DNA of 64,000 nucleotides from Candidatus Xenobia bacterium (GTDB lineage Bacteria > Acidobacteriota > Terriglobia > Acidiferrales > 2-02-FULL-67-57), in the NCBI GenBank assembly GCA_035573715.1, contig DATLZZ010000010.1, forward strand, positions 215,355 to 279,354. The letters run 5' to 3'. Shown in pieces: positions 1 through 64,000 of this stretch. The position numbers and the translations under genes are program-made. Under the pieces are notes generated by a model. It saw nothing but the letters and a program-made list of their open reading frames with translations, was not told the origin of the DNA and made no database searches. How positions within the stretch are numbered: position 1 is the stretch's first letter; each line of letters starts with the position of its first letter.

Positions 1-109
1 TCCACCACCAGAATTTTCGGCTTATAACGCATGCGGCGTCCCCTCTCCCCCGGGCAGGCACGCCGATGATAGCATCCCCCCCTCGTCTGTCAACGCCAAG
101 CCTCTTCCC

Positions 110-230
110 TCCCATCGTTTGTCATCCCGAGCGGAGTCCAGCCCTTTCATCGAAAGGGCTGGGCGTAGTCGTCGAAGACCCTGTCGTAGACGCTGGGCGA
201 AGCCGAAGGGAGCCAAGTTGAAGGAAGGAA
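110..230. repeat. REP-like dispersed repeat copy (GTCATCCCGAGCGGAGTC - hairpin AGCCCTTTCATCGAAAGGGCT - GCGTAGTCGTCGAAGACC)
   Basis: Same architecture (CCGAGCGGAG, stem-loop, G(C/A)GTAGTCGAAGGG) recurs at 535-770, 4325-4378, 15985-16025 and in related form at 41500-41690 and 44340-44530. Confidence 0.6.
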
Positions 231-307
231 CCTGCTTTTTCTTCTATGCAGCACCGTTCCCTTGACCTCGGCTTCGGCTCTGCCTAGGATGCCTGCGGGT
301 TCGTTCG

Positions 308-502
308 ATGCCACAGCAGCCGAAGCCCAAGGCCGCCTGCCCCAAGTGCGGCAGCAGCCGTGTTCACCGGTCGCATCGCCGCGGCCTCTACGAGCGCGTC
401 CTGCTCCCGCTTGTTGGCCGCCGCCCCTACCGCTGCGCCGACTGCAGTCACCGCTTCTACGCCTCTCGCCACTCCCACCCCCACCACCACAAGGTCGGGT
501 AG
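308..502 (+). CDS. small zinc-ribbon protein (CPKCGS ... CADCSH, two CxxC pairs)
   Basis: 64-aa ORF with strong GC3 bias typical of coding in this genome. Two CxxC motifs about 30 aa apart and a His-rich C-terminus. Confidence 0.4.
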   Translation: MPQQPKPKAACPKCGSSRVHRSHRRGLYERVLLPLVGRRPYRCADCSHRFYASRHSHPHHHKVG

Positions 503-534
503 CGCAGGTTCCCGAGCGCAGCCCGACGTCAGTC

Positions 535-770
535 GGGCGAAGTCGAAGGGTACCTGCGGCCTTTGTCTGGGAAGGGCGGGGTTTCTCGGAGCGAAGCGGA
601 GACCCTGAGCGAGTCCCGATCCAATCGGGACGAGTCGAAGGGAACCCCGCCGAGAAGGATCGTTTGCGCGAAGCGCAACCTTGGAAGTCGGAGCCCGCCG
701 TCGCGGGCGGAGATCCCGCGCCTCTTGCGGGAGGGTTCGGGGAAACCCTTGCTGGGTTTCCCCGGGCCTT
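535..770. repeat. array of REP-like hairpin elements (GTCGAAGGG units, GAGTCCCGATCCAATCGGGAC hairpin, GGGGAAACCC..GGGTTTCCCC palindrome)
   Basis: Several short perfect palindromes and repeated GTCGAAGGG(A/T)ACC units in an intergenic stretch. Confidence 0.55.
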
Positions 771-2412
771 ACTCGATGGCGTTGACTCGCCTCAGAAACG
801 CACGCGCCGCTTGCAGCTCGGCGCGATCCGTGTCATACGCCGGGCACACATCCACCAGCTTGTCGTAATACTCGGCCGCTTTCCTCTGCTCCCCCGCCAG
901 CTCCGCGGCGCGCCCCGCGCCGTAGAGCGACCAGAAACGATTGGGCGACGCGCGCAGCGCCACCTCAAACGCCGTCAGCCCCTCCACCGGCCGCTTCAGC
1001 TCCAGCAGCATCTCCCCCAGCAGCTCCCGCGCCGGAACCACCGCGCCCGGCGTTACCGGATGCTTGTCGGTGCCGTCTTCGAGGTCGGCCGCGGCGCGCA
1101 TCATCGCCAGCGCCGCGTCCTTGTTTCCTTCCGCCAACGCCAACCACGCCGCCGCCGACCGCCGCTGCACTTCGACCTGCGCACCCCAGAGCTTGTCGTT
1201 CGCCGCCGCCAGTTCCTTCCCGCAGCCTTCGAGTTGAGCGATGGCCGCCCGCGCGGCGGCCGCATCGCCTGTGCGCGCCGCTCCCAACCCGCGCGCGAAA
1301 TAGAGCGTCGCCTCCGCCCAGCACGCCGCGCCGCCGGGGAAAACGCCCTCGGGCGCGGCCAGCCCCGCCGCCTCTTTCCACTGGCGCCGCTCCACCGCAT
1401 ACCGCGCCGGTATCGCCGCCGTGGCGTAGAGCCCGGCGAAGTAGCTCGGCGTCCCGCGGGCCACCCGTGGCATCCTTTCCAGGATTCTTTTCGCCTCGCC
1501 GTCCTGCGCACCCTGCAGGTAGGCGTAGGTCAGGTAGTCCATGGCGTGCAGCTCTTCCCCGATCCAGTTGTCCTTATGGGCCGCCGCGGCCGCCGCCAGG
1601 TTCGACGAGATGGACTCCGGCCAGAGCCCGCGCCGGGTAAAGATGTGCGACGGCATGTGCAGGGCGTGCGGCGCCGCCGGCGCAACCTTGGCGTAGACCC
1701 GCGCCGCCGCCAGCGCCTTCGCCGCCAGCGGCGGGTAGTCGTAGCTGTGGATGATGTAGTGCGCCACTCCGGGATGGTTCGGCTGCTCGGCGAAAATCGG
1801 TTCCAGTATCCCTCCGGCCTTCTGCTGCCGCTGGTAAGTTTTGTCCGCCGGCGAGGAGTACGCCGTCCCCAGCAGCGAAAGCGCGTAGAAGATCTTCGCC
1901 TCCGTGTCGTCGGCGTATTCCCGCTGCAGTCTGTCCATCGCCTTCTCGTACGCTTGCAGCCGGGTGAGGTGATCCACTTTGTCGGCGTTGCGATAGATTT
2001 CCGTCAGCGCGTTGACGTACGCGAGCTCCCGGTCGGTCTTGGCCGCCGCCCGCGCCTTCTCCAGCGCCGCCTGCCCGGCTTCGATGTCGGCCGGGCTCAG
2101 CTTCTCCCACAACGGATGGAACCGGCTCATCGCCACGCCCCAGTACGCCATCCCGCACGACGGATCTTTTTCCGCCACCGCCGCAAACGCTTTCTCCGCC
2201 GCCTGGTACCAGAACGAATGCAGCATCGCCACCGCCCGGCTGAAGTCTTCCTTCACCCCCGCCTGGCACGACGTTGCAAACACCACCCGCCCCAGCTTCT
2301 GCGCCTCCCGCGACTCGTCGTGGTGCTGGTGCTGCTCCTGCGCCCGCACCCCCGGCGCGCAAACCAACACAACTGAAACAACAGACCCTAGGAATGTCCT
2401 TTGAAGTTTCAT
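769..2412 (-). CDS. secreted TPR-repeat protein
   Basis: N-terminal signal peptide after internal Met (MKLQRTFLGSVVSVVLVCAPGVRAQ). Repeated Ala/Tyr/Leu-rich TPR-like helical repeats. Start moved to the Met at 2410-2412. Confidence 0.65.
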   Translation of the reverse strand: MKLQRTFLGSVVSVVLVCAPGVRAQEQHQHHDESREAQKLGRVVFATSCQAGVKEDFSRAVAMLHSFWYQAAEKAFAAVAEKDPSCGMAYWGVAMSRFHPLWEKLSPADIEAGQAALEKARAAAKTDRELAYVNALTEIYRNADKVDHLTRLQAYEKAMDRLQREYADDTEAKIFYALSLLGTAYSSPADKTYQRQQKAGGILEPIFAEQPNHPGVAHYIIHSYDYPPLAAKALAAARVYAKVAPAAPHALHMPSHIFTRRGLWPESISSNLAAAAAAHKDNWIGEELHAMDYLTYAYLQGAQDGEAKRILERMPRVARGTPSYFAGLYATAAIPARYAVERRQWKEAAGLAAPEGVFPGGAACWAEATLYFARGLGAARTGDAAAARAAIAQLEGCGKELAAANDKLWGAQVEVQRRSAAAWLALAEGNKDAALAMMRAAADLEDGTDKHPVTPGAVVPARELLGEMLLELKRPVEGLTAFEVALRASPNRFWSLYGAGRAAELAGEQRKAAEYYDKLVDVCPAYDTDRAELQAARAFLRRVNAIE

Positions 2413-2515
2413 CAGTGCCTCCGCCCAGCCGCCATTCTCGCACACCCGCTTCGCTTCGTGAACCCGCGACGCCCACTACCCCCCCCGAGCCCGGCGGCAC
2501 CTGCCGCCGGGAGAC

Positions 2516-4651
2516 TCACGTGGTCGCTGTACGTTTGAGAGGCGGCGCAGAGGGCAACGTCACCAACTGATGGTGGCCGAAGGTCAGCACATCGGTCGGG
2601 CAGACGTGGATGCAGATGCCGCACCCGACGCAGCTCGAGTTCCACATCCCGAAGCTCTCGCCCTTGACCGCGTGCCGCATCACGTCCACCCCCACTTCGC
2701 AGTAGCGCGTGCACAGGTTGCAGGTGATGCAGCGGTGCTTGTCGGCTGAAATCTGGAACTGGCTGCCTCTCGGCGCGCGCCGCAGCTTCCGCAGCCCCCA
2801 CTCAATCGCGTTCATCCACCCCACTACCGGGCACCAGTAGCGGCACCAGATTTTCCCGCCCATGAAGGCGTAGAGCGCCACCGGAATAATCGCGATGAGA
2901 AACAAATCCACCGTGTACTCGTAGACGCGGCTGAGAGTGATGCCGGCCAGCGCGAAGTCGCGCCCCGCCGCCCCCAGCACCGTCGCCACCGCCGCGAAGC
3001 CGGTGACGAAATAAATCTGCCGCTCCTTCCTCGTGTTCCCGACGCCTTTGGGCGAGTAGTGTCGCCACGAGTCGCCCAGTGTCTCGGCCAGCCCGCCGCA
3101 GCCGCACACCCAGGTGCAGTACTTCTTCCCGTGGAAGTAGACCGCCACCGGCACGGCGATGAACACCAGCCCCAGGCTCCACCACCACCAGAACGGGCTC
3201 GCCTGGAAGTGCGGCAGCGTCACCGGATTGAACACCAGCGGCCAGGGATAGAGCAGCCCCCACGCCCGCCAGTCCTTCACGATGAACAGCGGCACCAGGA
3301 AAAAGAAAACCGTCTGGAAGAAAATCAGTGATGCCAGGCGCAGCGTTTGCTGGCCGCCGTAGCTTTCAAGGACGCGCCAGCGCGCCTTCTTCCAGCGCCG
3401 GATGGTGCGCACGCCGAAGGCCGCCACAACGACCGTGTAGATGAGCGGGTAGAGCGAGCCCAGGTCCCACTCGTTGCCCGGCAGCCCCAGCCACGCGGGC
3501 GCCGGAACCATCACCACACCCGGCATGAACTTTTTCAGCAGATAGAACGCGCCCACCGCCACGATGCTCAGCAGGAACAGTCCGTAGCGCTTCCAATCCC
3601 AGTCGCGCTCGTAGGCGATGTGAATCTTGCGGAAGAAACCGATGGGCAGCTCGGTTTTGTCCACGCCCAGCAGCGCAAATACAAGATCGTTCTTCAGCCG
3701 CAACGCGGGCGCTTGCGGCGTTTCGACCACCACGGCGTCGCGCTCGACCTGCTTCACCCGCGCCCCAGGCAAGTGGTTTACGCGCGCGGCTCTGAGCGCT
3801 TCGACGGCTTCCGGCTCCGCCTCGTTCAAGTCCGCGGTCTGATGCGCCAGCGTGACGCGGTTGGTTGCGGCGAGCGTCGCCGCCGCTTCCAGCGCTTCGT
3901 TGGTTGAGCCTACGACCAGCACGTCGCGGTCGCGCACCTGCGCCGGATCGGGCCGCTCATAGAACACTTTGGGCTCGGCTTCGGCGCCGACCTCGAGCTT
4001 GAGCAGGTAGATGAGCTTGCCGATGCAGAGAATCACCCGGTCGCAAATGTAGCTGCCCTTGTCGGTGACCACCCGGAACCTGTCGGTCTTCTGAATGTCG
4101 GTGACGGTTTCGCCCGACCGGACGTTGAGCGAGCGTTGCTGGAGCTGCTCCTGCCAGAGGTCGAGCAGGTCGCCGGTGCGCACGGGCGCGCGGGCCGAGG
4201 GTTCCTGCCACCACAGCTCTCCGCGGACGTCCGGGTCACCCGTCGAGGCATAGAACAGCGGCTTCGACTTCGCCCACCCGTGCAGCGTCGCAAACAGCCT
4301 CTTCTTCTCCAGCAGCAAGTAGAAAGGGCTGTCCGCCCGAGCGGAGCGAGGGGCTTGCCCCGAGCGCAGTCGAGGGGTCTGCTTTTCAAACTCCAGCGCC
4401 GCGCTCACGCCCGCCGGCCCGCCGCCGATGATGATGACGTGTGCGTCGCACGGCGGCTTGCATTTCAGATCCTGCGAGAGGATATGCCGCGCCACTTCCG
4501 CCCCGGCGTTGATGGCCGCCTTGATGTCCGGCGTGCCCGTAACGTCGCCCGCCAGGTACAGCCCCGGAATGGACGACTGCCGGTTCCCATCCAAGACAGG
4601 AAACCGCGGCCCCATGTCCCAGACGCTGCCCGGCTTGTTGAACCAGCTCAT
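2516..4651 (-). CDS. FAD/NAD(P)-binding oxidoreductase fused to membrane polyferredoxin (NapH/MauN-like, 2x[4Fe-4S])
   Basis: GxGxxG dinucleotide motif (HVIIIGGGPAG) and a second Rossmann motif (VLVVGSTNEALEAA). Multiple TM helices. Two CxxCxxCxxxCP ferredoxin motifs at the C-terminus (CITCNLCTRYCE, CVGCGICIHVCP). Confidence 0.6.
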   Translation of the reverse strand: MSWFNKPGSVWDMGPRFPVLDGNRQSSIPGLYLAGDVTGTPDIKAAINAGAEVARHILSQDLKCKPPCDAHVIIIGGGPAGVSAALEFEKQTPRLRSGQAPRSARADSPFYLLLEKKRLFATLHGWAKSKPLFYASTGDPDVRGELWWQEPSARAPVRTGDLLDLWQEQLQQRSLNVRSGETVTDIQKTDRFRVVTDKGSYICDRVILCIGKLIYLLKLEVGAEAEPKVFYERPDPAQVRDRDVLVVGSTNEALEAAATLAATNRVTLAHQTADLNEAEPEAVEALRAARVNHLPGARVKQVERDAVVVETPQAPALRLKNDLVFALLGVDKTELPIGFFRKIHIAYERDWDWKRYGLFLLSIVAVGAFYLLKKFMPGVVMVPAPAWLGLPGNEWDLGSLYPLIYTVVVAAFGVRTIRRWKKARWRVLESYGGQQTLRLASLIFFQTVFFFLVPLFIVKDWRAWGLLYPWPLVFNPVTLPHFQASPFWWWWSLGLVFIAVPVAVYFHGKKYCTWVCGCGGLAETLGDSWRHYSPKGVGNTRKERQIYFVTGFAAVATVLGAAGRDFALAGITLSRVYEYTVDLFLIAIIPVALYAFMGGKIWCRYWCPVVGWMNAIEWGLRKLRRAPRGSQFQISADKHRCITCNLCTRYCEVGVDVMRHAVKGESFGMWNSSCVGCGICIHVCPTDVLTFGHHQLVTLPSAPPLKRTATT

Positions 4652-4910
4652 TGCCGCTCTACCCTACTTGAGATGGACTTCCCCTGCAAAAGATTCCGCG
4701 ACCAGGCGCACCACGCACGCCCCCTGATTGGTCGCCGAGCTTGTGCCTTCGTTTCAGTGTTCGAGAGAAAATAAGGAGGAGAGTGGAAATAAGACGGCGA
4801 CGAATCCCCCGGTGGGGATTGGGAGAGGATTCGTCGCCGCTACAGAACCCGGCAGGGTGTCCCGCCTAAAAATAGGACATATGAACCGCCGGGCAACCCG
4901 TTAGTTCTAG

Positions 4911-6425
4911 CTACGGCGTCGCCGCCGCGCAGGTGTTGAAGTCGAGCCGCGGGGCGTTCGCGGTCATGCCCGCCATCACCTCAATTGCCGCCGTGGTCTG
5001 AGTGTTGACGTTGCAGGTCACGGCCGGATCGAGGTCCGCCCTGACGAAGAAGTTCACCGGCGGCCCCGCCGGCGCCGTCGTACCCACCCGCGGATTGCTC
5101 GCCGGAACGAACAGCGTGTAGTTGCCGCAAATGGAGCCCATGGGGGCGTCCATCGGGCAGGTGTTCATTGCGTCGGTGGCTGCGGTCGAGTCGGATTCAA
5201 TCATCTCGTCCGGCAGCGAGAAGGTCGGCACGATGACCTTGGTGGCCCCGCCCGGGCCCGTCACTTCCTGCAACGCAGCGAGTTGGAAGGAGACCGGCGA
5301 GAGCGTATTGGGCGACGTGGTCAGCACGCCGTCGATCTGCGCCGGCGTGCTCGGGTCGGCTTCCTTGATGAGCCCGATGTCGCCGATGGCCGTGCCCGGC
5401 ATCACGCCGAAGATGACTGTGGCGTTGTAGGTTGCAGTCACCCCCGCATTCATGCTGGTGTCGGGGACGATTGCCGTCGCCACAATCGTGAACCCGCCCG
5501 TGGGCACCGGCTGTGGCACCGGGCAGATGGTGAAGTTTCCGCTGGCGTCGGTCATGATGGTTTCAATGATCTTCGGGTTCATAGGGTCGCTGGTGTCCTC
5601 GAGGAACACCTGAACAACCGCGCCCGAAGGCAGCGGCCCCGTCGCGCCCGTCATCGGGTCGGTGACTTCCACCACTTTTCCGGTGAGCGTGTCTGAGGTA
5701 GTGACTTCGCCGGCGCGCAGCGTCGGCTTCAGGCGGAACTGGCCATTGCCCTGCTCCACGATCGAAAGGCAGGCGTTGAACATGATGTTGATGTCCGCCG
5801 TCTGATCGGCTTCCAGCATCAGTCCCCCGCCGGCAATCTGCCCGGGCGGAATCTTGATGCCGGTGTTGGCCTGGCTCGAGAGCTTCAGCTCCTTCTTGGG
5901 CCCGTTGTCGTCGTCCAACTGGACGCAGTTGAACACGTTGGTCAGCGGCGAGCAGTTGTTGGGACTGGGAACGGGGTTGCTGCCCGGCGCGCTGTTGGCC
6001 ATCAGGTGAATCCGAATCTGCTGGTACTTGCCGGCCGGCAACGACGCCACCGAGCCCAGCGTGGAGAGAATGCACTCGGTGCTGCTGCCGCCCAGCAGGT
6101 CAATCTGCTTGGGCGCGCTGGTCAGATCCACCAGGTCAACCCAGCCCGTTGCGCTGCCGTCGGCCGTGCTGGACAGGTGGGCGCGCACCTTGGTGACCGT
6201 CACCCAGACGTGCGCGAACTGCCCGGCGGGCGGCTCGCAGATGGGCGGGTCGCTGATGGTCGTGGTGACGGTGCGGGTGAAGTTGCTCCCGCCGCCCCCG
6301 CTGGTGGTCGTCGAGTCCATCCCGCCCCCGCCGCAGCTCACCAGAATCACCGACCCCACCACGGCTAGCACCAGGAGAAAAACAACTGGGATGAAGACTG
6401 GCTTGTTTAAGGGATTGCCCTTCAC
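4911..6425 (-). CDS. lipoprotein, beta-rich Thr/Gly-rich secreted protein
   Basis: Signal peptide with lipobox LVSCGGGG. No recognisable catalytic motifs. Confidence 0.55.
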   Translation of the reverse strand: MKGNPLNKPVFIPVVFLLVLAVVGSVILVSCGGGGMDSTTTSGGGGSNFTRTVTTTISDPPICEPPAGQFAHVWVTVTKVRAHLSSTADGSATGWVDLVDLTSAPKQIDLLGGSSTECILSTLGSVASLPAGKYQQIRIHLMANSAPGSNPVPSPNNCSPLTNVFNCVQLDDDNGPKKELKLSSQANTGIKIPPGQIAGGGLMLEADQTADINIMFNACLSIVEQGNGQFRLKPTLRAGEVTTSDTLTGKVVEVTDPMTGATGPLPSGAVVQVFLEDTSDPMNPKIIETIMTDASGNFTICPVPQPVPTGGFTIVATAIVPDTSMNAGVTATYNATVIFGVMPGTAIGDIGLIKEADPSTPAQIDGVLTTSPNTLSPVSFQLAALQEVTGPGGATKVIVPTFSLPDEMIESDSTAATDAMNTCPMDAPMGSICGNYTLFVPASNPRVGTTAPAGPPVNFFVRADLDPAVTCNVNTQTTAAIEVMAGMTANAPRLDFNTCAAATP

Positions 6426-6497
6426 GAGACACCTCCTGCTCTGAGTGATAGCCCCCCGGAAAATCCAGTCGGCACCTTTCGACCGGTGCCGCTCATT

Positions 6498-7139
6498 CTA
6501 CCTGTTCCTCGGTTCAAAGGCCAGCGGACGGTCGAGCTCCAACTCGATGCGCGTCTTCTTTTGCAGCACCAGCGGTTTGCTGCCGCTGCTGAGCGCGCCG
6601 ACCAGCGCTCCCGCGCCAGCGCCGACACCCGCGCCGATGGCCGCCTCTTTTCCTCCGCCGGCGACCGCGCCAATAGCGGCGCCCGTGCCCGCGCCTACCC
6701 CGGCGCCGATGGCGGCGTTGCGCCCGCGGTTGCTGCCTTCAGCGCGGATCTCGCCTTCGTTGCTCACCTTCCTCTTCACGTTCTTCTCGCCGACCACGCC
6801 GACCACGGTGGCCACGATGGGCACTTTGTCCTTGCCGGTATCAATCGTTTCAAAGCGCAGCAGGAGGCGGCTCTTCTCGACGTGGGTCACACGCCCCTTG
6901 AGTTTGGCGCCGGCCTTGAGGTAGGCGCCGTTGCTGGCGTGGAGAGGCTCAATCGTGCGCGCTCCGAACTTCTTGCCCACTTTTGCTTTGCGCGCGTCGA
7001 GCTTGTCCTTCAGCTCCACCAGGAAGCGCGTGCCCGCCGGCACTTCCGTCAGCGACTCGTGCCCGGCGCGTACCGGCGCTGCCAGCAGGCTGAGGACGGC
7101 TACAAGTGCGGCGGCCAGCGTTCTCTTTGTCGTTCGCAT
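6498..7139 (-). CDS. secreted glycine-zipper protein (paralog 1 of 3)
   Basis: Signal peptide, beta-rich N-domain, AIGAGVGAGTGAAIGAVAGGG glycine-zipper segment. Paralogous to 11648-12256 and 28264-30177. Confidence 0.6.
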   Translation of the reverse strand: MRTTKRTLAAALVAVLSLLAAPVRAGHESLTEVPAGTRFLVELKDKLDARKAKVGKKFGARTIEPLHASNGAYLKAGAKLKGRVTHVEKSRLLLRFETIDTGKDKVPIVATVVGVVGEKNVKRKVSNEGEIRAEGSNRGRNAAIGAGVGAGTGAAIGAVAGGGKEAAIGAGVGAGAGALVGALSSGSKPLVLQKKTRIELELDRPLAFEPRNR

Positions 7140-7227
7140 GAGAACCTCCCTTCGGCCTCTGACTTCCGGCGTCCCGACTCGAGTCGGGACGCCGGAGTCA
7201 GACTTGGCTCACGAAAGTCCGGCCGGG

Positions 7228-8040
7228 TTACTGCTGCGGGCGCGCCCAGGCCAGTTGCTTGGGCGCCGCCACGTAACCGGCCACGCGGTTCTTGCTCACT
7301 TCGAACACCACCAGCTCGACCAACGCCCCCTTCTCGCCCGGATAGAACTGGACCGGCTCAAAGATGGTTTTGTCCTTCTTCTCGACGGCCTTGTCATTCA
7401 GGAGGACCACCATTGTGAACTTCTGGCGCTTGGGGTCGACCTTGGTGACCTTGATGGACATCTCGCCGACGCGCGAGAACTGCTTGGACTTGGCGAGGTC
7501 GAACTCGAAGTAGTCCCGCTCGCCGCGCCGCTTGAGCTCGGCCAGGTCCTCACGGGTGGTGGCGATGAGCCCGCTCTGCACGCCGAGGTCGCCCACCGCA
7601 CTTTGCAGCGTCCCTTTGACGCTTTCCAGGTCGCTGGAGACCGTGCTCAGGCTCGTCTGCTGCTGCTGGAGCTGCTCGGCCAACTGGGCGTCGGCCTTCT
7701 GCTGCTCCTCGCGCAGCTTGCGGGCCTGGGCGCGGGCCGCTTCGAGCTGCTTCTGGGTGATGCCAACCTTGTCGGCCGTGGCGCTGATTTCGGCGCGCAC
7801 GTCGCCAAGGTTCCCCTCGAGCTGGTCGGCGCGCGCTTCCACGCTGCTCAACTGCTGATGCAGGCTCTCGCCTTGCGCCGCCAGCTCCTGGCGGAGCTGC
7901 GACTGCCCGTAGGCCACCCACACCAGTAGACCGGTCAGAACGAGCGACCAGACAAACAGAATGACCGTGGCTCGAGATGGACTTAAGGAAGAAAAAGAAG
8001 AACTGCTAGCCGGGACACTCTCCCGATTGCTCTCTGTCAT
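7228..8040 (-). CDS. membrane-anchored coiled-coil protein
   Basis: N-terminal TM helix (ILFVWSLVLTGLLVWVAY), long Gln/Ala/Glu-rich coiled coil, C-terminal beta-rich domain. Confidence 0.5.
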   Translation of the reverse strand: MTESNRESVPASSSSFSSLSPSRATVILFVWSLVLTGLLVWVAYGQSQLRQELAAQGESLHQQLSSVEARADQLEGNLGDVRAEISATADKVGITQKQLEAARAQARKLREEQQKADAQLAEQLQQQQTSLSTVSSDLESVKGTLQSAVGDLGVQSGLIATTREDLAELKRRGERDYFEFDLAKSKQFSRVGEMSIKVTKVDPKRQKFTMVVLLNDKAVEKKDKTIFEPVQFYPGEKGALVELVVFEVSKNRVAGYVAAPKQLAWARPQQ

Positions 8041-8164
8041 GCTTCACCTCCGCTATGAATGTATGAACGATATAAAGCCGCTTCATAACCCCTTCTCGAT
8101 GCCGGCCGCGGCGCGCGGGTTGCCAGCCGATTATGAACTTTGGGAGATTGAAACCAGAAGTACG

Positions 8165-8212
8165 GGCCCCGCCGGAGCGAACTGAGCCTGCCTGGGACCT
8201 GAGTTCGCTCCG
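8165..8212 (-). terminator. hairpin downstream of the MBL-PilZ gene (CCGGAGCGAACTGAG..CTGAGTTCGCTCCGG)
   Basis: 13-15 bp inverted repeat located 3' of the gene that ends at 8332. Confidence 0.35.
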
Positions 8213-8331
8213 GCTGACGGGCCCGTTGCCCTTGCGCTCTGGATTGGGGAGGGCAACCCAAGAAGCCCTGCCATTGCCAAATCCTTCCCCGGCCCGCAGG
8301 AGGCGAACAGCCAACGCCACGGCCACTGGTT

Positions 8332-9552
8332 CTAGTGGCTGCCACCCGGCTTGTTCGCCGCAGGATGGCCGGGGAAATGAACCGCCACGCCGCGCCAGCC
8401 GCTGTCGAGCGTCGCCGGCTCGCTGCGCAGCACGTAGCCGCTCAGACGCACCTCCACAGGATTCTTCTCGCCTCGTCCCTTGCCGAGCGCGCCGCCCGCG
8501 CCGTAGCCGTTGACCGGTAGCCGGACGGTGAGTTCGACGGGCTGCTGGGGCTCGTAGCGTGTTGGCGTCAGGAAGTAGGCGCCGTGGAAGCTGATGTTCT
8601 CCAGCTGCACCTGCTCCCGCAGGGCGCGGCCGTTGAGCCGCGTTTCGACCTCGACAGGCACCTGGGCGGCCATGCGCTGGCTCAGTCGGAGGCGGCGCGA
8701 GCCGACGCGTGTCTCGCCTCGCGCCACATCCATCACCATCCCTTCGGAAGCAGCCAGGGTGCGAGGGAATTCGCGTCGGGCCTGGCCGAGAATCTGGTCC
8801 ACCTCGTCGTCCGTGCGCCAGTGGTCGTGGTGGAAAAGGACAAGCTGCCTGACCCCGGCCTTCTTCGCCAGCCGCACCGCATCCTGCCAGGTGCCGTGGC
8901 CGACGCCGCGCTTGGCGCCGCGCAGCTCGTCGGCGAAATACTGAGCGTCGCAAACCAGCACGTCGGCGTCCCGAGAAAGCGCCACCAAAGCGTCGTCGAA
9001 TTCCGGCGCCCCGGGCTCGTGGTCGGTGGCGTAGACGATGGAGACGCCACCGCGATCGAGCCGGTAGGCCATCGAGCCGTCGGGATGGTTGAGCCGGCAG
9101 GTGCGGATGCGGGTGAGGCCGAGATAGTAGTCGGTCACCCACTCCAGTTCGCGCAGCGTGTAGGTGGCGTGGAGCTGGTCGAGCGGCTGCGGGAAAAACG
9201 GCGAGCGGAACAGGATGTCAAGCACGCCGCTGAGCGTGGCCGGCACGCTCTTGCCCGAGAGCGGCGGCCCGAAGAATTGCAGCGTGGTGTTGGCGTAGTA
9301 GAGCGGCTCGAAGAACGGCAGACCCTGGATGTGATCCCAGTGGTAGTGGCTGAGCAGGACGTTGACGTTGAGGTCAGCGCTGCGCCGCCTGACCAGTTCG
9401 TGGCCGAGGTCGCGGGCGCCGGTGCCGACGTCGAGGATAAAAATCTGGTCGCCGGTGCTAACCTCAAGGCAGGGCGTGTGGCCCCCATACCGCCACGCCC
9501 AGGGCTCCGGCGACGGGACTGAACCGCGCACTCCCCAGAAAGTCAGTTGCAC
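8332..9552 (-). CDS. MBL-fold metallo-hydrolase (PhnP/RNase Z-like) fused to C-terminal PilZ domain
   Basis: HxHxDH motif (SHYHWDH) and LTFWGVRGS N-terminus. C-terminal RxxxR (RLSQR) and NxSxxG (NISFHG) PilZ motifs. Start set at a GTG preceded by a GGGAGG Shine-Dalgarno. Confidence 0.75.
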   Translation of the reverse strand: MQLTFWGVRGSVPSPEPWAWRYGGHTPCLEVSTGDQIFILDVGTGARDLGHELVRRRSADLNVNVLLSHYHWDHIQGLPFFEPLYYANTTLQFFGPPLSGKSVPATLSGVLDILFRSPFFPQPLDQLHATYTLRELEWVTDYYLGLTRIRTCRLNHPDGSMAYRLDRGGVSIVYATDHEPGAPEFDDALVALSRDADVLVCDAQYFADELRGAKRGVGHGTWQDAVRLAKKAGVRQLVLFHHDHWRTDDEVDQILGQARREFPRTLAASEGMVMDVARGETRVGSRRLRLSQRMAAQVPVEVETRLNGRALREQVQLENISFHGAYFLTPTRYEPQQPVELTVRLPVNGYGAGGALGKGRGEKNPVEVRLSGYVLRSEPATLDSGWRGVAVHFPGHPAANKPGGSH

Positions 9553-9745
9553 GCTCTTGCCTCCCACGCGGGATGCTGCCACGTGCCCTCCGGCCTTTCT
9601 GTCGAACGTTCCCCCAGGCTGACTGCGCCCGCGCTGTCCCACAGGCGTGGAGGCGGGAAGAAACAGCCTAGCCCCGGCGAGACCGAAAAGTAACTGGTGA
9701 AGCGGCCAAACGAAGGACAGGGGGGATGCCTGTACCGCAGGGCAA

Positions 9746-10426
9746 TCAACGGCCAGTGCGGCCGGCGGCGCCCGGGCGCGACTGCCAGTAGAGCAGAATC
9801 AAATCGGTGCGGCGCTGCACGCCGAACTTGGCCAGCACGTTCGAGACGTGGAACTTGACCGTGCGCTCTGAGAGCGTCAGCCGCTGGGCGATTTCTTTGT
9901 TTGACATGTTGGCCAGCAGCGCCTCCAGCACTTCCTGCTCGCGCGGGCTGACGTAGGCGGGGCCGAAACTCCACCGCCGCGGGCCGAGGCCTTCCAGAAT
10001 CCAGTCGACGAACCGCGACAGCACCGGGCGCGGCACCCAGAACCCCCCGGCAGCGACGGCGCGCACCGCCTGCGCCAGTTGCGCCCGCGTCTGCGAGTAC
10101 GGCACCAAGCCCTTGGCGCCCAAGCGCAGGAGGGGAAAACTGTTGGCCTCGGTGAACTTCTCGGCCACGAGCAGCACGCGAGCCTTGGGTGAGCGCGAAA
10201 GGATGTTCGCCACCAGAGCTTCGGCGCCCGGGCGGGAGTCGGCGGCGTCAATCAGATAGAGCCGCGCTGAGGGCACCCGCCGGCGGCGAAGGTCGGAAGC
10301 CAGCCCCGACTCCAGGCGCACGGCGCGCACCGCGAAGCCGGCATCCGCCAGCAGGCGCTGCAGCTCGCTAAGCACCAGCGGATGCGAAGACAGCAAGCAC
10401 ACTGTCAGCCGGCCGCGGCCCGCCAT
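9746..10426 (-). CDS. LuxR-family response regulator (receiver-like domain plus HTH)
   Basis: C-terminal LuxR HTH (SPREQEVLEALLANMSNKEIAQRLTLSERTVKFHVSNVLAKFGV). Receiver-like N-domain with Asp (LYLIDAADS) but a weak acidic pocket. Confidence 0.7.
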   Translation of the reverse strand: MAGRGRLTVCLLSSHPLVLSELQRLLADAGFAVRAVRLESGLASDLRRRRVPSARLYLIDAADSRPGAEALVANILSRSPKARVLLVAEKFTEANSFPLLRLGAKGLVPYSQTRAQLAQAVRAVAAGGFWVPRPVLSRFVDWILEGLGPRRWSFGPAYVSPREQEVLEALLANMSNKEIAQRLTLSERTVKFHVSNVLAKFGVQRRTDLILLYWQSRPGAAGRTGR

Positions 10427-10473
10427 GCGTGGCACGCTACCCGAATTGTTGCCGCCGGGCAATAGTCTGTTGG

Positions 10474-10890
10474 TCAGTAATTCTGCCAGACGCCGGGAGT
10501 GGCGAGCTCGAGCAGGTGGCCGTCGGGGTCGCGGAAGTACAGGCTACGGCCGCCGAGCTCCCACTGCTTGCGCAGCTCGATGGCCAGCCCGTTCTGGCCC
10601 AGCCACCGCTCCCAGGCGTCGAAGTCTTCCGCCGCGATGGCGAAGGTGAGGTGGTCGGGGCCGGTGGTGTCAATCCCGCCGGGAAGAAAACCGCCTTCGT
10701 GCGAAACGCGCTCGATGGAAGCCCCCTGCTTGAACAGCAGCAGAACTTGCTGGGGCGCCACTGCCAGCGCGTGCAGCCGCTCGGAGGAGGCGATGACTTC
10801 AAAGCCGAAGATGCGACAGTAGAACTCGACCGCGCGCTTTACGTCCTGCACGAACAGGGCGGTCTCGAGAATCCCCTTCACCGGCGGCAT
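10474..10890 (-). CDS. VOC/glyoxalase-bleomycin resistance family protein
   Basis: Glyoxalase-like fold sequence (ALFVQDVKRAVEFYCRIFGFEV ... LYFRDPDGHLLEL). Start at an internal Met with a GGAGG Shine-Dalgarno. Confidence 0.75.
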   Translation of the reverse strand: MPPVKGILETALFVQDVKRAVEFYCRIFGFEVIASSERLHALAVAPQQVLLLFKQGASIERVSHEGGFLPGGIDTTGPDHLTFAIAAEDFDAWERWLGQNGLAIELRKQWELGGRSLYFRDPDGHLLELATPGVWQNY

Positions 10891-10945
10891 GGCGTTCACT
10901 CCGCGGAGGAATTGTAGCAGGTTGCGCGTGCTATCATCGAAGGCC

Positions 10946-11539
10946 GTGCTGCTGAATCGGATTGAGTACGCGCTGGTGAACAACCCGCTGCGGGCGCTGG
11001 TGCAGCGGCGCTTCGAGGCGCGGCGGCTGCTGCGCCTGGGCGGAGCCTTGAGCGGCGGCGTGGCGCTGGAGATGGGCTGCGGCCGCGGAGTCGGCGTGAG
11101 CCTCATTCTCGATGACTTTGGCGCCGAGCGCGTGGATGCGTTCGACCTCGACCCGCGCATGGTGGCGCTGGCTCGCAAGCGCCTCCACGCGCGCGCTGAG
11201 CATGTACGGCTCTGGGTGGGCGACGCGGCGCAGGTTCCCGTGCCGGACGCCACCTACGACGCGGTCTTCGATTTCGCCATCATTCATCACGTGCCCGGGT
11301 GGCGGCGCGCGGTGGCCGAAGTCCATCGGGTGCTCAAGCCCGGCGGGCGCTTCTACGCCGAAGAAGTGCTGGAGAAGTTCACCACGCACCCGATGGCGCG
11401 GCGACTGCTCGACCACCCCGCGGACGGTCGGTTCGACTCGGCCACCTTTGCCCAGGCGCTGCGCGACGTTGGCTTGAGGCCCCTCGCCTCGGAAACGCTC
11501 TGGCAGTCCTTCGCCTGGTTCGTTGCGGTCAAAATCTAG
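10946..11539 (+). CDS. class I SAM-dependent methyltransferase
   Basis: Motif I LEMGCGRGVG. Start moved to GTG to avoid overlap with the divergent VOC gene. Confidence 0.7.
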   Translation: MLLNRIEYALVNNPLRALVQRRFEARRLLRLGGALSGGVALEMGCGRGVGVSLILDDFGAERVDAFDLDPRMVALARKRLHARAEHVRLWVGDAAQVPVPDATYDAVFDFAIIHHVPGWRRAVAEVHRVLKPGGRFYAEEVLEKFTTHPMARRLLDHPADGRFDSATFAQALRDVGLRPLASETLWQSFAWFVAVKI

Positions 11540-11647
11540 AAAAGCCGACGGCGCGTGACAGACAGGTATGTCTGTCCTACCCCTCCATCAAATAGAGAAA
11601 GGGCCCCGACGCAGGGTCGGGGCCCTTTCCAGTCCCTTCGACCGGCC

Positions 11648-12256
11648 TTACTGACTGATGGCCAGGTCTTCCTTCAGGCGGAAGCGCAGGCGGGTTTCAG
11701 CCGGGTAGCGGATGTCGCGCTGCCCGGTGAGCGCCGCGGCACCGGTACCGCTGCCCGCGCCCACGCCGGCGCCGATGGCCGCCCCCTTGCCGCCGCCGGC
11801 CAGGCCGCCGATCAAGGCGCCCAAGCCGGTGCCGCCGCCGATGAACAGCACGTTGCGCTTCAGTTTGCTGCCCTCGCGGCGGCCGGTGGTCGAGGTTTCG
11901 ACGTCATAGCTATCGCCGTCCACCTCGACCTCGGTCAGGGTCATAAACAGCCGGCCACTGCCCTTGAAGCGGCCGGAGGCCTCGGCGTCAACCACTTCGC
12001 CGGTGACCTCCGAGCCAGCCGGGATGATCACCTTGTCGCCCACCACCACGTCGTGGTCGAGGACGCCGGTGAAGTCATCGCCCGGCTCATTGGTCTTGGA
12101 GCTCAAGCTCTGCGTCAGCCGCACGGTGAGCTCCGTCCCCGCCGGCACAATCACCGGTTCTGGCCTGAGTACGTAGGTGGCTCCCACAATCAGCGACGCT
12201 GCGAGCAGCACCGCTGCCGTGGCCACCCAAAGGCTCTTGCCCTTAGGAATGCGCAT
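11648..12256 (-). CDS. secreted glycine-zipper protein (paralog 2 of 3)
   Basis: Signal peptide, GLGALIGGLAGGGKGAAIGAGVGAGSG zipper. Same architecture as 6498-7139. Confidence 0.6.
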   Translation of the reverse strand: MRIPKGKSLWVATAAVLLAASLIVGATYVLRPEPVIVPAGTELTVRLTQSLSSKTNEPGDDFTGVLDHDVVVGDKVIIPAGSEVTGEVVDAEASGRFKGSGRLFMTLTEVEVDGDSYDVETSTTGRREGSKLKRNVLFIGGGTGLGALIGGLAGGGKGAAIGAGVGAGSGTGAAALTGQRDIRYPAETRLRFRLKEDLAISQ

Positions 12257-12407
12257 GATTGCTACCTCCAGGCGACGTGTCGCCCGTTTCAAGCCTAAAC
12301 AGAGGCCTTCGAGCCCCGAAAAGGTTGTCCGTTATTTCCTAAGTGTTTTACTTGCAAGAGATTAGCTCAGAAATCGAGCATTTTCCTGTCCGTGAGCCGG
12401 TCGCGCC

Positions 12408-12530
12408 GTGCGGTTTTTGCGGTTTTTGCGGTTTTCGCGGTTTTTGCGGTTTTGCCGTTGTCCCAGAAGGCCGGAAAAATTACAACCAGAAAAAAAACAA
12501 CCGCAAAAACCGCAAAAACCGCAAAAACCG
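12408..12530. repeat. inverted array of tandem 9-mers (GCGGTTTTT x5 ... AAACCGCAA x4)
   Basis: Direct tandem 9-bp repeats on one arm and their reverse complement on the other arm, separated by an A-rich spacer. Lies immediately upstream of the glucosaminidase operon. Confidence 0.7.
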
Positions 12531-12555
12531 TAGACAAGCGGCGGCGGCTGTCGCT

Positions 12556-13116
12556 ATGGAAGACGTGGTTGAACCGATGAGCGACAACCAGGTGAAGCGA
12601 GAATCGAATCGAACCCAGGCCCGCGCCGCCGCGCTTCTGAATGACGACAAGGGGCGATTCCTGGCGGAACTGGCTCCGGCGGTGCAGCGGTTGGCGGCGC
12701 GCACCGGCCTGCCGGCGTCGGCCGTGCTCGCGCAAGCCATTCTGGAATCGAACTGGGGGCGATCGGCGCTGGCGCGGCAAGCCCACAATCTGTTTGGAAT
12801 CAAGGCGCGTCGCGGCGCGCGGGCTTCCGCCACGTTCAACACGACAGAGTACGAGGGCGGGGAGGCGCGGCGCGAGGCGGCGCGCTTCGCGGCCTACGCG
12901 AGCTACGAGGACTGCCTCGGCGACTACGCCCGGGTTCTCGCTCACCCGCGCTACTTGCGGGCGCGCCGCGTGGCCGCCAACCCGCTGGCGTTCGTGGTGG
13001 AGCTGCAGCGCGCCGGCTACGCCACCGATCCGCACTACGCGCACAAGCTGGCGCTGCTCATCCGCCGCTATCGCCTCACCCAGTACGACGTCCCGCGAAA
13101 GGAGCCCACGCCATGA
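12556..13116 (+). CDS. glucosaminidase-domain peptidoglycan hydrolase (FlgJ/endolysin-like), no signal peptide
   Basis: LAQAILESNWGRSALARQAHNLFGIKA glucosaminidase motif. AT-rich repeat-derived upstream ATG rejected as start. Confidence 0.65.
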   Translation: MEDVVEPMSDNQVKRESNRTQARAAALLNDDKGRFLAELAPAVQRLAARTGLPASAVLAQAILESNWGRSALARQAHNLFGIKARRGARASATFNTTEYEGGEARREAARFAAYASYEDCLGDYARVLAHPRYLRARRVAANPLAFVVELQRAGYATDPHYAHKLALLIRRYRLTQYDVPRKEPTP

Positions 13117-13550
13117 GTCTCAGTTTCGCCAATCGCCGCCTTGTCTTTCTCCTGCTTCTAACCTCCAGCCTCCTGCTTCCGGGCTGCGGCGACTTCGAGC
13201 GCAACGCCTACCGCACCCTCAAGGTCGCCAAAGTCGAATACGAGCTTCTGCAGGAGCACGCCGCGCGCGCCTACCTGGAGGGCCGGCTGACGGAGCCGCA
13301 GTGGGAGCGCTTCGCGGTGGCCGGCAACCGCTTCATCGCCGCGCACACCCTCGCGGCTGACCTGATGAAGACCTACCAGCAAGTGCGGCGCGCGGGTTCG
13401 TCGGAGGACGAGCGGGCGCGCCTCGAGGCGCGCATCAACGCCGCGCTGGCTCAGTTGCCGGTGCTGCTGGCCGACCTGCGGGCGCTGCTGGGCTCGTTCG
13501 ACTCCGGCGGCGCCGCGGCGGCCGATGAGAGTCGTCAATCGAGGAGGTAG
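13113..13550 (+). CDS. lipoprotein (lipobox LLPGC), helical
   Basis: Signal peptide plus lipobox. ATGA start/stop overlap with the upstream gene. Confidence 0.55.
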   Translation: MSLSFANRRLVFLLLLTSSLLLPGCGDFERNAYRTLKVAKVEYELLQEHAARAYLEGRLTEPQWERFAVAGNRFIAAHTLAADLMKTYQQVRRAGSSEDERARLEARINAALAQLPVLLADLRALLGSFDSGGAAAADESRQSRR

Positions 13551-13553
13551 CCC

Positions 13554-13751
13554 ATGGCCATCACCAAACGCGACATCGTTACCTGGGCAGAACTGATTCA
13601 GCTCATCTCGCAGATGCTGCTTGCCGGCGTCGCCGCGCTGAAAGATGACGAGCCGGTGGACTTCGACGCAGTCAAGATCGCGCTCACGCCCGAGGAGGCC
13701 GTGCGGCGCCTGCGCCCGGAGGGAACGGCGAAACTGGAAAAGGGAGAATAG
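13554..13751 (+). CDS. small hypothetical protein (65 aa)
   Basis: Tightly spaced within the operon (4-nt gaps). Coding-like GC3. Confidence 0.4.
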   Translation: MAITKRDIVTWAELIQLISQMLLAGVAALKDDEPVDFDAVKIALTPEEAVRRLRPEGTAKLEKGE

Positions 13752-13754
13752 CGA

Positions 13755-14288
13755 GTGACCACTGAAGTATTGGCAACCGAGCAAAGCAGGACGCCCGAGC
13801 GGCGTTACCTGAAGGCGACGCTGGCGGGCGCGGGCGGCATGCTGGCGCTGCTGTGGTTTCTGCTGGAGCAGCGCCCCGAGCTGGCGCAGCTTCTGCTGGA
13901 GCGCATCGTCATCGCCTGGGGACCGCAGTTCGTCATTCTGCTTCTCCTGTTCGGCTTTCTCTATCTGCTGGCCGACCGCTACGCGCCGCGACTCATCGCC
14001 GCCCAGCGGGAAACGGCGGTGGCCTTGCAAAGCCTGGCGCGCGCGGTCGAGCAGTTGGTGGCGCGGGAGAACTCGTTCCAGCGCGAGCAGGACGTGCTGC
14101 TGAACCACGTCGCCCGGCGCGTCGAAGCCATCCACAAGCTCCTCAACGGCCGTCTCCACCGACTGGCTCGCGCTTCTTCCGAGCCACCGCCGAAAAAGGC
14201 TCGCCCGCGTTCGGCACGGCCCAACCCGGGCCAGCGGTCCTCGAAGCCGGAGTTGGCAGTTGCAAATCACGTTCTTTCCTCTACTTGA
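13755..14288 (+). CDS. membrane protein (2 TM) with charged C-terminal tail
   Basis: Two hydrophobic helices (LAGAGGMLALLWFLL and VILLLLFGFLYLL). GTG start 4 nt after the previous stop. Confidence 0.5.
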   Translation: MTTEVLATEQSRTPERRYLKATLAGAGGMLALLWFLLEQRPELAQLLLERIVIAWGPQFVILLLLFGFLYLLADRYAPRLIAAQRETAVALQSLARAVEQLVARENSFQREQDVLLNHVARRVEAIHKLLNGRLHRLARASSEPPPKKARPRSARPNPGQRSSKPELAVANHVLSST

Positions 14289-14364
14289 CTCCCCTCCGCC
14301 TGCCCCCTACAATCTCCCTGTCGTTTGGGGTCGGGTTTCACCACAGAGGGCAGAGGAAACAACT

Positions 14365-15636
14365 TTGCGCATCACCTTTTGGGGGGTGCGAGGTTCTACT
14401 CCCACACCCGCGCGCCACACGTGGCGCTATGGGGGCAACACGCCGTGCGTCGAGCTGCGCCTGCCCGACCAACTGGTTTTGATTGACGCCGGCACCGGCA
14501 TCCGAGAGCTCGGCCAGCAGCTCCTCGCCGAAGCCCGCCCCGATTCGGCCGGTGCTCCGCCCAAGCCCATCAACGTCTCTCTGCTGTTCTCTCACTACCA
14601 CTGGGACCACATCCAGGGCCTACCGTTTTTCGCGCCCATCTATGCGCCCGGGAACACCGTTCGCCTTTACGGGCCGCGCTTCCGCGACGTCGCCGGCTCG
14701 TCGCTCTCGGCGGCGCTTCAAGCGCTGTTTTGCGCGCCGTTTTTCCCGGTGCTGGCCACCGACCTGCGCGCCGCCCATCCCATCGAAGAATTTGACGACA
14801 ACGCCAGCTTCTCGCTGGGCGATCTCCGGGTGCGCGCCTGCCGGGTCAATCACCCGCAGGGCTCGGTCGCCTATCGCTTCGAGCACGGCGGGGCTTCGGT
14901 CGTCTATGCGACCGACCACGAGCCGGGCAACGAGGAAATTGACCGGCGGCTGCGCAACTTCGCGCGCGGCGCCGACGTGCTTATCACCGACGCCCAGTAT
15001 TTCCCCGAGCAGCTTGTCGCCGAGCGCAAAGGCTGGGGCCACAGCTCGTGGCAGGCGGCCACCGAACTGGCGCGGGCGGCCGAGGTCAAGAACCTGATCC
15101 TCTTCCACCACGAGCCGACCCACAGCGACGAAGTGCTGGACGCGATTCTGGTTCGCGCCCGGGGGGCTTTTGCCAACACTCACTCGGCCACGGAAACGCT
15201 GGTGGTGGAGGTGCGCCGCCGGGAAGTGCTCTTCGCCAATCGCCCGGCGCGGCTCAGTCAGCGCGCCGACGTCCACCTGCCGGTCCACGTCGAGACCACG
15301 CAGGACGGCGCGCGGGTGCGGGAGGAGGCGTACCTGGCTAACCTCAGCTTCCACGGCGCCTATATCCTGAGCCCGCATCACTTCGAGCCCCAGCAGTCCA
15401 TCGAAATCGCCGTGCCGCTGCAGCCCGACCCGTCCGCCGCCACCGCTGCGCACCACGGGAAGGGAGCTCCGCCGGGAGAATTTCGCCTCAAAGGGGTGGT
15501 GCTGCGCACGGAGCCGCAGACGACCAACGGCCACTGGGAAGGCGTGGCGGTGATTTTCCCCGACGCCCAGGGCCGTGTCCCCGCCCAGCCGAAGGCGCCG
15601 CCCAAGCCCGGCCCCGACTCCGACACCACCTCGTAG
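14365..15636 (+). CDS. MBL-fold metallo-hydrolase (PhnP/RNase Z-like) fused to C-terminal PilZ domain (paralog 2)
   Basis: LRITFWGVRGS, SHYHWDH. PilZ motifs RLSQR and NLSFHG. TTG start with a GAGG Shine-Dalgarno. Confidence 0.75.
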   Translation: MRITFWGVRGSTPTPARHTWRYGGNTPCVELRLPDQLVLIDAGTGIRELGQQLLAEARPDSAGAPPKPINVSLLFSHYHWDHIQGLPFFAPIYAPGNTVRLYGPRFRDVAGSSLSAALQALFCAPFFPVLATDLRAAHPIEEFDDNASFSLGDLRVRACRVNHPQGSVAYRFEHGGASVVYATDHEPGNEEIDRRLRNFARGADVLITDAQYFPEQLVAERKGWGHSSWQAATELARAAEVKNLILFHHEPTHSDEVLDAILVRARGAFANTHSATETLVVEVRRREVLFANRPARLSQRADVHLPVHVETTQDGARVREEAYLANLSFHGAYILSPHHFEPQQSIEIAVPLQPDPSAATAAHHGKGAPPGEFRLKGVVLRTEPQTTNGHWEGVAVIFPDAQGRVPAQPKAPPKPGPDSDTTS

Positions 15637-15699
15637 GCCGCGACACCCCGCGCCGGTTTTTCTGCTAGACTAAGTGTTTGTTCGGAGGCAAGGGGTCCC

Positions 15700-15927
15700 A
15701 TGCGCGCCTATGTATTCGTCAACGTTAAGGCCGGGAAGGCCAAGGGGGTGGCAGGGAAGATCGCCGCGCTCAAAGGAGTGGTGCAGGCCGATCCCTGCTG
15801 GGGCACGCCCGACATCATTGCCGTCTGCGACGTCAAAAACGAGCGAGCGCTGAACGACCTCGTGTTCAACGAAATCTCCAAGCTCCCCGACGTTGAGCAC
15901 ACCGACACCCACATCACCCTCACCTAG
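15700..15927 (+). CDS. stand-alone Lrp/AsnC C-terminal (RAM) domain protein
   Basis: 75-aa protein resembling the ligand-binding domain of AsnC-family regulators (YVFVNVKAG ... DIIAVCDVKNERALNDLV). Confidence 0.5.
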   Translation: MRAYVFVNVKAGKAKGVAGKIAALKGVVQADPCWGTPDIIAVCDVKNERALNDLVFNEISKLPDVEHTDTHITLT

Positions 15928-15984
15928 TGCCGTTCCCATTACTCGGGTCCAGTGGCTCTTTACCCATGTCCCTCCGTGCCCACC

Positions 15985-16025
15985 TTGGAGAGCAGTCCCG
16001 ACGCAGACGGGACGAGTCGAGGGCT
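15985..16025. repeat. REP-like element copy (GAGCAGTCCCGACGCAGACGGGACGAGTCGAGGG)
   Basis: Near-identical architecture to 600-650. Confidence 0.55.
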
Positions 16026-16036
16026 CATCGGCGGCT

Positions 16037-16360
16037 TCAATCTTCTTCCCCCACTACACCGGCCTGCCATTCCTTCTGCACAGTGTCTCTGTAAACCAGC
16101 CAGCGGCCGCCGACGCGCCGGCCCGCCAACTGGCCCTCGTGGAGCCAGCGGTAAATCGTGTCGGGGGATTTCCCCAGGAGCTTCGCTGCGGCCACAGCCG
16201 AGATCAGCTCGCGCTTCTCCTGCTGGGCCAGCAGCGCGCGCGCCCTCTCGAACTGTGCGGACTTGGGCCGCTCTTCGTCCTTCGGCGGAAGCTTGGACGG
16301 CGGCGCAATCACCGCGAGCCTCTCCCCGTGGCCTGTCGCGCATCCATACTCGGCTCCCAT
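16037..16360 (-). CDS. HTH DNA-binding protein (excisionase/MerR-like)
   Basis: AAAKLLGKSPDTIYRWLHEGQLAGRRVGGRWLV helix-turn-helix. Start uncertain; overlaps the end of the Gam-like gene. Confidence 0.45.
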   Translation of the reverse strand: MGAEYGCATGHGERLAVIAPPSKLPPKDEERPKSAQFERARALLAQQEKRELISAVAAAKLLGKSPDTIYRWLHEGQLAGRRVGGRWLVYRDTVQKEWQAGVVGEED

Positions 16361-16998
16361 CGCTTTAGCGCCTCCCAGTTGAGTTCATAGAACCACTTCT
16401 CCCGTTGCTGCAACCGGACCCCGGCGCGCTGTAGCCTGCGACGCACTCGCGCCCCGGGCCCGTTCTTCCCCACGGCTTGGAGAAAGAACTGCCGCAAGGA
16501 GTCGCGATCGAGCTCCGTGCGGACGCGCAGGAACTGCTGGCCGGGGCGCCAATTGGCCAGAGCTCGCAAGGCGCGCGCTTCATCCTGGATGCTCACCGCG
16601 CGCGCCGTTCGATACCCCACGCGCCCAAACCGCAGCGTCCTTGACTTGCGCGCGTGCCCGTCGATCCGTGCCAACTCGTCGTGGCGGCGACAAAACTTCT
16701 CGATGGCCCTTTCCAGCCTCACCCGCTGGGACTCCAGCGGGGCCCGACGCGCGGAAATCTCCGATTCCAGTCGAGCCCGCGCCTCGGCCCCTGCTCTCTC
16801 GAGTGTGCCGAGTTGCAGGGTCAATTGCGCCAGTTGCAGGAGTGACTTCTCAACCTCCAACCAGCAGGAAACGGCCCCGCTCGCACGCGCCCTTGGCTTG
16901 CTTTGACCCGGGTGCGTGGCGCGGGGCTGGAAATGGTTCCAGGGGACGGGAAGGACTGGCTTTCGACTCGCCCGGCTACGGGAAGAAAGGGCTTGCAT
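16309..16998 (-). CDS. Mu Gam-like host-nuclease inhibitor family protein
   Basis: Coiled-coil N-region followed by KSRTLRFGRVGYRTARAVSIQDEARALRALANWRPGQQFLRVRTELDRDSLRQFF, which aligns with the Mu Gam core. Start uncertain. Confidence 0.55.
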   Translation of the reverse strand: MQALSSRSRASRKPVLPVPWNHFQPRATHPGQSKPRARASGAVSCWLEVEKSLLQLAQLTLQLGTLERAGAEARARLESEISARRAPLESQRVRLERAIEKFCRRHDELARIDGHARKSRTLRFGRVGYRTARAVSIQDEARALRALANWRPGQQFLRVRTELDRDSLRQFFLQAVGKNGPGARVRRRLQRAGVRLQQREKWFYELNWEALKRWEPSMDARQATGRGSR

Positions 16999-17031
16999 GT
17001 GACCCACCAATGAGCTACTATCGACTCGAAA

Positions 17032-17053
17032 GGTGTACACCTAACAGGTGTAC
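17032..17053. promoter_or_regulatory. candidate operator: perfect palindrome GGTGTACACC plus adjacent half-site AGGTGTAC
   Basis: Located in the 63-bp divergent intergenic region between the Gam-like gene and the cI-like repressor gene. Confidence 0.5.
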
Positions 17054-17061
17054 TTTGTCAA

Positions 17062-17832
17062 ATGGTTTCTGCGCGCGACAGTTGGCCAAGCAAAATCAAG
17101 CAGTTACGGGACTCGCTTGGCCTCTCGCAGGAGCAGTTGGCCCGCCGGCTTGAGGTAACCAAGAAGACGATTGCGGAATGGGAGCAGGCGCGGCAGGTAC
17201 CGAGCGCAGAGCGAGCTCTGCAACTGGCGCGGTTGGCCGCCCCGGGAGAGTTGCGTCGGTGGTTGATTCGGCAGGCGCTCGATCGGATCGGCGCCGATGA
17301 GGGTTTGCTTGAGGATGCCCTGGGCGCGCGACGGCGCGGCCGCCAGGCGCCGCTGCCGGTTGCCGGGTTGCGGGTAATTCCTTCCGCGGATCTGAGCGAC
17401 CGCTTTCGAGCGCTGGAGGGGCTGAGCGACTTTGTCCCGATTCCGTTGCTGCGGGACGCGGCGGCGGCGGGCTCACCGCGGGAAATTTCCGAGGAGGACA
17501 TCGAAGGCTACGCGATGATTCAATACGCGTGGTGCCCGAACCCGGCCGAGTTCACTTGCGTGCGGGTTCGCGGCGCTTCGATGTCGCCGATTCTGCTGGA
17601 TGGGGCGGTGGTGGCGATTGACCACTTGCAGCGCGACCCGCAGGCGCTGCACCAGAAAATGGTTGCCGCCCGCGTGGAGGATGGCGTGACCATCAAGTGG
17701 CTCAACCTCCAGCCCGACGGCTCTCTGCTCCTTGTCCCGGAGAACAAGAACTACCCTGCCATCCCGCTGCCGCGCACGCCCACAAACCCCATCGTGGGCC
17801 TGGTGGCCTGGTGGTGGAACCGACAGCGCTGA
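17062..17832 (+). CDS. phage cI/LexA-type repressor (XRE HTH plus S24 peptidase domain)
   Basis: N-terminal HTH (LRDSLGLSQEQLARRLEVTKKTIAEWE). C-terminal S24 domain with the Ser (GASMSP) and Lys (KWLNLQ) catalytic dyad context. Confidence 0.75.
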   Translation: MVSARDSWPSKIKQLRDSLGLSQEQLARRLEVTKKTIAEWEQARQVPSAERALQLARLAAPGELRRWLIRQALDRIGADEGLLEDALGARRRGRQAPLPVAGLRVIPSADLSDRFRALEGLSDFVPIPLLRDAAAAGSPREISEEDIEGYAMIQYAWCPNPAEFTCVRVRGASMSPILLDGAVVAIDHLQRDPQALHQKMVAARVEDGVTIKWLNLQPDGSLLLVPENKNYPAIPLPRTPTNPIVGLVAWWWNRQR

Positions 17833-17880
17833 CCACCGCATTGCTCCTTTTGCCACTCCATCGTACACTGGTGGTCTGCA

Positions 17881-18666
17881 ATGACCCGCTCGCGCCTTCC
17901 AGCACGTCGCAACGCCAAGCCTCTTCCGCCCGATGAACACCAGCTCCGGATCGCGCGGATCGTGCAGGAAGGCCTGCTACCGCCGCCGCTGACTTCGCTG
18001 CCCGACCTGGAAGTGGCGGCGCGCTTCATGCCGTCCCGCGGCGTGGGCGGCGACTTCTACGACTATTTCCCCATCGGCGCCGGCGGGCTGGGTCTCTATC
18101 TGGGCGACGTGCAAGGCAAGGGACTCGAGGCGGCGATGTACGCCCTGCTGGTGAGCGGGCTGATGCGGGGCCTGAACAAGACCGGCAACAAGCCCGCCAG
18201 CGTGATTGACATGCTCAACCGGCGCCTTTGCTTTCGCAACGTGCCGGGAAAATTCTGCTGTCTTGGGTACGCGGTAATCGACCGCGACGCCCGCCAGCTT
18301 TTCTTCGCCAACGCCGGCCTGCCGTTCCCGCTGTTGCAGCGCGGGGGCTCGTCCGAGCCGGTGCGCCTCACCGGCTCGCCGGTGGGGCTTTTCGACCCGT
18401 GCGAGTTCGACCAGGTCACCACGCCGCTTCTGCCGGGCGACCGCATTCTGTTCTACACCGACGGGCTGGGCGACGTGCTCGACCACGGTCGCGGTGGCGC
18501 CGAAGCCTACCTCTCCCGCTACCTCACCTCCCACCCCGACGCCTCCGCCACTGCGTTGGCGGACGGGCTGATGCGACGCCTCGCGCGCCGCCCCCGTCCT
18601 CTGCTCGACGACGCCACATTCATCGTCGTCCGTATGCTGGACTCTGATGGCGCCCGGCGGCTCTGA
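17881..18666 (+). CDS. PP2C-family (SpoIIE/RsbU-type) serine phosphatase
   Basis: GGDFYDY, GDVQGKG and FYTDGL motifs. Confidence 0.7.
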   Translation: MTRSRLPARRNAKPLPPDEHQLRIARIVQEGLLPPPLTSLPDLEVAARFMPSRGVGGDFYDYFPIGAGGLGLYLGDVQGKGLEAAMYALLVSGLMRGLNKTGNKPASVIDMLNRRLCFRNVPGKFCCLGYAVIDRDARQLFFANAGLPFPLLQRGGSSEPVRLTGSPVGLFDPCEFDQVTTPLLPGDRILFYTDGLGDVLDHGRGGAEAYLSRYLTSHPDASATALADGLMRRLARRPRPLLDDATFIVVRMLDSDGARRL

Positions 18667-18702
18667 GCGACCTCGGCGAGTGGAGAGACAGCAATGTGTG
18701 TC

Positions 18703-19161
18703 CTACTGGCTGGAGCGAGGGCCGGGGATGGCTTTCAGCGGGATGAAGTGATTCAACACCCACATCGGTCCCACCAGCAGGTGGGCGAGGTTTTTGAAAA
18801 AGGCGGGCGAGCGCTTTTCATAGACGCCGTGGCCGATGAACTGGAAGACCCAGCCAAGCGCGAACAGCCCCAGGTTCCACTGCCAGGGCACGTGGCGCGC
18901 GCCTAGATAGAGCAGAACGTAGACCGCGGTGAGGGCGAGGCCGAGTCGCAGGTCGAGCCCCAGATAGACAGGCGCCATCAGCGCAATCAAGAGCAGCGCG
19001 GCTTCGACCGCCCACCCGCGCACTGCGAAGAGCGGCAGGCTGGTGAGGCCGAGAGTTCCAAAGGCAATCAAGGGAATCCCGACCGAGTGGCACCACTGGT
19101 TGCCGGCGGAGCGGTGGTGTTCGGCGTAGTCGGCAAAGAGGACGTCGAGGCGGGCGCGCAT
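18703..19161 (-). CDS. DUF962/Mpo1-like membrane protein
   Basis: Four TM helices and a conserved HxxxxxxxP pattern typical of the YGL010w-like family. Confidence 0.55.
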   Translation of the reverse strand: MRARLDVLFADYAEHHRSAGNQWCHSVGIPLIAFGTLGLTSLPLFAVRGWAVEAALLLIALMAPVYLGLDLRLGLALTAVYVLLYLGARHVPWQWNLGLFALGWVFQFIGHGVYEKRSPAFFKNLAHLLVGPMWVLNHFIPLKAIPGPRSSQ

Positions 19162-19274
19162 CGGCTCACTCGGAACTGCGGCGATAGTAGGCCGGGCGCG
19201 GGCTCAAGTCAACTCGGAAACGTTCGAGGAAGCCGGCTCTGGCGGGCTTGCTTCTCCCGCAGTGCAGGCGTAGG

Positions 19275-19712
19275 ATGGGCAAAATGTCCGCGCAGAACCT
19301 GTTTCGCAACTGGGTGGCCGGTGACTTCCGGCGCGAGGCGAGCGAATTCTGCCTGGTGGCGCAGGAACGCTTCGGCCTGGAGCTCAATTATTCCCCGGAC
19401 TCGCTGTCGGAGCTTGACAACCTGATTGACGCCGAGTTCGGGCCGGGCTCGGCCGACGACAACGCCGCGCTCATCGTCCAGATGGGCAGCTACGTGGGCG
19501 AGGTGGTGCTGCGCGCCTTCGGGGGCGTGTGGCGCGCGGATGAGGAGCTCTTCCACTCGCCGGCCATCATCATTGAAGGCCGGTTGCAGGCGCGTACCTT
19601 CCCGCTCTCGCGAGTCTGGCAGCGCTTCGAGTATGGGGACGAGAAGTCCCTGGTCGCCTACTACGACGAGCTCACCCGCACCGTGGCCCGCGTGCGCCTG
19701 CCGCGGGCGTGA
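19275..19712 (+). CDS. hypothetical protein
   Basis: Coding-like codon bias. No recognisable motifs. Confidence 0.4.
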   Translation: MGKMSAQNLFRNWVAGDFRREASEFCLVAQERFGLELNYSPDSLSELDNLIDAEFGPGSADDNAALIVQMGSYVGEVVLRAFGGVWRADEELFHSPAIIIEGRLQARTFPLSRVWQRFEYGDEKSLVAYYDELTRTVARVRLPRA

Positions 19713-19714
19713 GT

Positions 19715-19762
19715 CTGAGATTTCAAATCTCAAATTTGAAATCTCAAATCGGAGATTGCTCT
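19715..19762. terminator. AT-rich palindromic element between convergent genes (GAGATTTCAAATCTCAAATTTGAAATCTCAAATCGGAGATT)
   Basis: Overlapping hairpins in a local GC trough. Positioned between the convergent 3' ends of 19275-19712 and 19764-20138. Confidence 0.45.
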
Positions 19763-19763
19763 T

Positions 19764-20138
19764 CTACTTTTCGGTCGGGAACCCCGCTTCGCTCCAGGCA
19801 CGCCAGCCGCCCCACATGGACCAGACGTTCTTGTAGCCCATCTTCTTGAGGTTGTCGGCGGCCAGCGCCGAGCGGTAGCCGCCGCCGCAATAGAGCACGA
19901 TGGGCGTCTCGTGGTTGGGGACTCTTTCTTCGATGTCGCGCTCGATAATCCCCTTGCACAGCGACTCGGCCCCCGGCAGGTGCCCGCGGGCGTGCTCTTC
20001 GCCCTCGCGGACGTCAATCAAGCGGAAATTCTCCCCGCCCTCGAGCTTCGCCTTCACCTCTTCGATCGAAAGCTCGGGCACGCGCTGTCGCGCCTCCTCC
20101 ACGATCTTCAGAAACCCCGGGCTGTGCGGCTTTGCCAT
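19764..20138 (-). CDS. rhodanese-like single-domain sulfurtransferase
   Basis: Active-site loop CGGGYRS. Confidence 0.75.
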   Translation of the reverse strand: MAKPHSPGFLKIVEEARQRVPELSIEEVKAKLEGGENFRLIDVREGEEHARGHLPGAESLCKGIIERDIEERVPNHETPIVLYCGGGYRSALAADNLKKMGYKNVWSMWGGWRAWSEAGFPTEK

Positions 20139-20147
20139 CGGCTCCTC

Positions 20148-20990
20148 TCAATAGTCCTGCTTGCCCTGATAGATCATCTCTTTCAGATTGAACCGCGCCT
20201 TCATCTTGTCTTTCCGCCTTCCCTCAAACACGAACTCCGCCCACGCGGTTCCCGGCGGAAGTGTCTCGCGGCCATCCACGGTCCGGGGAAAGAAGAAGCT
20301 GAACCCCTCGCCCGTCCCCACCCCGTGCCGCATGACCTTCTCCGGCTTCAGGCGCAGCTTCGCTGAGGTCGCCAGCTCGGCGCGCTCTTTCAGTTCGGCG
20401 TCGTCAAGCCCGGAAAGAATGTCGGCCACGCGCGGCGCCTCGTCGTAGACCGGCCGGCCCATTTCGTCCCTGATGTCCTGGCTCTTGCGCTCGAAGGCCC
20501 CCACCGTGGTTTCTTCCGGCGGCGTGATGACGCGCACCGTAACCACGTAGTGGTTGGGCGAAAGTTCTGCCGGCGGCGCCATCGTCCCCTTGATGACCGG
20601 CGACAACTCCTCCAGCCGTTTTAGCCCGTCCTGAACCGCCTGGGCCGAGCTCCAGCGGACGCCATACACGGCGCGCAGAAATTCCTGCTCTACCCGCATC
20701 GGCTCCTGGTCAAAGACGCGCGGCGGGTTCTCGGGGCTGGTGCGATACACCGCCACCTGGCCGTTGGCGAAGCGCGCCAGTTGCCGCCCGCTCTGCTGCA
20801 AAATTTCCACCTTCACCGCCCACGGCGATTTGATCAGAAGCTCCTTGGCTTCCTCTTCGCTCCACCCGCCCGCTGGCTTCGACTGCCAGAACTTTTCCGG
20901 CGGCAATGCCACCACGGCGCTCGCCGCCAGCAGAACAAGCAGGCAAGGGAAGGCTCGTCGCTTGAACACCACCAGATTCATCGCACCCAC
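20148..20990 (-). CDS. secreted 'SPWA-motif' protein (paralog B)
   Basis: Signal peptide. W..GGWSEEEAKELLIKSPWA near the N-terminus and FFFPR...DG near the C-terminus. Paralogous to 20978-21700 and 53739-54431. Confidence 0.55.
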   Translation of the reverse strand: MGAMNLVVFKRRAFPCLLVLLAASAVVALPPEKFWQSKPAGGWSEEEAKELLIKSPWAVKVEILQQSGRQLARFANGQVAVYRTSPENPPRVFDQEPMRVEQEFLRAVYGVRWSSAQAVQDGLKRLEELSPVIKGTMAPPAELSPNHYVVTVRVITPPEETTVGAFERKSQDIRDEMGRPVYDEAPRVADILSGLDDAELKERAELATSAKLRLKPEKVMRHGVGTGEGFSFFFPRTVDGRETLPPGTAWAEFVFEGRRKDKMKARFNLKEMIYQGKQDY

Positions 20991-21700
20991 TCGCGCTCGA
21001 CGCGAAATTTCTGCTTCAGCGTCTGGCGCGGAGCCTTGAAAACGAATTCTACCACCTCGCTCGGCCCCCGCAGCAGGGGCTGGCCGTCGCGCTCGCGCGG
21101 AAACAGAAAGTGCACCGCCGCGTTCGCGCCCACGCCGCTGCGCCCCACCTCGACCGGCGGGACTTCGCCGCGACGCGTCTTCAGCCGCGCCCGCTGGATC
21201 AACTCCGCGGGCTCGAGCCCTTCCAGCAGATCCTTGCCCGAGTGCGGGGGTTCGAGGGTCTTTACGGTAATCACGTAGCGGTTCCCGGGCAGCAGCGGCG
21301 GCGGGGATTGGAACTCCGCGCTGGTCTCCAGTCCCAGCTCACGCAGCCGGGCAAAGGCTTCGGCGACCGGCTTGGCCGATTCCCAGCGCACGAGATAGGT
21401 TTCGACGGGAATGTCGTCCGGCCCCAGCGCCCAGTCCTGTCCGCTGGGCGGGGCCGGTGCCTGCGAGGTGGGGCCGCGGTCGCGGCTGCTTCGCGCCGGG
21501 CGCGGCTGCGGGCTGCCGGCGCGCACCGCGTGCCGGCCGCTCATTACGGCTTTCGACTTCGCCCACGGCGAGTCCGTCACAATCTCCAGGGCCTCGTCCG
21601 CCGTCCACGCCGACGCCGCCTTCTCATTCCACACCTCTCCTGCCCACACCGCCCCCGCCGCCACTATGACCATTGTGAGCCCTGCGGGAACTTGCCTCAT
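20978..21700 (-). CDS. secreted 'SPWA-motif' protein (paralog A)
   Basis: AWTADEALEIVTDSPWA and HFLFPRERDGQPLL. Tandem with paralog B and directly downstream of polA. Confidence 0.55.
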   Translation of the reverse strand: MRQVPAGLTMVIVAAGAVWAGEVWNEKAASAWTADEALEIVTDSPWAKSKAVMSGRHAVRAGSPQPRPARSSRDRGPTSQAPAPPSGQDWALGPDDIPVETYLVRWESAKPVAEAFARLRELGLETSAEFQSPPPLLPGNRYVITVKTLEPPHSGKDLLEGLEPAELIQRARLKTRRGEVPPVEVGRSGVGANAAVHFLFPRERDGQPLLRGPSEVVEFVFKAPRQTLKQKFRVEREWVR

Positions 21701-21769
21701 CGCTCTTTTGGATGCCCAAGTGTTTTCAGAAGTAGATTTCCCTTTAGTTCTGTGCCTCTGTGGCTAATC

Positions 21770-24394
21770 CTATTTAGCTTTCGCCCAGTTCTCCCCCACT
21801 CCCATCTCCACTTGCAGTGGCACCTTGAACGGAAACACCCGCCCATCCGGCAGCTCAATCCGCTCCATCCCCTCCTTCACGAGCCCCTTCGCTCGCTCCA
21901 CCTCGTCTTCCGGCGCCTCAAACAGCAAGTCGTCGTGCACCTGCAGAATCATCTTCGTCCGCAACCCCTCATCTCTTAGACGCGCGTGCACCCGAATCAT
22001 CGCCAGCTTGATGATGTCTGCCGCCGTCCCTTGCAGCGGCGAGTTGAGCGCAATTCGTTCGCCGAGGCTGCGCTGCACGGTGTTCTGCGACTGAATCTCC
22101 GGAATCGGCCGCAGCCGGCCGAACAGCGTCCGCGTCTGCCCCGTCCGCCGCGTCTCTTCCAGCAGCCTCTCGCGGAACTTCTTCACTCCCGCGTAGCGCT
22201 TGAAGTAGGCGTCAATGTAACTCTGCGCCTCCTTGGGGTCGATGCCCAGCCGGGTCCCTAGGCCGAACCCCGTCAGCCCATAGATGATGCCGAAGTTGAT
22301 CATCTTGGCGATGCGCCGCTCTTCGCCCGTCTGCGCCAGCGGCGGCACGCCCAGCACTTCCTGTGCTGTGCGTGCGTGGATGTCCTCGTTCCGCCGGAAG
22401 GCGTCGAGCAGCACTGGATCTTCCGATAGATGCGCCAGCACCCGCAATTCAATCTGCGAGTAGTCGGCCGCCAGCAGCGCGCAGCCCGGCTCGGCCACAA
22501 ACGCTTCGCGAATCTTGTTTCCCAGCTCGGTACGAATCGGAATGTTCTGGAGGTTCGGGTCGGAGGACGACAGCCGGCCAGTCGCTGTGCCCGTCTGATT
22601 AAAGCTGGTGTGCAGCCGCCCGGTGCGCGGATGAATCGCCGCTGGCAAGGCGTCAATGTAAGTGGACTTGAGCTTGGACAGTTCGCGGTACTCAAGCACG
22701 CGCGCCGGCAACTCATGGGCGGTTGCCAGTTCTTCCAGCACGTCGGCCGCGGTCGACATCACCTTGCCGCGGCCCCGCTTGCGCGGCATCGGCAGTTGCA
22801 GCTTCTGGAACAGCACTTCGCTCAGTTGCTTGGGCGAGTTCAGGTTGAATTCCGTGCCGGCCAGCTCGTAAATGCGCGCGGTCAGTTTTTCAATCTCCTT
22901 CTCGCAGTAATGGGAAAGTTCTTCCAGCGCCCGCGGGTCGACGCGGACGCCAGCGCGCTCCATAGCGGCCAGAACCGGAACCAGTGGCCGCTCGATGAGT
23001 TCATACACCTGCACCAGTTCCTGCGCCTCGATTTCGCGCCGCAGCGGCGCCGCCAGCCGCGCCACGAAGTCGGCCTTCTCCGCCACGGCGCCCGAGAGCG
23101 GCCGATTCAGTTGCCGCGCCGCCACTTCCTCGAGCCCGTGCTTCGGCGTCGTCGGCATCAGCAGATAGGAGTAAAGCGACGTCTCGTGCTCCACCCCGCG
23201 CAGCGCGATGCCTTCGCGCTCCAACGCGTGTATCGCCGTCTTCGATTCGTGCACGGTCTTTGGCCGCTGTGCGTCTTCAAAGAAGCTGCGCGCTGCCTCC
23301 AGCCATGCCTTTCGGTCGCCAGTCAAGGTCGCCAGCCAACCCTCTCCCGCATGGGCCGAGAACGCCAGTGCGCTCAACTCCAAGTCGAGCGGCGCCGGCC
23401 CGCTGGTTTCAATCCACAGCGCGACCGGTTCGCGCGCCGCCTCCAGCCATGCCCGCAACTCCTCGGGCGTCTTGAACTCCTCGTAGTGCGTTTCAATGGC
23501 GGACCCCGGCGTTGCGGCCAGTTGTTCCTTCAGCAGGGAAGTGAACCCCAACTCGGTGTAGAGCTCGACCAGCTTTTCTCGATCCGGCTCCCGCCGCGCC
23601 AGCCGCTCGAGCTCCAGCGGCACCGGCAGCGCGTCGTGCAGCGTCGCCAGTCGCCTAGACATTCGGATTTGCTCCTGCTGCTGCTCCAAGGCCTCGCGAT
23701 AGCGCTTGTGCTTGACCTCGCGGGCGTGCGCCATCGCCTTTTCGGCCGTCCCGTACTGGGTAATCAGTTCGCGCGCGCCCTTTTCTCCGATGCCCTTCGC
23801 GCCGGGGATGTTATCGATGGCGTCGCCCAGCAGGGCCACCAGTTCCACCACTTTCTGCGGCGGCACGCCGAAGTAGTCCACTACGGCGTCTTCGTCGAAA
23901 AACTTCTCTTTGGTCGGGCTGAAGACGCGAATGGGCGCGCCGTCTCGGGTCTTCACCAATTGCAGCATGTCCTTGTCGGAGGTGACGATGACCGCTTCGA
24001 TGCCCGCCTCGGCGGCTCGTCGCGCCAGCGTGGCGATGACGTCGTCGGCCTCGTAGCGCTCATACTGCAGCATCGGCAGCCGCAGCGCCTCGCACAACCG
24101 GCGGATGTAGGGAATCTGTTGCTTCAGGTCGTCCGGGACGGGCGCCCGCTGCGCCTTGTACTCTTTGAACAGCTCGTCGCGCACCGTAGGTCCCAGCGAC
24201 TCGAACACCACGGCGACGAAGTCGGGCGCGTGCTCCCGCAGCAGCTTGCTGAGCATGTTGTTGAAGAGGAAAACGGCGTTGGTGGGCACGCCTTGCGGGC
24301 TGGAAAACCGCAGTGGCGTCGGCGCGTGGTAGGCGCGGAAGATGTAGCTCATCGCGTCGATCAAGTAGAGACGCTTCCGTGCCCGCTCGCTCAT
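21770..24394 (-). CDS. polA: DNA polymerase I
   Basis: 5'-3' exonuclease N-domain. Klenow-like polymerase motifs (DYSQIELR, KMINFGIIYG, QVHDDLLFE). Confidence 0.95.
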   Translation of the reverse strand: MSERARKRLYLIDAMSYIFRAYHAPTPLRFSSPQGVPTNAVFLFNNMLSKLLREHAPDFVAVVFESLGPTVRDELFKEYKAQRAPVPDDLKQQIPYIRRLCEALRLPMLQYERYEADDVIATLARRAAEAGIEAVIVTSDKDMLQLVKTRDGAPIRVFSPTKEKFFDEDAVVDYFGVPPQKVVELVALLGDAIDNIPGAKGIGEKGARELITQYGTAEKAMAHAREVKHKRYREALEQQQEQIRMSRRLATLHDALPVPLELERLARREPDREKLVELYTELGFTSLLKEQLAATPGSAIETHYEEFKTPEELRAWLEAAREPVALWIETSGPAPLDLELSALAFSAHAGEGWLATLTGDRKAWLEAARSFFEDAQRPKTVHESKTAIHALEREGIALRGVEHETSLYSYLLMPTTPKHGLEEVAARQLNRPLSGAVAEKADFVARLAAPLRREIEAQELVQVYELIERPLVPVLAAMERAGVRVDPRALEELSHYCEKEIEKLTARIYELAGTEFNLNSPKQLSEVLFQKLQLPMPRKRGRGKVMSTAADVLEELATAHELPARVLEYRELSKLKSTYIDALPAAIHPRTGRLHTSFNQTGTATGRLSSSDPNLQNIPIRTELGNKIREAFVAEPGCALLAADYSQIELRVLAHLSEDPVLLDAFRRNEDIHARTAQEVLGVPPLAQTGEERRIAKMINFGIIYGLTGFGLGTRLGIDPKEAQSYIDAYFKRYAGVKKFRERLLEETRRTGQTRTLFGRLRPIPEIQSQNTVQRSLGERIALNSPLQGTAADIIKLAMIRVHARLRDEGLRTKMILQVHDDLLFEAPEDEVERAKGLVKEGMERIELPDGRVFPFKVPLQVEMGVGENWAKAK

Positions 24395-24443
24395 CGCCCG
24401 GCAGTATACCCCAGCGATTCCGTTTGGCGGGTTGGGCGGCCGG

Positions 24444-26762
24444 CTAGAAGTGCCAGCTCAAACGGCCGGAAACGACGCGCCGCGCCGAGAACTGCACCGG
24501 CGTGGTCTCGCTCTCTTTGGCAATCTGGTAAATGTCATTGCCGAGGTTGGTCACATTGAACTCGAAGTCCAGCCGCCGCGCCTCGCGCTGCCACAGCGCC
24601 ACGCCCGTCGAGAAATCCGCGGTGAAGTGCTGCGGCAGACGCTCGAACGTGAGCACCTCCTCGCCATTCACCTCGACATGCTCTTCCTTCGGCGTGCCGC
24701 TGCCGTAGCGCAGAATGAATCCTGCTCGGAGGTTCCGCCACGGCCGGCGATAAAAGATCATCGCCGTCCCGGTGTGGCGCTGGTCGAAGGCTGGGCGGAT
24801 GCGCTCGCCTTCTTGCAGCTCTTCATCCAACAGGCCGCCGGTAATGGGGCCGAAGGAGGTGGCGCGCGCCAGCGCATATTGCAGCCGCGCCTCCAGTCCC
24901 AGCCGCTCCAGATGCCGCAGGCCCACCGTCCGCTCAATCCCCTTTGCGTGCGTGCGGGCGAAGTTGATGGGCACGAACAGTCGCGTGTTGCTGATCTCGC
25001 CGTTCTCGAACCCGTCGTCCCCGCGGCGCGCGTAGGCGTTGACCTCGAAGAAAACCTTCTCGCTCATCTCCTGGTGCCACCCGACTTCGAAGTAATGTTG
25101 CCGGTACGGCTTGGCTGCGCCCACCTAGTCCTCCTCGTCGTGGGGGGCGTTGCCGAGGAAGCTCGCCAGCACCACCCACTCCAGCGGCGGAGGCGTGAAC
25201 AGACGGTCATAGGCGAAGTGAATCACCGAGCGGCTGCGCGGGACGTAGTAGGCCACCCCGACTCGCGGGCTCACCTGCGCGAACGACTCCACCAGGTTCA
25301 ACTGGTCCCAGCGCACTCCTGCGTCCACCGTGAAGTTCCGGAACGGCGAGAAGTGGTCCTGCACGTAGAAGCTGAACTGCCCACCCACGTCCCGTCCGCG
25401 GAAGGAAAACTCAGAGAGGTCGGTCACTGTGTGGAATGGTTGGAGGACCACGTCTGTTGCGAGATGGTGGTCGTCGTGCACGCGCTCATCGAAGGTGAAG
25501 CTCTCGCGCAGACGGAACAGGGCCAGGTTCACACCGGCCTTCACCGTGTGGCCGCCGCGGGCATAGGTCAGGTCGCTCTTGACTCCTGTGGTCAGCGTGC
25601 TGCGCGAACCGTCGCCGTAAGGCGTTGCCGGATCGCTCGTACCTACCAGGCGGTCGGACACCACGCGCTCATACGCGGAAGTCGCCACCAGCCAGCGCGG
25701 CGGGAAGATGTGCTGCCAGCTCAGAATGGCGGTCTGTGCCCGCAGTCGTCGTGTGGCGTCGCGCCCTTCGAGTTCCTCGTCCTCGGTGTTGGGCAATTCG
25801 AAGTTGGTTCCGCCGCCGGTGAGGAACAGTTTGAGCAGGTTCTTCTCTCCCTGATAATCCACCTACGCTGTGCCCTCCACGCCGTAGCCGATGTCATGCA
25901 GCTCGTTTCGAATCGGCGGGTTGAGGTAGCGTCCTGACTCCGACGTGCTGGCAAAACAGTAATAGCCCCAACGCCCGGCAGCGCCGCCGTAGTCGGCGCT
26001 CAAGTCGCGGTTCAGCGCCGTTCCCACTCCCGCGTTCACCGAGCCGTGCCCATCCAGCGAGCGTCCCGATCGCGTCGCAATGTCCATCACTCCGCCGAAG
26101 CGGTTGCCGAACTCCGCCGCAAGCCCTCCAGAGAGGAAGTTGACCGAGTCGAAAATCTGCGGGCTGGCCGCGGGCGAGAAATGCACCTGCGGGTTGTCGA
26201 GAAACGACACCCCGTTGATGAACTGGTGCAACGAGAGCTCGTTGCCGCGGAAGTGAATGAAGTTGTCGTGGCTCAGCGTCGCCCCGGGCGCAATGAGTTC
26301 CGTCAGCGATGCCACGTCCTTCCGCGCCGGCCACGGCAGCTCGTCCAGTTGTTGCCGGGTGAGAAGCCGCGCCGAACCCGTCTGTCCCGGGTCGAGGTCT
26401 GTGTACTCGGCCCGCACTTCCACCTCCTGCTTCTCGCTGAGCCGGGGCGCCAGTTCAACACTCAGCACAACCGCCTGCCGCGGACGCACGGCGAGGTCGT
26501 AGTTCGACACGAAGAAACCGCTCGCCTCCACGTGCAACGTGCAGCTCCCTGGTTCCACCAACGGAAACCGGAAGCTTCCCTGAGCATCGGTTTGAGTCCG
26601 CAGCGGAGTCGCCGCGGTTGACGGACGCAACTCCACTTGCGCCCCCACCACCGGCTTCCCGCCGCGGTCGTGGACTTGCGCATGGCGTTGCAATTTACGC
26701 CATTCGGTTTTGAAAAGCAAGAAGCGTAGGCCGTGTCTTGCAATTGGCACTGACTGTTGCAC
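24444..26762 (-). pseudogene. TonB-dependent receptor interrupted by two in-frame TAG codons; no signal peptide
   Basis: Three consecutive same-frame ORFs: CarboxypepD_reg-like domain plus plug, barrel, and C-terminal ...SWHF. They are separated by TAG at 25863-25865 and 25125-25127. No signal peptide in any upstream frame. Confidence 0.6.
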
Positions 26763-26864
26763 ATATGCAACAGGCTGCTCGCAGCGCCCATCATGTACCT
26801 TATAGATACTGAATATGTTGCTGTTGTTGCTTCGTTTGGACCCAACCTTGCATCATAACCTGAG

Positions 26865-27761
26865 ATGAGCTTCGAGCACACCATCGAGCGCCCCGTCGAA
26901 GCCTCCGGCACCGGACTGCACACTGGCGTCTTCTGCAACTTGCGCCTGCTGCCCGCCCCGTCGGGAACCGGGGTCGTCTTCCGCCGCATTGACCTCGACG
27001 GCTTCGAAGTCGAAGCCCGCGCCGTCAACATCGCTCGCGTCAGCTACGCCACCAGCCTGATGAAGAAAGGCGTGCTCATTTCAACCACCGAGCACCTGCT
27101 GGCGGCGCTCTATGCCGGCGGCGTTGACAACGTCTACGTCGAGCTCGACAACCTCGAGCTCCCGATTCTTGACGGCAGCGCCCAGCCCTTCGTCGAGCTG
27201 GTCACCGGTGCCGGCCGCAAGCGCCAGCGTCGCCCGCGCCGCTACGCCCAGGTGCTGCGTCCGGTGGAAGTCAGCGAAGGCCAGCCGGGGAGTCCCGGGC
27301 ACCGCACCGTCGGCATCTACCCACCCGCCAACGGCATAGCGAGCTTGGAGGTCGAGTACACCATCGAATTCCCCCATCCGCTCATCGGCCGCCAACACCT
27401 GGCCTTCGAGCTTGACGAAACCAGCTTCACCGAGCAGGTCAGCAGCGCCCGGACCTTCTGTTTCTACGATGAAGTGGAAAAGCTGCGCCAGATGGGCCTG
27501 ATTCGCGGCGGCTCACTCGACTGCGCACTGGTCCTGACGCGCGAGGGCTTGATGAATCCTCAGGGACTGCGCTATCCCGATGAGTTCTGCCGCCACAAGG
27601 CTCTCGATCTCATCGGCGACCTCGCCCTTATCGGGCGCCGCCTCATCGGCCGTGTCGTTGCCAACCGCGCCGGCCACGCCCTCCACACTGCGCTGGTTCT
27701 GAAGCTCCTCCGCACGCCCGGCGCCTGGCGCGAAGTTACGGCCGCCCACCTCGCCGCCTAG
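26865..27761 (+). CDS. lpxC: UDP-3-O-acyl-N-acetylglucosamine deacetylase
   Basis: Full-length LpxC (TIERPVEASGTGLHTG ... HKALDLIGDLAL). Confidence 0.9.
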   Translation: MSFEHTIERPVEASGTGLHTGVFCNLRLLPAPSGTGVVFRRIDLDGFEVEARAVNIARVSYATSLMKKGVLISTTEHLLAALYAGGVDNVYVELDNLELPILDGSAQPFVELVTGAGRKRQRRPRRYAQVLRPVEVSEGQPGSPGHRTVGIYPPANGIASLEVEYTIEFPHPLIGRQHLAFELDETSFTEQVSSARTFCFYDEVEKLRQMGLIRGGSLDCALVLTREGLMNPQGLRYPDEFCRHKALDLIGDLALIGRRLIGRVVANRAGHALHTALVLKLLRTPGAWREVTAAHLAA

Positions 27762-27779
27762 CTGGTCGCAGGCGTGGGG

Positions 27780-28127
27780 CTACTGGTCGATCCGCCCGAG
27801 TATCTCCGCCGTCACCCCTTTGAGCACGCGTCCGCGCTGCGGATTGGCTTTGTCGACCGCCACCGCGTAGGCAATCTTGCGCACCAGAATGATCCACTTC
27901 TGGTACTCGCATTCGTCCGGAAGCAGCAAGTCGTCGCTGTGCGAAATCTCGCCAAACAAGATCTCCTTGCCTGTCTCATCCACCTCGACGTCCGCCACCC
28001 GCGCCACCACGCGCTCCTGTCCGTAGCGGTTTTTCTGGTAGATGGCGTTCGGGTCGCGCTGGGCCAGCGGGATCCGCTGGGGCGCGGCCGCGCTGCCGGC
28101 TGCCTGTGCTCCTCCGTTCGTTGCCAT
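27780..28127 (-). CDS. hypothetical protein
   Basis: 115-aa ORF with moderate coding bias. Confidence 0.3.
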   Translation of the reverse strand: MATNGGAQAAGSAAAPQRIPLAQRDPNAIYQKNRYGQERVVARVADVEVDETGKEILFGEISHSDDLLLPDECEYQKWIILVRKIAYAVAVDKANPQRGRVLKGVTAEILGRIDQ

Positions 28128-28263
28128 AACTCACCCCAATTGCCGTACCTGGATTGCCCTGCGAACCGTCCCATTAATTGTAAGAAAGTGAGGAAGGCTG
28201 TCAACCCCCGTCGCGGGCATCTTGGCGTGTTATGATGGCATCTATCTAGCGAGGCGGGAGGCG

Positions 28264-30177
28264 ATGCGCTGCTTTCTACGGGGTCTGACGCTGGTTGGCC
28301 TGGGGCTGCTGCTGGCCGCAGCGCTTGCCGGTCAGACGAACACTCCCACTGCAAACTCTCCTGTTCCTGCCGCTCCGGCGACTGCCGTCCCCTCGGTTAA
28401 TCTGCCCGCGGATACCATCCTGACACTCGAGTTGGAGGACGAGGTCCACACCAAACGGACCAAGAAGGGCGAGAAGGTCAAGCTGCGGGTGGTCACCGAT
28501 GTGGATGACGGCAACCAGATTCTGATTCCCGCCGGGAGCACTGTGAACGCCACTGTGGTCAAGGTCAAGAAGCCCGGCGCCGGCGGCTCGCCCGGCAAGA
28601 TTACCCTCGACTTCAACGAAGTGGTTCTTCCCGACGGCACTGTGCTCCCGATGCAGACCGAACTGCTCTCGGCCGGCGGCCTGCTCATCAAGAAACCGAA
28701 GAACAACAAGAAAGGAATGAGTGTGGCGGGTGACAGCGGGCGCAGCGGTAAGGGCAACGCGGTCATCGTGGGCGTGCAGGCGGGCCAGGGCGCGCTGCTG
28801 GGTGCGCTCATCGGCGGCGCCAAAGGCGCAGCCTACGGCGGTGCCATCGGCGCCGGCCTCGGCATTCTGGAAGTGTTTCTCGACCGCGGCCCGCACCTCG
28901 ACTTGCCGCCGGGAACTCCGTTCGAAGTTTCTCTCAGTGAACCGCTGGCGGTGCCAGCCGAGAAGGTGGCGGCGTTCAACCAGCCGCCGCCGGCTTTGCC
29001 GACGCCGCCCGTTTACGGGACGCCACCAGTCTACGGCACCCCGACCGAGCCTGATGCTTCGTCGGTCTTTTACGGTGCGACAACTCCGAACCCGGCCTCC
29101 AGTGACGCGGGAGTCGTGCAGAGCTCGGCGCAGACGACTGAAGCCTCGTCGCCCTCCGGGCCGCCCATTCCCGACTTTTCGGCCTCGGAGCCGACACAAA
29201 CCGTCGCCAGCAACACCCCCATCCCGGTGGTGCCCGGGCTGCCGCCGCCTCCGCCGCCCGACATCAGCGCCGGCGAGACCGATTACAAGCTACGCGTCAA
29301 CGTCCGCCTGGTTCTCGTGGAGGCGTTCGTGCGCGACGAGCGCGGCTCGATGATCAGCGACCTCAAGGCGGAGGACTTCCGCATCTTCGAGGACGGCCAG
29401 GAGCAGCAGATTCGCCACTTCTCGCGCGACGAGCTGCCGCTCTCCGTGGCCCTGGTGGTCGACCGCAGCGGCAGCGTCATGCCGTATATGGACGAGCTGC
29501 GGCGCGCTGCCTACGACACGTTAACGCAGCTCAAGGCCACCGACCGCGTCGTGCTCTTCACTTTTGCCGAAGACACCGAGCGCCTCACCGAACTTACCAC
29601 CGACAAGCGCCGTGTGGCCGAGCGTATTGCGCGCATCCGCGCCGGCGGGGGCACGAACATCTTGGACGCGCTGCATGTCGCCAACCAGTACCTGACGCTG
29701 GCGGCGCCCAAGGACCGCCGCGCCATCATCCTCATCAGCGACAACCAGGGAACGGTGCGCGGCATCGCCAGCCAGGATCGCGTCATCCGCCAAGCGCTCG
29801 AGTCGGAAACGGTCATCTACAGCGTCAAGACCCCGGGCGACGAGCCTCCCATCATGTTCCGTCTCGGCACTCGCCTGCAGGGCGTCGGCTCGGTGAGCAA
29901 GATTACCCGCGAGACCGGCGGGGAGATAATGGACGTGCGCAGCCTCGGCTCGGTGAAGGCGGCGATGGCGGCGGTGGTGGCGCAGCTCAAGACCCGTTAC
30001 ACCATCGGCTACAATTCTTCCAACCAGGCCTCCGACGGCGCCTTCCGCCGTATCACGGTTCGCCTCGCCGACCGCTACGGGCTCGTCGACCGCGACTACG
30101 CTATCCACCACAAGACCGGCTACTACGCGCCCCGGCAGGAACTGGCCACTCAGCCCCGACCCACGCCCACGCAATAA
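28264..30177 (+). CDS. secreted glycine-zipper protein fused to Pro-rich linker and C-terminal VWA domain (paralog 3)
   Basis: Same N-terminal architecture as 6498-7139. Glycine zipper GALLGALIGGAKGAAYGGAIGAGLG. VWA-like region (LVVDRSGSVMPYMDELRR ... AIILISDNQGT). Confidence 0.65.
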   Translation: MRCFLRGLTLVGLGLLLAAALAGQTNTPTANSPVPAAPATAVPSVNLPADTILTLELEDEVHTKRTKKGEKVKLRVVTDVDDGNQILIPAGSTVNATVVKVKKPGAGGSPGKITLDFNEVVLPDGTVLPMQTELLSAGGLLIKKPKNNKKGMSVAGDSGRSGKGNAVIVGVQAGQGALLGALIGGAKGAAYGGAIGAGLGILEVFLDRGPHLDLPPGTPFEVSLSEPLAVPAEKVAAFNQPPPALPTPPVYGTPPVYGTPTEPDASSVFYGATTPNPASSDAGVVQSSAQTTEASSPSGPPIPDFSASEPTQTVASNTPIPVVPGLPPPPPPDISAGETDYKLRVNVRLVLVEAFVRDERGSMISDLKAEDFRIFEDGQEQQIRHFSRDELPLSVALVVDRSGSVMPYMDELRRAAYDTLTQLKATDRVVLFTFAEDTERLTELTTDKRRVAERIARIRAGGGTNILDALHVANQYLTLAAPKDRRAIILISDNQGTVRGIASQDRVIRQALESETVIYSVKTPGDEPPIMFRLGTRLQGVGSVSKITRETGGEIMDVRSLGSVKAAMAAVVAQLKTRYTIGYNSSNQASDGAFRRITVRLADRYGLVDRDYAIHHKTGYYAPRQELATQPRPTPTQ

Positions 30178-30228
30178 TCGCTCTTAGCGTTTGATGTATA
30201 GAAAGGGCAGGGCGTCAGCCCCTGGAGC

Positions 30229-30687
30229 CTACTTCACCGCCTCGAAGCTGGCGGCGGCGTCCACCAGCCGGGCGTAGTAGAGCTCGACCTTCAACTCCCC
30301 CAGCCGTTCTCGCAGCGCTTCTCCGACTCGTCGCAGGTCCGCCACCTGCTTCTCGCGCATCGCGGCGTTGTCCTGCCGCCCGCGCACGTGCCGATACCAC
30401 AAACAATCGTCGTGCGCAATCAGGACCACGCGCGTCGGCGGCGCAATGTCGCCGATGAACTTCACCCAGCGCCAGCCCGCCCAGGAAAACTTCGGCAGAT
30501 AATCTGCCAGGGTCAGAAATTGTGCGCCGCCGGGAACCACCAGCAGGCCGTAGCGCTCCAACCCCAGCCCGAGTCGCAGGAATTCGTGGAAGTGAACCTG
30601 GTAGCGCGGGTCGCTGCAATGGATGACCAGTGCCGTGCCGGACTCGCCCGCCCCAGCGAGCGGTTCCGTGCGGTACACCTCGGTCAT
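30229..30687 (-). CDS. small protein with CxDxR ... HxxC motifs (beta-carbonic-anhydrase-like zinc-site pattern?), paralog 2
   Basis: IHCSDPR ... PGG ... FSWAGWRW ... VVLIAHDDCLWY. Start 1 nt after the upstream paralog's stop. Confidence 0.5.
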   Translation of the reverse strand: MTEVYRTEPLAGAGESGTALVIHCSDPRYQVHFHEFLRLGLGLERYGLLVVPGGAQFLTLADYLPKFSWAGWRWVKFIGDIAPPTRVVLIAHDDCLWYRHVRGRQDNAAMREKQVADLRRVGEALRERLGELKVELYYARLVDAAASFEAVK

Positions 30688-30688
30688 T

Positions 30689-31135
30689 TCAGGTGACAAC
30701 TTCGAAGCGCGCCCGGCCGCCCTCAAGCTGGGCGAAGTACAAATCGACGCGCTTCTCGCCAAAGTGTTCCGCCATCCGCCGGCGCAGCAGTTGCAGGTCG
30801 GCCGCCTGGCGCGCAGGGATGCCCTTGGGGTCGAAGCCGAAGCGCGGGTCGTGGTACCAGCGGCAGTCGTCGTGGGCAATAAGAACGATGCGCTCCGCTT
30901 TGGTCTGCTGCATCAGGAACTCCATCCAGCGCCAGCCCGCCCAGGAAAAGCGCGGAAAGGTGTCGGCCAGCGTCAGGCAGTGCGGCCCGCCGGGGACGGC
31001 GAACACCGCGTAGCTTTCGAGATGCAGGCCGCGCTTGAGGAATTCCTGATAGTACGGCTGAAAGGCCGCCTCACTGCAGTGGATGACTACCGCGCCCACT
31101 GCGGGCGTGGAACTGCTCGGGTGCGCTTCGACCAT
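30689..31135 (-). CDS. paralog of the above with degenerate first motif (HCSEAAF) but retained HDDC
   Basis: VIHCSEAAF ... PGG ... FSWAGWRW ... IVLIAHDDCRWY. Tandem duplication. Confidence 0.5.
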   Translation of the reverse strand: MVEAHPSSSTPAVGAVVIHCSEAAFQPYYQEFLKRGLHLESYAVFAVPGGPHCLTLADTFPRFSWAGWRWMEFLMQQTKAERIVLIAHDDCRWYHDPRFGFDPKGIPARQAADLQLLRRRMAEHFGEKRVDLYFAQLEGGRARFEVVT

Positions 31136-31195
31136 CCCACCTCCCTTGTCCCGGCCGCCCCGACCCCACGGGGCGAATTGCTCACAACAAACTGG

Positions 31196-32806
31196 CTAGG
31201 CCTTCGGCCGCTCGCGCTTGGCCGGCGCTTCGGGTTCCGCGGGCGACGCGGCCGCGGCGCTGGCGCCGCCGTTTCCCGCCGTGGCGGACGGCAGGCCGAG
31301 CTGCTGCATCACCGCCGGCAGGTTGAGCCCCAGCGCTTCGAGTTGCTGCAGCAGATTGAAGACGACCGACGGGCCGGTCTGCGCCAGGCGCGTCATTCCC
31401 GTAGAGCCCCCGTTGGTGGTTCCGCCGCCCTGGTCAATCACCACGACTTTGTCGATGTTGCCGAGCGGCGCCGCCACCGCGCCGAACACTCCGGTCGAAG
31501 ATTCGATGATGGCCGGCAGCTTCTCCAGCACGGTTTGCAGCTTGGCGGCGTCGTTGAACTGCTTCCAGGCTTCCGCTTTGCGGAGAATGGCCGCGGCCTC
31601 GGCGGTGCCCTGCGCTTCGATGGCCTTGGCCTGCGCGAGCCCGATGGCTTCAATCTTCGCCGCTTCGGCTTTACCTTCTGCTTCCACCGCCGCGGCGCGA
31701 CCCAGACCTTCCTTGCGCAGCTTTTCCTGCTCGGCTTCCGCCAATGCAATCATCGCCGACTTGCGCCCTTCGGCCTCCAGGATGGCGGCCATTTTGGCGG
31801 CTTCGGCGCGGACGATGGCGGCCTGGCGCTCGGCATCGGCTGGCTTGATGACCGTCGCCTCCAGTTCCTTCTGCTTGCGCAGGATCTCCTGTTCCTGCAC
31901 GGCGATCATTTCCTGGGTGCGGGTGCGGTCGACCTTGACCTCTTCCGCCACCACGCCCTGGCGCGCCTGCGCCTCCGAGAGCGGCCCAGCCTGCGCGGCG
32001 CGGGCTTTCTGCGCCTCGACCTCCGCCTGATACTGCGCCTGGCGCACCGCGAAGTCGCGCTGCGCCTGGGCAATCTCCGCCTCCGCGGAGAATTTGGCGC
32101 GCTCGCCTTCCTGCAGTGCCAGGGCCGACTTGATCTTGGCGTCGCGCTGCGCTTCGGCTTCGCCAATGGTGGCGTCGCGCTTGACCTCAGCCGTGCGCCG
32201 CTTGCCCAGCGCGTCCAGGTAGCCTTCTTCGTCGCTGATTTCCTGAATCGTCAGCACGTCCACGCCCAGTCCCATTTTTTCCAGGTCGGTGGCGGCTTCC
32301 GAGGTCAGCTTCTGGGCAAAGCTCTGCCGGTCGCTGTTGATTTCCTCCACCGTCAGCGTGCCCAGGATGGACCGCAGGTGGCCTTCCAGCGTCTGGAAGA
32401 TGACGCGCTGGATCTCCGGCTGTGTCATCCCCAGGAAGCGCTCGGCAGCGGCCCGCAGCGAAGCATCGTCGCTGCGAATCTTGACGTTGGCGACCGCCTT
32501 CACCGTGACCGGCACGCCCTTGAGCGTGTAGGCGCGGCGAATTTCCAGCGGGATCGTCAGGACGTTGAGCGAGATGTAGTCCACTCGCTCCAGCAGCGGG
32601 ATGCGCAGCACCGCGCCGCCCGGCACCAGCCGATAGCCCACCACCCGCCCGTCGGCCAGCTTGCGCTTGCGCCCGCTGAGCACGGCAACCGTGTTGGGTG
32701 GCACCTTGATGTAGTTGCGGCTGAACAGCCAGGCGGCGATGAACAGGCCGAGTACGACCAGCAGGACAACGACCGGCAGAGCCAGCGCGCTCAGTTCCTG
32801 GAACAT
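31196..32806 (-). CDS. flotillin (SPFH/band-7, YqiK/FloT-like)
   Basis: N-terminal TM, SPFH domain, long Ala/Glu/Gln-rich coiled coil. Confidence 0.85.
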   Translation of the reverse strand: MFQELSALALPVVVLLVVLGLFIAAWLFSRNYIKVPPNTVAVLSGRKRKLADGRVVGYRLVPGGAVLRIPLLERVDYISLNVLTIPLEIRRAYTLKGVPVTVKAVANVKIRSDDASLRAAAERFLGMTQPEIQRVIFQTLEGHLRSILGTLTVEEINSDRQSFAQKLTSEAATDLEKMGLGVDVLTIQEISDEEGYLDALGKRRTAEVKRDATIGEAEAQRDAKIKSALALQEGERAKFSAEAEIAQAQRDFAVRQAQYQAEVEAQKARAAQAGPLSEAQARQGVVAEEVKVDRTRTQEMIAVQEQEILRKQKELEATVIKPADAERQAAIVRAEAAKMAAILEAEGRKSAMIALAEAEQEKLRKEGLGRAAAVEAEGKAEAAKIEAIGLAQAKAIEAQGTAEAAAILRKAEAWKQFNDAAKLQTVLEKLPAIIESSTGVFGAVAAPLGNIDKVVVIDQGGGTTNGGSTGMTRLAQTGPSVVFNLLQQLEALGLNLPAVMQQLGLPSATAGNGGASAAAASPAEPEAPAKRERPKA

Positions 32807-32824
32807 GACGCCCTCCCCGATGCT

Positions 32825-33379
32825 CTACTGCCGTCGGACGACGACAGTCTCCCCGAGCACCTCTTCAATCTTGACTCCCACGTTTTCCGGAATCGGCTGG
32901 CCGTCCTGGGCCCGGGCAATCTTGTCCACCAGCGCCTCGCCGATCTGGCAGCGCACCTGGCCGAGCCCGCCGGCGGGAATGGCAACGATGACCCGCGCCG
33001 ACTGGCCCACCAGGTCGGCCGTCTTGACTTCGCTCGAAGCCTGCTGGCCGTAGAGGAACCGCGCGAAGCCGTAGATGATGGAGCCGAAGACCAGCCCGCT
33101 GGCTGCGCCCACCAGTGACGCGCCTACGGTGGACATCCCGTAATGAACTCCGATGGCACCGAAGCCGCCGAAGGCCATCACGAAGACGCTGATGACGCGG
33201 GTGCTGAAAAAACCCGGGCCGCCGTGGCCGAGGTCCCCGCCCGCGTCGTGGTCGGCCGAGATATCGGCGTGCTCAAAGATTTCGCCGAAGAGCAGGGAGA
33301 TGATCAGAAACAGGAATCCTACCGCGCCGATGGCGAGGAATATCCCGAAAGCGGAGAACTGCGACAACCAGTCCGACAT
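32825..33379 (-). CDS. NfeD-family membrane protein (flotillin partner)
   Basis: Multi-TM N-region plus C-terminal OB-fold-like segment. Immediately upstream of flotillin. Confidence 0.7.
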   Translation of the reverse strand: MSDWLSQFSAFGIFLAIGAVGFLFLIISLLFGEIFEHADISADHDAGGDLGHGGPGFFSTRVISVFVMAFGGFGAIGVHYGMSTVGASLVGAASGLVFGSIIYGFARFLYGQQASSEVKTADLVGQSARVIVAIPAGGLGQVRCQIGEALVDKIARAQDGQPIPENVGVKIEEVLGETVVVRRQ

Positions 33380-33429
33380 GGGTCTACCCCGCGAGTGAAA
33401 CTAGACTCTACGGAAACACCGCGGCGAAG

Positions 33430-34386
33430 TCAATTCGAATCCGACGGCTTATCGTCGGCGAGGCGGAAGGGAAGGAGCGGCTCGCGGCGGACGCGGAGGT
33501 CGAAGATGTCGGGCCGGTTGTAGTGGCCGGCGACGTCGAGGGCGAGCTTTTCCTCGCTGAGCCGTTCGAGGTCGAGCTCCGCCGTCAGCAGTTCCTCTTT
33601 TTCATACACTGGCTCGACCACGTACTTCGCGTCCGGGCCGATGATGCAGGAACCGCCGATGAGAAGCTGCTCGGGCGCGTCCTTGAAGTCGTCGGCCAGC
33701 TCGAAATCGGCCGGCAGGTCGGACTTGCGCAGCACCGAGGCGGCTGCCAGAACGAACGCGCGGCCTTCGAAGGCGTAGTGTCGCGAGGCAATCAAGTAGG
33801 TCTCGCGCAGATGCGGCCAGGCGGCCACGTGCACCTGCTCATCCGAGGCGTGCAGCACCTGGCGCGCCAGCGGCATCCAGTGCTCCCAGCAGACCAGCCC
33901 GCCGACCTTGGCGCCGTCGAAGTCGTAGGTGGTGAGGCCAGCGGCGTCGCCATAGCCCCACACCAGCCGCTCACCAAACGTCGGAACCAGTTTGCGGTGG
34001 CGGCCCGCGAGCTTACCCTCGGGCGAAATGAACATCAGCGTGTTGTAGAGCGAGCCGCTGTGCGGGTCGCGCTCGTTGATGCCGATGACCACGCCGGTCT
34101 TGGCCGCCCGTGCCGCCTGGCAGAGCTTCTCCGTATCGCCCGAAGGGACTTGAACGCTCTCCCGTACCAGCCGCGCGTGCAGCTTCTTCGACGGTCCGTG
34201 GTCCCATTTGCCGAACGACCCGGCGTCGCACCACAGTGGGTAGCAGGGAACCCAGGTTTCAGGAAAAGCGACCAGGCGTGCGCCGCGCCGGCCCGCCTCG
34301 GTAATCCATTGGCAGGCCTTGTCAATGGTGGCGGCGCGGTTGAGCACCACCGGCGCCGCCTGCGCAATCGCAACTGTGAGTTTCAT
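33430..34386 (-). CDS. carbon-nitrogen hydrolase (nitrilase/amidase family)
   Basis: Catalytic triad context: E (FPETW), K (RHRKLVPT), C (GLVCWEH). Confidence 0.8.
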   Translation of the reverse strand: MKLTVAIAQAAPVVLNRAATIDKACQWITEAGRRGARLVAFPETWVPCYPLWCDAGSFGKWDHGPSKKLHARLVRESVQVPSGDTEKLCQAARAAKTGVVIGINERDPHSGSLYNTLMFISPEGKLAGRHRKLVPTFGERLVWGYGDAAGLTTYDFDGAKVGGLVCWEHWMPLARQVLHASDEQVHVAAWPHLRETYLIASRHYAFEGRAFVLAAASVLRKSDLPADFELADDFKDAPEQLLIGGSCIIGPDAKYVVEPVYEKEELLTAELDLERLSEEKLALDVAGHYNRPDIFDLRVRREPLLPFRLADDKPSDSN

Positions 34387-34619
34387 GTGATCCAAACTCG
34401 TAGCCCCAGGCTCCTGCCTGAGGGAAAACCGCTCCGGATTCAATTCCCGGAGGCGAAGCCCCCGGGCTACGGGGCGGGGTTCGCTGTTCGGTTTGATTCT
34501 AAGCCTTGTCTCGACTTCTTGCCAGCAGCACGGCCGCGCCGTATACTCGCGCATCCGGTGCGCGAGGGGAGCCAGCAGCGCGCCGCCGGAGTGCGGGTAA
34601 ACCGAGGAGACAACGCCCG

Positions 34620-35885
34620 ATGGCCATCATCACCCCCGACAAAGAAATGGCTGTCTACGAAAACATGGGGGCGCGCTTTGACGTCGCCGCCGCCAGGCTG
34701 GGCCTCGATGAAGGCTTCCAGCACGTCCTGCGCAGCCCCAACAAAGAGATTACGCTTTACCTGCCGGTGGGGATGGATAACGGCAAGCTGGAGGTCTTTG
34801 TCGGCTACCGCGTGCAACACTCGATTGTGCGCGGGCCGGCCAAGGGCGGCATTCGCTACTCGCTCGACGTCACGCTCGACGAAGTCCGCGCCCTGGCCTC
34901 CTGGATGACCTGGAAGTGCGCGGTGGTCAACATTCCCTTCGGCGGCGCCAAAGGCGGCATCGTCTGCGACCCCAGCTCGCTGAGCCGGCGCGAGCTTGAG
35001 GCCATCACCCGGCGCTACACCGCCGAGCTGATGGACTTCCTCGGCCCCGAGCGCGACGTCCCCGCCCCCGACCTCGGCACCAACGAGCAGGTCATGGCCT
35101 GGGTGATGGACACCTATTCGATGCACATGCGCCACACCACCACGGCGGTGGTCACCGGCAAGCCGCTCGACCTCGGCGGCTCCCGCGGGCGCCGCGAGGC
35201 TACCGGGCGCGGCTGCCTCATCGTCACCGAGCGCCTGCTCAACAAGCTCAACCGGCGGCGCGAAGGCCAGCGCGTCGTCGTCCAGGGCTTTGGGAACGTC
35301 GGCTCGGTCTCCGCCAAGCTGATGGCCGAGGCGGGCTACAAGATTGTTGGCGTGGCCGACGTGCACGGGGCCATCTACAACCCCAAGGGCATTGACGTGC
35401 CGAAGCTGATTGAGTACGCGCTGGAGACCGGCACGGTGAAGGACTTCCCCGGCTGCGACAAGGTCAACCGGAACGAAGTGCTCTTCCTCGATTGCGACAT
35501 CCTGGTGCCGGCGGCGGTCGAGAACGTCATCACCAGCCACAACGCCGACCGCATCAAGGCCTCCATCATCATCGAGGCCGCCAACGGGCCCACCACCGCG
35601 CTGGCGGATGAGATTCTGGAAGACAAGAAGATTCACGTGGTGCCCGACATCCTGGCCAACGCCGGCGGCGTCACGGTCAGCTACTTCGAGTGGGTGCAGG
35701 ACCGCGAAGGCTACTTCTGGCCGGAGTCGCTGGTCAACGACCGCCTCGAGCACATGATGATCGAGAGCTTCGAGGACGTATACGCCTACGCGCAACGCCA
35801 CAACGTGAGCTTGCGCATCGCCGCCTATATGCTGGCGATTGACCGCGTCGCCTTCGCCCTCAAGCTCCGCGGCCTCTACGCCTGA
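34620..35885 (+). CDS. gdh: NAD(P)-dependent glutamate dehydrogenase
   Basis: GPAKGGIRY active-site motif and Glu/Leu/Phe/Val dehydrogenase domains. Confidence 0.9.
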
Positions 35886-35920
35886 GATTGGCCACCAAGT
35901 CACAAAGACACAAAGCAGTG

Positions 35921-36778
35921 ATGGTCGCGTTCTTCCTTTGTGCCTCCGTGTCTTTGTGGCCCGCCCCCTTGTCGGCGCAGAAGCCGGTGGACCGCGTGGA
36001 ACTCGAGTATCGCCCACCGACGCTGCTGGTGGAAGCCAAGGTGAACGGCAAGGGGCCGTTCTGGTTCGCCTTCGATACCGGCGCCAGCACCAGCCTGATT
36101 GACGCTCGCGTGTCACAACGGCTGAAGCTGAAGCCCGAGCAGCGGCCCGATCGCGAAGGGCCGTACTTCACCCGCGCGCGCACGCTGGCGGTGGGGAGAG
36201 CTAAGGCGCGCGACTTGGAACTGGTCATCCGCGACTTCGCGCCGCTCTCGGAGCGCATCGGGCGCGAGGTGGCCGGCATCGTCGGCTACAACTGGATGGA
36301 GCAGTTTGTGTTTGAGATTGATTACCGCAGCCTTCGGCTGACCATTTGGCCAAGCACCACAGAACTCATCCCGCGCGCGGACCAGTTTCCTGTGCCGCTC
36401 GAGCTGCGCTCGGTGCGCGGCCTCACCGGCGCCATCATTTATGTCCCGGCGCAGATGGAAGGCAAGCACCGCTGTCCGGCGGAAATTGACACCGGAACCG
36501 ACCTGGGAATACTCGGGCGGCAGATGGCGCTGGAGCTCGGCGTGGACGTCAACCGGCTCGGCGGGCAGCGGGAGCGCCCGCGGCATGAGGTGCGGCGGCT
36601 CGATGTCGCCGGGCGCACTTATGCGAATGTGCCCTTCTACGTCGACCCGCGCCGGGGCGCCGACGCCAATCCCTACGCCCAGTGCATCCTCGGCAACGAG
36701 GTGCTGAAAGAGTTTGTGCTGACAATTGACATCCCGCGCCGCCGCGCCTTCTTTCGCTGGCGACTGCCGCCGCCTTAG
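35921..36778 (+). CDS. secreted retropepsin-like aspartic protease (two DTG motifs)
   Basis: Signal peptide. FDTGAS and IDTGTD catalytic motifs. Confidence 0.7.
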   Translation: MVAFFLCASVSLWPAPLSAQKPVDRVELEYRPPTLLVEAKVNGKGPFWFAFDTGASTSLIDARVSQRLKLKPEQRPDREGPYFTRARTLAVGRAKARDLELVIRDFAPLSERIGREVAGIVGYNWMEQFVFEIDYRSLRLTIWPSTTELIPRADQFPVPLELRSVRGLTGAIIYVPAQMEGKHRCPAEIDTGTDLGILGRQMALELGVDVNRLGGQRERPRHEVRRLDVAGRTYANVPFYVDPRRGADANPYAQCILGNEVLKEFVLTIDIPRRRAFFRWRLPPP

Positions 36779-36831
36779 GCGACTCTTGCGAGGCGTGCGC
36801 GGTTTCGCTATGCTGCGCCTTCCGAAAGCCC

Positions 36832-37728
36832 ATGCCTGAGACTCTCAGTCCCGGAAAGCTGAAAACCGAGGACGAGCACCGCCGCGACATCTGCCTGGTC
36901 GGCCGCTGGATTCACGCCCGCGAGTACGTGGCCGCCACCGACGGCAACCTTTCGGTGCGGCTGGACAACCAGCGGGTCCTGGCCACGCCGACGCTGATGT
37001 CGAAAGGCATGATGGAGCCCGACGACCTGGTGGTGGTCGATTACCAGGGCAACAAGCTCAGCGGGCGGCGCAACGCCTCCAGCGAAATCGCCATGCATCT
37101 GCTGATTTATCGTCGCCGCCCCGACGTGAACGCCGTCGTGCATGCTCACCCGCCCACCGCCACCGGCTACGCCGCCGCCGGGCTGGCGCTCAACCAGGCG
37201 CTCATCAGCGAAGTGGTGCTGGCGCTGGGCTGCATCCCGCTGGCGCAGTACGGCACGCCCGGCACGCCGGAGCTGTCCGATGCGTTGAGCCCGCTGGTCG
37301 GCAGCTACGACGCCCTGCTGATGGCCAACCACGGCGTCGTCACCTACGGCACCGACCTGCTCACCGCCTACATGCGGATGGAGACGGTGGAGCACTTCGC
37401 GCGCATTTCGCTGGTGACGCATCTGCTTGGCCGGCAGGTGCTGCTTTCCCGCGAGGAGGTGGAGAAGCTCGGCGAAGCGCGGCAGAAGTATTTCGGCAGC
37501 CTGGGAGCGCCGGTGGCGCCGCTGACGGAGTCCTGCCCGGTGGCGGCGAATCCTTCGCCGCCGCCGGCCGTGGCTTCCCCTCCGGCGACGGAGCGGAAGC
37601 CGGCCCACCCGTCCGCGGGCGGACGGATTGGATCGGTGCCTCGCGGCCCGCGGGACCGTCTCTGGGTGACGCAGGACGAGCTTGAAGCTCTCATTGACGA
37701 AGCCGTGAAATCTGGTAGAGTTCGCTAG
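36832..37728 (+). CDS. class II aldolase/adducin-family protein with C-terminal Pro-rich linker and amphipathic helix (BMC encapsulation peptide-like)
   Basis: Aldolase_II core (HAHPP, metal-binding His). C-terminal [17 protein letters not shown] linker followed by [19 protein letters not shown]. Confidence 0.8.
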
Positions 37729-37748
37729 ACCCGACAGGAGGAACCGGT

Positions 37749-38045
37749 ATGGGTGAAGCGCTGGGCATGATTGAGACTCGGGGGTTCGTGGCCATGATCG
37801 AGGCCTCCGACGCCATGGTGAAGGCGGCCAAGGTCACGCTGGTGGGCTGGGAGAAAATCGGTTCGGGCTACGTCACCGCGCTGGTGCGCGGCGACGTAGC
37901 GGCGGTGAAGGCCGCCACCGACGCCGGCGCTGCCGCGGCTCGCCGCGTCGGCGAACTGATTGCGGTGCACGTCATCCCGCGGCCGCACCCGTCGCTGGAA
38001 GACGTGCTGCCCATCGGCAAGGCCGCCGAGCTGGTCGCCCGCTAG
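37749..38045 (+). CDS. BMC-H shell protein (PduA/CcmK/EutM family)
   Basis: Canonical BMC domain ([25 protein letters not shown]). Confidence 0.9.
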
Positions 38046-38058
38046 GCGCGCTGCTCCC

Positions 38059-38080
38059 TCCGCCCAGCGGCCACGGCCGC
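38059..38080 (+). terminator. intra-operon hairpin CCCAGCGGCCACGGCCGCTGGG after the BMC-H gene
   Basis: Perfect 10-bp stem with a 3-nt loop, 14 nt after the BMC-H stop. No strong T-tract, so possibly a partial terminator or attenuator. Confidence 0.4.
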
Positions 38081-38176
38081 TGGGCCGCGCGGCCTTGTCG
38101 GGAGGGCACGACTCTTGTTGTGCCGTTCCGCGGGTTCTTTCTGTGGGGCTTTAGCCCCTGAGGGTTTTTCAAGCCT

Positions 38177-38479
38177 ATGCTCCTCGCTCGAGTCGTCGGA
38201 ACCGTCGTCGCCACCCGCAAAGACCCTCGCCTGGAAGGGAAGAAGCTGCTCATCGTGCGCACTATGACGCCGGACGGGAAAGAAGACGGCAACTATCTGG
38301 TCGCGGTGGACACGGTCCACGCCGGCGCGGGCGAAAAGGTTCTCATCGTCCAGGGCGGCTCGGCCCGCATGGCCGACGGCTGCAAGGACCGCCCAGTGGA
38401 CACCGCCATCATCGGCATCGTCGACACCGTCCGCCTCGACGAGCAGCCCGCCGCCGTCGCGGCCTCCGCCCCCAAGTAA
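38177..38479 (+). CDS. BMC-P vertex protein (EutN/CcmL family), paralog 1
   Basis: MLLARVVGTVVATRK ... characteristic EutN/CcmL fold sequence. Confidence 0.85.
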   Translation: MLLARVVGTVVATRKDPRLEGKKLLIVRTMTPDGKEDGNYLVAVDTVHAGAGEKVLIVQGGSARMADGCKDRPVDTAIIGIVDTVRLDEQPAAVAASAPK

Positions 38480-38752
38480 ATGCTGCTCGGCAAAGTCATC
38501 GGCAACGTGGTTTGCACGGTGAAGAACCCTGTGCTGGAAGGAATCAAGCTGCTGGTGGTGCAGCCGCTCGACCGCGCCGGCAAGCCGAAAGGCAAGCCGA
38601 TGATCGGGCTCGATGCCGTGGGCGCGGGCGCCGGCGAGACGGTTTACTGGTGCCGCGGGCGCGAGGCCAGCTTCGTCTGGTATCCCACCGAGGTGCCAAC
38701 GGAGTGCACCATCGTCGCCATAGTCGACCGCGTAGAAACAGAGAAAGGGTAA
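38480..38752 (+). CDS. BMC-P vertex protein, paralog 2
   Basis: MLLGKVIGNVVCTVK ... EutN/CcmL family. Confidence 0.85.
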   Translation: MLLGKVIGNVVCTVKNPVLEGIKLLVVQPLDRAGKPKGKPMIGLDAVGAGAGETVYWCRGREASFVWYPTEVPTECTIVAIVDRVETEKG

Positions 38753-38848
38753 CCACAGATTCACACAGATGAACACAGATAAGGAACGCCGACAAAAGCA
38801 GGGACTGTTTGTGTTTTTCCTCTGTGTGTATCTGTGTGCATCTGTGGT
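38753..38848 (+). promoter_or_regulatory. ~27-bp imperfect inverted repeat (CCACAGATTCACACAGATGAACACAGA ... TCTGTGTGTATCTGTGTGCATCTGTGG) between BMC-P2 and BMC-P3
   Basis: CACAGAT-repeat palindrome with a ~40-nt loop, directly between two shell genes. Confidence 0.5.
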
Positions 38849-38860
38849 TTCGAATTCTCC

Positions 38861-39130
38861 ATGCTGATTGGCAGAGTCATCGGCGAGGTGTGGGCGACGC
38901 AGAAGACGCCCTCGCACGAGGCGCGCAAGTGCCTCTACGTGCAGCCGCTGGCGCTCGACGGCGCCGACCGCGGCGACCCGATCCTGGCGCTCGACGCGGT
39001 GGATGCCGGCGTGGGCGACCGCGTGCTGGTGGTCACTGAAGGCTACTCGGCCATGACGGCGGTGGGCCGCCCCAATTCGCCCATCGATATGGCCGTCGTC
39101 GGCGTCGTCGACGCGGTCGAGCTCGACTAG
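38861..39130 (+). CDS. BMC-P vertex protein, paralog 3
   Basis: MLIGRVIGEVWATQK ... EutN/CcmL family. Confidence 0.8.
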   Translation: MLIGRVIGEVWATQKTPSHEARKCLYVQPLALDGADRGDPILALDAVDAGVGDRVLVVTEGYSAMTAVGRPNSPIDMAVVGVVDAVELD

Positions 39131-39172
39131 CTGCTTGCCAGACTCGCGGGCCTCGCGCATAATCGCACGCGC

Positions 39173-39772
39173 ATGATTGGGTACCTGCGCGGAACCATCC
39201 TTTCCAAAAAGCCCTACGAAATTCTTCTCGATGTGAACGGCGTGGGTTACGAGCTGCGCGTGCCCTATTCGACCTCGCAACTCCCCGCCAGTGGCAGGGA
39301 GCTGAGCCTGGTGGTGCATACCCACGTGCGCGAGGATGCGATTACGCTCTACGGCTTCAAGACCGCCGCCGAGCGCGAAATGTTCCACCAGCTGCTGACG
39401 GTAAAAAACGTGGGGCCGAAGATGGCGCTGATGGTGCTGGCGGCGGTCGCACCGGCCGACATCACCAACGCCATCCGGCGCAACAACCCGCTGGCGCTGG
39501 TGGTGCCGGGCATCGGGCCGAAAACGGCCGAGCGCATCGTGCAGGAACTGCGCACCAGCTTGGTTTCGGTCGAGGCCGAGGCCACGCCGGCGCCGGGGCC
39601 GCCGCTCAGCGATGCGGCCGAAGAGGCTGTCTCGGCGCTGGAGAACATGGGATGTGACCCCAAGCTCGCCCAGAAGGCCGTGCGGGAGGTGCTACAATCG
39701 TCGAAGAGCGAAGCTGGATTCGAAGTGCTGATGAAAGGGGCGCTGCAGTGGCTACGAGAGAAAAGGCGATAG
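39173..39772 (+). CDS. ruvA: Holliday junction branch-migration protein RuvA
   Basis: MIGYLRGTI ... OB-fold, tandem HhH domains, and C-terminal domain. Confidence 0.9.
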   Translation: MIGYLRGTILSKKPYEILLDVNGVGYELRVPYSTSQLPASGRELSLVVHTHVREDAITLYGFKTAAEREMFHQLLTVKNVGPKMALMVLAAVAPADITNAIRRNNPLALVVPGIGPKTAERIVQELRTSLVSVEAEATPAPGPPLSDAAEEAVSALENMGCDPKLAQKAVREVLQSSKSEAGFEVLMKGALQWLREKRR

Positions 39773-39802
39773 TCCCGCCCAGCGGAACGATGGCGGCCTG
39801 AT

Positions 39803-40873
39803 ATGGGGAAGAGAAAGGAAGCCATCGAGGTCCGGCCGGCGGCGCCGCATCCGAGCGGAATTCTCTCGGGCGCGGCGCTGGACGACGACCGGCAATTCGA
39901 AGCCTCGGTCCGCCCGCAGCTTCTCAAGGACTTCATCGGCCAGGCGAAATTGAAGGAGAATCTCTCCATCGCTGTCGAAGCCGCGCGCTCGCGGGGTGAT
40001 GCGCTCGACCACGTCCTGCTCAGCGGTCCGCCCGGCCTCGGCAAGACCACGCTCGCCTACGTGCTCGCCAACGAGCTGGGCGTGCGCATCGAAACCACCT
40101 CGGGGCCGGTGCTGGAGCGCCCGCTCGACCTCTCGACCATTCTCTCCGTGCTGGAGCGCCGCCAGGTGCTGTTCATTGACGAACTCCACCGTCTGTTGCC
40201 GGCCGTCGAAGAGATCCTTTATCCGGCGCTCGAAGATTTCAAAATCGACATGATTGTCGGCAAGGGTCCGGGCGCGCGCACGCAGGTCTATCGCCTGGAG
40301 CGGTTCACGCTGGTGGGGGCGACGACCCGCACCGGGCTGGTCACCAAGCCGCTGCTCTCGCGCTTCGGGATCGTGCATCGGCTGGACTTTTATCCCGTGG
40401 CCGACCTCCAAACCATTGTTACGCGCGCCGCGGGCATCCTGGGCATCGCGATTGACTCCGGCGGCGCGGAAGAGATTGCCCGGCGCTCGCGCGGCACCCC
40501 GCGCGTTGCCAACCGGCTGTTGCGGCGGGTGCGCGACTTCGCCCAGGTGCGCGCCGGCGGCAGCATCAACCGCACCGTGGCCAGGGACGCGCTGGCGATG
40601 CTGGATGTGGACGAGTACGGGCTCGACGAGCTTGACCGAAAGATTCTCTTGACGGTAATCGAAAAATACGGCGGCGGGCCGGTCGGTCTCAACACCATCG
40701 CCGCCTCCATCAGCGAAGAGGCCGACGCGCTGGAAGAAGTCTACGAGCCCTACCTGATGCAGATTGGGTTCCTGAACCGCACCCCGCGCGGGCGGGTTGC
40801 GACCGAGCTGGCCTACAAACACTTCGGGAAGCTGCCTCCTACCCCCAGCGCTCCCCCCCTCTTCAGCTCCTAA
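39803..40873 (+). CDS. ruvB: Holliday junction DNA helicase RuvB
   Basis: Walker [12 protein letters not shown], Walker [10 protein letters not shown], winged-helix C-terminus. Confidence 0.95.
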
Positions 40874-40980
40874 CGCCTCCTTTTTACAAGTTTTTTACAA
40901 ATGTTCACACTGCCGGTGTTTACTTGGCCCCGCGGCCTGGGTTCTAATCGGCGCGCCCAAAAAGGGGCGGGAGGAACGAA

Positions 40981-41346
40981 ATGAGGAATCGAATCCTGGC
41001 ACTAGGTGTGGTGATGCTCTTGGCGGTCTCCGTGGCGTACGCCGGCGGCGACTCCAAGGGTGGCAAGATGGATCCGGCGGCGAAAGCGGCCTGGTTCCAG
41101 AAGGAGTTCGGGCTGACTGACACCCAGACCCAGCAGGTGCGAGCGTTGATCGAAGACACGCACGCGCGCTACGAGCAGGTCAAGACGCAAGGGCTCAGCG
41201 AGGAGGCGACGAAGGCGGAGAAGACCAAGATCAAGGCCGAGCACGACGCCAAGCTCAAGTCCATCCTCACCGCGGAGCAGTGGGCCAAGTTCGAGGCCTA
41301 CCGCGCCGAGCACTACAAGAAGGAACAAGCCTCCAAGAAGCAGTAA
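40981..41346 (+). CDS. periplasmic LTXXQ-motif protein (Spy/CpxP-like)
   Basis: Signal peptide. Two LTxxQ motifs (LTDTQ, LTAEQ). Lys/Glu-rich helices. Confidence 0.6.
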   Translation: MRNRILALGVVMLLAVSVAYAGGDSKGGKMDPAAKAAWFQKEFGLTDTQTQQVRALIEDTHARYEQVKTQGLSEEATKAEKTKIKAEHDAKLKSILTAEQWAKFEAYRAEHYKKEQASKKQ

Positions 41347-41365
41347 CCGACTCGTCGGTTCGAAC

Positions 41366-41402
41366 GGCGAGGGCGCCGGAGGGCCCCTCGCCGTTTTTTT
41401 TG
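41366..41402 (+). terminator. rho-independent terminator (GGCGAGGGCGCCGGAGGGCCCCTCGCC + T8)
   Basis: GC-rich hairpin followed by an 8-T run, right after the stop of the LTXXQ gene. Confidence 0.75.
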
Positions 41403-41499
41403 TAAACCTCGCATTGCCTCCGAGCAGTGGACGAAGCTCGCCGCCTGGCGAGCGGAGAGGCCCAAGCAGCAAGCACAGGACAAACCCCAGCAATAATCC

Positions 41500-41690
41500 T
41501 CGCTTGAAGTCCATTTGCGGCGAGGAATCCCGCTCCATCGGGATTCCTCGCCGCATTTGTCTTTGGAAGGGCGGGGTTTGAACCCCGCCGTTGCAAGGCG
41601 CAAGCCGCAAGGCGGCTTTAGCCGCTGAAGCCATCCCTCGACCCGCAGGTTGCCCGCAGGCAACGTGCGCGCCCTCTCCCATGCGTTCCG
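41500..41690. repeat. cluster of REP-like hairpins (GGCGAGGAATCCCG..CGGGATTCCTCGCC; GGCGGGGTTTGAACCCCGCC; GGCGGCTTTAGCCGCTGAAGCCA)
   Basis: Elements shared with 44340-44530 and 38143-38160. Confidence 0.55.
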
Positions 41691-41765
41691 ATGCGTTCCG
41701 GACGCATGAACCATGGGGGGCAGGGCATAGGCCTGCCGGGCCGGGAAGCCGCTACAATAGGCGCT

Positions 41766-42266
41766 GTGGCGCCTTGTTTCAAAACTGCGTTTCTCTCTCT
41801 AGGCTCGAACCTGGGAGACCGTGTGGCGCACATCGAGCGGGCGCTGGCCGCGCTCTCGCAGACTGATGTACTGGTTCTTCGCCGCTCCTCGCTCTATGAA
41901 ACTGAGCCGGTTGGCACCAACGCGCAGCGCTGGTTTGTGAATTGCGTCGTGGAGGTGGAAACCGAACTCATGCCGCTGGCGCTGCTGCGTCTGCTCAAGC
42001 GCATCGAGCGCGAAATGGGAAGGAATCCGGGCGCCGGCGCGCAGCCGGTTGCGCGATCGATTGACCTGGACATTCTTGCCTACGGGCAATTGGTGGCGAA
42101 CTCACCGGAACTGACCATCCCGCACCCGCGACTGGCCGAGCGCCGCTTTGTGCTCGAGCCGCTGCGCGAGCTGGCGCCCGATTGGCGCCATCCCGTCACT
42201 CGCCTGAGCGTGGCCGAGATGTTGGTTGCCCTGCGCGATTCCGCCACCGTGCGCCGACTACGCTAG
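41766..42266 (+). CDS. folK: 2-amino-4-hydroxy-6-hydroxymethyldihydropteridine diphosphokinase
   Basis: HPPK motifs (LSLGSNLGD, IDLDIL, HPRLAERRFVLEPL). Confidence 0.8.
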   Translation: MAPCFKTAFLSLGSNLGDRVAHIERALAALSQTDVLVLRRSSLYETEPVGTNAQRWFVNCVVEVETELMPLALLRLLKRIEREMGRNPGAGAQPVARSIDLDILAYGQLVANSPELTIPHPRLAERRFVLEPLRELAPDWRHPVTRLSVAEMLVALRDSATVRRLR

Positions 42267-43423
42267 TGCCGGCGGCGCTGCATCGGCCGCGGCTCTTCTG
42301 CCGGCGGCGCCCACTTGCCCGAGCGCGCACCTTCCTTGCGCAGCTTGTTGAAGTGCAGCAGCGGCTCGCTGCGCTCGGTCAGCGAGGCGAGTTGAAAAAT
42401 GCTGTAGCGCGGCGACTCAATCTGCACCAGGCGATACTCGCCCGGCTCGACTTCGATAATCTGTTTGCCCTGCTGCTCGCTGAGGAAGCGCTCGGCGTCG
42501 GCCACCGAGGCGCGCGCGTCCTCATAGGCCGGCACGCTCATCGCCTCCACCACGTAACTCCGCAGCAGCTTCGGCCAGTAGCGCTGGAACAAGCTCGAAT
42601 CGGCGAACAGGTCGGCCCACACCACTTCGCCGTTGATGGCCACGACGACGCCGACCACGTTCTTGCCTTGCAGCGCGCCGCGCAGGGCTCGCTCGTACTC
42701 GCGCTGCAGGTTGGCGCTGGCGTCGTCAATGTGACGCTTGATGGTCGGCGAGGCTTCCATTTGCGCGTAGCTGCTCGACCCTTGCAGCTCGCGCTCTACC
42801 CGGCCGGGCTCCGCGCTCGGAACCGCGGCCGCGGCCACGCCCGAGCGCGACTCGGCCGTGGCGTCCCACACCTGCTGCTGGTTGCGCGCCACGGCCGCTT
42901 TCTCGCGCACCTTGGGCGCCGCCATCAGGCTGGCGCCGAAACTTGCCGAGGCGCCGTGCCAGCGCCCGGGCTCGACGCAGAACACATCCAGCGGCAGCGG
43001 GTCGCCGCCCGGCGGGATGACGCGGTCCCTGGAAATCACCCGGTCCTGCTTGCCGCCGGTGACGATTTCCCCGGCCAGCAATATCAGCGGGCGGCTGGAG
43101 TGATTGATGAGCACCAGGCGGTTCACCTGCGCCTGGCCGAGCGGCAGCGAGCCGTGCCGCCGTCGCTGCAGCGCCGCGCCGAGCTCGGTCACCTCGACTT
43201 CGCCCGAGCGCAACCCTTCGTCCAGCGTCAGGTAGTTGCGCGCATCGTGTTGGGCAGAGCTCGATACTGGAAACAACGCCAGGTTGGAGTAGAGAATCGG
43301 CGGGTGAACTTGCCAGTCGCGAACCTTCGGGATGCCCGCCGCAGCGGGTGGGCTGTCGTAGGTCAGAACCACCGTTGCCGCCGCGACAACGAAAACCAAA
43401 ACCGGAAACCATCGTTTCAACAT
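42263..43423 (-). CDS. secreted hypothetical protein (DUF4139-like?)
   Basis: Signal peptide from internal Met MLKRWFPVLVFVVAAATVVL. Beta-rich. No catalytic motifs recognised. Confidence 0.45.
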   Translation of the reverse strand: MLKRWFPVLVFVVAAATVVLTYDSPPAAAGIPKVRDWQVHPPILYSNLALFPVSSSAQHDARNYLTLDEGLRSGEVEVTELGAALQRRRHGSLPLGQAQVNRLVLINHSSRPLILLAGEIVTGGKQDRVISRDRVIPPGGDPLPLDVFCVEPGRWHGASASFGASLMAAPKVREKAAVARNQQQVWDATAESRSGVAAAAVPSAEPGRVERELQGSSSYAQMEASPTIKRHIDDASANLQREYERALRGALQGKNVVGVVVAINGEVVWADLFADSSLFQRYWPKLLRSYVVEAMSVPAYEDARASVADAERFLSEQQGKQIIEVEPGEYRLVQIESPRYSIFQLASLTERSEPLLHFNKLRKEGARSGKWAPPAEEPRPMQRRRH

Positions 43424-43655
43424 GAATTCGTCCTCCCTCTTTCGCCCCCGGCGTATCGGCCGAGGCGGGCCCCAGTCGGCGCGCTTCGTTGTGATGCCCG
43501 TCCCAGGAGGTGAGCGCGCCCGGGGCCCGCGACCGGCCCCTTGCACCTCTGCTATCGCCGCCGGCCGAGGAAAGTTCCCGGCTGTGCTCTTTTCATCTCT
43601 GCTGACTTGGGTATAATCCCGGCGCTGGTGTCGGGTTCAGGAAGTCGGGAGGTCC

Positions 43656-44312
43656 ATGGGAACCGGGCCCAAGTTTGCGCCGCCCCGCTACATTGCTGTC
43701 GAAGGCCCCATCCGGGTCGGGAAGTCCACCCTGGCGCGCATCGTTTCGGAAAAGCTTCACGCGCGGCTCATCGCCGACCGCACCGACAATCCCCATCTCG
43801 CGGCGTTTTATCGCAGCGAGCCCGGCGCCGCCTTTCGCGCTCAGATGCACTTTCTGCTGGCGCGCTACCTCCAGTTGCGCGACCTGGCGCTCGAGCACGA
43901 CCCCCGCACCATCGTCTGCGATTACCTCTTCGAGAAAGACCGCGTCTTCGCCACCCTCAACCTCAACGACGCCGAGCTTCAGGTCTACCAGCAGTACTTC
44001 GACCTCTTCCGCCCGCAGGTCGCGACGCCCGACCTGGTTATCTATCTGCAAGCCACGCCGGCGGTGCTGCGCAAGCGCCTGAAGCGCAGCCCGGCCGCCG
44101 CCTCCGAGCGCGACATCTCCGACGACTACCTCGAAGCCGTCGCCGAAGCCTACGACCATTTTTTCTTCCACTACTCGGCGTCGAACCTTCTCGTCATCAA
44201 CACCAGCGAGATTGATTTCGTCGAGCGCTCCGAAGATTTGCAGGCGCTTCTTCGCCGCCTCGGCGAGCCCGTCAAAGGCACTCAGTACTTCCTCCCCCTC
44301 GGCCCGTCGTAA
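43656..44312 (+). CDS. deoxynucleoside kinase family protein
   Basis: P-loop VEGPIRVGKST and dNK-like ERS/DRY-type motifs. Confidence 0.75.
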   Translation: MGTGPKFAPPRYIAVEGPIRVGKSTLARIVSEKLHARLIADRTDNPHLAAFYRSEPGAAFRAQMHFLLARYLQLRDLALEHDPRTIVCDYLFEKDRVFATLNLNDAELQVYQQYFDLFRPQVATPDLVIYLQATPAVLRKRLKRSPAAASERDISDDYLEAVAEAYDHFFFHYSASNLLVINTSEIDFVERSEDLQALLRRLGEPVKGTQYFLPLGPS

Positions 44313-44339
44313 GGGGTGCGTCGCCGGCCAGGATTGGAG

Positions 44340-44530
44340 CCGAGGGGATTTGCTTTGGCTCCTGAGGACAGGAAGGGAGGGCAGGGCGGGGTTTCGACCC
44401 CGCCGTAAGGCGCAGGGTAGAGGTGGGCCTTGGCCCCTACAGCCAAGAACCGAAGTGGAAGGGCGGGGGTTTCGACCCCGCCGTCACAGGTGCAAAAGAC
44501 GCGGGGCTTTAGCCCCTGAAGCCACGGTCG
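44340..44530. repeat. REP-like hairpin cluster (two copies of GGAAGGGCGGGGTTTCGACCCCGCCGT, plus GGGGCTTTAGCCCCTGAAGCCA)
   Basis: Perfect hairpins with a TTCGA loop. Same units as at 41569-41640. Confidence 0.6.
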
Positions 44531-44641
44531 TCGGGCATCTCCGGTCGTTCTCCTCCGACACTTTCTTGTTGCCAAACCAGCCCCACCGTTATCTAATCTC
44601 CCTAGGGACTGCACCCCCAGGGGCGGTACCCGGAGGACAAC

Positions 44642-45538
44642 ATGAGCACCCTTCCGAACTCCCGCTCGGCGGGAACCGGACGGGACACCAAGAAGGTGAC
44701 CGTACCGGAGATTCTCCGAAAGAAATCGAACGGCGAGCGCATCACCTGTCTGACAGCTTACGACTATCCGACCGCGCGCATCCTCGACGCCGCCGGCGTG
44801 GACATCCTCCTCGTCGGCGACTCGCTGGGCATGGTCGTGCTCGGCTACGAGAACACCCTGCCGGTCACGATGGAGGAAATGCTCCACCACACCCGCGCCG
44901 TGCGCCGCGGCACGGAGCGCGCCCTGCTGGTCGCCGACATGCCCTTCGGGAGCTTCCACCTCGACCCCACCGTGTCGGTCGAGAACGCCGTGCGCTTCGT
45001 CAAAGAAGCCGGCGCCGAAGCGGTCAAAATTGAGGGCGGGGAAAAGCGCCTCGAGCTCATCCACCGCCTGGTCGAAAACGACATCCCCGTAATGGGCCAC
45101 ATCGGGCTCACCCCGCAATCCATCCACGCCTTCGGCGGTTTCAAAGTGCAGGGCAAGACGCTGGAAGCCGTCGAGCGATTGCTGCGCGACGCCCACGCCG
45201 TCGAAGCCGCCGGGGCCTTCTCGCTCGTGCTGGAAAGCATTCCCGCCGAGGTCGCCGAGCTCATCACCCGCGAGCTCCGCATCCCCACCATCGGCATCGG
45301 CGCCGGGGCCGGCTGCGACGGCCAGGTGCTGGTCTGGCACGACCTGGTCGGGCTGAGCTTCGGCGTCCAGCCCAAGTTCGCCCGCCGCTATATGGACCTG
45401 CGCGCCGCCCTGGAAGAGGCCGTGCGCCGGTTCTGCGACGACGTCAACCGCGGCGAGTTTCCCGCCGAGGCCGAGACCTACCATCTCCCGCCGGAGGTGG
45501 CCCGGGCGCTGGCCCAGCGCGCGGCGCGCTCGCGGTAG
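44642..45538 (+). CDS. panB: 3-methyl-2-oxobutanoate hydroxymethyltransferase
   Basis: Full-length PanB (CLTAYDYPTARILDAAGVDILLVGDSLGMVVLGYENTLPVT). Confidence 0.9.
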   Translation: MSTLPNSRSAGTGRDTKKVTVPEILRKKSNGERITCLTAYDYPTARILDAAGVDILLVGDSLGMVVLGYENTLPVTMEEMLHHTRAVRRGTERALLVADMPFGSFHLDPTVSVENAVRFVKEAGAEAVKIEGGEKRLELIHRLVENDIPVMGHIGLTPQSIHAFGGFKVQGKTLEAVERLLRDAHAVEAAGAFSLVLESIPAEVAELITRELRIPTIGIGAGAGCDGQVLVWHDLVGLSFGVQPKFARRYMDLRAALEEAVRRFCDDVNRGEFPAEAETYHLPPEVARALAQRAARSR

Positions 45539-45553
45539 TCAGGAGCGCTCTCA

Positions 45554-46051
45554 ATGATTTCGCTCGCCACTTTCCACGAGCTCTACAACTACAACTGGTG
45601 GGCCCGCGACCGGCAGCTCGAGGCCTGCGCATCGCTCAGCGAAGAGCAATTCCTTCGTCCCGTCGGCGGCAGCTTTCCCTCGGTGCGCGACACGCTCGCG
45701 CACCTGGTCGCCGCCGAGTGGCTCTACCTGGAGCGCTGGCAGGGCCGCTCGCCCACTTCGATGCCGGCGGCCTCCGAGTTTCCCACTCTCGACTCTATCC
45801 GCGAGCGCTGGCGCGGCATCGAAGTGCTGCTTCGCGCCGTGCTGGCCGGGCTCGACGACCACCGGCTCGCCCGCCCCATCACTTACACCAACATTCGGAA
45901 GCAAACCAAGACGCTGCTGATGTGGCAGATGATGTACCACCTGCTCAACCACCAGAGCTACCACCGCGGCCAGGTCACTACCCAGCTTCGGTTGCTCGGC
46001 GCCGCGCCGCCCGCCGTGGATTTCTACGTCTACGTTGACTCCCGCAAGTAG
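45554..46051 (+). CDS. DinB/YfiT-like (DinB_2) metal-dependent protein, paralog 1
   Basis: YNYNWWARDRQLEA ... HxxxHRGQ. Confidence 0.7.
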   Translation: MISLATFHELYNYNWWARDRQLEACASLSEEQFLRPVGGSFPSVRDTLAHLVAAEWLYLERWQGRSPTSMPAASEFPTLDSIRERWRGIEVLLRAVLAGLDDHRLARPITYTNIRKQTKTLLMWQMMYHLLNHQSYHRGQVTTQLRLLGAAPPAVDFYVYVDSRK

Positions 46052-46082
46052 CCGGGTGCATCGGATACGCGAGGAGGCTTCC

Positions 46083-46598
46083 ATGGTTCCGTTACCGGTC
46101 TTGCAGACGCTCTACGACTACAACTACTGGGCGCGCGACCAGCAGCTCCGCGCCTGCGCCGCCCTGAGCGAAGAGAAGTTCCTCCGCCCGCTCGGCAGCA
46201 GCTTTTCGTCCGTCCGCGACACCCTCGCCCACCTGGTCGCTGTGGAATGGGTCTGGCTGGAGCGGTGCAAAGGACACTCGCCCACGCGAGCCGAAGCCGC
46301 GCCCTGGGCGGCTGAAACATTTCCCACCCTTGCGGTTGTCGAGCAGCGTTGGCGCGACACTGAGCGCGGCTGGCGCGACTACCTCCGCACCCTTACGCCG
46401 GAACAGCTTCTCCAACCCCTCAGCTACACCAATATCGCCGGCAAGCAGTGGACCTATCCCCTCTGGCAGATCCTCATTCACCTCGTCAACCACCAGACCT
46501 ATCACCGCGGCCAGATTACGACCCTGCTTCGCCAGCTCGGGGTGCCCGCCACGGAAGTCGACTTACTCGTCGCCTTCGACTCCGGTCAGGTGAAGTGA
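46083..46598 (+). CDS. DinB/YfiT-like protein, paralog 2
   Basis: YDYNYWARDQQLRA ... HLVNHQTYHRGQ. Confidence 0.7.
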   Translation: MVPLPVLQTLYDYNYWARDQQLRACAALSEEKFLRPLGSSFSSVRDTLAHLVAVEWVWLERCKGHSPTRAEAAPWAAETFPTLAVVEQRWRDTERGWRDYLRTLTPEQLLQPLSYTNIAGKQWTYPLWQILIHLVNHQTYHRGQITTLLRQLGVPATEVDLLVAFDSGQVK

Positions 46599-47467
46599 AA
46601 ACTCTCACCACCATCGCGGAAATGCAGACGGCGGTCGCCGGGCTGCGCGGCCTCGGCCAGCGCATCGGCTTCGTGCCGACGATGGGCGCGCTGCACGAGG
46701 GTCATCTCTCGCTCGTGCGCCGCTCCAAGCAGGAAACCGACGTGACGGTCGTCTCCATCTTCGTCAACCCGGCCCAGTTCGGCCCCCACGAGGACTACCT
46801 GCGCTACCCGCGCGACCTGGAGCGCGACTCCGCGCTTCTTCTCCGCGAAGGCGCCGACCTGCTCTTTGCGCCCTCGGTCGAAGAGATGTACCCGAACGAT
46901 TTTCAGAGCTACGTGAGCGTGGAGCGCGTCGCCACGCCGTTCGAAGGCCAGTTCCGCCCGGGACACTTCCGCGGCGTCGCCACGGTGGTGCTGAAGCTCT
47001 TCAACATCGTGCAGCCCCACCGCGCCTACTTCGGCCAGAAGGATGCCCAGCAGTGCGCCGTGGTGCGCCAACTGGTGCGGGACTTGAGCCTGCCGGTTGA
47101 AATCATTGTGTGTCCCATCGTCCGCGAGCCCGACGGCCTGGCGATGAGCTCCCGCAACGCCTACCTCAAGCCCGACGAGCGCCAGGCGGCCCTGGTGCTT
47201 TCGCGCAGCCTGGCGCGCGCCCGCGAATTGATCGAAGCCGGCGAGCGCCGCGCCGAAGTCCTGGCTCAGCAGGTACGCAACGTTATCGAGCAGGAACCCA
47301 AGGCGCGCATTGACTACGTGGGGGTCGCCGACGCCGACACCTTCGAAGCGCGCGACACCCTCGCCGGCCGCACCGTCATCGCCCTGGCGGTCTGGATCGG
47401 CGGCGCCCGCCTGCTCGACAACCTCATCGTCGAAGAGACCCCCGCCGGCCTGCAATTTCGCGCATAA
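46595..47467 (+). CDS. panC: pantoate--beta-alanine ligase
   Basis: PTMGALHEGH motif. GTG start overlapping the upstream stop by 4 nt. Confidence 0.9.
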   Translation: MKTLTTIAEMQTAVAGLRGLGQRIGFVPTMGALHEGHLSLVRRSKQETDVTVVSIFVNPAQFGPHEDYLRYPRDLERDSALLLREGADLLFAPSVEEMYPNDFQSYVSVERVATPFEGQFRPGHFRGVATVVLKLFNIVQPHRAYFGQKDAQQCAVVRQLVRDLSLPVEIIVCPIVREPDGLAMSSRNAYLKPDERQAALVLSRSLARARELIEAGERRAEVLAQQVRNVIEQEPKARIDYVGVADADTFEARDTLAGRTVIALAVWIGGARLLDNLIVEETPAGLQFRA

Positions 47468-47522
47468 TTCTCGCTGCGCTCAGGCAGCCGGAACCGCCCG
47501 GCTCGCTATCAAAGTAAGAGAC

Positions 47523-50500
47523 ATGGCGATGCGCCGGCGAAGACGAGTGGCAGTAGTTGTCTTCGTCCTGGGTGTGTTGCTGACCACCGTTTTCCTGTGG
47601 GTCTTTGTTTCTTCCACCGGGCAGGAAGCTGTCCGCCGGGCTCTCGAGCAGCAGACCGGCCTGACGGCGCGCGCGCAAAGTGTTGAGAGGCTGTGGCTGC
47701 CTCCCGGCGTCCTGATTCATGAAGTAGAGCTGGAAAGCGCCGGCCTCAGCCTCAAGGCGCGCGCGATGGAGGTTCGTGTAGCCTGGCTGCCGTTGCTGTG
47801 GGGCGAAGTCCGCGCCGGCGACATTCGCCTCACCGATGCCCGCCTCCACCTGAGTCCTCAGAGGGACGCCGCGGCCGCAGCCTCCGGCTTGCCGCGGGGC
47901 GCCGACTGGGAACTGAACAACCTTGACCTTTGGACGACCGTTGACGGCACTGAGAGGCAACTGTTGCACATTGACAGGGCCTCCTGGTCGCCCAGCCTGA
48001 CGGAGAAGAGCCGTCTGGAGCTCTCCGGCTCCGCCGGTGACTCCGAGAGCTCGCGCATTCATATTCTGGGCGAAGCCACCGCCTGGCGCCCGCCGGCGCT
48101 CCCGGACGGCCGGCTCCAGCTCGAGCTCACGGAGTTTCCCGCACAGCCGTTGCTCGGACAAGTTGTCGGCGACTCCCGCCTGCTGGGTGCGGCGCGCTTG
48201 AACGGCAAGCTCACGGTGAACAGCAACACCGGCGCGGCCGAAAGCCAGGGCGCTTTGCAGGCAACGACGCCGGAAGGCGCGCAGCTCATCGCGCTCGACT
48301 TCAGGGCGCGCGCCACGCCGGCCCTGCTCACGCTCGACTCCGCTGCGGGCGAGCTGGCGGGAAACCGCTTCGAAGCCGCGGGCACCGCCGACGGCTGGCA
48401 GGGAAGCGACCGCAAGACGGAACTTACGCTTCGCCTGCCCGATGCCCGCTTGGAGAAGGAGACGCGGTCGCAGATTCGCGCTGTGCTGGGTCGGGAGACG
48501 CTCGGCTTTGCTGAGAATGTCCGCGGGCGCTTCGCCGCCGAGCTGAAGCTGACGGAATCTGCCGGCCGCGCCCGCGTCGGCGGCCGCGCCGACCTCAACG
48601 GCCTCACCTACGCCCGCAAGGGGATGCCGGCGCTGGAAGATATTCGCGGCCGGCTGGCGCTTGCGGGCGACGCAGTAGTGTTTGAGCAGGTCACGGCCAA
48701 GGCGTTCGACACGCTGACGCGCATCACCGGCCAGGCCCGCGGCGACCAGTTGGCGCTGCGCCTGGAGACTGACGACGTTCCCGCCGAGCGCATCCTCGCC
48801 GAGCTGGCGCCCGACCTTCACTTGGCCGGCGTGCACGGCGTTGCGCGCTTGGAAGTCGACGTTGTTGGCCCGGCTGACCAGCCCACCCTCGCCGGCCGCG
48901 CTCACATCCGCGGTGTGGGCTTCGATCTGCGCCAGTTGCCGGTTCGCGGCGTCGAGGGCGAAGCTGCTTTTAACTCCGACCGGGTTCACTTCGAGTCGCT
49001 GCGCGGCCGCGCCGGCGGCTGCGAGGCGCGCGCCAGCGGCGAGACGCTGTTGGCGGCTTGGAGCAGCGGAACCATCGGCCAGGTCACGCTGCCGGAATGC
49101 GAGATCGCGCAAGTAGCCCATGTTGCCGAACTGGCGGGCATCGGCCGTTTCCCCGGCCTTGAGCCGGAGACGCTCGAAGGCCGCGGCACTGTGGCTCTCA
49201 GCTACGCGCACGAGCGTTGGCGCGCGGAACTGATGGTTCCTGGCGCGCGCTGGAGTCCTGCCTGGTTGGCCGCGCCGCTGGAAGATGTACGCGCCTCGGT
49301 GCGCATTGACCCCGAGGCCGTCCAGATTCGCAACCTCAGCGGGCGCTTCGGCTCCTCGCCCGTTCGCCTGCATGGCGAGGTCGGGCTGCGCGGAGCCGAG
49401 TCGGCCCCCTGGCAGATGGACCTTGAAGCTCATCTGACGCCGCAGGATGCCGAATCCCTCGTCCCCTCGCCTTGGCGCCGGTGGGTGCGCCTTGTGAATG
49501 AAGTGGAAGCGCGCGGCCGCCTGCGCGGCCAGCCCGAGGCCGTCACGCTCGAGGCCCAGATTCAAACCAACCCAACGCTGACCGCGTCGGCTGTTCCCGT
49601 TCCCGTGCCGGAGGCCGTGCCGGCCACCATTGACATTCGCGCTCGCTGGGACGATGTGGGCTTTGCGCTCGAGCGGTTCTCCGCTCGCTTTGGCAACACT
49701 GAGTTCAGCGGGCGTGGCTCACTCGAGCACAGTTCCGAACCTCAACTCGACTTCCACTTGCAGGCGCCGCCGGGCAGCTCGCTGGAAGAGCTGCTGGCGC
49801 TGGTCCGCTTGCCCGCGCCGTTGCAGTCGGCGCGCGGCAAGGCCGCAGTGGATCTCACCTTGCGAGGCTCGCTCGCCAACCCCCAATGGGCCGGCATGGT
49901 CGAACTGGCGGAAGTCTATCTGCCGAATGTGCTCGCTGAGCCGGTGCAGATGAAGGGTCGCCTGCTCCTCTCGGCCGACGGCCTTAGCCTCGACCGTGTG
50001 CGGATCACACAACCTTCCGGCGAGCTGGCAGTCAACGGGCGGCTGCGCTCCGAAGGGGTGTCCACGATCGAGATCGCCGGCGCCGCGGCCAACCTCGACG
50101 ACTTCTTCAGCCAGTGGCAGGGCGGTTCATTCAACTGGTCGGAGCAAACTTTTCTGCGCGAGCATCCCTTCCAGGTTTCGCTGGCGCTGGAGCGCGCGCA
50201 GTTTCTGGACCTCACCTTCACCCACGTGCGCGGGCGGCTCGAGCAGTCGGAGGGGAAGCTCAGCCTGAGCATCCCCCATTTCGGGCTGGGCTCGGGTCAC
50301 GGCCGGCTGGAGGGAAGCGTCGAGCCGGCGGACGACCAGTTGCGCGCCAGCCTGGAACTGAACCAGGTTCCCGTCGAAATGCTGCTGGGCGATTTCCTCA
50401 AAGCCCAGCGCATCGTCACCGGCCCACTCGACCTCCACGTGGAGCTGACCGGCCCCGTGGGCTCGCGGCAGGACTACTTGCGCACCGCCAGCGGCCTGGC

Positions 50501-50957
50501 TCGCTTCACCGTCACCCAGGGCCGCATTCAGAAGGGCACGCTGCCGGAACGTCTGTTCGCCCTGGCCGTGCTGCTGCGCGAGGGTCCCTTCGGCTGGGGC
50601 CTCTTGAGCCTGGGCAAGGTCTGGAACCCGCCCAACCTGCGCAAGTTCGACACCTGGAGCGGAACGCTGGAGCTGAGGGAAGGGAAGGCGGAGCTGGTGG
50701 AGAGCAATCTGGTTTCGAACACCTACAACGTGAACCTGCAAGGCGAAGTGGATATGCAGGCCGGCACGATGCAACTGCACGGCGAGGGCAACTTCCACCC
50801 GCCTTACCAGTTCGACTTCAGCATCAAGAGCATGGTAGAAGGCCTAGGGCGGCTCTTCCAGATTGTGCGCGGGCGTAAGGGACACAACTTTGAATTCGAC
50901 GTCGCCGGCGAACTGGCCGGCACCAAGCGCATCGAAAACTTCCGCTTCAAGGATTGA
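47523..50957 (+). CDS. AsmA/TamB-like large envelope assembly protein
   Basis: N-terminal TM anchor (VAVVVFVLGVLLTTVFLWVF). ~1140-aa repetitive beta-rich body. AsmA-like C-terminal region. Confidence 0.65.
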   Translation: MAMRRRRRVAVVVFVLGVLLTTVFLWVFVSSTGQEAVRRALEQQTGLTARAQSVERLWLPPGVLIHEVELESAGLSLKARAMEVRVAWLPLLWGEVRAGDIRLTDARLHLSPQRDAAAAASGLPRGADWELNNLDLWTTVDGTERQLLHIDRASWSPSLTEKSRLELSGSAGDSESSRIHILGEATAWRPPALPDGRLQLELTEFPAQPLLGQVVGDSRLLGAARLNGKLTVNSNTGAAESQGALQATTPEGAQLIALDFRARATPALLTLDSAAGELAGNRFEAAGTADGWQGSDRKTELTLRLPDARLEKETRSQIRAVLGRETLGFAENVRGRFAAELKLTESAGRARVGGRADLNGLTYARKGMPALEDIRGRLALAGDAVVFEQVTAKAFDTLTRITGQARGDQLALRLETDDVPAERILAELAPDLHLAGVHGVARLEVDVVGPADQPTLAGRAHIRGVGFDLRQLPVRGVEGEAAFNSDRVHFESLRGRAGGCEARASGETLLAAWSSGTIGQVTLPECEIAQVAHVAELAGIGRFPGLEPETLEGRGTVALSYAHERWRAELMVPGARWSPAWLAAPLEDVRASVRIDPEAVQIRNLSGRFGSSPVRLHGEVGLRGAESAPWQMDLEAHLTPQDAESLVPSPWRRWVRLVNEVEARGRLRGQPEAVTLEAQIQTNPTLTASAVPVPVPEAVPATIDIRARWDDVGFALERFSARFGNTEFSGRGSLEHSSEPQLDFHLQAPPGSSLEELLALVRLPAPLQSARGKAAVDLTLRGSLANPQWAGMVELAEVYLPNVLAEPVQMKGRLLLSADGLSLDRVRITQPSGELAVNGRLRSEGVSTIEIAGAAANLDDFFSQWQGGSFNWSEQTFLREHPFQVSLALERAQFLDLTFTHVRGRLEQSEGKLSLSIPHFGLGSGHGRLEGSVEPADDQLRASLELNQVPVEMLLGDFLKAQRIVTGPLDLHVELTGPVGSRQDYLRTASGLARFTVTQGRIQKGTLPERLFALAVLLREGPFGWGLLSLGKVWNPPNLRKFDTWSGTLELREGKAELVESNLVSNTYNVNLQGEVDMQAGTMQLHGEGNFHPPYQFDFSIKSMVEGLGRLFQIVRGRKGHNFEFDVAGELAGTKRIENFRFKD

Positions 50958-51022
50958 GAGAGGTGCTGATGCATCTTTTACTGGCACTGAACCCATCTAA
51001 TAATGCGAATGAGGGAAAAGCT

Positions 51023-51325
51023 ATGAGCCGACGCGACCGCAAGGTTATTATCCTGGCCGCCCTGATGGCCGCTCTGCTGAGCCTGGCCGCGGCCGTGGCT
51101 GTCTTTGCCAAGGCCACCGAAGACGACGTGGCCAAGGTCAAGCCGGGCATGTCCCGCGCCGAAGTGCTCGACATCATGGGCAAGCCCGACAAGGACCAGG
51201 AAGTGAAGGACGAGGGCGAGCTTTGCCGGCTCCTTGCCTACAAGTCGGTCGGCCGCTACAGGGTCGTCAACATCTGGTTCGACTGCGCCGACAAGGTCAA
51301 AGCCGTCGACAAAGTCGCTCGCTAA
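51023..51325 (+). CDS. BamE/SmpA-OmlA-like small envelope protein
   Basis: TM/signal anchor, then KVKPGMSRAEVLDIMGKPD motif. Confidence 0.55.
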   Translation: MSRRDRKVIILAALMAALLSLAAAVAVFAKATEDDVAKVKPGMSRAEVLDIMGKPDKDQEVKDEGELCRLLAYKSVGRYRVVNIWFDCADKVKAVDKVAR

Positions 51326-51404
51326 CCCCCCTGCTGTCTTCCTGAGCGGAGTCCGGGCCGCCGCAGGCGGGTCGGCGAAGGCGAAGGATCTGCCTTTCCA
51401 TCTC

Positions 51405-51863
51405 CTACTCCAGCGAGGCCAGAACCTCCGCCGCGTGTTTCCCGGGTCTCACCTTGTCGAACACTTTCTTCACTTTGCCGTCCGGCCCGATGAGCACCGT
51501 CGTGCGCACGATGCCCATGAACTTCCTCCCCAGAAAACTCTTCTGCTGCCACACGCCATAGGCCTTGAGCATTCCCTTCTCGGGGTCGCTCAGCAGCGTG
51601 AAGTTCAGCTTGTGTTTCTTCTTGAACTTCGCCAGCGTCTCCGGCTTGTCCGCCGAGCAGCCCAGGACGATGGCGTTCTTGCGGGCAAAGGCGTCGCGGG
51701 CGTCACGAAACTCGTGCGCCTCAATGGTTCACCCCGGCGTCATCGCTTTGGGGAAGAAAAACAGGACCACGTGGTGCCCCTTGAAGTCGCTCAGTTTGAG
51801 GCTCGTCCCTTCGTCGGTCGTCAGCCTAAACGCCGGCGCCGCCGCCCCTTCCTTCAACCCCAT
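51405..51863 (-). CDS. bcp: Bcp-type peroxiredoxin with in-frame TGA (candidate selenocysteine) at the peroxidatic Cys position
   Basis: Manual translation gives MGLKEGAAAPAFRLTTDEGTSLKLSDFKGHHVVLFFFPKAMTPG-U-TIEAHEFRD...LLSDPEKGMLKAYGVWQQK...VLIGPDGKVKKVF. TGA at 51729-51731 replaces the Cys of the conserved TPGCT motif. GGAGGG Shine-Dalgarno 6 nt before the ATG. The ORF track misses it because the reading frame is split by the TGA. Confidence 0.65.
51695..51725 (-). promoter_or_regulatory. candidate bacterial SECIS hairpin (GGCGCACGAG UUU CGUG(A)CGCC) 8 nt downstream of the UGA
   Basis: Stem-loop with a U-rich apical loop immediately 3' of the in-frame UGA on the mRNA. Confidence 0.4.
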
Positions 51864-51887
51864 CGGAGTCCCTCCTCAACGCGGATT

Positions 51888-52259
51888 CTACCACTTCCCG
51901 TTTCGCCGCCGGGCGAACCGCAGCCCGTGTACGCCCAGGATTGCTAGGCAGATCGCCACCGCCACCCACGTCAACAATTGCTGCGACACGTCGGGGTAGA
52001 TGACCGACTCGAGATAGTGGATCAGGAAGGATTCCGTGTAGGGCGTTTGGCCCGCGCGCTGGAGCGACCAGTTTTCGAGCAGCGTCAGCGGGCACGGCCA
52101 CAGCAACAGCTCAATGAGAATCCCGTAGACCACCGAGCCGATGTGCAGCCAGCGCAGCAGCGGTCGCCCGCGGGTCGCCAGCCATCCCAGCAGCACCCAC
52201 AGAATCCACGCCGCGTGCAGCGTAAACGCCGCTATCGCCAGAACGTGGTAGATTCTCAC
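51888..52259 (-). CDS. DUF2784-like small membrane protein
   Basis: Four predicted TM helices. Start set at an internal GTG. Confidence 0.5.
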   Translation of the reverse strand: MRIYHVLAIAAFTLHAAWILWVLLGWLATRGRPLLRWLHIGSVVYGILIELLLWPCPLTLLENWSLQRAGQTPYTESFLIHYLESVIYPDVSQQLLTWVAVAICLAILGVHGLRFARRRNGKW

Positions 52260-52298
52260 GGCCGTTGAACCGATTGTATCCCGTCGGAGGCTCGCTCG

Positions 52299-53612
52299 AT
52301 GGCTGAATTCTTGCGCCGCTTCTTCCAGCTCGACGCCCACGGCACCACGGTGCGCCGCGAAGTCGTCGCCGGCGTCACCACCTTCGTCACCATGGCCTAC
52401 ATCATCGTGGTCAACCCGGCGATTCTCTCCGCCGCCAAGATTCCCGCCGGACCTTCAATGGTGGCGACGATTCTCACCGCTGTCTTTGGCACGCTGCTGA
52501 TGGGCTTCTTCGCCCGCCGCCCCTTCGCCATCGCCCCCTACATGGGCGAGAACGCCTTCATCGCCTACACAGTTGTCGTGGGGCTCGGTTACACCTGGCA
52601 GCAGGCTCTCGCTTCGGTCTTCCTCGCCGGTGTGCTATTCATCCTCTTGACCGTGGCGCGGGTGCGCCAGTGGCTGGTCGAAGGCGTCCCGGCCGGCCTG
52701 CGCTACAGCTTCGCGGTCGGCGTCGGCCTGTTCATGACCTTCATCGGCTTGAACGAAACCGGCATCGTGCGCCTCGGCGTCGAAGGGGCGCCGGTGCGCA
52801 TGGGCGCGTTCACGTCCGCGCCGGTATTGATCTCGCTCCTCGGTTTTGTGCTGATCGTGGCGATGATGATTCTCAAGCTGCGCGGCGCCATGCTTCTCGG
52901 TGTGCTGGCGACCGCCGCCATCGCCTTCGCCACCGGTGTCGCCCAGGCGCCCGATGCCTGGCTCAGTGCCCCGCCCAGCCTCGCGCCCATCTTCTGGCAG
53001 CTTGATTTCTCCGCGCTCTGGAGCGTCGGGTTTCTGGCGGTGATGCTGACGACGTTCGTGATGGCGTTCGTGGATACGATGGGCACGCTCATCGGCGTCT
53101 CTGCTCGCGCCGGATTCCTCGACGCCGAAGGCAATCTGCCGCAGATTGAGCGCCCCATGCTGGCCGATGCGCTCGCCACCACGTTCGCTGCCGCGGTGGG
53201 AACGACTACCGCCGGCGCTTACATCGAATCCGCCACCGGCGTCGAAGCCGGCGGCCGCACCGGCTTGACCGCCATCGTCACGGCGCTGCTGTTTTTGCTG
53301 GCGCTCTTCTTCGCGCCCGTTGTCGCCGCCATTCCGCCGCAGGCCTACGGCCCGGCGCTGATCGTGGTTGGCTTGCTGATGGTCAGTCCGATTACTCGCG
53401 TCAACTTTGATGACCTCACAGAATTGGTGCCTGCGTTCGCTACCGTCGCGCTGATGAGCTTCAGCTTCAACATCGGCGTCGGCATGACCGCCGGCTTCGT
53501 GCTCTATCCTTTTTGCAAGCTGGTCGCGGGCCGCGCTCGCGAAATCAAGCCCGGCCTCTGGGTTCTCTTCGCGCTCTCGCTGCTCTTTTACGCCTTCTAT
53601 CCCTATCGCTAA
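52299..53612 (+). CDS. NCS2-family nucleobase permease (AzgA/purine permease-like)
   Basis: ~13 TM helices and conserved NCS2 motifs. Confidence 0.85.
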   Translation: MAEFLRRFFQLDAHGTTVRREVVAGVTTFVTMAYIIVVNPAILSAAKIPAGPSMVATILTAVFGTLLMGFFARRPFAIAPYMGENAFIAYTVVVGLGYTWQQALASVFLAGVLFILLTVARVRQWLVEGVPAGLRYSFAVGVGLFMTFIGLNETGIVRLGVEGAPVRMGAFTSAPVLISLLGFVLIVAMMILKLRGAMLLGVLATAAIAFATGVAQAPDAWLSAPPSLAPIFWQLDFSALWSVGFLAVMLTTFVMAFVDTMGTLIGVSARAGFLDAEGNLPQIERPMLADALATTFAAAVGTTTAGAYIESATGVEAGGRTGLTAIVTALLFLLALFFAPVVAAIPPQAYGPALIVVGLLMVSPITRVNFDDLTELVPAFATVALMSFSFNIGVGMTAGFVLYPFCKLVAGRAREIKPGLWVLFALSLLFYAFYPYR

Positions 53613-53661
53613 GGGAAGAAGAAGCGCCCGGAGTGGGGTGTCCGGGGCCGTGAGTAAGCGG

Positions 53662-53736
53662 TGGCTGGGGCGCCTGGATTCGAACCAGGACCTCTGGATT
53701 AACAGTCCAGCGTGCTGCCAGACGCACTCCGCCCCA
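53662..53736 (-). tRNA. tRNA-Asn (anticodon GTT), CCA encoded
   Basis: Cloverleaf: acceptor TGGGGCG/CGCCCCA, D-arm GTGC..GCAC, anticodon stem CTGGA/TCCAG with loop CTGTTAA, T-arm CCTGG TTCGAAT CCAGG, discriminator G plus CCA. Confidence 0.9.
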
Positions 53737-53738
53737 AA

Positions 53739-54431
53739 CTAGAGGTCGGGCTTGCCGTCCCGCGTCACCATCTTGCGCAGGTCAAACGTAGCCTCGATCT
53801 CGTTCTTGCCCACGCGGCAGTGGAACTCAACCTTGTTTTCTGTCGCCGGAATCACCGGCTTGCCCTCGGCCTCGCGGGGGAAAAAGATGAAGACCTGCGC
53901 CAGCCGCCCGCCGGGCCGGAAAAACTGCACCTGGTCAGGCGTTACGCGCATCTTGCTCGATTTGAGTTCCAGATACGCTGCCGCCTTCGTGCCTTCTTCC
54001 TTTATTTCTTCGAACCCGGTCATATTCGATCCAAGCACTGACAGAATGTAGGAGGGCGGCGCCGCGGCTAGCATCGCCTTGGAGTTTTCCGGATCCTCGC
54101 GCCCGGCCAATTGCGCGCTCCGCACCTGCGCCTGGCGCATCGTCAGGGCCGACGCCCACTGCACCAGATACCTGGCTTGTACTTGCGGCCCGGCGGTGTC
54201 GCTCATCGGCTTGGTGCCGGAAACTTCCGAGCGCGCAATCGCTCCTTCGCCGGGTCCGCTTGTGCCCAGCACTTCGATCAGGCGCGCCCAGGGGGAGTCC
54301 TGGACGACTCTCTCCACCTCCTTCTGCGTCCATTCCGTGTAGGGCTTGTCCTTCCACGGCTCGGCCGCCCACAGCAGCCCGACACAGAGGAGAACAAGTA
54401 GTGCAACCCGTCCCGCCTGTTCCACCTTCAT
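53739..54431 (-). CDS. secreted 'SPWA-motif' protein (paralog C)
   Basis: Signal peptide. EWTQKEVERVVQDSPWA and IFFPREAEGKPVI. Third member of the family at 20148-21700. Confidence 0.55.
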   Translation of the reverse strand: MKVEQAGRVALLVLLCVGLLWAAEPWKDKPYTEWTQKEVERVVQDSPWARLIEVLGTSGPGEGAIARSEVSGTKPMSDTAGPQVQARYLVQWASALTMRQAQVRSAQLAGREDPENSKAMLAAAPPSYILSVLGSNMTGFEEIKEEGTKAAAYLELKSSKMRVTPDQVQFFRPGGRLAQVFIFFPREAEGKPVIPATENKVEFHCRVGKNEIEATFDLRKMVTRDGKPDL

Positions 54432-54474
54432 CGCAATCCTCCTCGTTTCAACCTAGCTGGCACGGCCGGTTCTG

Positions 54475-54945
54475 TCAATCGCGCCTCAGGCGAGGAATCC
54501 AGCGCGGCACGCGCCGGCAGTACTGGCGGTACTTCTCGCCGAAGCGCCGCTCCATGTCCGGTTCTTCGTAGTAGGGAACGAACAGCGAGAGAAACAGAAC
54601 GAACAGCGCCAGGCCGAACCATAGGCCCAGCGAGCCTAGCCCCAGCGCCAGCCCCGTCAGAATAGCGCCCACGCCGTACATCATCGGGTTGCGCACGTAG
54701 CGGTACGGCCCGGCTATCACCAGGCGCCTGGTCTTGGCGGTGAACGGATGCGCCGTGCCTTTGCCGATGTCTATAAAAAGCAGGTTGCACCAACCTGCCA
54801 GCAGGCTCCCCCCCGCCACCAGCAGGAATCCGGCCGTGGGATAGTGGGGCCCGCGCCAGCCCATCCGCCGGTCCAACCACAGCCAGAAAAAAACCAGCGA
54901 CACGACCAGGGCGGGGAACCAGACGAACTGAAAGAACGCTTTCAT
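54475..54945 (-). CDS. membrane methyltransferase (ICMT/PEMT family)
   Basis: Multi-TM. C-terminal motif GPYRYVRNPMMYG ... EEPDMERRFGEKY typical of isoprenylcysteine carboxyl and phospholipid methyltransferases. Confidence 0.7.
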   Translation of the reverse strand: MKAFFQFVWFPALVVSLVFFWLWLDRRMGWRGPHYPTAGFLLVAGGSLLAGWCNLLFIDIGKGTAHPFTAKTRRLVIAGPYRYVRNPMMYGVGAILTGLALGLGSLGLWFGLALFVLFLSLFVPYYEEPDMERRFGEKYRQYCRRVPRWIPRLRRD

Positions 54946-54956
54946 CGCGTCTCGGA

Positions 54957-56429
54957 CTACGCGAGCAGGCGTTTCAGGGTGTCGTTGACCAGTTGCGGGT
55001 TGGCCTGCCCGCGCGAGGCCTTCATCACTTGGCCGACAAAGAACGCGAACAGCGCCGTCTTGCCCTTCTTGTAAGCCTCGACCTGTTGCGGGTTCGCTTC
55101 CAACGCCTGCCGGCAAAGCTTTTCAATCTCGCCTGCGTCGGTGACCTGCTCCAGCTTCTCGGCGGCGATGATTTCCTTGGCCGAGTTGCCGGTGGAGAAC
55201 ATCTTCGCGAAGACAGTTTTCGCCATCTTTCCGGAGAGCGTCCCGGCCTCCACCAGGCCAAGCAGCTCGCCCACAGCAGCCGGCGCGACCGGGGACTCCG
55301 TTATCTCTTTGCCCGCTTCCTTCAGCAACGCCAGCAGCTCCGATTGAATCCAGTTGGCTGCCGCCTTGGCATTCGGCGACGCTTGGGCCGCCGCCTCGAA
55401 GTAGTCGGCCAGCGCCCGCGTAGCGGTCAACACGCCGGCGTCGTAGTCCGTCAGTCCGTAGTCGCGCACAAACCGCGCCCGCCTGGCCGCGGGCAGCTCC
55501 GGCATCTCGCGGCGTATCTTCTCCCGCCAGGCGGCGTCAATCACCGGCGGCAGCAGGTCAGGCTCGGGGAAGTAGCGGTAATCGTGCGCGAACTCCTTCG
55601 AGCGCATCGGCTCGGTGCGCCCAGCGGCCACGTTGAAGAGCCGCGTCTCCTGCTCCACCGTGCCGCCGTTTTCCAGCAGCGTCACCTGGCGGTCAATCTC
55701 GTACTCCAGCGCCCGCACCAGATACCGGAACGAGTTCAGGTTCTTGACCTCCGTTTTGACGCCGAACTTTTCCGCGCCCCGCCGCCGCACGCTCAGGTTG
55801 GCATCGCAGCGCAGCGAGCCTTTCTCCATATCGCAGTCGCTGACTTCGATGTATTCGAGGATTTGCTTCAGAGTGGTCAGATACTCGTAGGCCTCCGCGG
55901 GCGAGCGCAGGTCGGGCTCGCTGACGATTTCAATCAGCGGCACCCCGCAGCGGTTGAAGTCAAGGTAGGTGTTGCGGTCGGAGTCAGGGAAACCCTCGTG
56001 CAGCGACTTGCCCGCGTCCTCTTCCAGGTGCACGCGCGTAATCCCCACCCGCTTTATGCCGTCGTTGAGCCGGATTTCCAACCCGCCGCGCTCGCTGAGC
56101 GGCAGCTCGTACTGAGAAATCTGGTAGCCCTTCGGCAGGTCGGGATAGAAATAATTCTTGCGCGCAAAGCGCGACCGCTCTCGCACCTCGCAGTTCAGCG
56201 CCAGCGCCGCTCGCACGGCCAGCTCCAGCGCCTGCTGGTTCAGCACCGGCAGCGAGCCCGGCAGGCCAAGACACACCGGACAGACGTTGGTGTTGGGCGG
56301 GTCACCGAAGCGCGTCGAGCAACCGCAGAAAATCTTCGACGCCGTCCTGAGCTGGACGTGCACCTCCAGCCCAATAACCGGCTCGTAGTCTTGCGCCACC
56401 GTCGCGAGTTGTTCCCGCGTCAACCCCAT
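54957..56429 (-). CDS. gatB: Asp-tRNA(Asn)/Glu-tRNA(Gln) amidotransferase subunit B
   Basis: Full-length GatB ([24 protein letters not shown]-terminal YqeY-like domain). Confidence 0.9.
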
Positions 56430-56533
56430 TGCAGAATTATAGCCGAAGCTCCAACCGTTGCCCGGCCGGCTTGCCCGAGCTTGTCGAAGGGGAGGCTCTC
56501 GCCCCCAAAGAAAGAGAATCCCACCTGCACAGA

Positions 56534-57394
56534 CTAGGCCGACGTTCCGCGCTGCCTCAGGTAATCCGCCAGGGCTTGCTGCCAGGGGCGCATCTCCGGA
56601 AAGCCCGCGGCGCGATAGTTGGCATTGTCGAGCACCGAGTAGGCTGGGCGACGTGCCTTGCGCGCCAGCGCTTCGCTGGTGGTGGGTTGCAGTGCCGGCG
56701 AAAGTCTGGCCAGACGAAAAATCTCCTGCGCGAATTCGAACCATGAACACTGGCCGGTATTGGTCAGGTGGTAAAGCCCGAAGCGATCGGTGTGAATCAA
56801 CGGATTGAGCGCCCTTGCTAGATCGGCGCTGCTGGTCGGCGTGAGCACCTGGTCGGTCACCACCCGGATGGGCTTGTTTTCCGCCGCGAGCTGCAACATG
56901 GTCTCGACGAAGTTGGTTCCTTTGCCGCGCCGGTTGGCCAGCCCGTAGAGCCCGCAGGTGCGGATGAGAAAGTAGCGCTGGCAGCAGCGTTGCACGATGA
57001 GCTCCCCAGCGCGTTTTGAGAGCGCATAGACCGACTGCGGGTTGGGCGCGTCGGCCTCCACGTACGGCGAACCCTTGATTCCATCGAAAACATAGTCGGT
57101 GCTGAAGTGCACCAGCACTGCGCCAATCTCAGCCGCCGCTCGCGCCAGGTGGTAGACGCCGACCGCGTTCACAGCGAAGGCCTGCTCGGGCTGGTCTTCG
57201 CAGTCGTCCACGCGATGGAAGGCCGCGGTGTTGATAATAGCGTCGGGGCGCATATTGAGGACGCGGCTGCGCACGGTGGCGGCGTCGGCGATGTCGAGTT
57301 CTCCGTGGGTAAACGGAAAAAGTTTGTCGCCGGTCAGTGTGGCCAGCAGGTCGGTGGCGAGTTGGCCGCCGGCGCCCAGCAGCAGTATGCGCAT
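56534..57394 (-). CDS. rfbD: dTDP-4-dehydrorhamnose reductase
   Basis: [13 protein letters not shown] Rossmann motif, YxxxK (YALSK). Confidence 0.85.
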
Positions 57395-57481
57395 AGGATG
57401 GTTGTCGCGGGCGGCCCATTGTAACAGCATTGTGGAAGCCAAGTGGGTGCCTGCGAGCCGCGTGGTATACTTTTCCTGCAG

Positions 57482-58426
57482 ATGGGGTGTTCCGGCTCGA
57501 TTGTCATCGTCACCTTCAACTCCGCAGCGCATATTGAAGCGTGCCTGCAGAGCGTGCGCTCGTCTGGGTGGGAAGTCATCGTGGTGGATAACGGCTCGAC
57601 GGACGATTCGGTAGCTCGCGCTCGTGCCTTCCCCGACCTGGTTGTCTTGACCAATTCCCAGAACCGCGGCTTCGCGGCCGCTGCCAACCAGGGAGTGAAG
57701 GCCGCACGGGGTGACTGGGTGCTGTTGCTGAATCCCGACGCCGCAGCCGAGCCGGGCGCATTGGATGCGCTCACGTCGGTCGCCAGCGAAGTCAACGCTG
57801 AAGCCGCCGGCGGACGTCTCCTCAATCCCGACGGCACCACCCAGGTAGGTTTTACTCTGCGGCGCCTGCCGCGCTTGCCCGATATGCTGGCTGAAGTCCT
57901 GCTTCTCAATCGCGTCTTTCCGCGAAACCCGTGGAACCGCCGCTACCGTTGTCTGGACATGAGCTGCGAGGTCGCGGCCGAAGTCGAGCAGCCGGCCGGC
58001 GCCTGTCTGCTGGTCAAGCGGCAGGTGTGGGAAGAACTGGGCGGGATGGACGAAAGTTTCTTTCCATTGTGGTTCGAGGATGTGGACTTCTGTCGAAGGC
58101 TTCGCCAACGCGGTGGACGGATCGTGTATGCGCCGCAGGCGCGGTTCCGTCATCGCGGTGCGCACAGTGTGAAATCGCTTCCCGCCGCGGAACGCCAGCT
58201 TGCCTGGTATCGAAACCTGCTGCGTTACTTTCGAAAACACCACGGACTTGTGGCCGCGGCGATTCTGCGTCTGGGCATTGTCGCCGGAGCCCTGCTGCGC
58301 CTCTTGGCCACGGCGATTGGCGCGCGGCCGGAGACGGGCACGCGGGCGGAGGCGATTCACGCCTGCGCCGGCGTGGTGCGCTGGAGCCTGCTGGGTGAGA
58401 CTACGGCCACGGCGGTGCGCGCATGA
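57482..58426 (+). CDS. family 2 glycosyltransferase
   Basis: VVDNGSTD and DxD-type (LNPDA) motifs. Confidence 0.8.
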   Translation: MGCSGSIVIVTFNSAAHIEACLQSVRSSGWEVIVVDNGSTDDSVARARAFPDLVVLTNSQNRGFAAAANQGVKAARGDWVLLLNPDAAAEPGALDALTSVASEVNAEAAGGRLLNPDGTTQVGFTLRRLPRLPDMLAEVLLLNRVFPRNPWNRRYRCLDMSCEVAAEVEQPAGACLLVKRQVWEELGGMDESFFPLWFEDVDFCRRLRQRGGRIVYAPQARFRHRGAHSVKSLPAAERQLAWYRNLLRYFRKHHGLVAAAILRLGIVAGALLRLLATAIGARPETGTRAEAIHACAGVVRWSLLGETTATAVRA

Positions 58427-60522
58427 AGAGAGTCGCCGCTACCGTCGTGACTCATCACAGCGGACACTATATCCGGCGCTGTCTGGACTCCGTCTTCGCC
58501 CAGTCGGGTGTTGAAGTGGAAGTGGTGGTCGTGGACAACAGCTCGTCGGACGATACCATCGCTCGCCTTGAGCCTTTCCGCGGTCGTATTCGCCTGCTGC
58601 GCAACGAAACCCAGGTCGGTTTCGCGGCGGCTCAGAACCAGGCTATTCGTGAAACACACGCCGAGTGGATCCTTTGCCTGAATCCGGATGTCGAGTTGGA
58701 GCGCGACTTCATTCGGCGACTCCTCGAAGCCGTCGAGCCCCGCTCCCGCGTCGGCGTGGCTTGCGGCAAGCTGCTGCGGATGGCGCCCGACCGGCGCCGC
58801 CGCATGCCCCAGCTTCTTGATTCGACCGGCATCTACTTTACTCCCACGCTGCGCCACTTCGATCGCGGCTCCAACCAGCCCGACGTCGGGCAATACGACA
58901 AGCTGGAATATGTCTTCGGCGCTACCGGCGCGGCGGCCTTCTACCGCCGCGCGATGCTGGAAGACATTGCCGTCGGCGGAGAGTTTTTCGACGAAGACTT
59001 CTTTGCCTACCGCGAAGACGCCGACCTGGCCTGGCGCGCGCAACTGGCTGGCTGGCGCTGCCTCTACGTTCCCCAGGCCGTGGGCCGGCATGTGCGCCGC
59101 GCCTTTCCGCAGAACCGGCGCCAGTTGCCGGACTTCATCAACTGTCACACCACGAAAAACCGCTTCTTGATGCGCGCCAAGAACATGGGCTGGCCGCTTT
59201 ACTGGCGGATGTTTGTTCCGATGAATCTGCGCGACCTGGGCATCCTCGCCTACTGCCTGTTGCGCGAGCGCACCTCGCTGCCGGCCTTCGCCTGGCTGTG
59301 GCGCAATCGAAAGCGAATCTGGGAAAAGCGCGCCGCCGTGCAGGCCAAGCGCCGCGTGAGCGATATCGAGCTGGCGCGCTGGTTCCGCTTCCGTCCCGTC
59401 AGCCTGCGGGCCGAGCCGCTCCCGATGCGCCTCGCCATTGTCGGCACCCGCGGCGTGCCCGCCAACTATGGCGGCTTTGAAACTCTGGCCGAGGAGCTGG
59501 GCGCGCGCCTGGCGGCGCGCGGCCACGAGGTCACCGTCTACGGCCGGCGACCTCAAATACGGTACGACAAGCCCACCTATCGCGGCATGCGTATCGTGCT
59601 CTTGCCCACGCTGGCATGGAAGTACTTCGACACCGTGGTACACACGTTTCTCTGTGCTTTTCACGTGGCCTTCAGCGACGTCGAGGTGGTTTTTCTGTGC
59701 AACGTCGCTAACAGCCCCTTCGCCTGGATCCCGCGCCTGGCCGGCAAGCCGGTGGCGCTCAACGTCGACGGGCTTGATCGCCGTCGCCGGAAATGGAACT
59801 GGCTCGGCCGCGCCTACTTGTGGCTGTGCGAGTGGCTGGCGCTGGTGACGCCCACCGCGATGGTCACCGACGCGCAGGTGATGCAGGACTACTACCGCGA
59901 GCGCTACGGCAAGTGGTCGACCCTCATCGCTTACGGCGCCGAACCGCGCGATGCGGGCGACGGTAAGGCGACACTCGAGCAGGCCGGGCTCAAACCCGGC
60001 CGCTACGTCCTCTATGTCAGCCGGCTCGAACCCGAGAACAACCCCGAACTTGTCATCCGCGGCTTCGAGAAAGTCAGCACCGACTGGCGGTTGGCCGTGG
60101 TGGGCGGTAATTCGTATCGCCCCGAGTATGTCGAGCAGCTCAAGCAGACCCGCGACCCGCGGATCGTTTTCACCGGACCCATCTACGGCGAGGGCTACTG
60201 GCACCTGCAGCGCAACGCCGGCGCTTACGTCCACGCCACCGAAGTGGGAGGAACCCATCCGGCGCTCATTGAGGCCATGTCGTGCGGCAATGCCGTGCTC
60301 TACCTGAACACACCGGAGAACGTGGAAGTCGCCCGCGACGCGGGCGTTCCCTTCGAACCTTCGGCCGACGACCTGGCGCAGAAACTTGAGCGGGTGCTCA
60401 CGAATCCGCAGTTGCGGCAGGAGCTTGCCGTCCGCGCCCACGGCCGCGCCCGTGAGAGGTACAACTGGGACGAGATTACTTCCGAGTACGAGTACTTGTT
60501 CACGCGGCTGCTGCATTCATAA
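58423..60522 (+). CDS. bifunctional glycosyltransferase (N-terminal GT2 + C-terminal GT4-like)
   Basis: GT2 motifs (VVDNSSSDDT, LNPDV). C-terminal GT4-like domain (EX7E-type region GGTHPALIEAMSCGNAV). Confidence 0.75.
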   Translation: MKRVAATVVTHHSGHYIRRCLDSVFAQSGVEVEVVVVDNSSSDDTIARLEPFRGRIRLLRNETQVGFAAAQNQAIRETHAEWILCLNPDVELERDFIRRLLEAVEPRSRVGVACGKLLRMAPDRRRRMPQLLDSTGIYFTPTLRHFDRGSNQPDVGQYDKLEYVFGATGAAAFYRRAMLEDIAVGGEFFDEDFFAYREDADLAWRAQLAGWRCLYVPQAVGRHVRRAFPQNRRQLPDFINCHTTKNRFLMRAKNMGWPLYWRMFVPMNLRDLGILAYCLLRERTSLPAFAWLWRNRKRIWEKRAAVQAKRRVSDIELARWFRFRPVSLRAEPLPMRLAIVGTRGVPANYGGFETLAEELGARLAARGHEVTVYGRRPQIRYDKPTYRGMRIVLLPTLAWKYFDTVVHTFLCAFHVAFSDVEVVFLCNVANSPFAWIPRLAGKPVALNVDGLDRRRRKWNWLGRAYLWLCEWLALVTPTAMVTDAQVMQDYYRERYGKWSTLIAYGAEPRDAGDGKATLEQAGLKPGRYVLYVSRLEPENNPELVIRGFEKVSTDWRLAVVGGNSYRPEYVEQLKQTRDPRIVFTGPIYGEGYWHLQRNAGAYVHATEVGGTHPALIEAMSCGNAVLYLNTPENVEVARDAGVPFEPSADDLAQKLERVLTNPQLRQELAVRAHGRARERYNWDEITSEYEYLFTRLLHS

Positions 60523-60571
60523 TGCTTGACTCGGCGCGCCAACCGACCTAGCATCAACACCAGAGGGGAGC

Positions 60572-60907
60572 ATGGGGACGACCGGCACATATGCTTCCGG
60601 AATCGACCGGCGGGAAGATCACCGCACCACTTTTTTTGCCGAAGCGGAATATGAGTGGGGCGGCAACAAAATGCGCGCCCGCATCCTCAACCTCAGCCTG
60701 GGCGGAATGCTGATGGAGACGCGCGCCCCGCTTCCGGCGATGGCCCAGTTCGTCGCCACGCTGCATCTGGCGGAAGGGCCGCCGCTGGAAGCAATCTGCG
60801 TGGTGAAGCGCCTGGTGCCTGGCGTGGGCATGGGGGTGGAGTTCGTCGACCTCAAGCCCTCCGACCACATCCGCCTGCGGCGCATCGTCGAATCCCTGCC
60901 GCACTAG
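60572..60907 (+). CDS. stand-alone PilZ-domain protein
   Basis: RxxxR (REDHR) and NxSxGG (NLSLGG) motifs. Confidence 0.7.
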   Translation: MGTTGTYASGIDRREDHRTTFFAEAEYEWGGNKMRARILNLSLGGMLMETRAPLPAMAQFVATLHLAEGPPLEAICVVKRLVPGVGMGVEFVDLKPSDHIRLRRIVESLPH

Positions 60908-60919
60908 CCGGAACGCGGC

Positions 60920-62311
60920 TCAGAGACCTGAGTAGGTATTCCGCTTGAGGAAGCGCCCGGCACCCGGTTTGCCGACGAACTTTCCGTTGTCAATCACGAC
61001 GCGGCCGCCCACCAGCACTTGCCGCGGCATCCCTTTCACTTTGATGCCCTCGAACATCGAGTAGTCCACCCGCATGTGGTGCGTCTTGGCGCTGATGACT
61101 TCTTCCTTGTCGGGATCCCACAGCACCAGGTCGGCGTCGGAGCCGACCGCGATGGTGCCTTTGCGGGGGTAGAGCCCGAAGAGTTTCGCCGGCGCGGTGG
61201 AAACCAGCTGCACGAAGCGGTTGATGTTGAACCGCCCGCCGCCCACCCCGCCGGTGTAGACCAGGCTCAAACGGTGCTCGATTCCCGGTCCGCCGTTGGG
61301 AATCTTGGTGAAGTCGTCCCTGCCCATCTCCTTCTGTTCCTTGAAGCAGAACGGGCAGTGGTCGGTGGAGACGACTTGCAGGTCATCTTTCGCCAGGCCC
61401 GCCCAAAGCTTGTCCTGGTGCCACTTTTCGCGCAGCGGTGGCGTGAAGACGTACTTGGCTCCTTCGAAGCCCGGCACGTCGAAGTTGTCGATCGAAAGGA
61501 AGAGGTACTGCGGGCAGGTTTCGGCGTAGGCGGGCAGGCCGCGGTCGCGCGCCTCGCGCACCTTCTCCAACGCGTCGTTGCAGGAGAGGTGAACGATGTA
61601 GACGGGCGCCCCGGCCATCTCGGCCAGCGCAATGGCCCGCGCAGTGGCTTCAGCCTCGGCGGTCGTCGGGCGCGTCAGCGCATGATACTTGGGCGCTGTC
61701 TTGCCCTCCGCCAGCGCCCGCTTGACGATGACGTCAATCGCTCCGCCGTTTTCGGCGTGCATGCAAATCAGGGCCCCGCTCTTCGCTGCCTGGCTCATCG
61801 CCTTGAAGATGAGCGCGTCCTCCACCATGAAGACGCCCGGGTAGGCCATGAACAGCTTGAAGCTCGACACGCCCTCTTGCACCAGCGCGTCCATCTCTTC
61901 CAGCCGCGCGTCCGGCAGGTCGGTCACGATGCAATGGAAGGCGTAGTCGGTCACCGCCTTGTTGTGCGCCTTCTTCATCCAGGTGTCGAACGCCTCGCGC
62001 AGCGTCTGGCCCTTGTACTGGATGGCGAAGTCAATCAGCGTCGTCGTGCCGCCGTGGGCGGCGGCGATGGTGCCGCTCTCAAAATCATCGGCGCTGGTAG
62101 TGCCGCCGAAGGGCATGTCAAGGTGGGTGTGAACGTCGATGCCACCGGGCATGACGTAAAGCCCGCGGGCGTCGAGCACCTGCTTGGCCGACTCGCGCGG
62201 CAAGCTGGCGGCAATGGCGGCGATGCGGCCGTCGCTCAGACCGATGTCGGATGCGTAGGTGTCGGACGCGGTGACGACGGTGCCGCCCTGAATCAGCGTG
62301 TCAAATTGCAT
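60920..62311 (-). CDS. hydA: dihydropyrimidinase (D-hydantoinase)
   Basis: GGIDVHTHLDMPFGG metal-binding motif; amidohydrolase fold. Confidence 0.9.
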   Translation of the reverse strand: MQFDTLIQGGTVVTASDTYASDIGLSDGRIAAIAASLPRESAKQVLDARGLYVMPGGIDVHTHLDMPFGGTTSADDFESGTIAAAHGGTTTLIDFAIQYKGQTLREAFDTWMKKAHNKAVTDYAFHCIVTDLPDARLEEMDALVQEGVSSFKLFMAYPGVFMVEDALIFKAMSQAAKSGALICMHAENGGAIDVIVKRALAEGKTAPKYHALTRPTTAEAEATARAIALAEMAGAPVYIVHLSCNDALEKVREARDRGLPAYAETCPQYLFLSIDNFDVPGFEGAKYVFTPPLREKWHQDKLWAGLAKDDLQVVSTDHCPFCFKEQKEMGRDDFTKIPNGGPGIEHRLSLVYTGGVGGGRFNINRFVQLVSTAPAKLFGLYPRKGTIAVGSDADLVLWDPDKEEVISAKTHHMRVDYSMFEGIKVKGMPRQVLVGGRVVIDNGKFVGKPGAGRFLKRNTYSGL

Positions 62312-62425
62312 GTTCGTCTCCCCTGCGGTGCGAGCGTATGGTAGTGGCGCGCCCGCAGAGGTGTCAACGCAGATGCGTTGATGCGCGCGCGAGGCGCTGT
62401 GCTAGAATCCGCTCCACGAGCGGCC

Positions 62426-63766
62426 ATGCGGGAAACAGCCCCCAAGCTGACGCCGGAGCAGTATGAGCGCAACTTTGCCGACATCGCCCCGCCGCTCACC
62501 CGCCAGCAGGCGCTGCTCGAAGGCGCCCGCTGCCTCTTCTGCTACGACGCGCCCTGTATTCAGGCCTGCCCCACCCGCATTGATGTTCCTTCGTTCATCA
62601 AGAAGATCCTCACCGGCAATCTGAAGGGTTCGGCGCGGGTCATCCTCAGCGCCAACATCCTCGGCCAGAGCTGCGGGCGCGTTTGCCCGACGGAGGTGCT
62701 GTGCGAAGGCGCCTGCGTGCTCAATCGCGAGGGCGAAAAGCCGGTTGAGATTGGCCGCCTGCAGCGCTACGCCGTGGACTATGTGCTCGAGAACAACATC
62801 CGCGTGCTTCACGCCGGCGCCAGAAACGGCAAGCGAGTGGCCTGCATCGGCTCGGGGCCGGCCTCGCTCGGCTGCGCCTCCGAGCTCGCCCAGCGCGGCT
62901 ACGAGGTTGTTATTTACGACAAGAACGAGCTCCCCGGCGGTCTCAATACCTATGGCATTGCCGCCTACAAGACTCGGGCGCACGAGAGCGTGCGCGAGGT
63001 GAAACTGGTCGAAGACCTCGGCGTGAAGATTCACCAACGCGTCGAGGTGGGCAGGGACATCTCTCTCTCCGAACTGGAGGCCAAGTTCGACGCCATCTTC
63101 ATCGGCATCGGCCTGGGAGAGACCTGGGCGCTCGACCTGCCGGGAGAAGACCTGCGCGGCGCCTTTGGGGCCATGGACTTTATCGAGCGCACCAAGAAGG
63201 AACCCTTCCACAAGGTCGACGTCGGCAAGCGCGTCGCCGTCATCGGGGCGGGGAACACAGCCGTCGACGTCGCCACAGCGGCGCGGCGCCTGGGAGCGGA
63301 GTGGGTGGCGATGATTTATCGCCGCGGCGAGCGCGAGATGCCGGCGTTCAAGTACGAGCGCGAACTGGCGCAGAAAGACGGGGTGACATTCATGTGGAAC
63401 ACCCAGCCGGTGCGCATCGTCGGCAACGGCGTGGTCGAGGGGCTGGAGTGCGTGCGCACGCGGCTGCACGGTGACGGCCGCCGCGCCCGCGTCGAGCCCA
63501 TCCCCGGCACCGAGTTCACCCTGCCGGTGGAAATGGTCGTGCGGGCGCTGGGTCAGCAGCCGGTGCTCGAGCTGCTCCGCAGTGTTTCGGGCATCCTGAT
63601 CAAAGACGATTGTGTGGTTGTTGACCCCGACACTGGCCAGACAGGGAACCCGAAGTACTTCGCCGGCGGCGACTGCGTTAACGGCGGCAAGGAGGTGGTG
63701 GACGCTGTGGCGGAGGGCATGAAAGCGGCCAGAGGAATCGATGCGTACTTACGCAGGGCAAGCTAG
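62426..63766 (+). CDS. preT: NAD-dependent dihydropyrimidine dehydrogenase subunit PreT (GltD-like)
   Basis: Two Cys clusters (CLFCYDAPCIQACP, CGRVCPTEVLCEGAC). FAD and NAD Rossmann motifs. Confidence 0.85.
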   Translation: MRETAPKLTPEQYERNFADIAPPLTRQQALLEGARCLFCYDAPCIQACPTRIDVPSFIKKILTGNLKGSARVILSANILGQSCGRVCPTEVLCEGACVLNREGEKPVEIGRLQRYAVDYVLENNIRVLHAGARNGKRVACIGSGPASLGCASELAQRGYEVVIYDKNELPGGLNTYGIAAYKTRAHESVREVKLVEDLGVKIHQRVEVGRDISLSELEAKFDAIFIGIGLGETWALDLPGEDLRGAFGAMDFIERTKKEPFHKVDVGKRVAVIGAGNTAVDVATAARRLGAEWVAMIYRRGEREMPAFKYERELAQKDGVTFMWNTQPVRIVGNGVVEGLECVRTRLHGDGRRARVEPIPGTEFTLPVEMVVRALGQQPVLELLRSVSGILIKDDCVVVDPDTGQTGNPKYFAGGDCVNGGKEVVDAVAEGMKAARGIDAYLRRAS

Positions 63767-63774
63767 GAGGCGTC

Positions 63775-64000
63775 ATGGCGGATCTTAGTATCAACCTGGC
63801 AGGAATCAGGAGCCCGAATCCGTTCTGGCTGGCGAGCGGGCCACCGACCAACACCGGTGGGCAGGTAATGCGCGCCTTCGAAGCCGGCTGGGGCGGCGCG
63901 GTGTGGAAGACGGTGGGCGAGCCCATCATCAACACCGTCTCGCGGTACGGCGGCATCGACCTCGGCCCGCAGAAGCTGATGGGACTGAACAACATCGAGC
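63775..64000 (+). CDS. preA: dihydropyrimidine dehydrogenase subunit PreA (DHOD-like), 5' partial at window end
   Basis: MADLSINLAGIRSPNPFWLASGPPTN... typical PreA/DHOD N-terminus. Truncated by the window edge. Confidence 0.8.
   Translation, partial: MADLSINLAGIRSPNPFWLASGPPTNTGGQVMRAFEAGWGGAVWKTVGEPIINTVSRYGGIDLGPQKLMGLNNIE

Follow-up and report, generated by a model that had tools for sequence, protein, structure and literature searches.

The minus strand of the window (the whole stretch of DNA analysed here, 64 kb in length) contains between positions 51405 and 51863 a peroxiredoxin reading frame with a TGA in its interior, which raises the question of whether this codon terminates the remains of a gene or is translated, and in the latter case as which amino acid. 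The initial annotation had described the frame as a complete and highly conserved Bcp-type peroxiredoxin with a single TGA exactly at the position of the catalytic cysteine and had proposed it as a candidate selenoprotein. The features on which the assignment of the gene and its immediate surroundings is based are the following.

51405..51863, minus strand: complete coding sequence of the proposed Sec-containing Bcp/PrxQ peroxiredoxin (translation, Pfam PF00578, NCBIfam NF006960 and match to Xanthomonas campestris BCP)
51729..51731, minus strand: in-frame UGA, codon 45, in the context TPG-U-T, the proposed selenocysteine codon (alignment to Cys48 of X. campestris BCP)
51870..51875, minus strand: Shine-Dalgarno-like GGAGGG, 6 nt 5′ of the bcp ATG (read from the sequence)
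51888..52340, minus strand: gene of a DUF2784 membrane protein, the upstream neighbour (Pfam PF10861, E 5e-22)

Direct translation of the minus strand gives a frame that opens with ATG at 51863..51861, comprises 152 codons including the proposed Sec45 and closes with TAG at 51407..51405. It is interrupted only once, by the TGA at 51731..51729, and reads MGLKEGAAAPAFRLTTDEGTSLKLSDFKGHHVVLFFFPKAMTPG up to this codon and TIEAHEFRDARDAFARKNAIVLGCSADKPETLAKFKKKHKLNFTLLSDPEKGMLKAYGVWQQKSFLGRKFMGIVRTTVLIGPDGKVKKVFDKVRPGKHAAEVLASLE from there to the terminal stop; in excerpt, with the TGA as an asterisk, the sequence runs MGLKEG...FFFPKAMTPG*TIEAHEFRDA...LLSDPEKGMLKAYGV... and so on. In the list of open reading frames the gene does not appear as a whole but in two pieces of 44 aa and 55 aa, the frame being split by the TGA as had been pointed out. 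All coordinates of the initial annotation hold up. The ribosome-binding site noted upstream is found as well, namely GGAGGG at 51875..51870, with a spacing of 6 nt to the ATG. The DUF2784 gene lies on the same strand and its stop codon precedes the bcp ATG by 24 nt, so that co-transcription of both genes is likely, and the stretch between them yielded no promoter-like site. The neighbouring gene is context and lies outside the recoding signal.

For the profile and model searches the stop (U) at codon 45 was replaced by C. The resulting protein matches the Pfam family AhpC-TSA (PF00578) with an E-value of 3.3e-37, residues 6-133 covering profile positions 2-123 of 124, and it also matches the Pfam family Redoxin. 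Furthermore, it scores 165.6 bits with the NCBIfam equivalog model for Bcp (NF006960), i.e. above the cut-off of 140. The best solved relative is BCP/PrxQ of Xanthomonas campestris (XcBCP; PDB codes 5iph, 5iiz and 3gkk), which aligns with residues 12-151 at an E-value of about 5e-24 and places codon 45 opposite the peroxidatic Cys48. The motif P38-KAM-T42-PG-U45 of the window protein thus corresponds to P-x3-T-x2-C/U with the UGA at the peroxidatic position, and Pro38, Thr42 and Arg120 are invariant in an alignment of 121 sequences that consists of the window protein and its best 120 database homologs. The two described positions of a resolving cysteine are occupied by other residues: the +5 position in helix α2 is His50, and the residue equivalent to Cys84 in helix α3 of XcBCP is a lysine. 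Since 1-Cys Bcp proteins belong to the subfamily as well, the missing resolving cysteine bears on the mechanistic class and not on membership in Bcp/PrxQ. Judged from its sequence, the gene is a small peroxidase of the Bcp/PrxQ branch in which the codon of the catalytic cysteine is replaced by UGA.

In order to see how this codon behaves in other genomes, homologous loci were retrieved by a scan of one genome per species and a scan of JGI metagenomes. Among the 160 loci obtained in this way, which are biased toward relatives of the query, the peroxidatic codon is TGA in 32 and TGC or TGT in 120. A further TGA locus (L161) brings the number of loci sharing the codon with the window to 33. Its public protein sequence (P0003) displays a tryptophan at the active site while the underlying DNA reads TGA, which indicates that the gene caller mistranslated the gene. 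The TGA loci stem from Candidatus Acidiferrales and Terriglobia MAGs, other Acidobacteria, Gemmatimonadaceae or Gemmatimonadales (Gemmatimonadota), Caldilineaceae (Chloroflexota) and a MAG labelled as delta proteobacterium, metagenomes included, and none of them contains a further stop or a frameshift. All of the closest relatives of the window Bcp (L081-L088 and L001-L003, 68-81% identity) have the TGA. A neighbour-joining tree splits the Sec forms into three or more groups, with Cys forms between them. The alignment with Cys- and Sec-type homologs that had been suggested as a check is therefore in favour of the proposal, with the same TGA in 33 other loci and TGC or TGT in 120.

The sequence 3′ of the TGA evolves as coding sequence. 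When the gene is set against 11 UGA-type orthologs, nucleotide differences in the part 3′ of the TGA lie mostly at codon position 3, in the same pattern as upstream; for the relative L001, the differences to the window at codon positions 1, 2 and 3 amount to 15, 14 and 47 downstream and to 11, 9 and 23 upstream. This bias toward the third position implies that the 107 codons after the TGA are under selection at the protein level. At the same time TGA serves as an ordinary stop codon in the window, where it ends 14 out of 56 candidate ORF segments. With the stricter 120-nt filter, the TGA of bcp is the sole one in the 64-kb window with strongly coding-like in-frame flanks on both sides, and a scan of the window for recoded genes yielded no second convincing TGA-split ORF.

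A hairpin directly behind the UGA, of the kind that bacterial selenocysteine insertion depends upon, had also been described, and it is confirmed at the expected place.

51699..51720, minus strand: candidate bacterial SECIS hairpin, GGCGCACGA-GUU-UCGUG-A-CGCC (folding and bSECIS criteria)

The hairpin (51720..51699) starts with the ninth nucleotide after the UGA, hence with a spacer of 8 nt, and consists of a stem of 5+4 bp with a bulged A on the 3′ side and an apical GUU loop (51711..51709), at a distance of 17 nt from the UGA and with a minimum free energy (MFE) of -11.9 kcal/mol. According to the published bSECIS consensus (PMC13188914), the apical loop has 3-9 nt and the upper stem 4-16 bp, 16-37 nt separate the UGA from the loop, a G is found among the first two loop nucleotides, in most cases with G or U next to it, and the MFE does not exceed -7.5 kcal/mol; the hairpin of the window agrees with all of these features. 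Compliant hairpins at or below -7.5 kcal/mol are found in 26 of 30 distinct UGA-type sequences (87%) versus 36 of 105 Cys-type sequences (34%), with a Mann-Whitney p of 8e-6, a value that ignores phylogeny. Across 29 distinct UGA-type sequences, 76.6% of the cells are paired in the register of the window, compared with 32-49% when the register is slid and with 55.4% for the window register in Cys-type sequences. Compensatory changes are present in the UGA-type sequences at pair 17-27 (AU, CG, GU and GC) and at pair 20-24 (AU and GC); this covariation is of modest extent, and both the coding constraint and the relatedness of the sequences confound it. In other clades the hairpin is shifted, its loop being located 21 nt after the UGA.

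Not every comparison singles the hairpin out. The 71-nt region folds no better than its dinucleotide shuffles (z = 0.08), an Rfam scan around the gene with E-values up to 10 gave no match to bacterial SECIS and only chance-level matches to snoRNA and sRNA families, and the Cys-type gene L014 has essentially the same hairpin as the window. The compliance of a third of the Cys-type sequences is partly explained by the codons of the conserved E-A-x-E-F-R-D-A segment, which pair among themselves. On balance the hairpin is good supporting evidence for Sec, short of proof. As a weaker idea, a SECIS-like fold pre-existing in the E-A-x-E-F-R-D-A codons could have predisposed Bcp to repeated conversion from Cys to Sec in soil phyla.

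The reading as a selenoprotein calls for a host that is able to insert Sec. Pfam searches of all candidate ORFs detected no selA, selB or selD domains in the 64-kb window, ARAGORN found no tRNA-Sec (selC) in the window or in the 32 UGA-type loci, and Rfam at gathering threshold reported only a tRNA-Asn in the window. Motifs for the PLP site of SelA, the G1 box of SelB and GCGCK of SelD, those of SelA and SelB having been checked against Solibacter sequences, had no real match in the window or in loci L001-L160. In L109 and L112 a 'tRNA-???' was called upstream of the gene; it is without Rfam support and probably a false positive. The lack of sel genes in 64 kb says little about a multi-megabase genome.

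More can be said about the lineage. The RuvB protein encoded in the window is 95% identical to NCBI MAG proteins and 77-87% identical to proteins of Candidatus Acidiferrales, Terriglobia or Acidobacteria, and it agrees with the relatives of Bcp in assigning the window to Acidobacteriota (Terriglobia/Acidiferrales). For Acidobacteria the Sec trait is on record through the SelA, SelB and Sec-FdhA sequences of Solibacter usitatus (supplement to PMC1794560). With the Solibacter SelA as query, thousands of close homologs are found at 72-100% identity; the named ones belong to Acidobacteriia/Bryobacteraceae and none specifically to Acidiferrales, so that these matches support Sec competence at the broad level of the class. 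The lineage is plausibly Sec-competent. In view of the Solibacter Sec trait and the abundant SelA homologs of Acidobacteriia/Bryobacteraceae, the remark of the initial annotation that selenoproteins are rare in such bacteria is overstated; it is also at odds with the UGA in about one fifth of the retrieved Bcp loci, a proportion subject to the bias of the retrieval toward relatives of the query.

Other explanations of the UGA have to be weighed against these observations. One of them is a pseudogene, or a TGC or TGT codon turned into TGA by faulty sequencing or assembly; the product would then comprise only 44 residues and would not be a functional enzyme. It is true that a single substitution turns TGC or TGT into TGA, that the frame looks broken to gene callers and that no Sec machinery is seen in the 64-kb window. 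However, the identical codon recurs in 33 loci whose assemblies are independent and whose samples and phyla differ, which renders a sequencing error unlikely; other stops or frameshifts occur in none of these loci, the third-position bias of the divergence downstream points to selection on the full-length protein, and the catalytic residues are all intact. The chance that the gene is broken in either manner is minute. An alternative genetic code with UGA as Trp or Gly is ruled out, as TGA ends many ORFs of the window. For practical purposes sequencing error, pseudogene and alternative code are excluded.

The codon could also be translated as cysteine or another standard amino acid, either by an opal-decoding tRNA-Cys (selC*), possibly together with a SelB paralog, or by an acidobacterial allo-tRNA acting as suppressor, the product being an ordinary Cys-Bcp. 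A selC* tRNA-Cys(UCA) that mimics tRNA-Sec has been reported, as have acidobacterial allo-tRNAs that are possible nonsense suppressors (PMC5389517); moreover, the SECIS-like hairpin is compatible with a SelB-like factor, and another gene of the window with two in-frame TAG codons hints at stop-codon oddities in this genome. Contrary to what this would require, the carriers of selC* were anaerobic Firmicutes, Thermodesulfobacteria, Nitrospirae and Proteobacteria and not Acidobacteria (PMC5389517), neither the window nor the loci contain a tRNA resembling selC* or an allo-tRNA, and a general opal suppressor conflicts with the 14 ordinary TGA stops of the window. Nor would such a suppressor account for the confinement of the UGA to the catalytic redox residue, a pattern shared by four separate clades and classically associated with Sec. 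Decoding as a standard amino acid is accordingly regarded as improbable. Bacteria as a rule insert Sec with low efficiency and in dependence on the selenium supply, and on this ground the UGA might function mainly as a selenium-dependent regulatory stop, at which most ribosomes terminate and only a few, given selenium, go on to the full-length enzyme, while Cys-type peroxiredoxins elsewhere in the genome carry the main load. Many genomes hold both Sec and Cys paralogs (PMC1794560), in keeping with such a division of labour; no paralog is encoded in the window, however, and the proposal is a quantitative variant of Sec insertion rather than an alternative to it. That termination is the main purpose of the codon has a similarly low probability.

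The conserved UGA, the purifying selection downstream of it, the bSECIS-compliant hairpin and the use of TGA as an ordinary stop elsewhere in the window support the candidate selenoprotein call. Very probably the gene product is a Bcp/PrxQ-type thiol peroxidase that depends on thioredoxin and in which the peroxidatic Cys would be replaced by Sec through SelB/SECIS-directed insertion at the UGA. Within this reading, we infer decoding by SelB and tRNA-Sec, the incorporation of selenium, the reductant and any role of Cys69. During translation, the hairpin beginning 8 nt past the UGA would serve as bacterial SECIS element, the GU-containing apical loop of which would be bound by the elongation factor SelB carrying Sec-tRNA(Sec). 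SelB would thereby bring Sec-tRNA(Sec) to the UGA in the ribosomal A site, and the remaining 107 codons would be translated without termination. In the folded enzyme, the selenolate of Sec45, located in the pocket of Pro38, Thr42 and Arg120, would attack the peroxide and be converted to the selenenic acid. The latter might be reduced directly by thioredoxin or a similar reductant in a 1-Cys-type cycle, or might form a selenenylsulfide with Cys69 first and be reduced thereafter.

The second of these routes involves the only cysteine that the protein possesses.

51657..51659, minus strand: codon 69, TGC, the sole Cys of Bcp (LGCSAD, C-terminal end of strand β4; sequence, strand assignment from the model of a homolog)

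In a structure model of the Cys-type homolog P0002 (59% identical, pLDDT 96.9) the equivalent of Cys69 is situated at the C-terminal end of strand β4. Within the best 120 homologs, 86 have only the +5 Cys and 33 only the β4 Cys, one has neither and none has both; in the acidobacterial UGA-type proteins, the β4 Cys is the only cysteine in 19 of 19 distinct sequences. Cys69 is a candidate partner or resolving thiol for Sec45. Because of the strict either/or pattern and of Cys69 being the sole cysteine in these 19 sequences, one might tentatively go further and regard the acidobacterial Sec-Bcp clade with its nearest Cys-type relatives as an undescribed mechanistic subclass of Bcp/PrxQ, with the resolving Cys at β4 and a Sec45-Cys69 selenenylsulfide, although this is rather doubtful at present. 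The β4 Cys arrangement may be new. If functional, it would add a position of the resolving residue to the Bcp/PrxQ scheme and would provide natural pairs of Sec and Cys enzymes for the comparison of selenium and sulfur catalysis.

The gene escaped ORF calling and its ortholog P0003/L161 was mistranslated, from which it follows that the selenoproteomes of soil phyla, namely of Acidobacteriota, Gemmatimonadota and Chloroflexota, are probably undercounted. The gene furthermore implies a use of selenium in peroxide defence, which would tie the selenium supply of the soil to oxidative-stress tolerance in a dominant soil lineage. Current understanding is not overturned by this; to specialists the gene comes as no surprise and represents a true positive missed by annotation pipelines.

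Several known systems resemble the window gene in part. PrxU of the Eubacterium acidaminophilum type (NF040737) and Prx-SUH (NF045827) are Sec thiol peroxidases of the AhpC/TSA superfamily, as the window Bcp would be. PrxU is longer, though, with about 233 aa versus 152 aa, and the window protein lies outside both models: its score with PrxU is 37.5 bits, where the cut-off is 270, and with Prx-SUH it is 22.3 bits, where 298 would be required. XcBCP shares the fold and the Pro/Thr/Arg triad of the active site, while its Cys48 is replaced by the UGA codon and its Cys84 by Lys in the window gene. Compared with the type of E. coli Bcp (NF006960), His50 takes the place of the +5 resolving Cys and the cysteine is found in strand β4 instead. 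The SECIS element of E. coli fdhF is likewise a hairpin that follows the UGA directly and lies inside the ORF; its small apical loop contains GU, and one nucleotide bulges out of the stem. The loop G of fdhF, G23, compares with a loop G at +21 in the window hairpin (U of the UGA being 1). The bulge is a U on the 5′ side in fdhF and an A on the 3′ side in the window, where SelB binding is putative and the likeness in sequence is limited to the GU of the loop.

The closest counterpart is the bacterial selenoprotein family Prx (PF00578, TxxU), long established and rich in members, for which a study of 2006 counted 12 genes and inferred five Cys-to-Sec events (PMC1794560); 253 were found in the GOS data (PMC2398784), and a 2026 review includes the family among the experimentally supported selenoprotein families (PMC13188914). 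The window gene has the same Pfam domain, the T-x-x-U motif as T42-P-G-U45, in which the UGA takes the place of the peroxidatic residue, and a candidate SECIS hairpin that is likewise placed inside the coding sequence just after the UGA. In both cases Cys homologs are far commoner and the Sec forms are scattered among them, and the scatter in the tree described above fits the multiple conversions from Cys to Sec that have been reported for Prx. As far as its sequence can tell, the gene is thus best read as a member of this known family. Within the broadly defined family, it stands apart by the absence of a cysteine from both described resolving positions; specific to it are the Bcp/PrxQ branch, the Acidiferrales-like host from the Acidobacteriota and the arrangement with the cysteine at β4.

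One ortholog of the UGA-type Bcp genes, which carry TGA at the peroxidatic codon, is in the public record as protein P0003, encoded at positions 489-950 of L161 (JGI contig Ga0534155_0300080). The active site of the deposited protein displays a tryptophan, FFPKALTPGWTNEA. The DNA of L161 reads TGA at that codon, and thus the Sec codon was rendered as Trp by the gene caller.

In some Cys-type Bcp genes (L014:413-457 and others in alignment A2) a hairpin near-identical to the candidate SECIS of the window follows the TGT or TGC codon, with the composition GGCGUGCGA-GUU-UCGCG-A-CGCC. This element is either a fossil SECIS or the result of self-pairing of conserved codons.

Two kinds of tRNA prediction are found in the vicinity of Sec-bcp:

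53662-53736 of the window, minus strand: tRNA-Asn(GTT) gene
L109:1324-1412 and L112:4372-4460, minus strand: 89-nt 'tRNA-???' (ARAGORN)

The tRNA-Asn(GTT) gene adjoins Sec-bcp on its upstream side in eight related loci (L002, L003 and L083-L088). In the window the tRNA gene likewise precedes Sec-bcp, at a distance of 1.8 kb; a DUF2784 gene and a divergent permease of the xanthine/uracil family are inserted in the interval. The 'tRNA-???', present on two delta-proteobacterium-like contigs, is positioned about 0.7 kb upstream of Sec-bcp; neither the tRNA nor the tRNA-Sec model of Rfam matches it, and it was therefore rejected as a probable false positive.

Elsewhere the window harbors the following features:

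8332-9798, minus strand, and 14104-15636, plus strand: paralogous pair with a metallo-beta-lactamase-fold domain
16037-17832: small phage-like regulatory cluster (HTH_17 excisionase-like protein, Mu Gam-like protein, and HTH plus S24 peptidase (LexA/CI-like) repressor)
36730-39130: class II aldolase gene, then a tandem array of three genes for EutN/CcmL (microcompartment vertex protein)
60530-60907: small separate PilZ protein
24444-26852, minus strand: TonB-dependent-receptor-like frame of about 800 continuous codons, with in-frame TAG codons at 25863-25865 and 25125-25127

In both paralogs the fold domain is succeeded by a similar C-terminal region, in which Pfam PilZ is detected, weakly (E 9e-5), for the 8332-9798 copy only. 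The phage-like cluster may be what is left of a prophage. Near the EutN/CcmL genes, no gene for a shell hexamer was recognised within the window.

The TonB-dependent-receptor-like frame comprises an N-terminal CarboxypepD_reg domain and a central outer-membrane beta-barrel, and terminates in ...GRLSWHF. It contains no frameshift, and its composition stays coding-like past both TAG codons. Among 56 candidate ORF segments of the whole window, taken from stop to stop and selected by GC3, TAG is the most frequent terminator (30, compared to 14 TGA and 12 TAA), a count that includes the two internal TAGs of this frame and at least one doubtful ORF; such a preference looks unusual for a genome of 65% GC. 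Either two amber mutations have made the frame a pseudogene, or the amber codons are read through. Allo-tRNAs, which are possible nonsense suppressors, have been described in Acidobacteria (PMC5389517).
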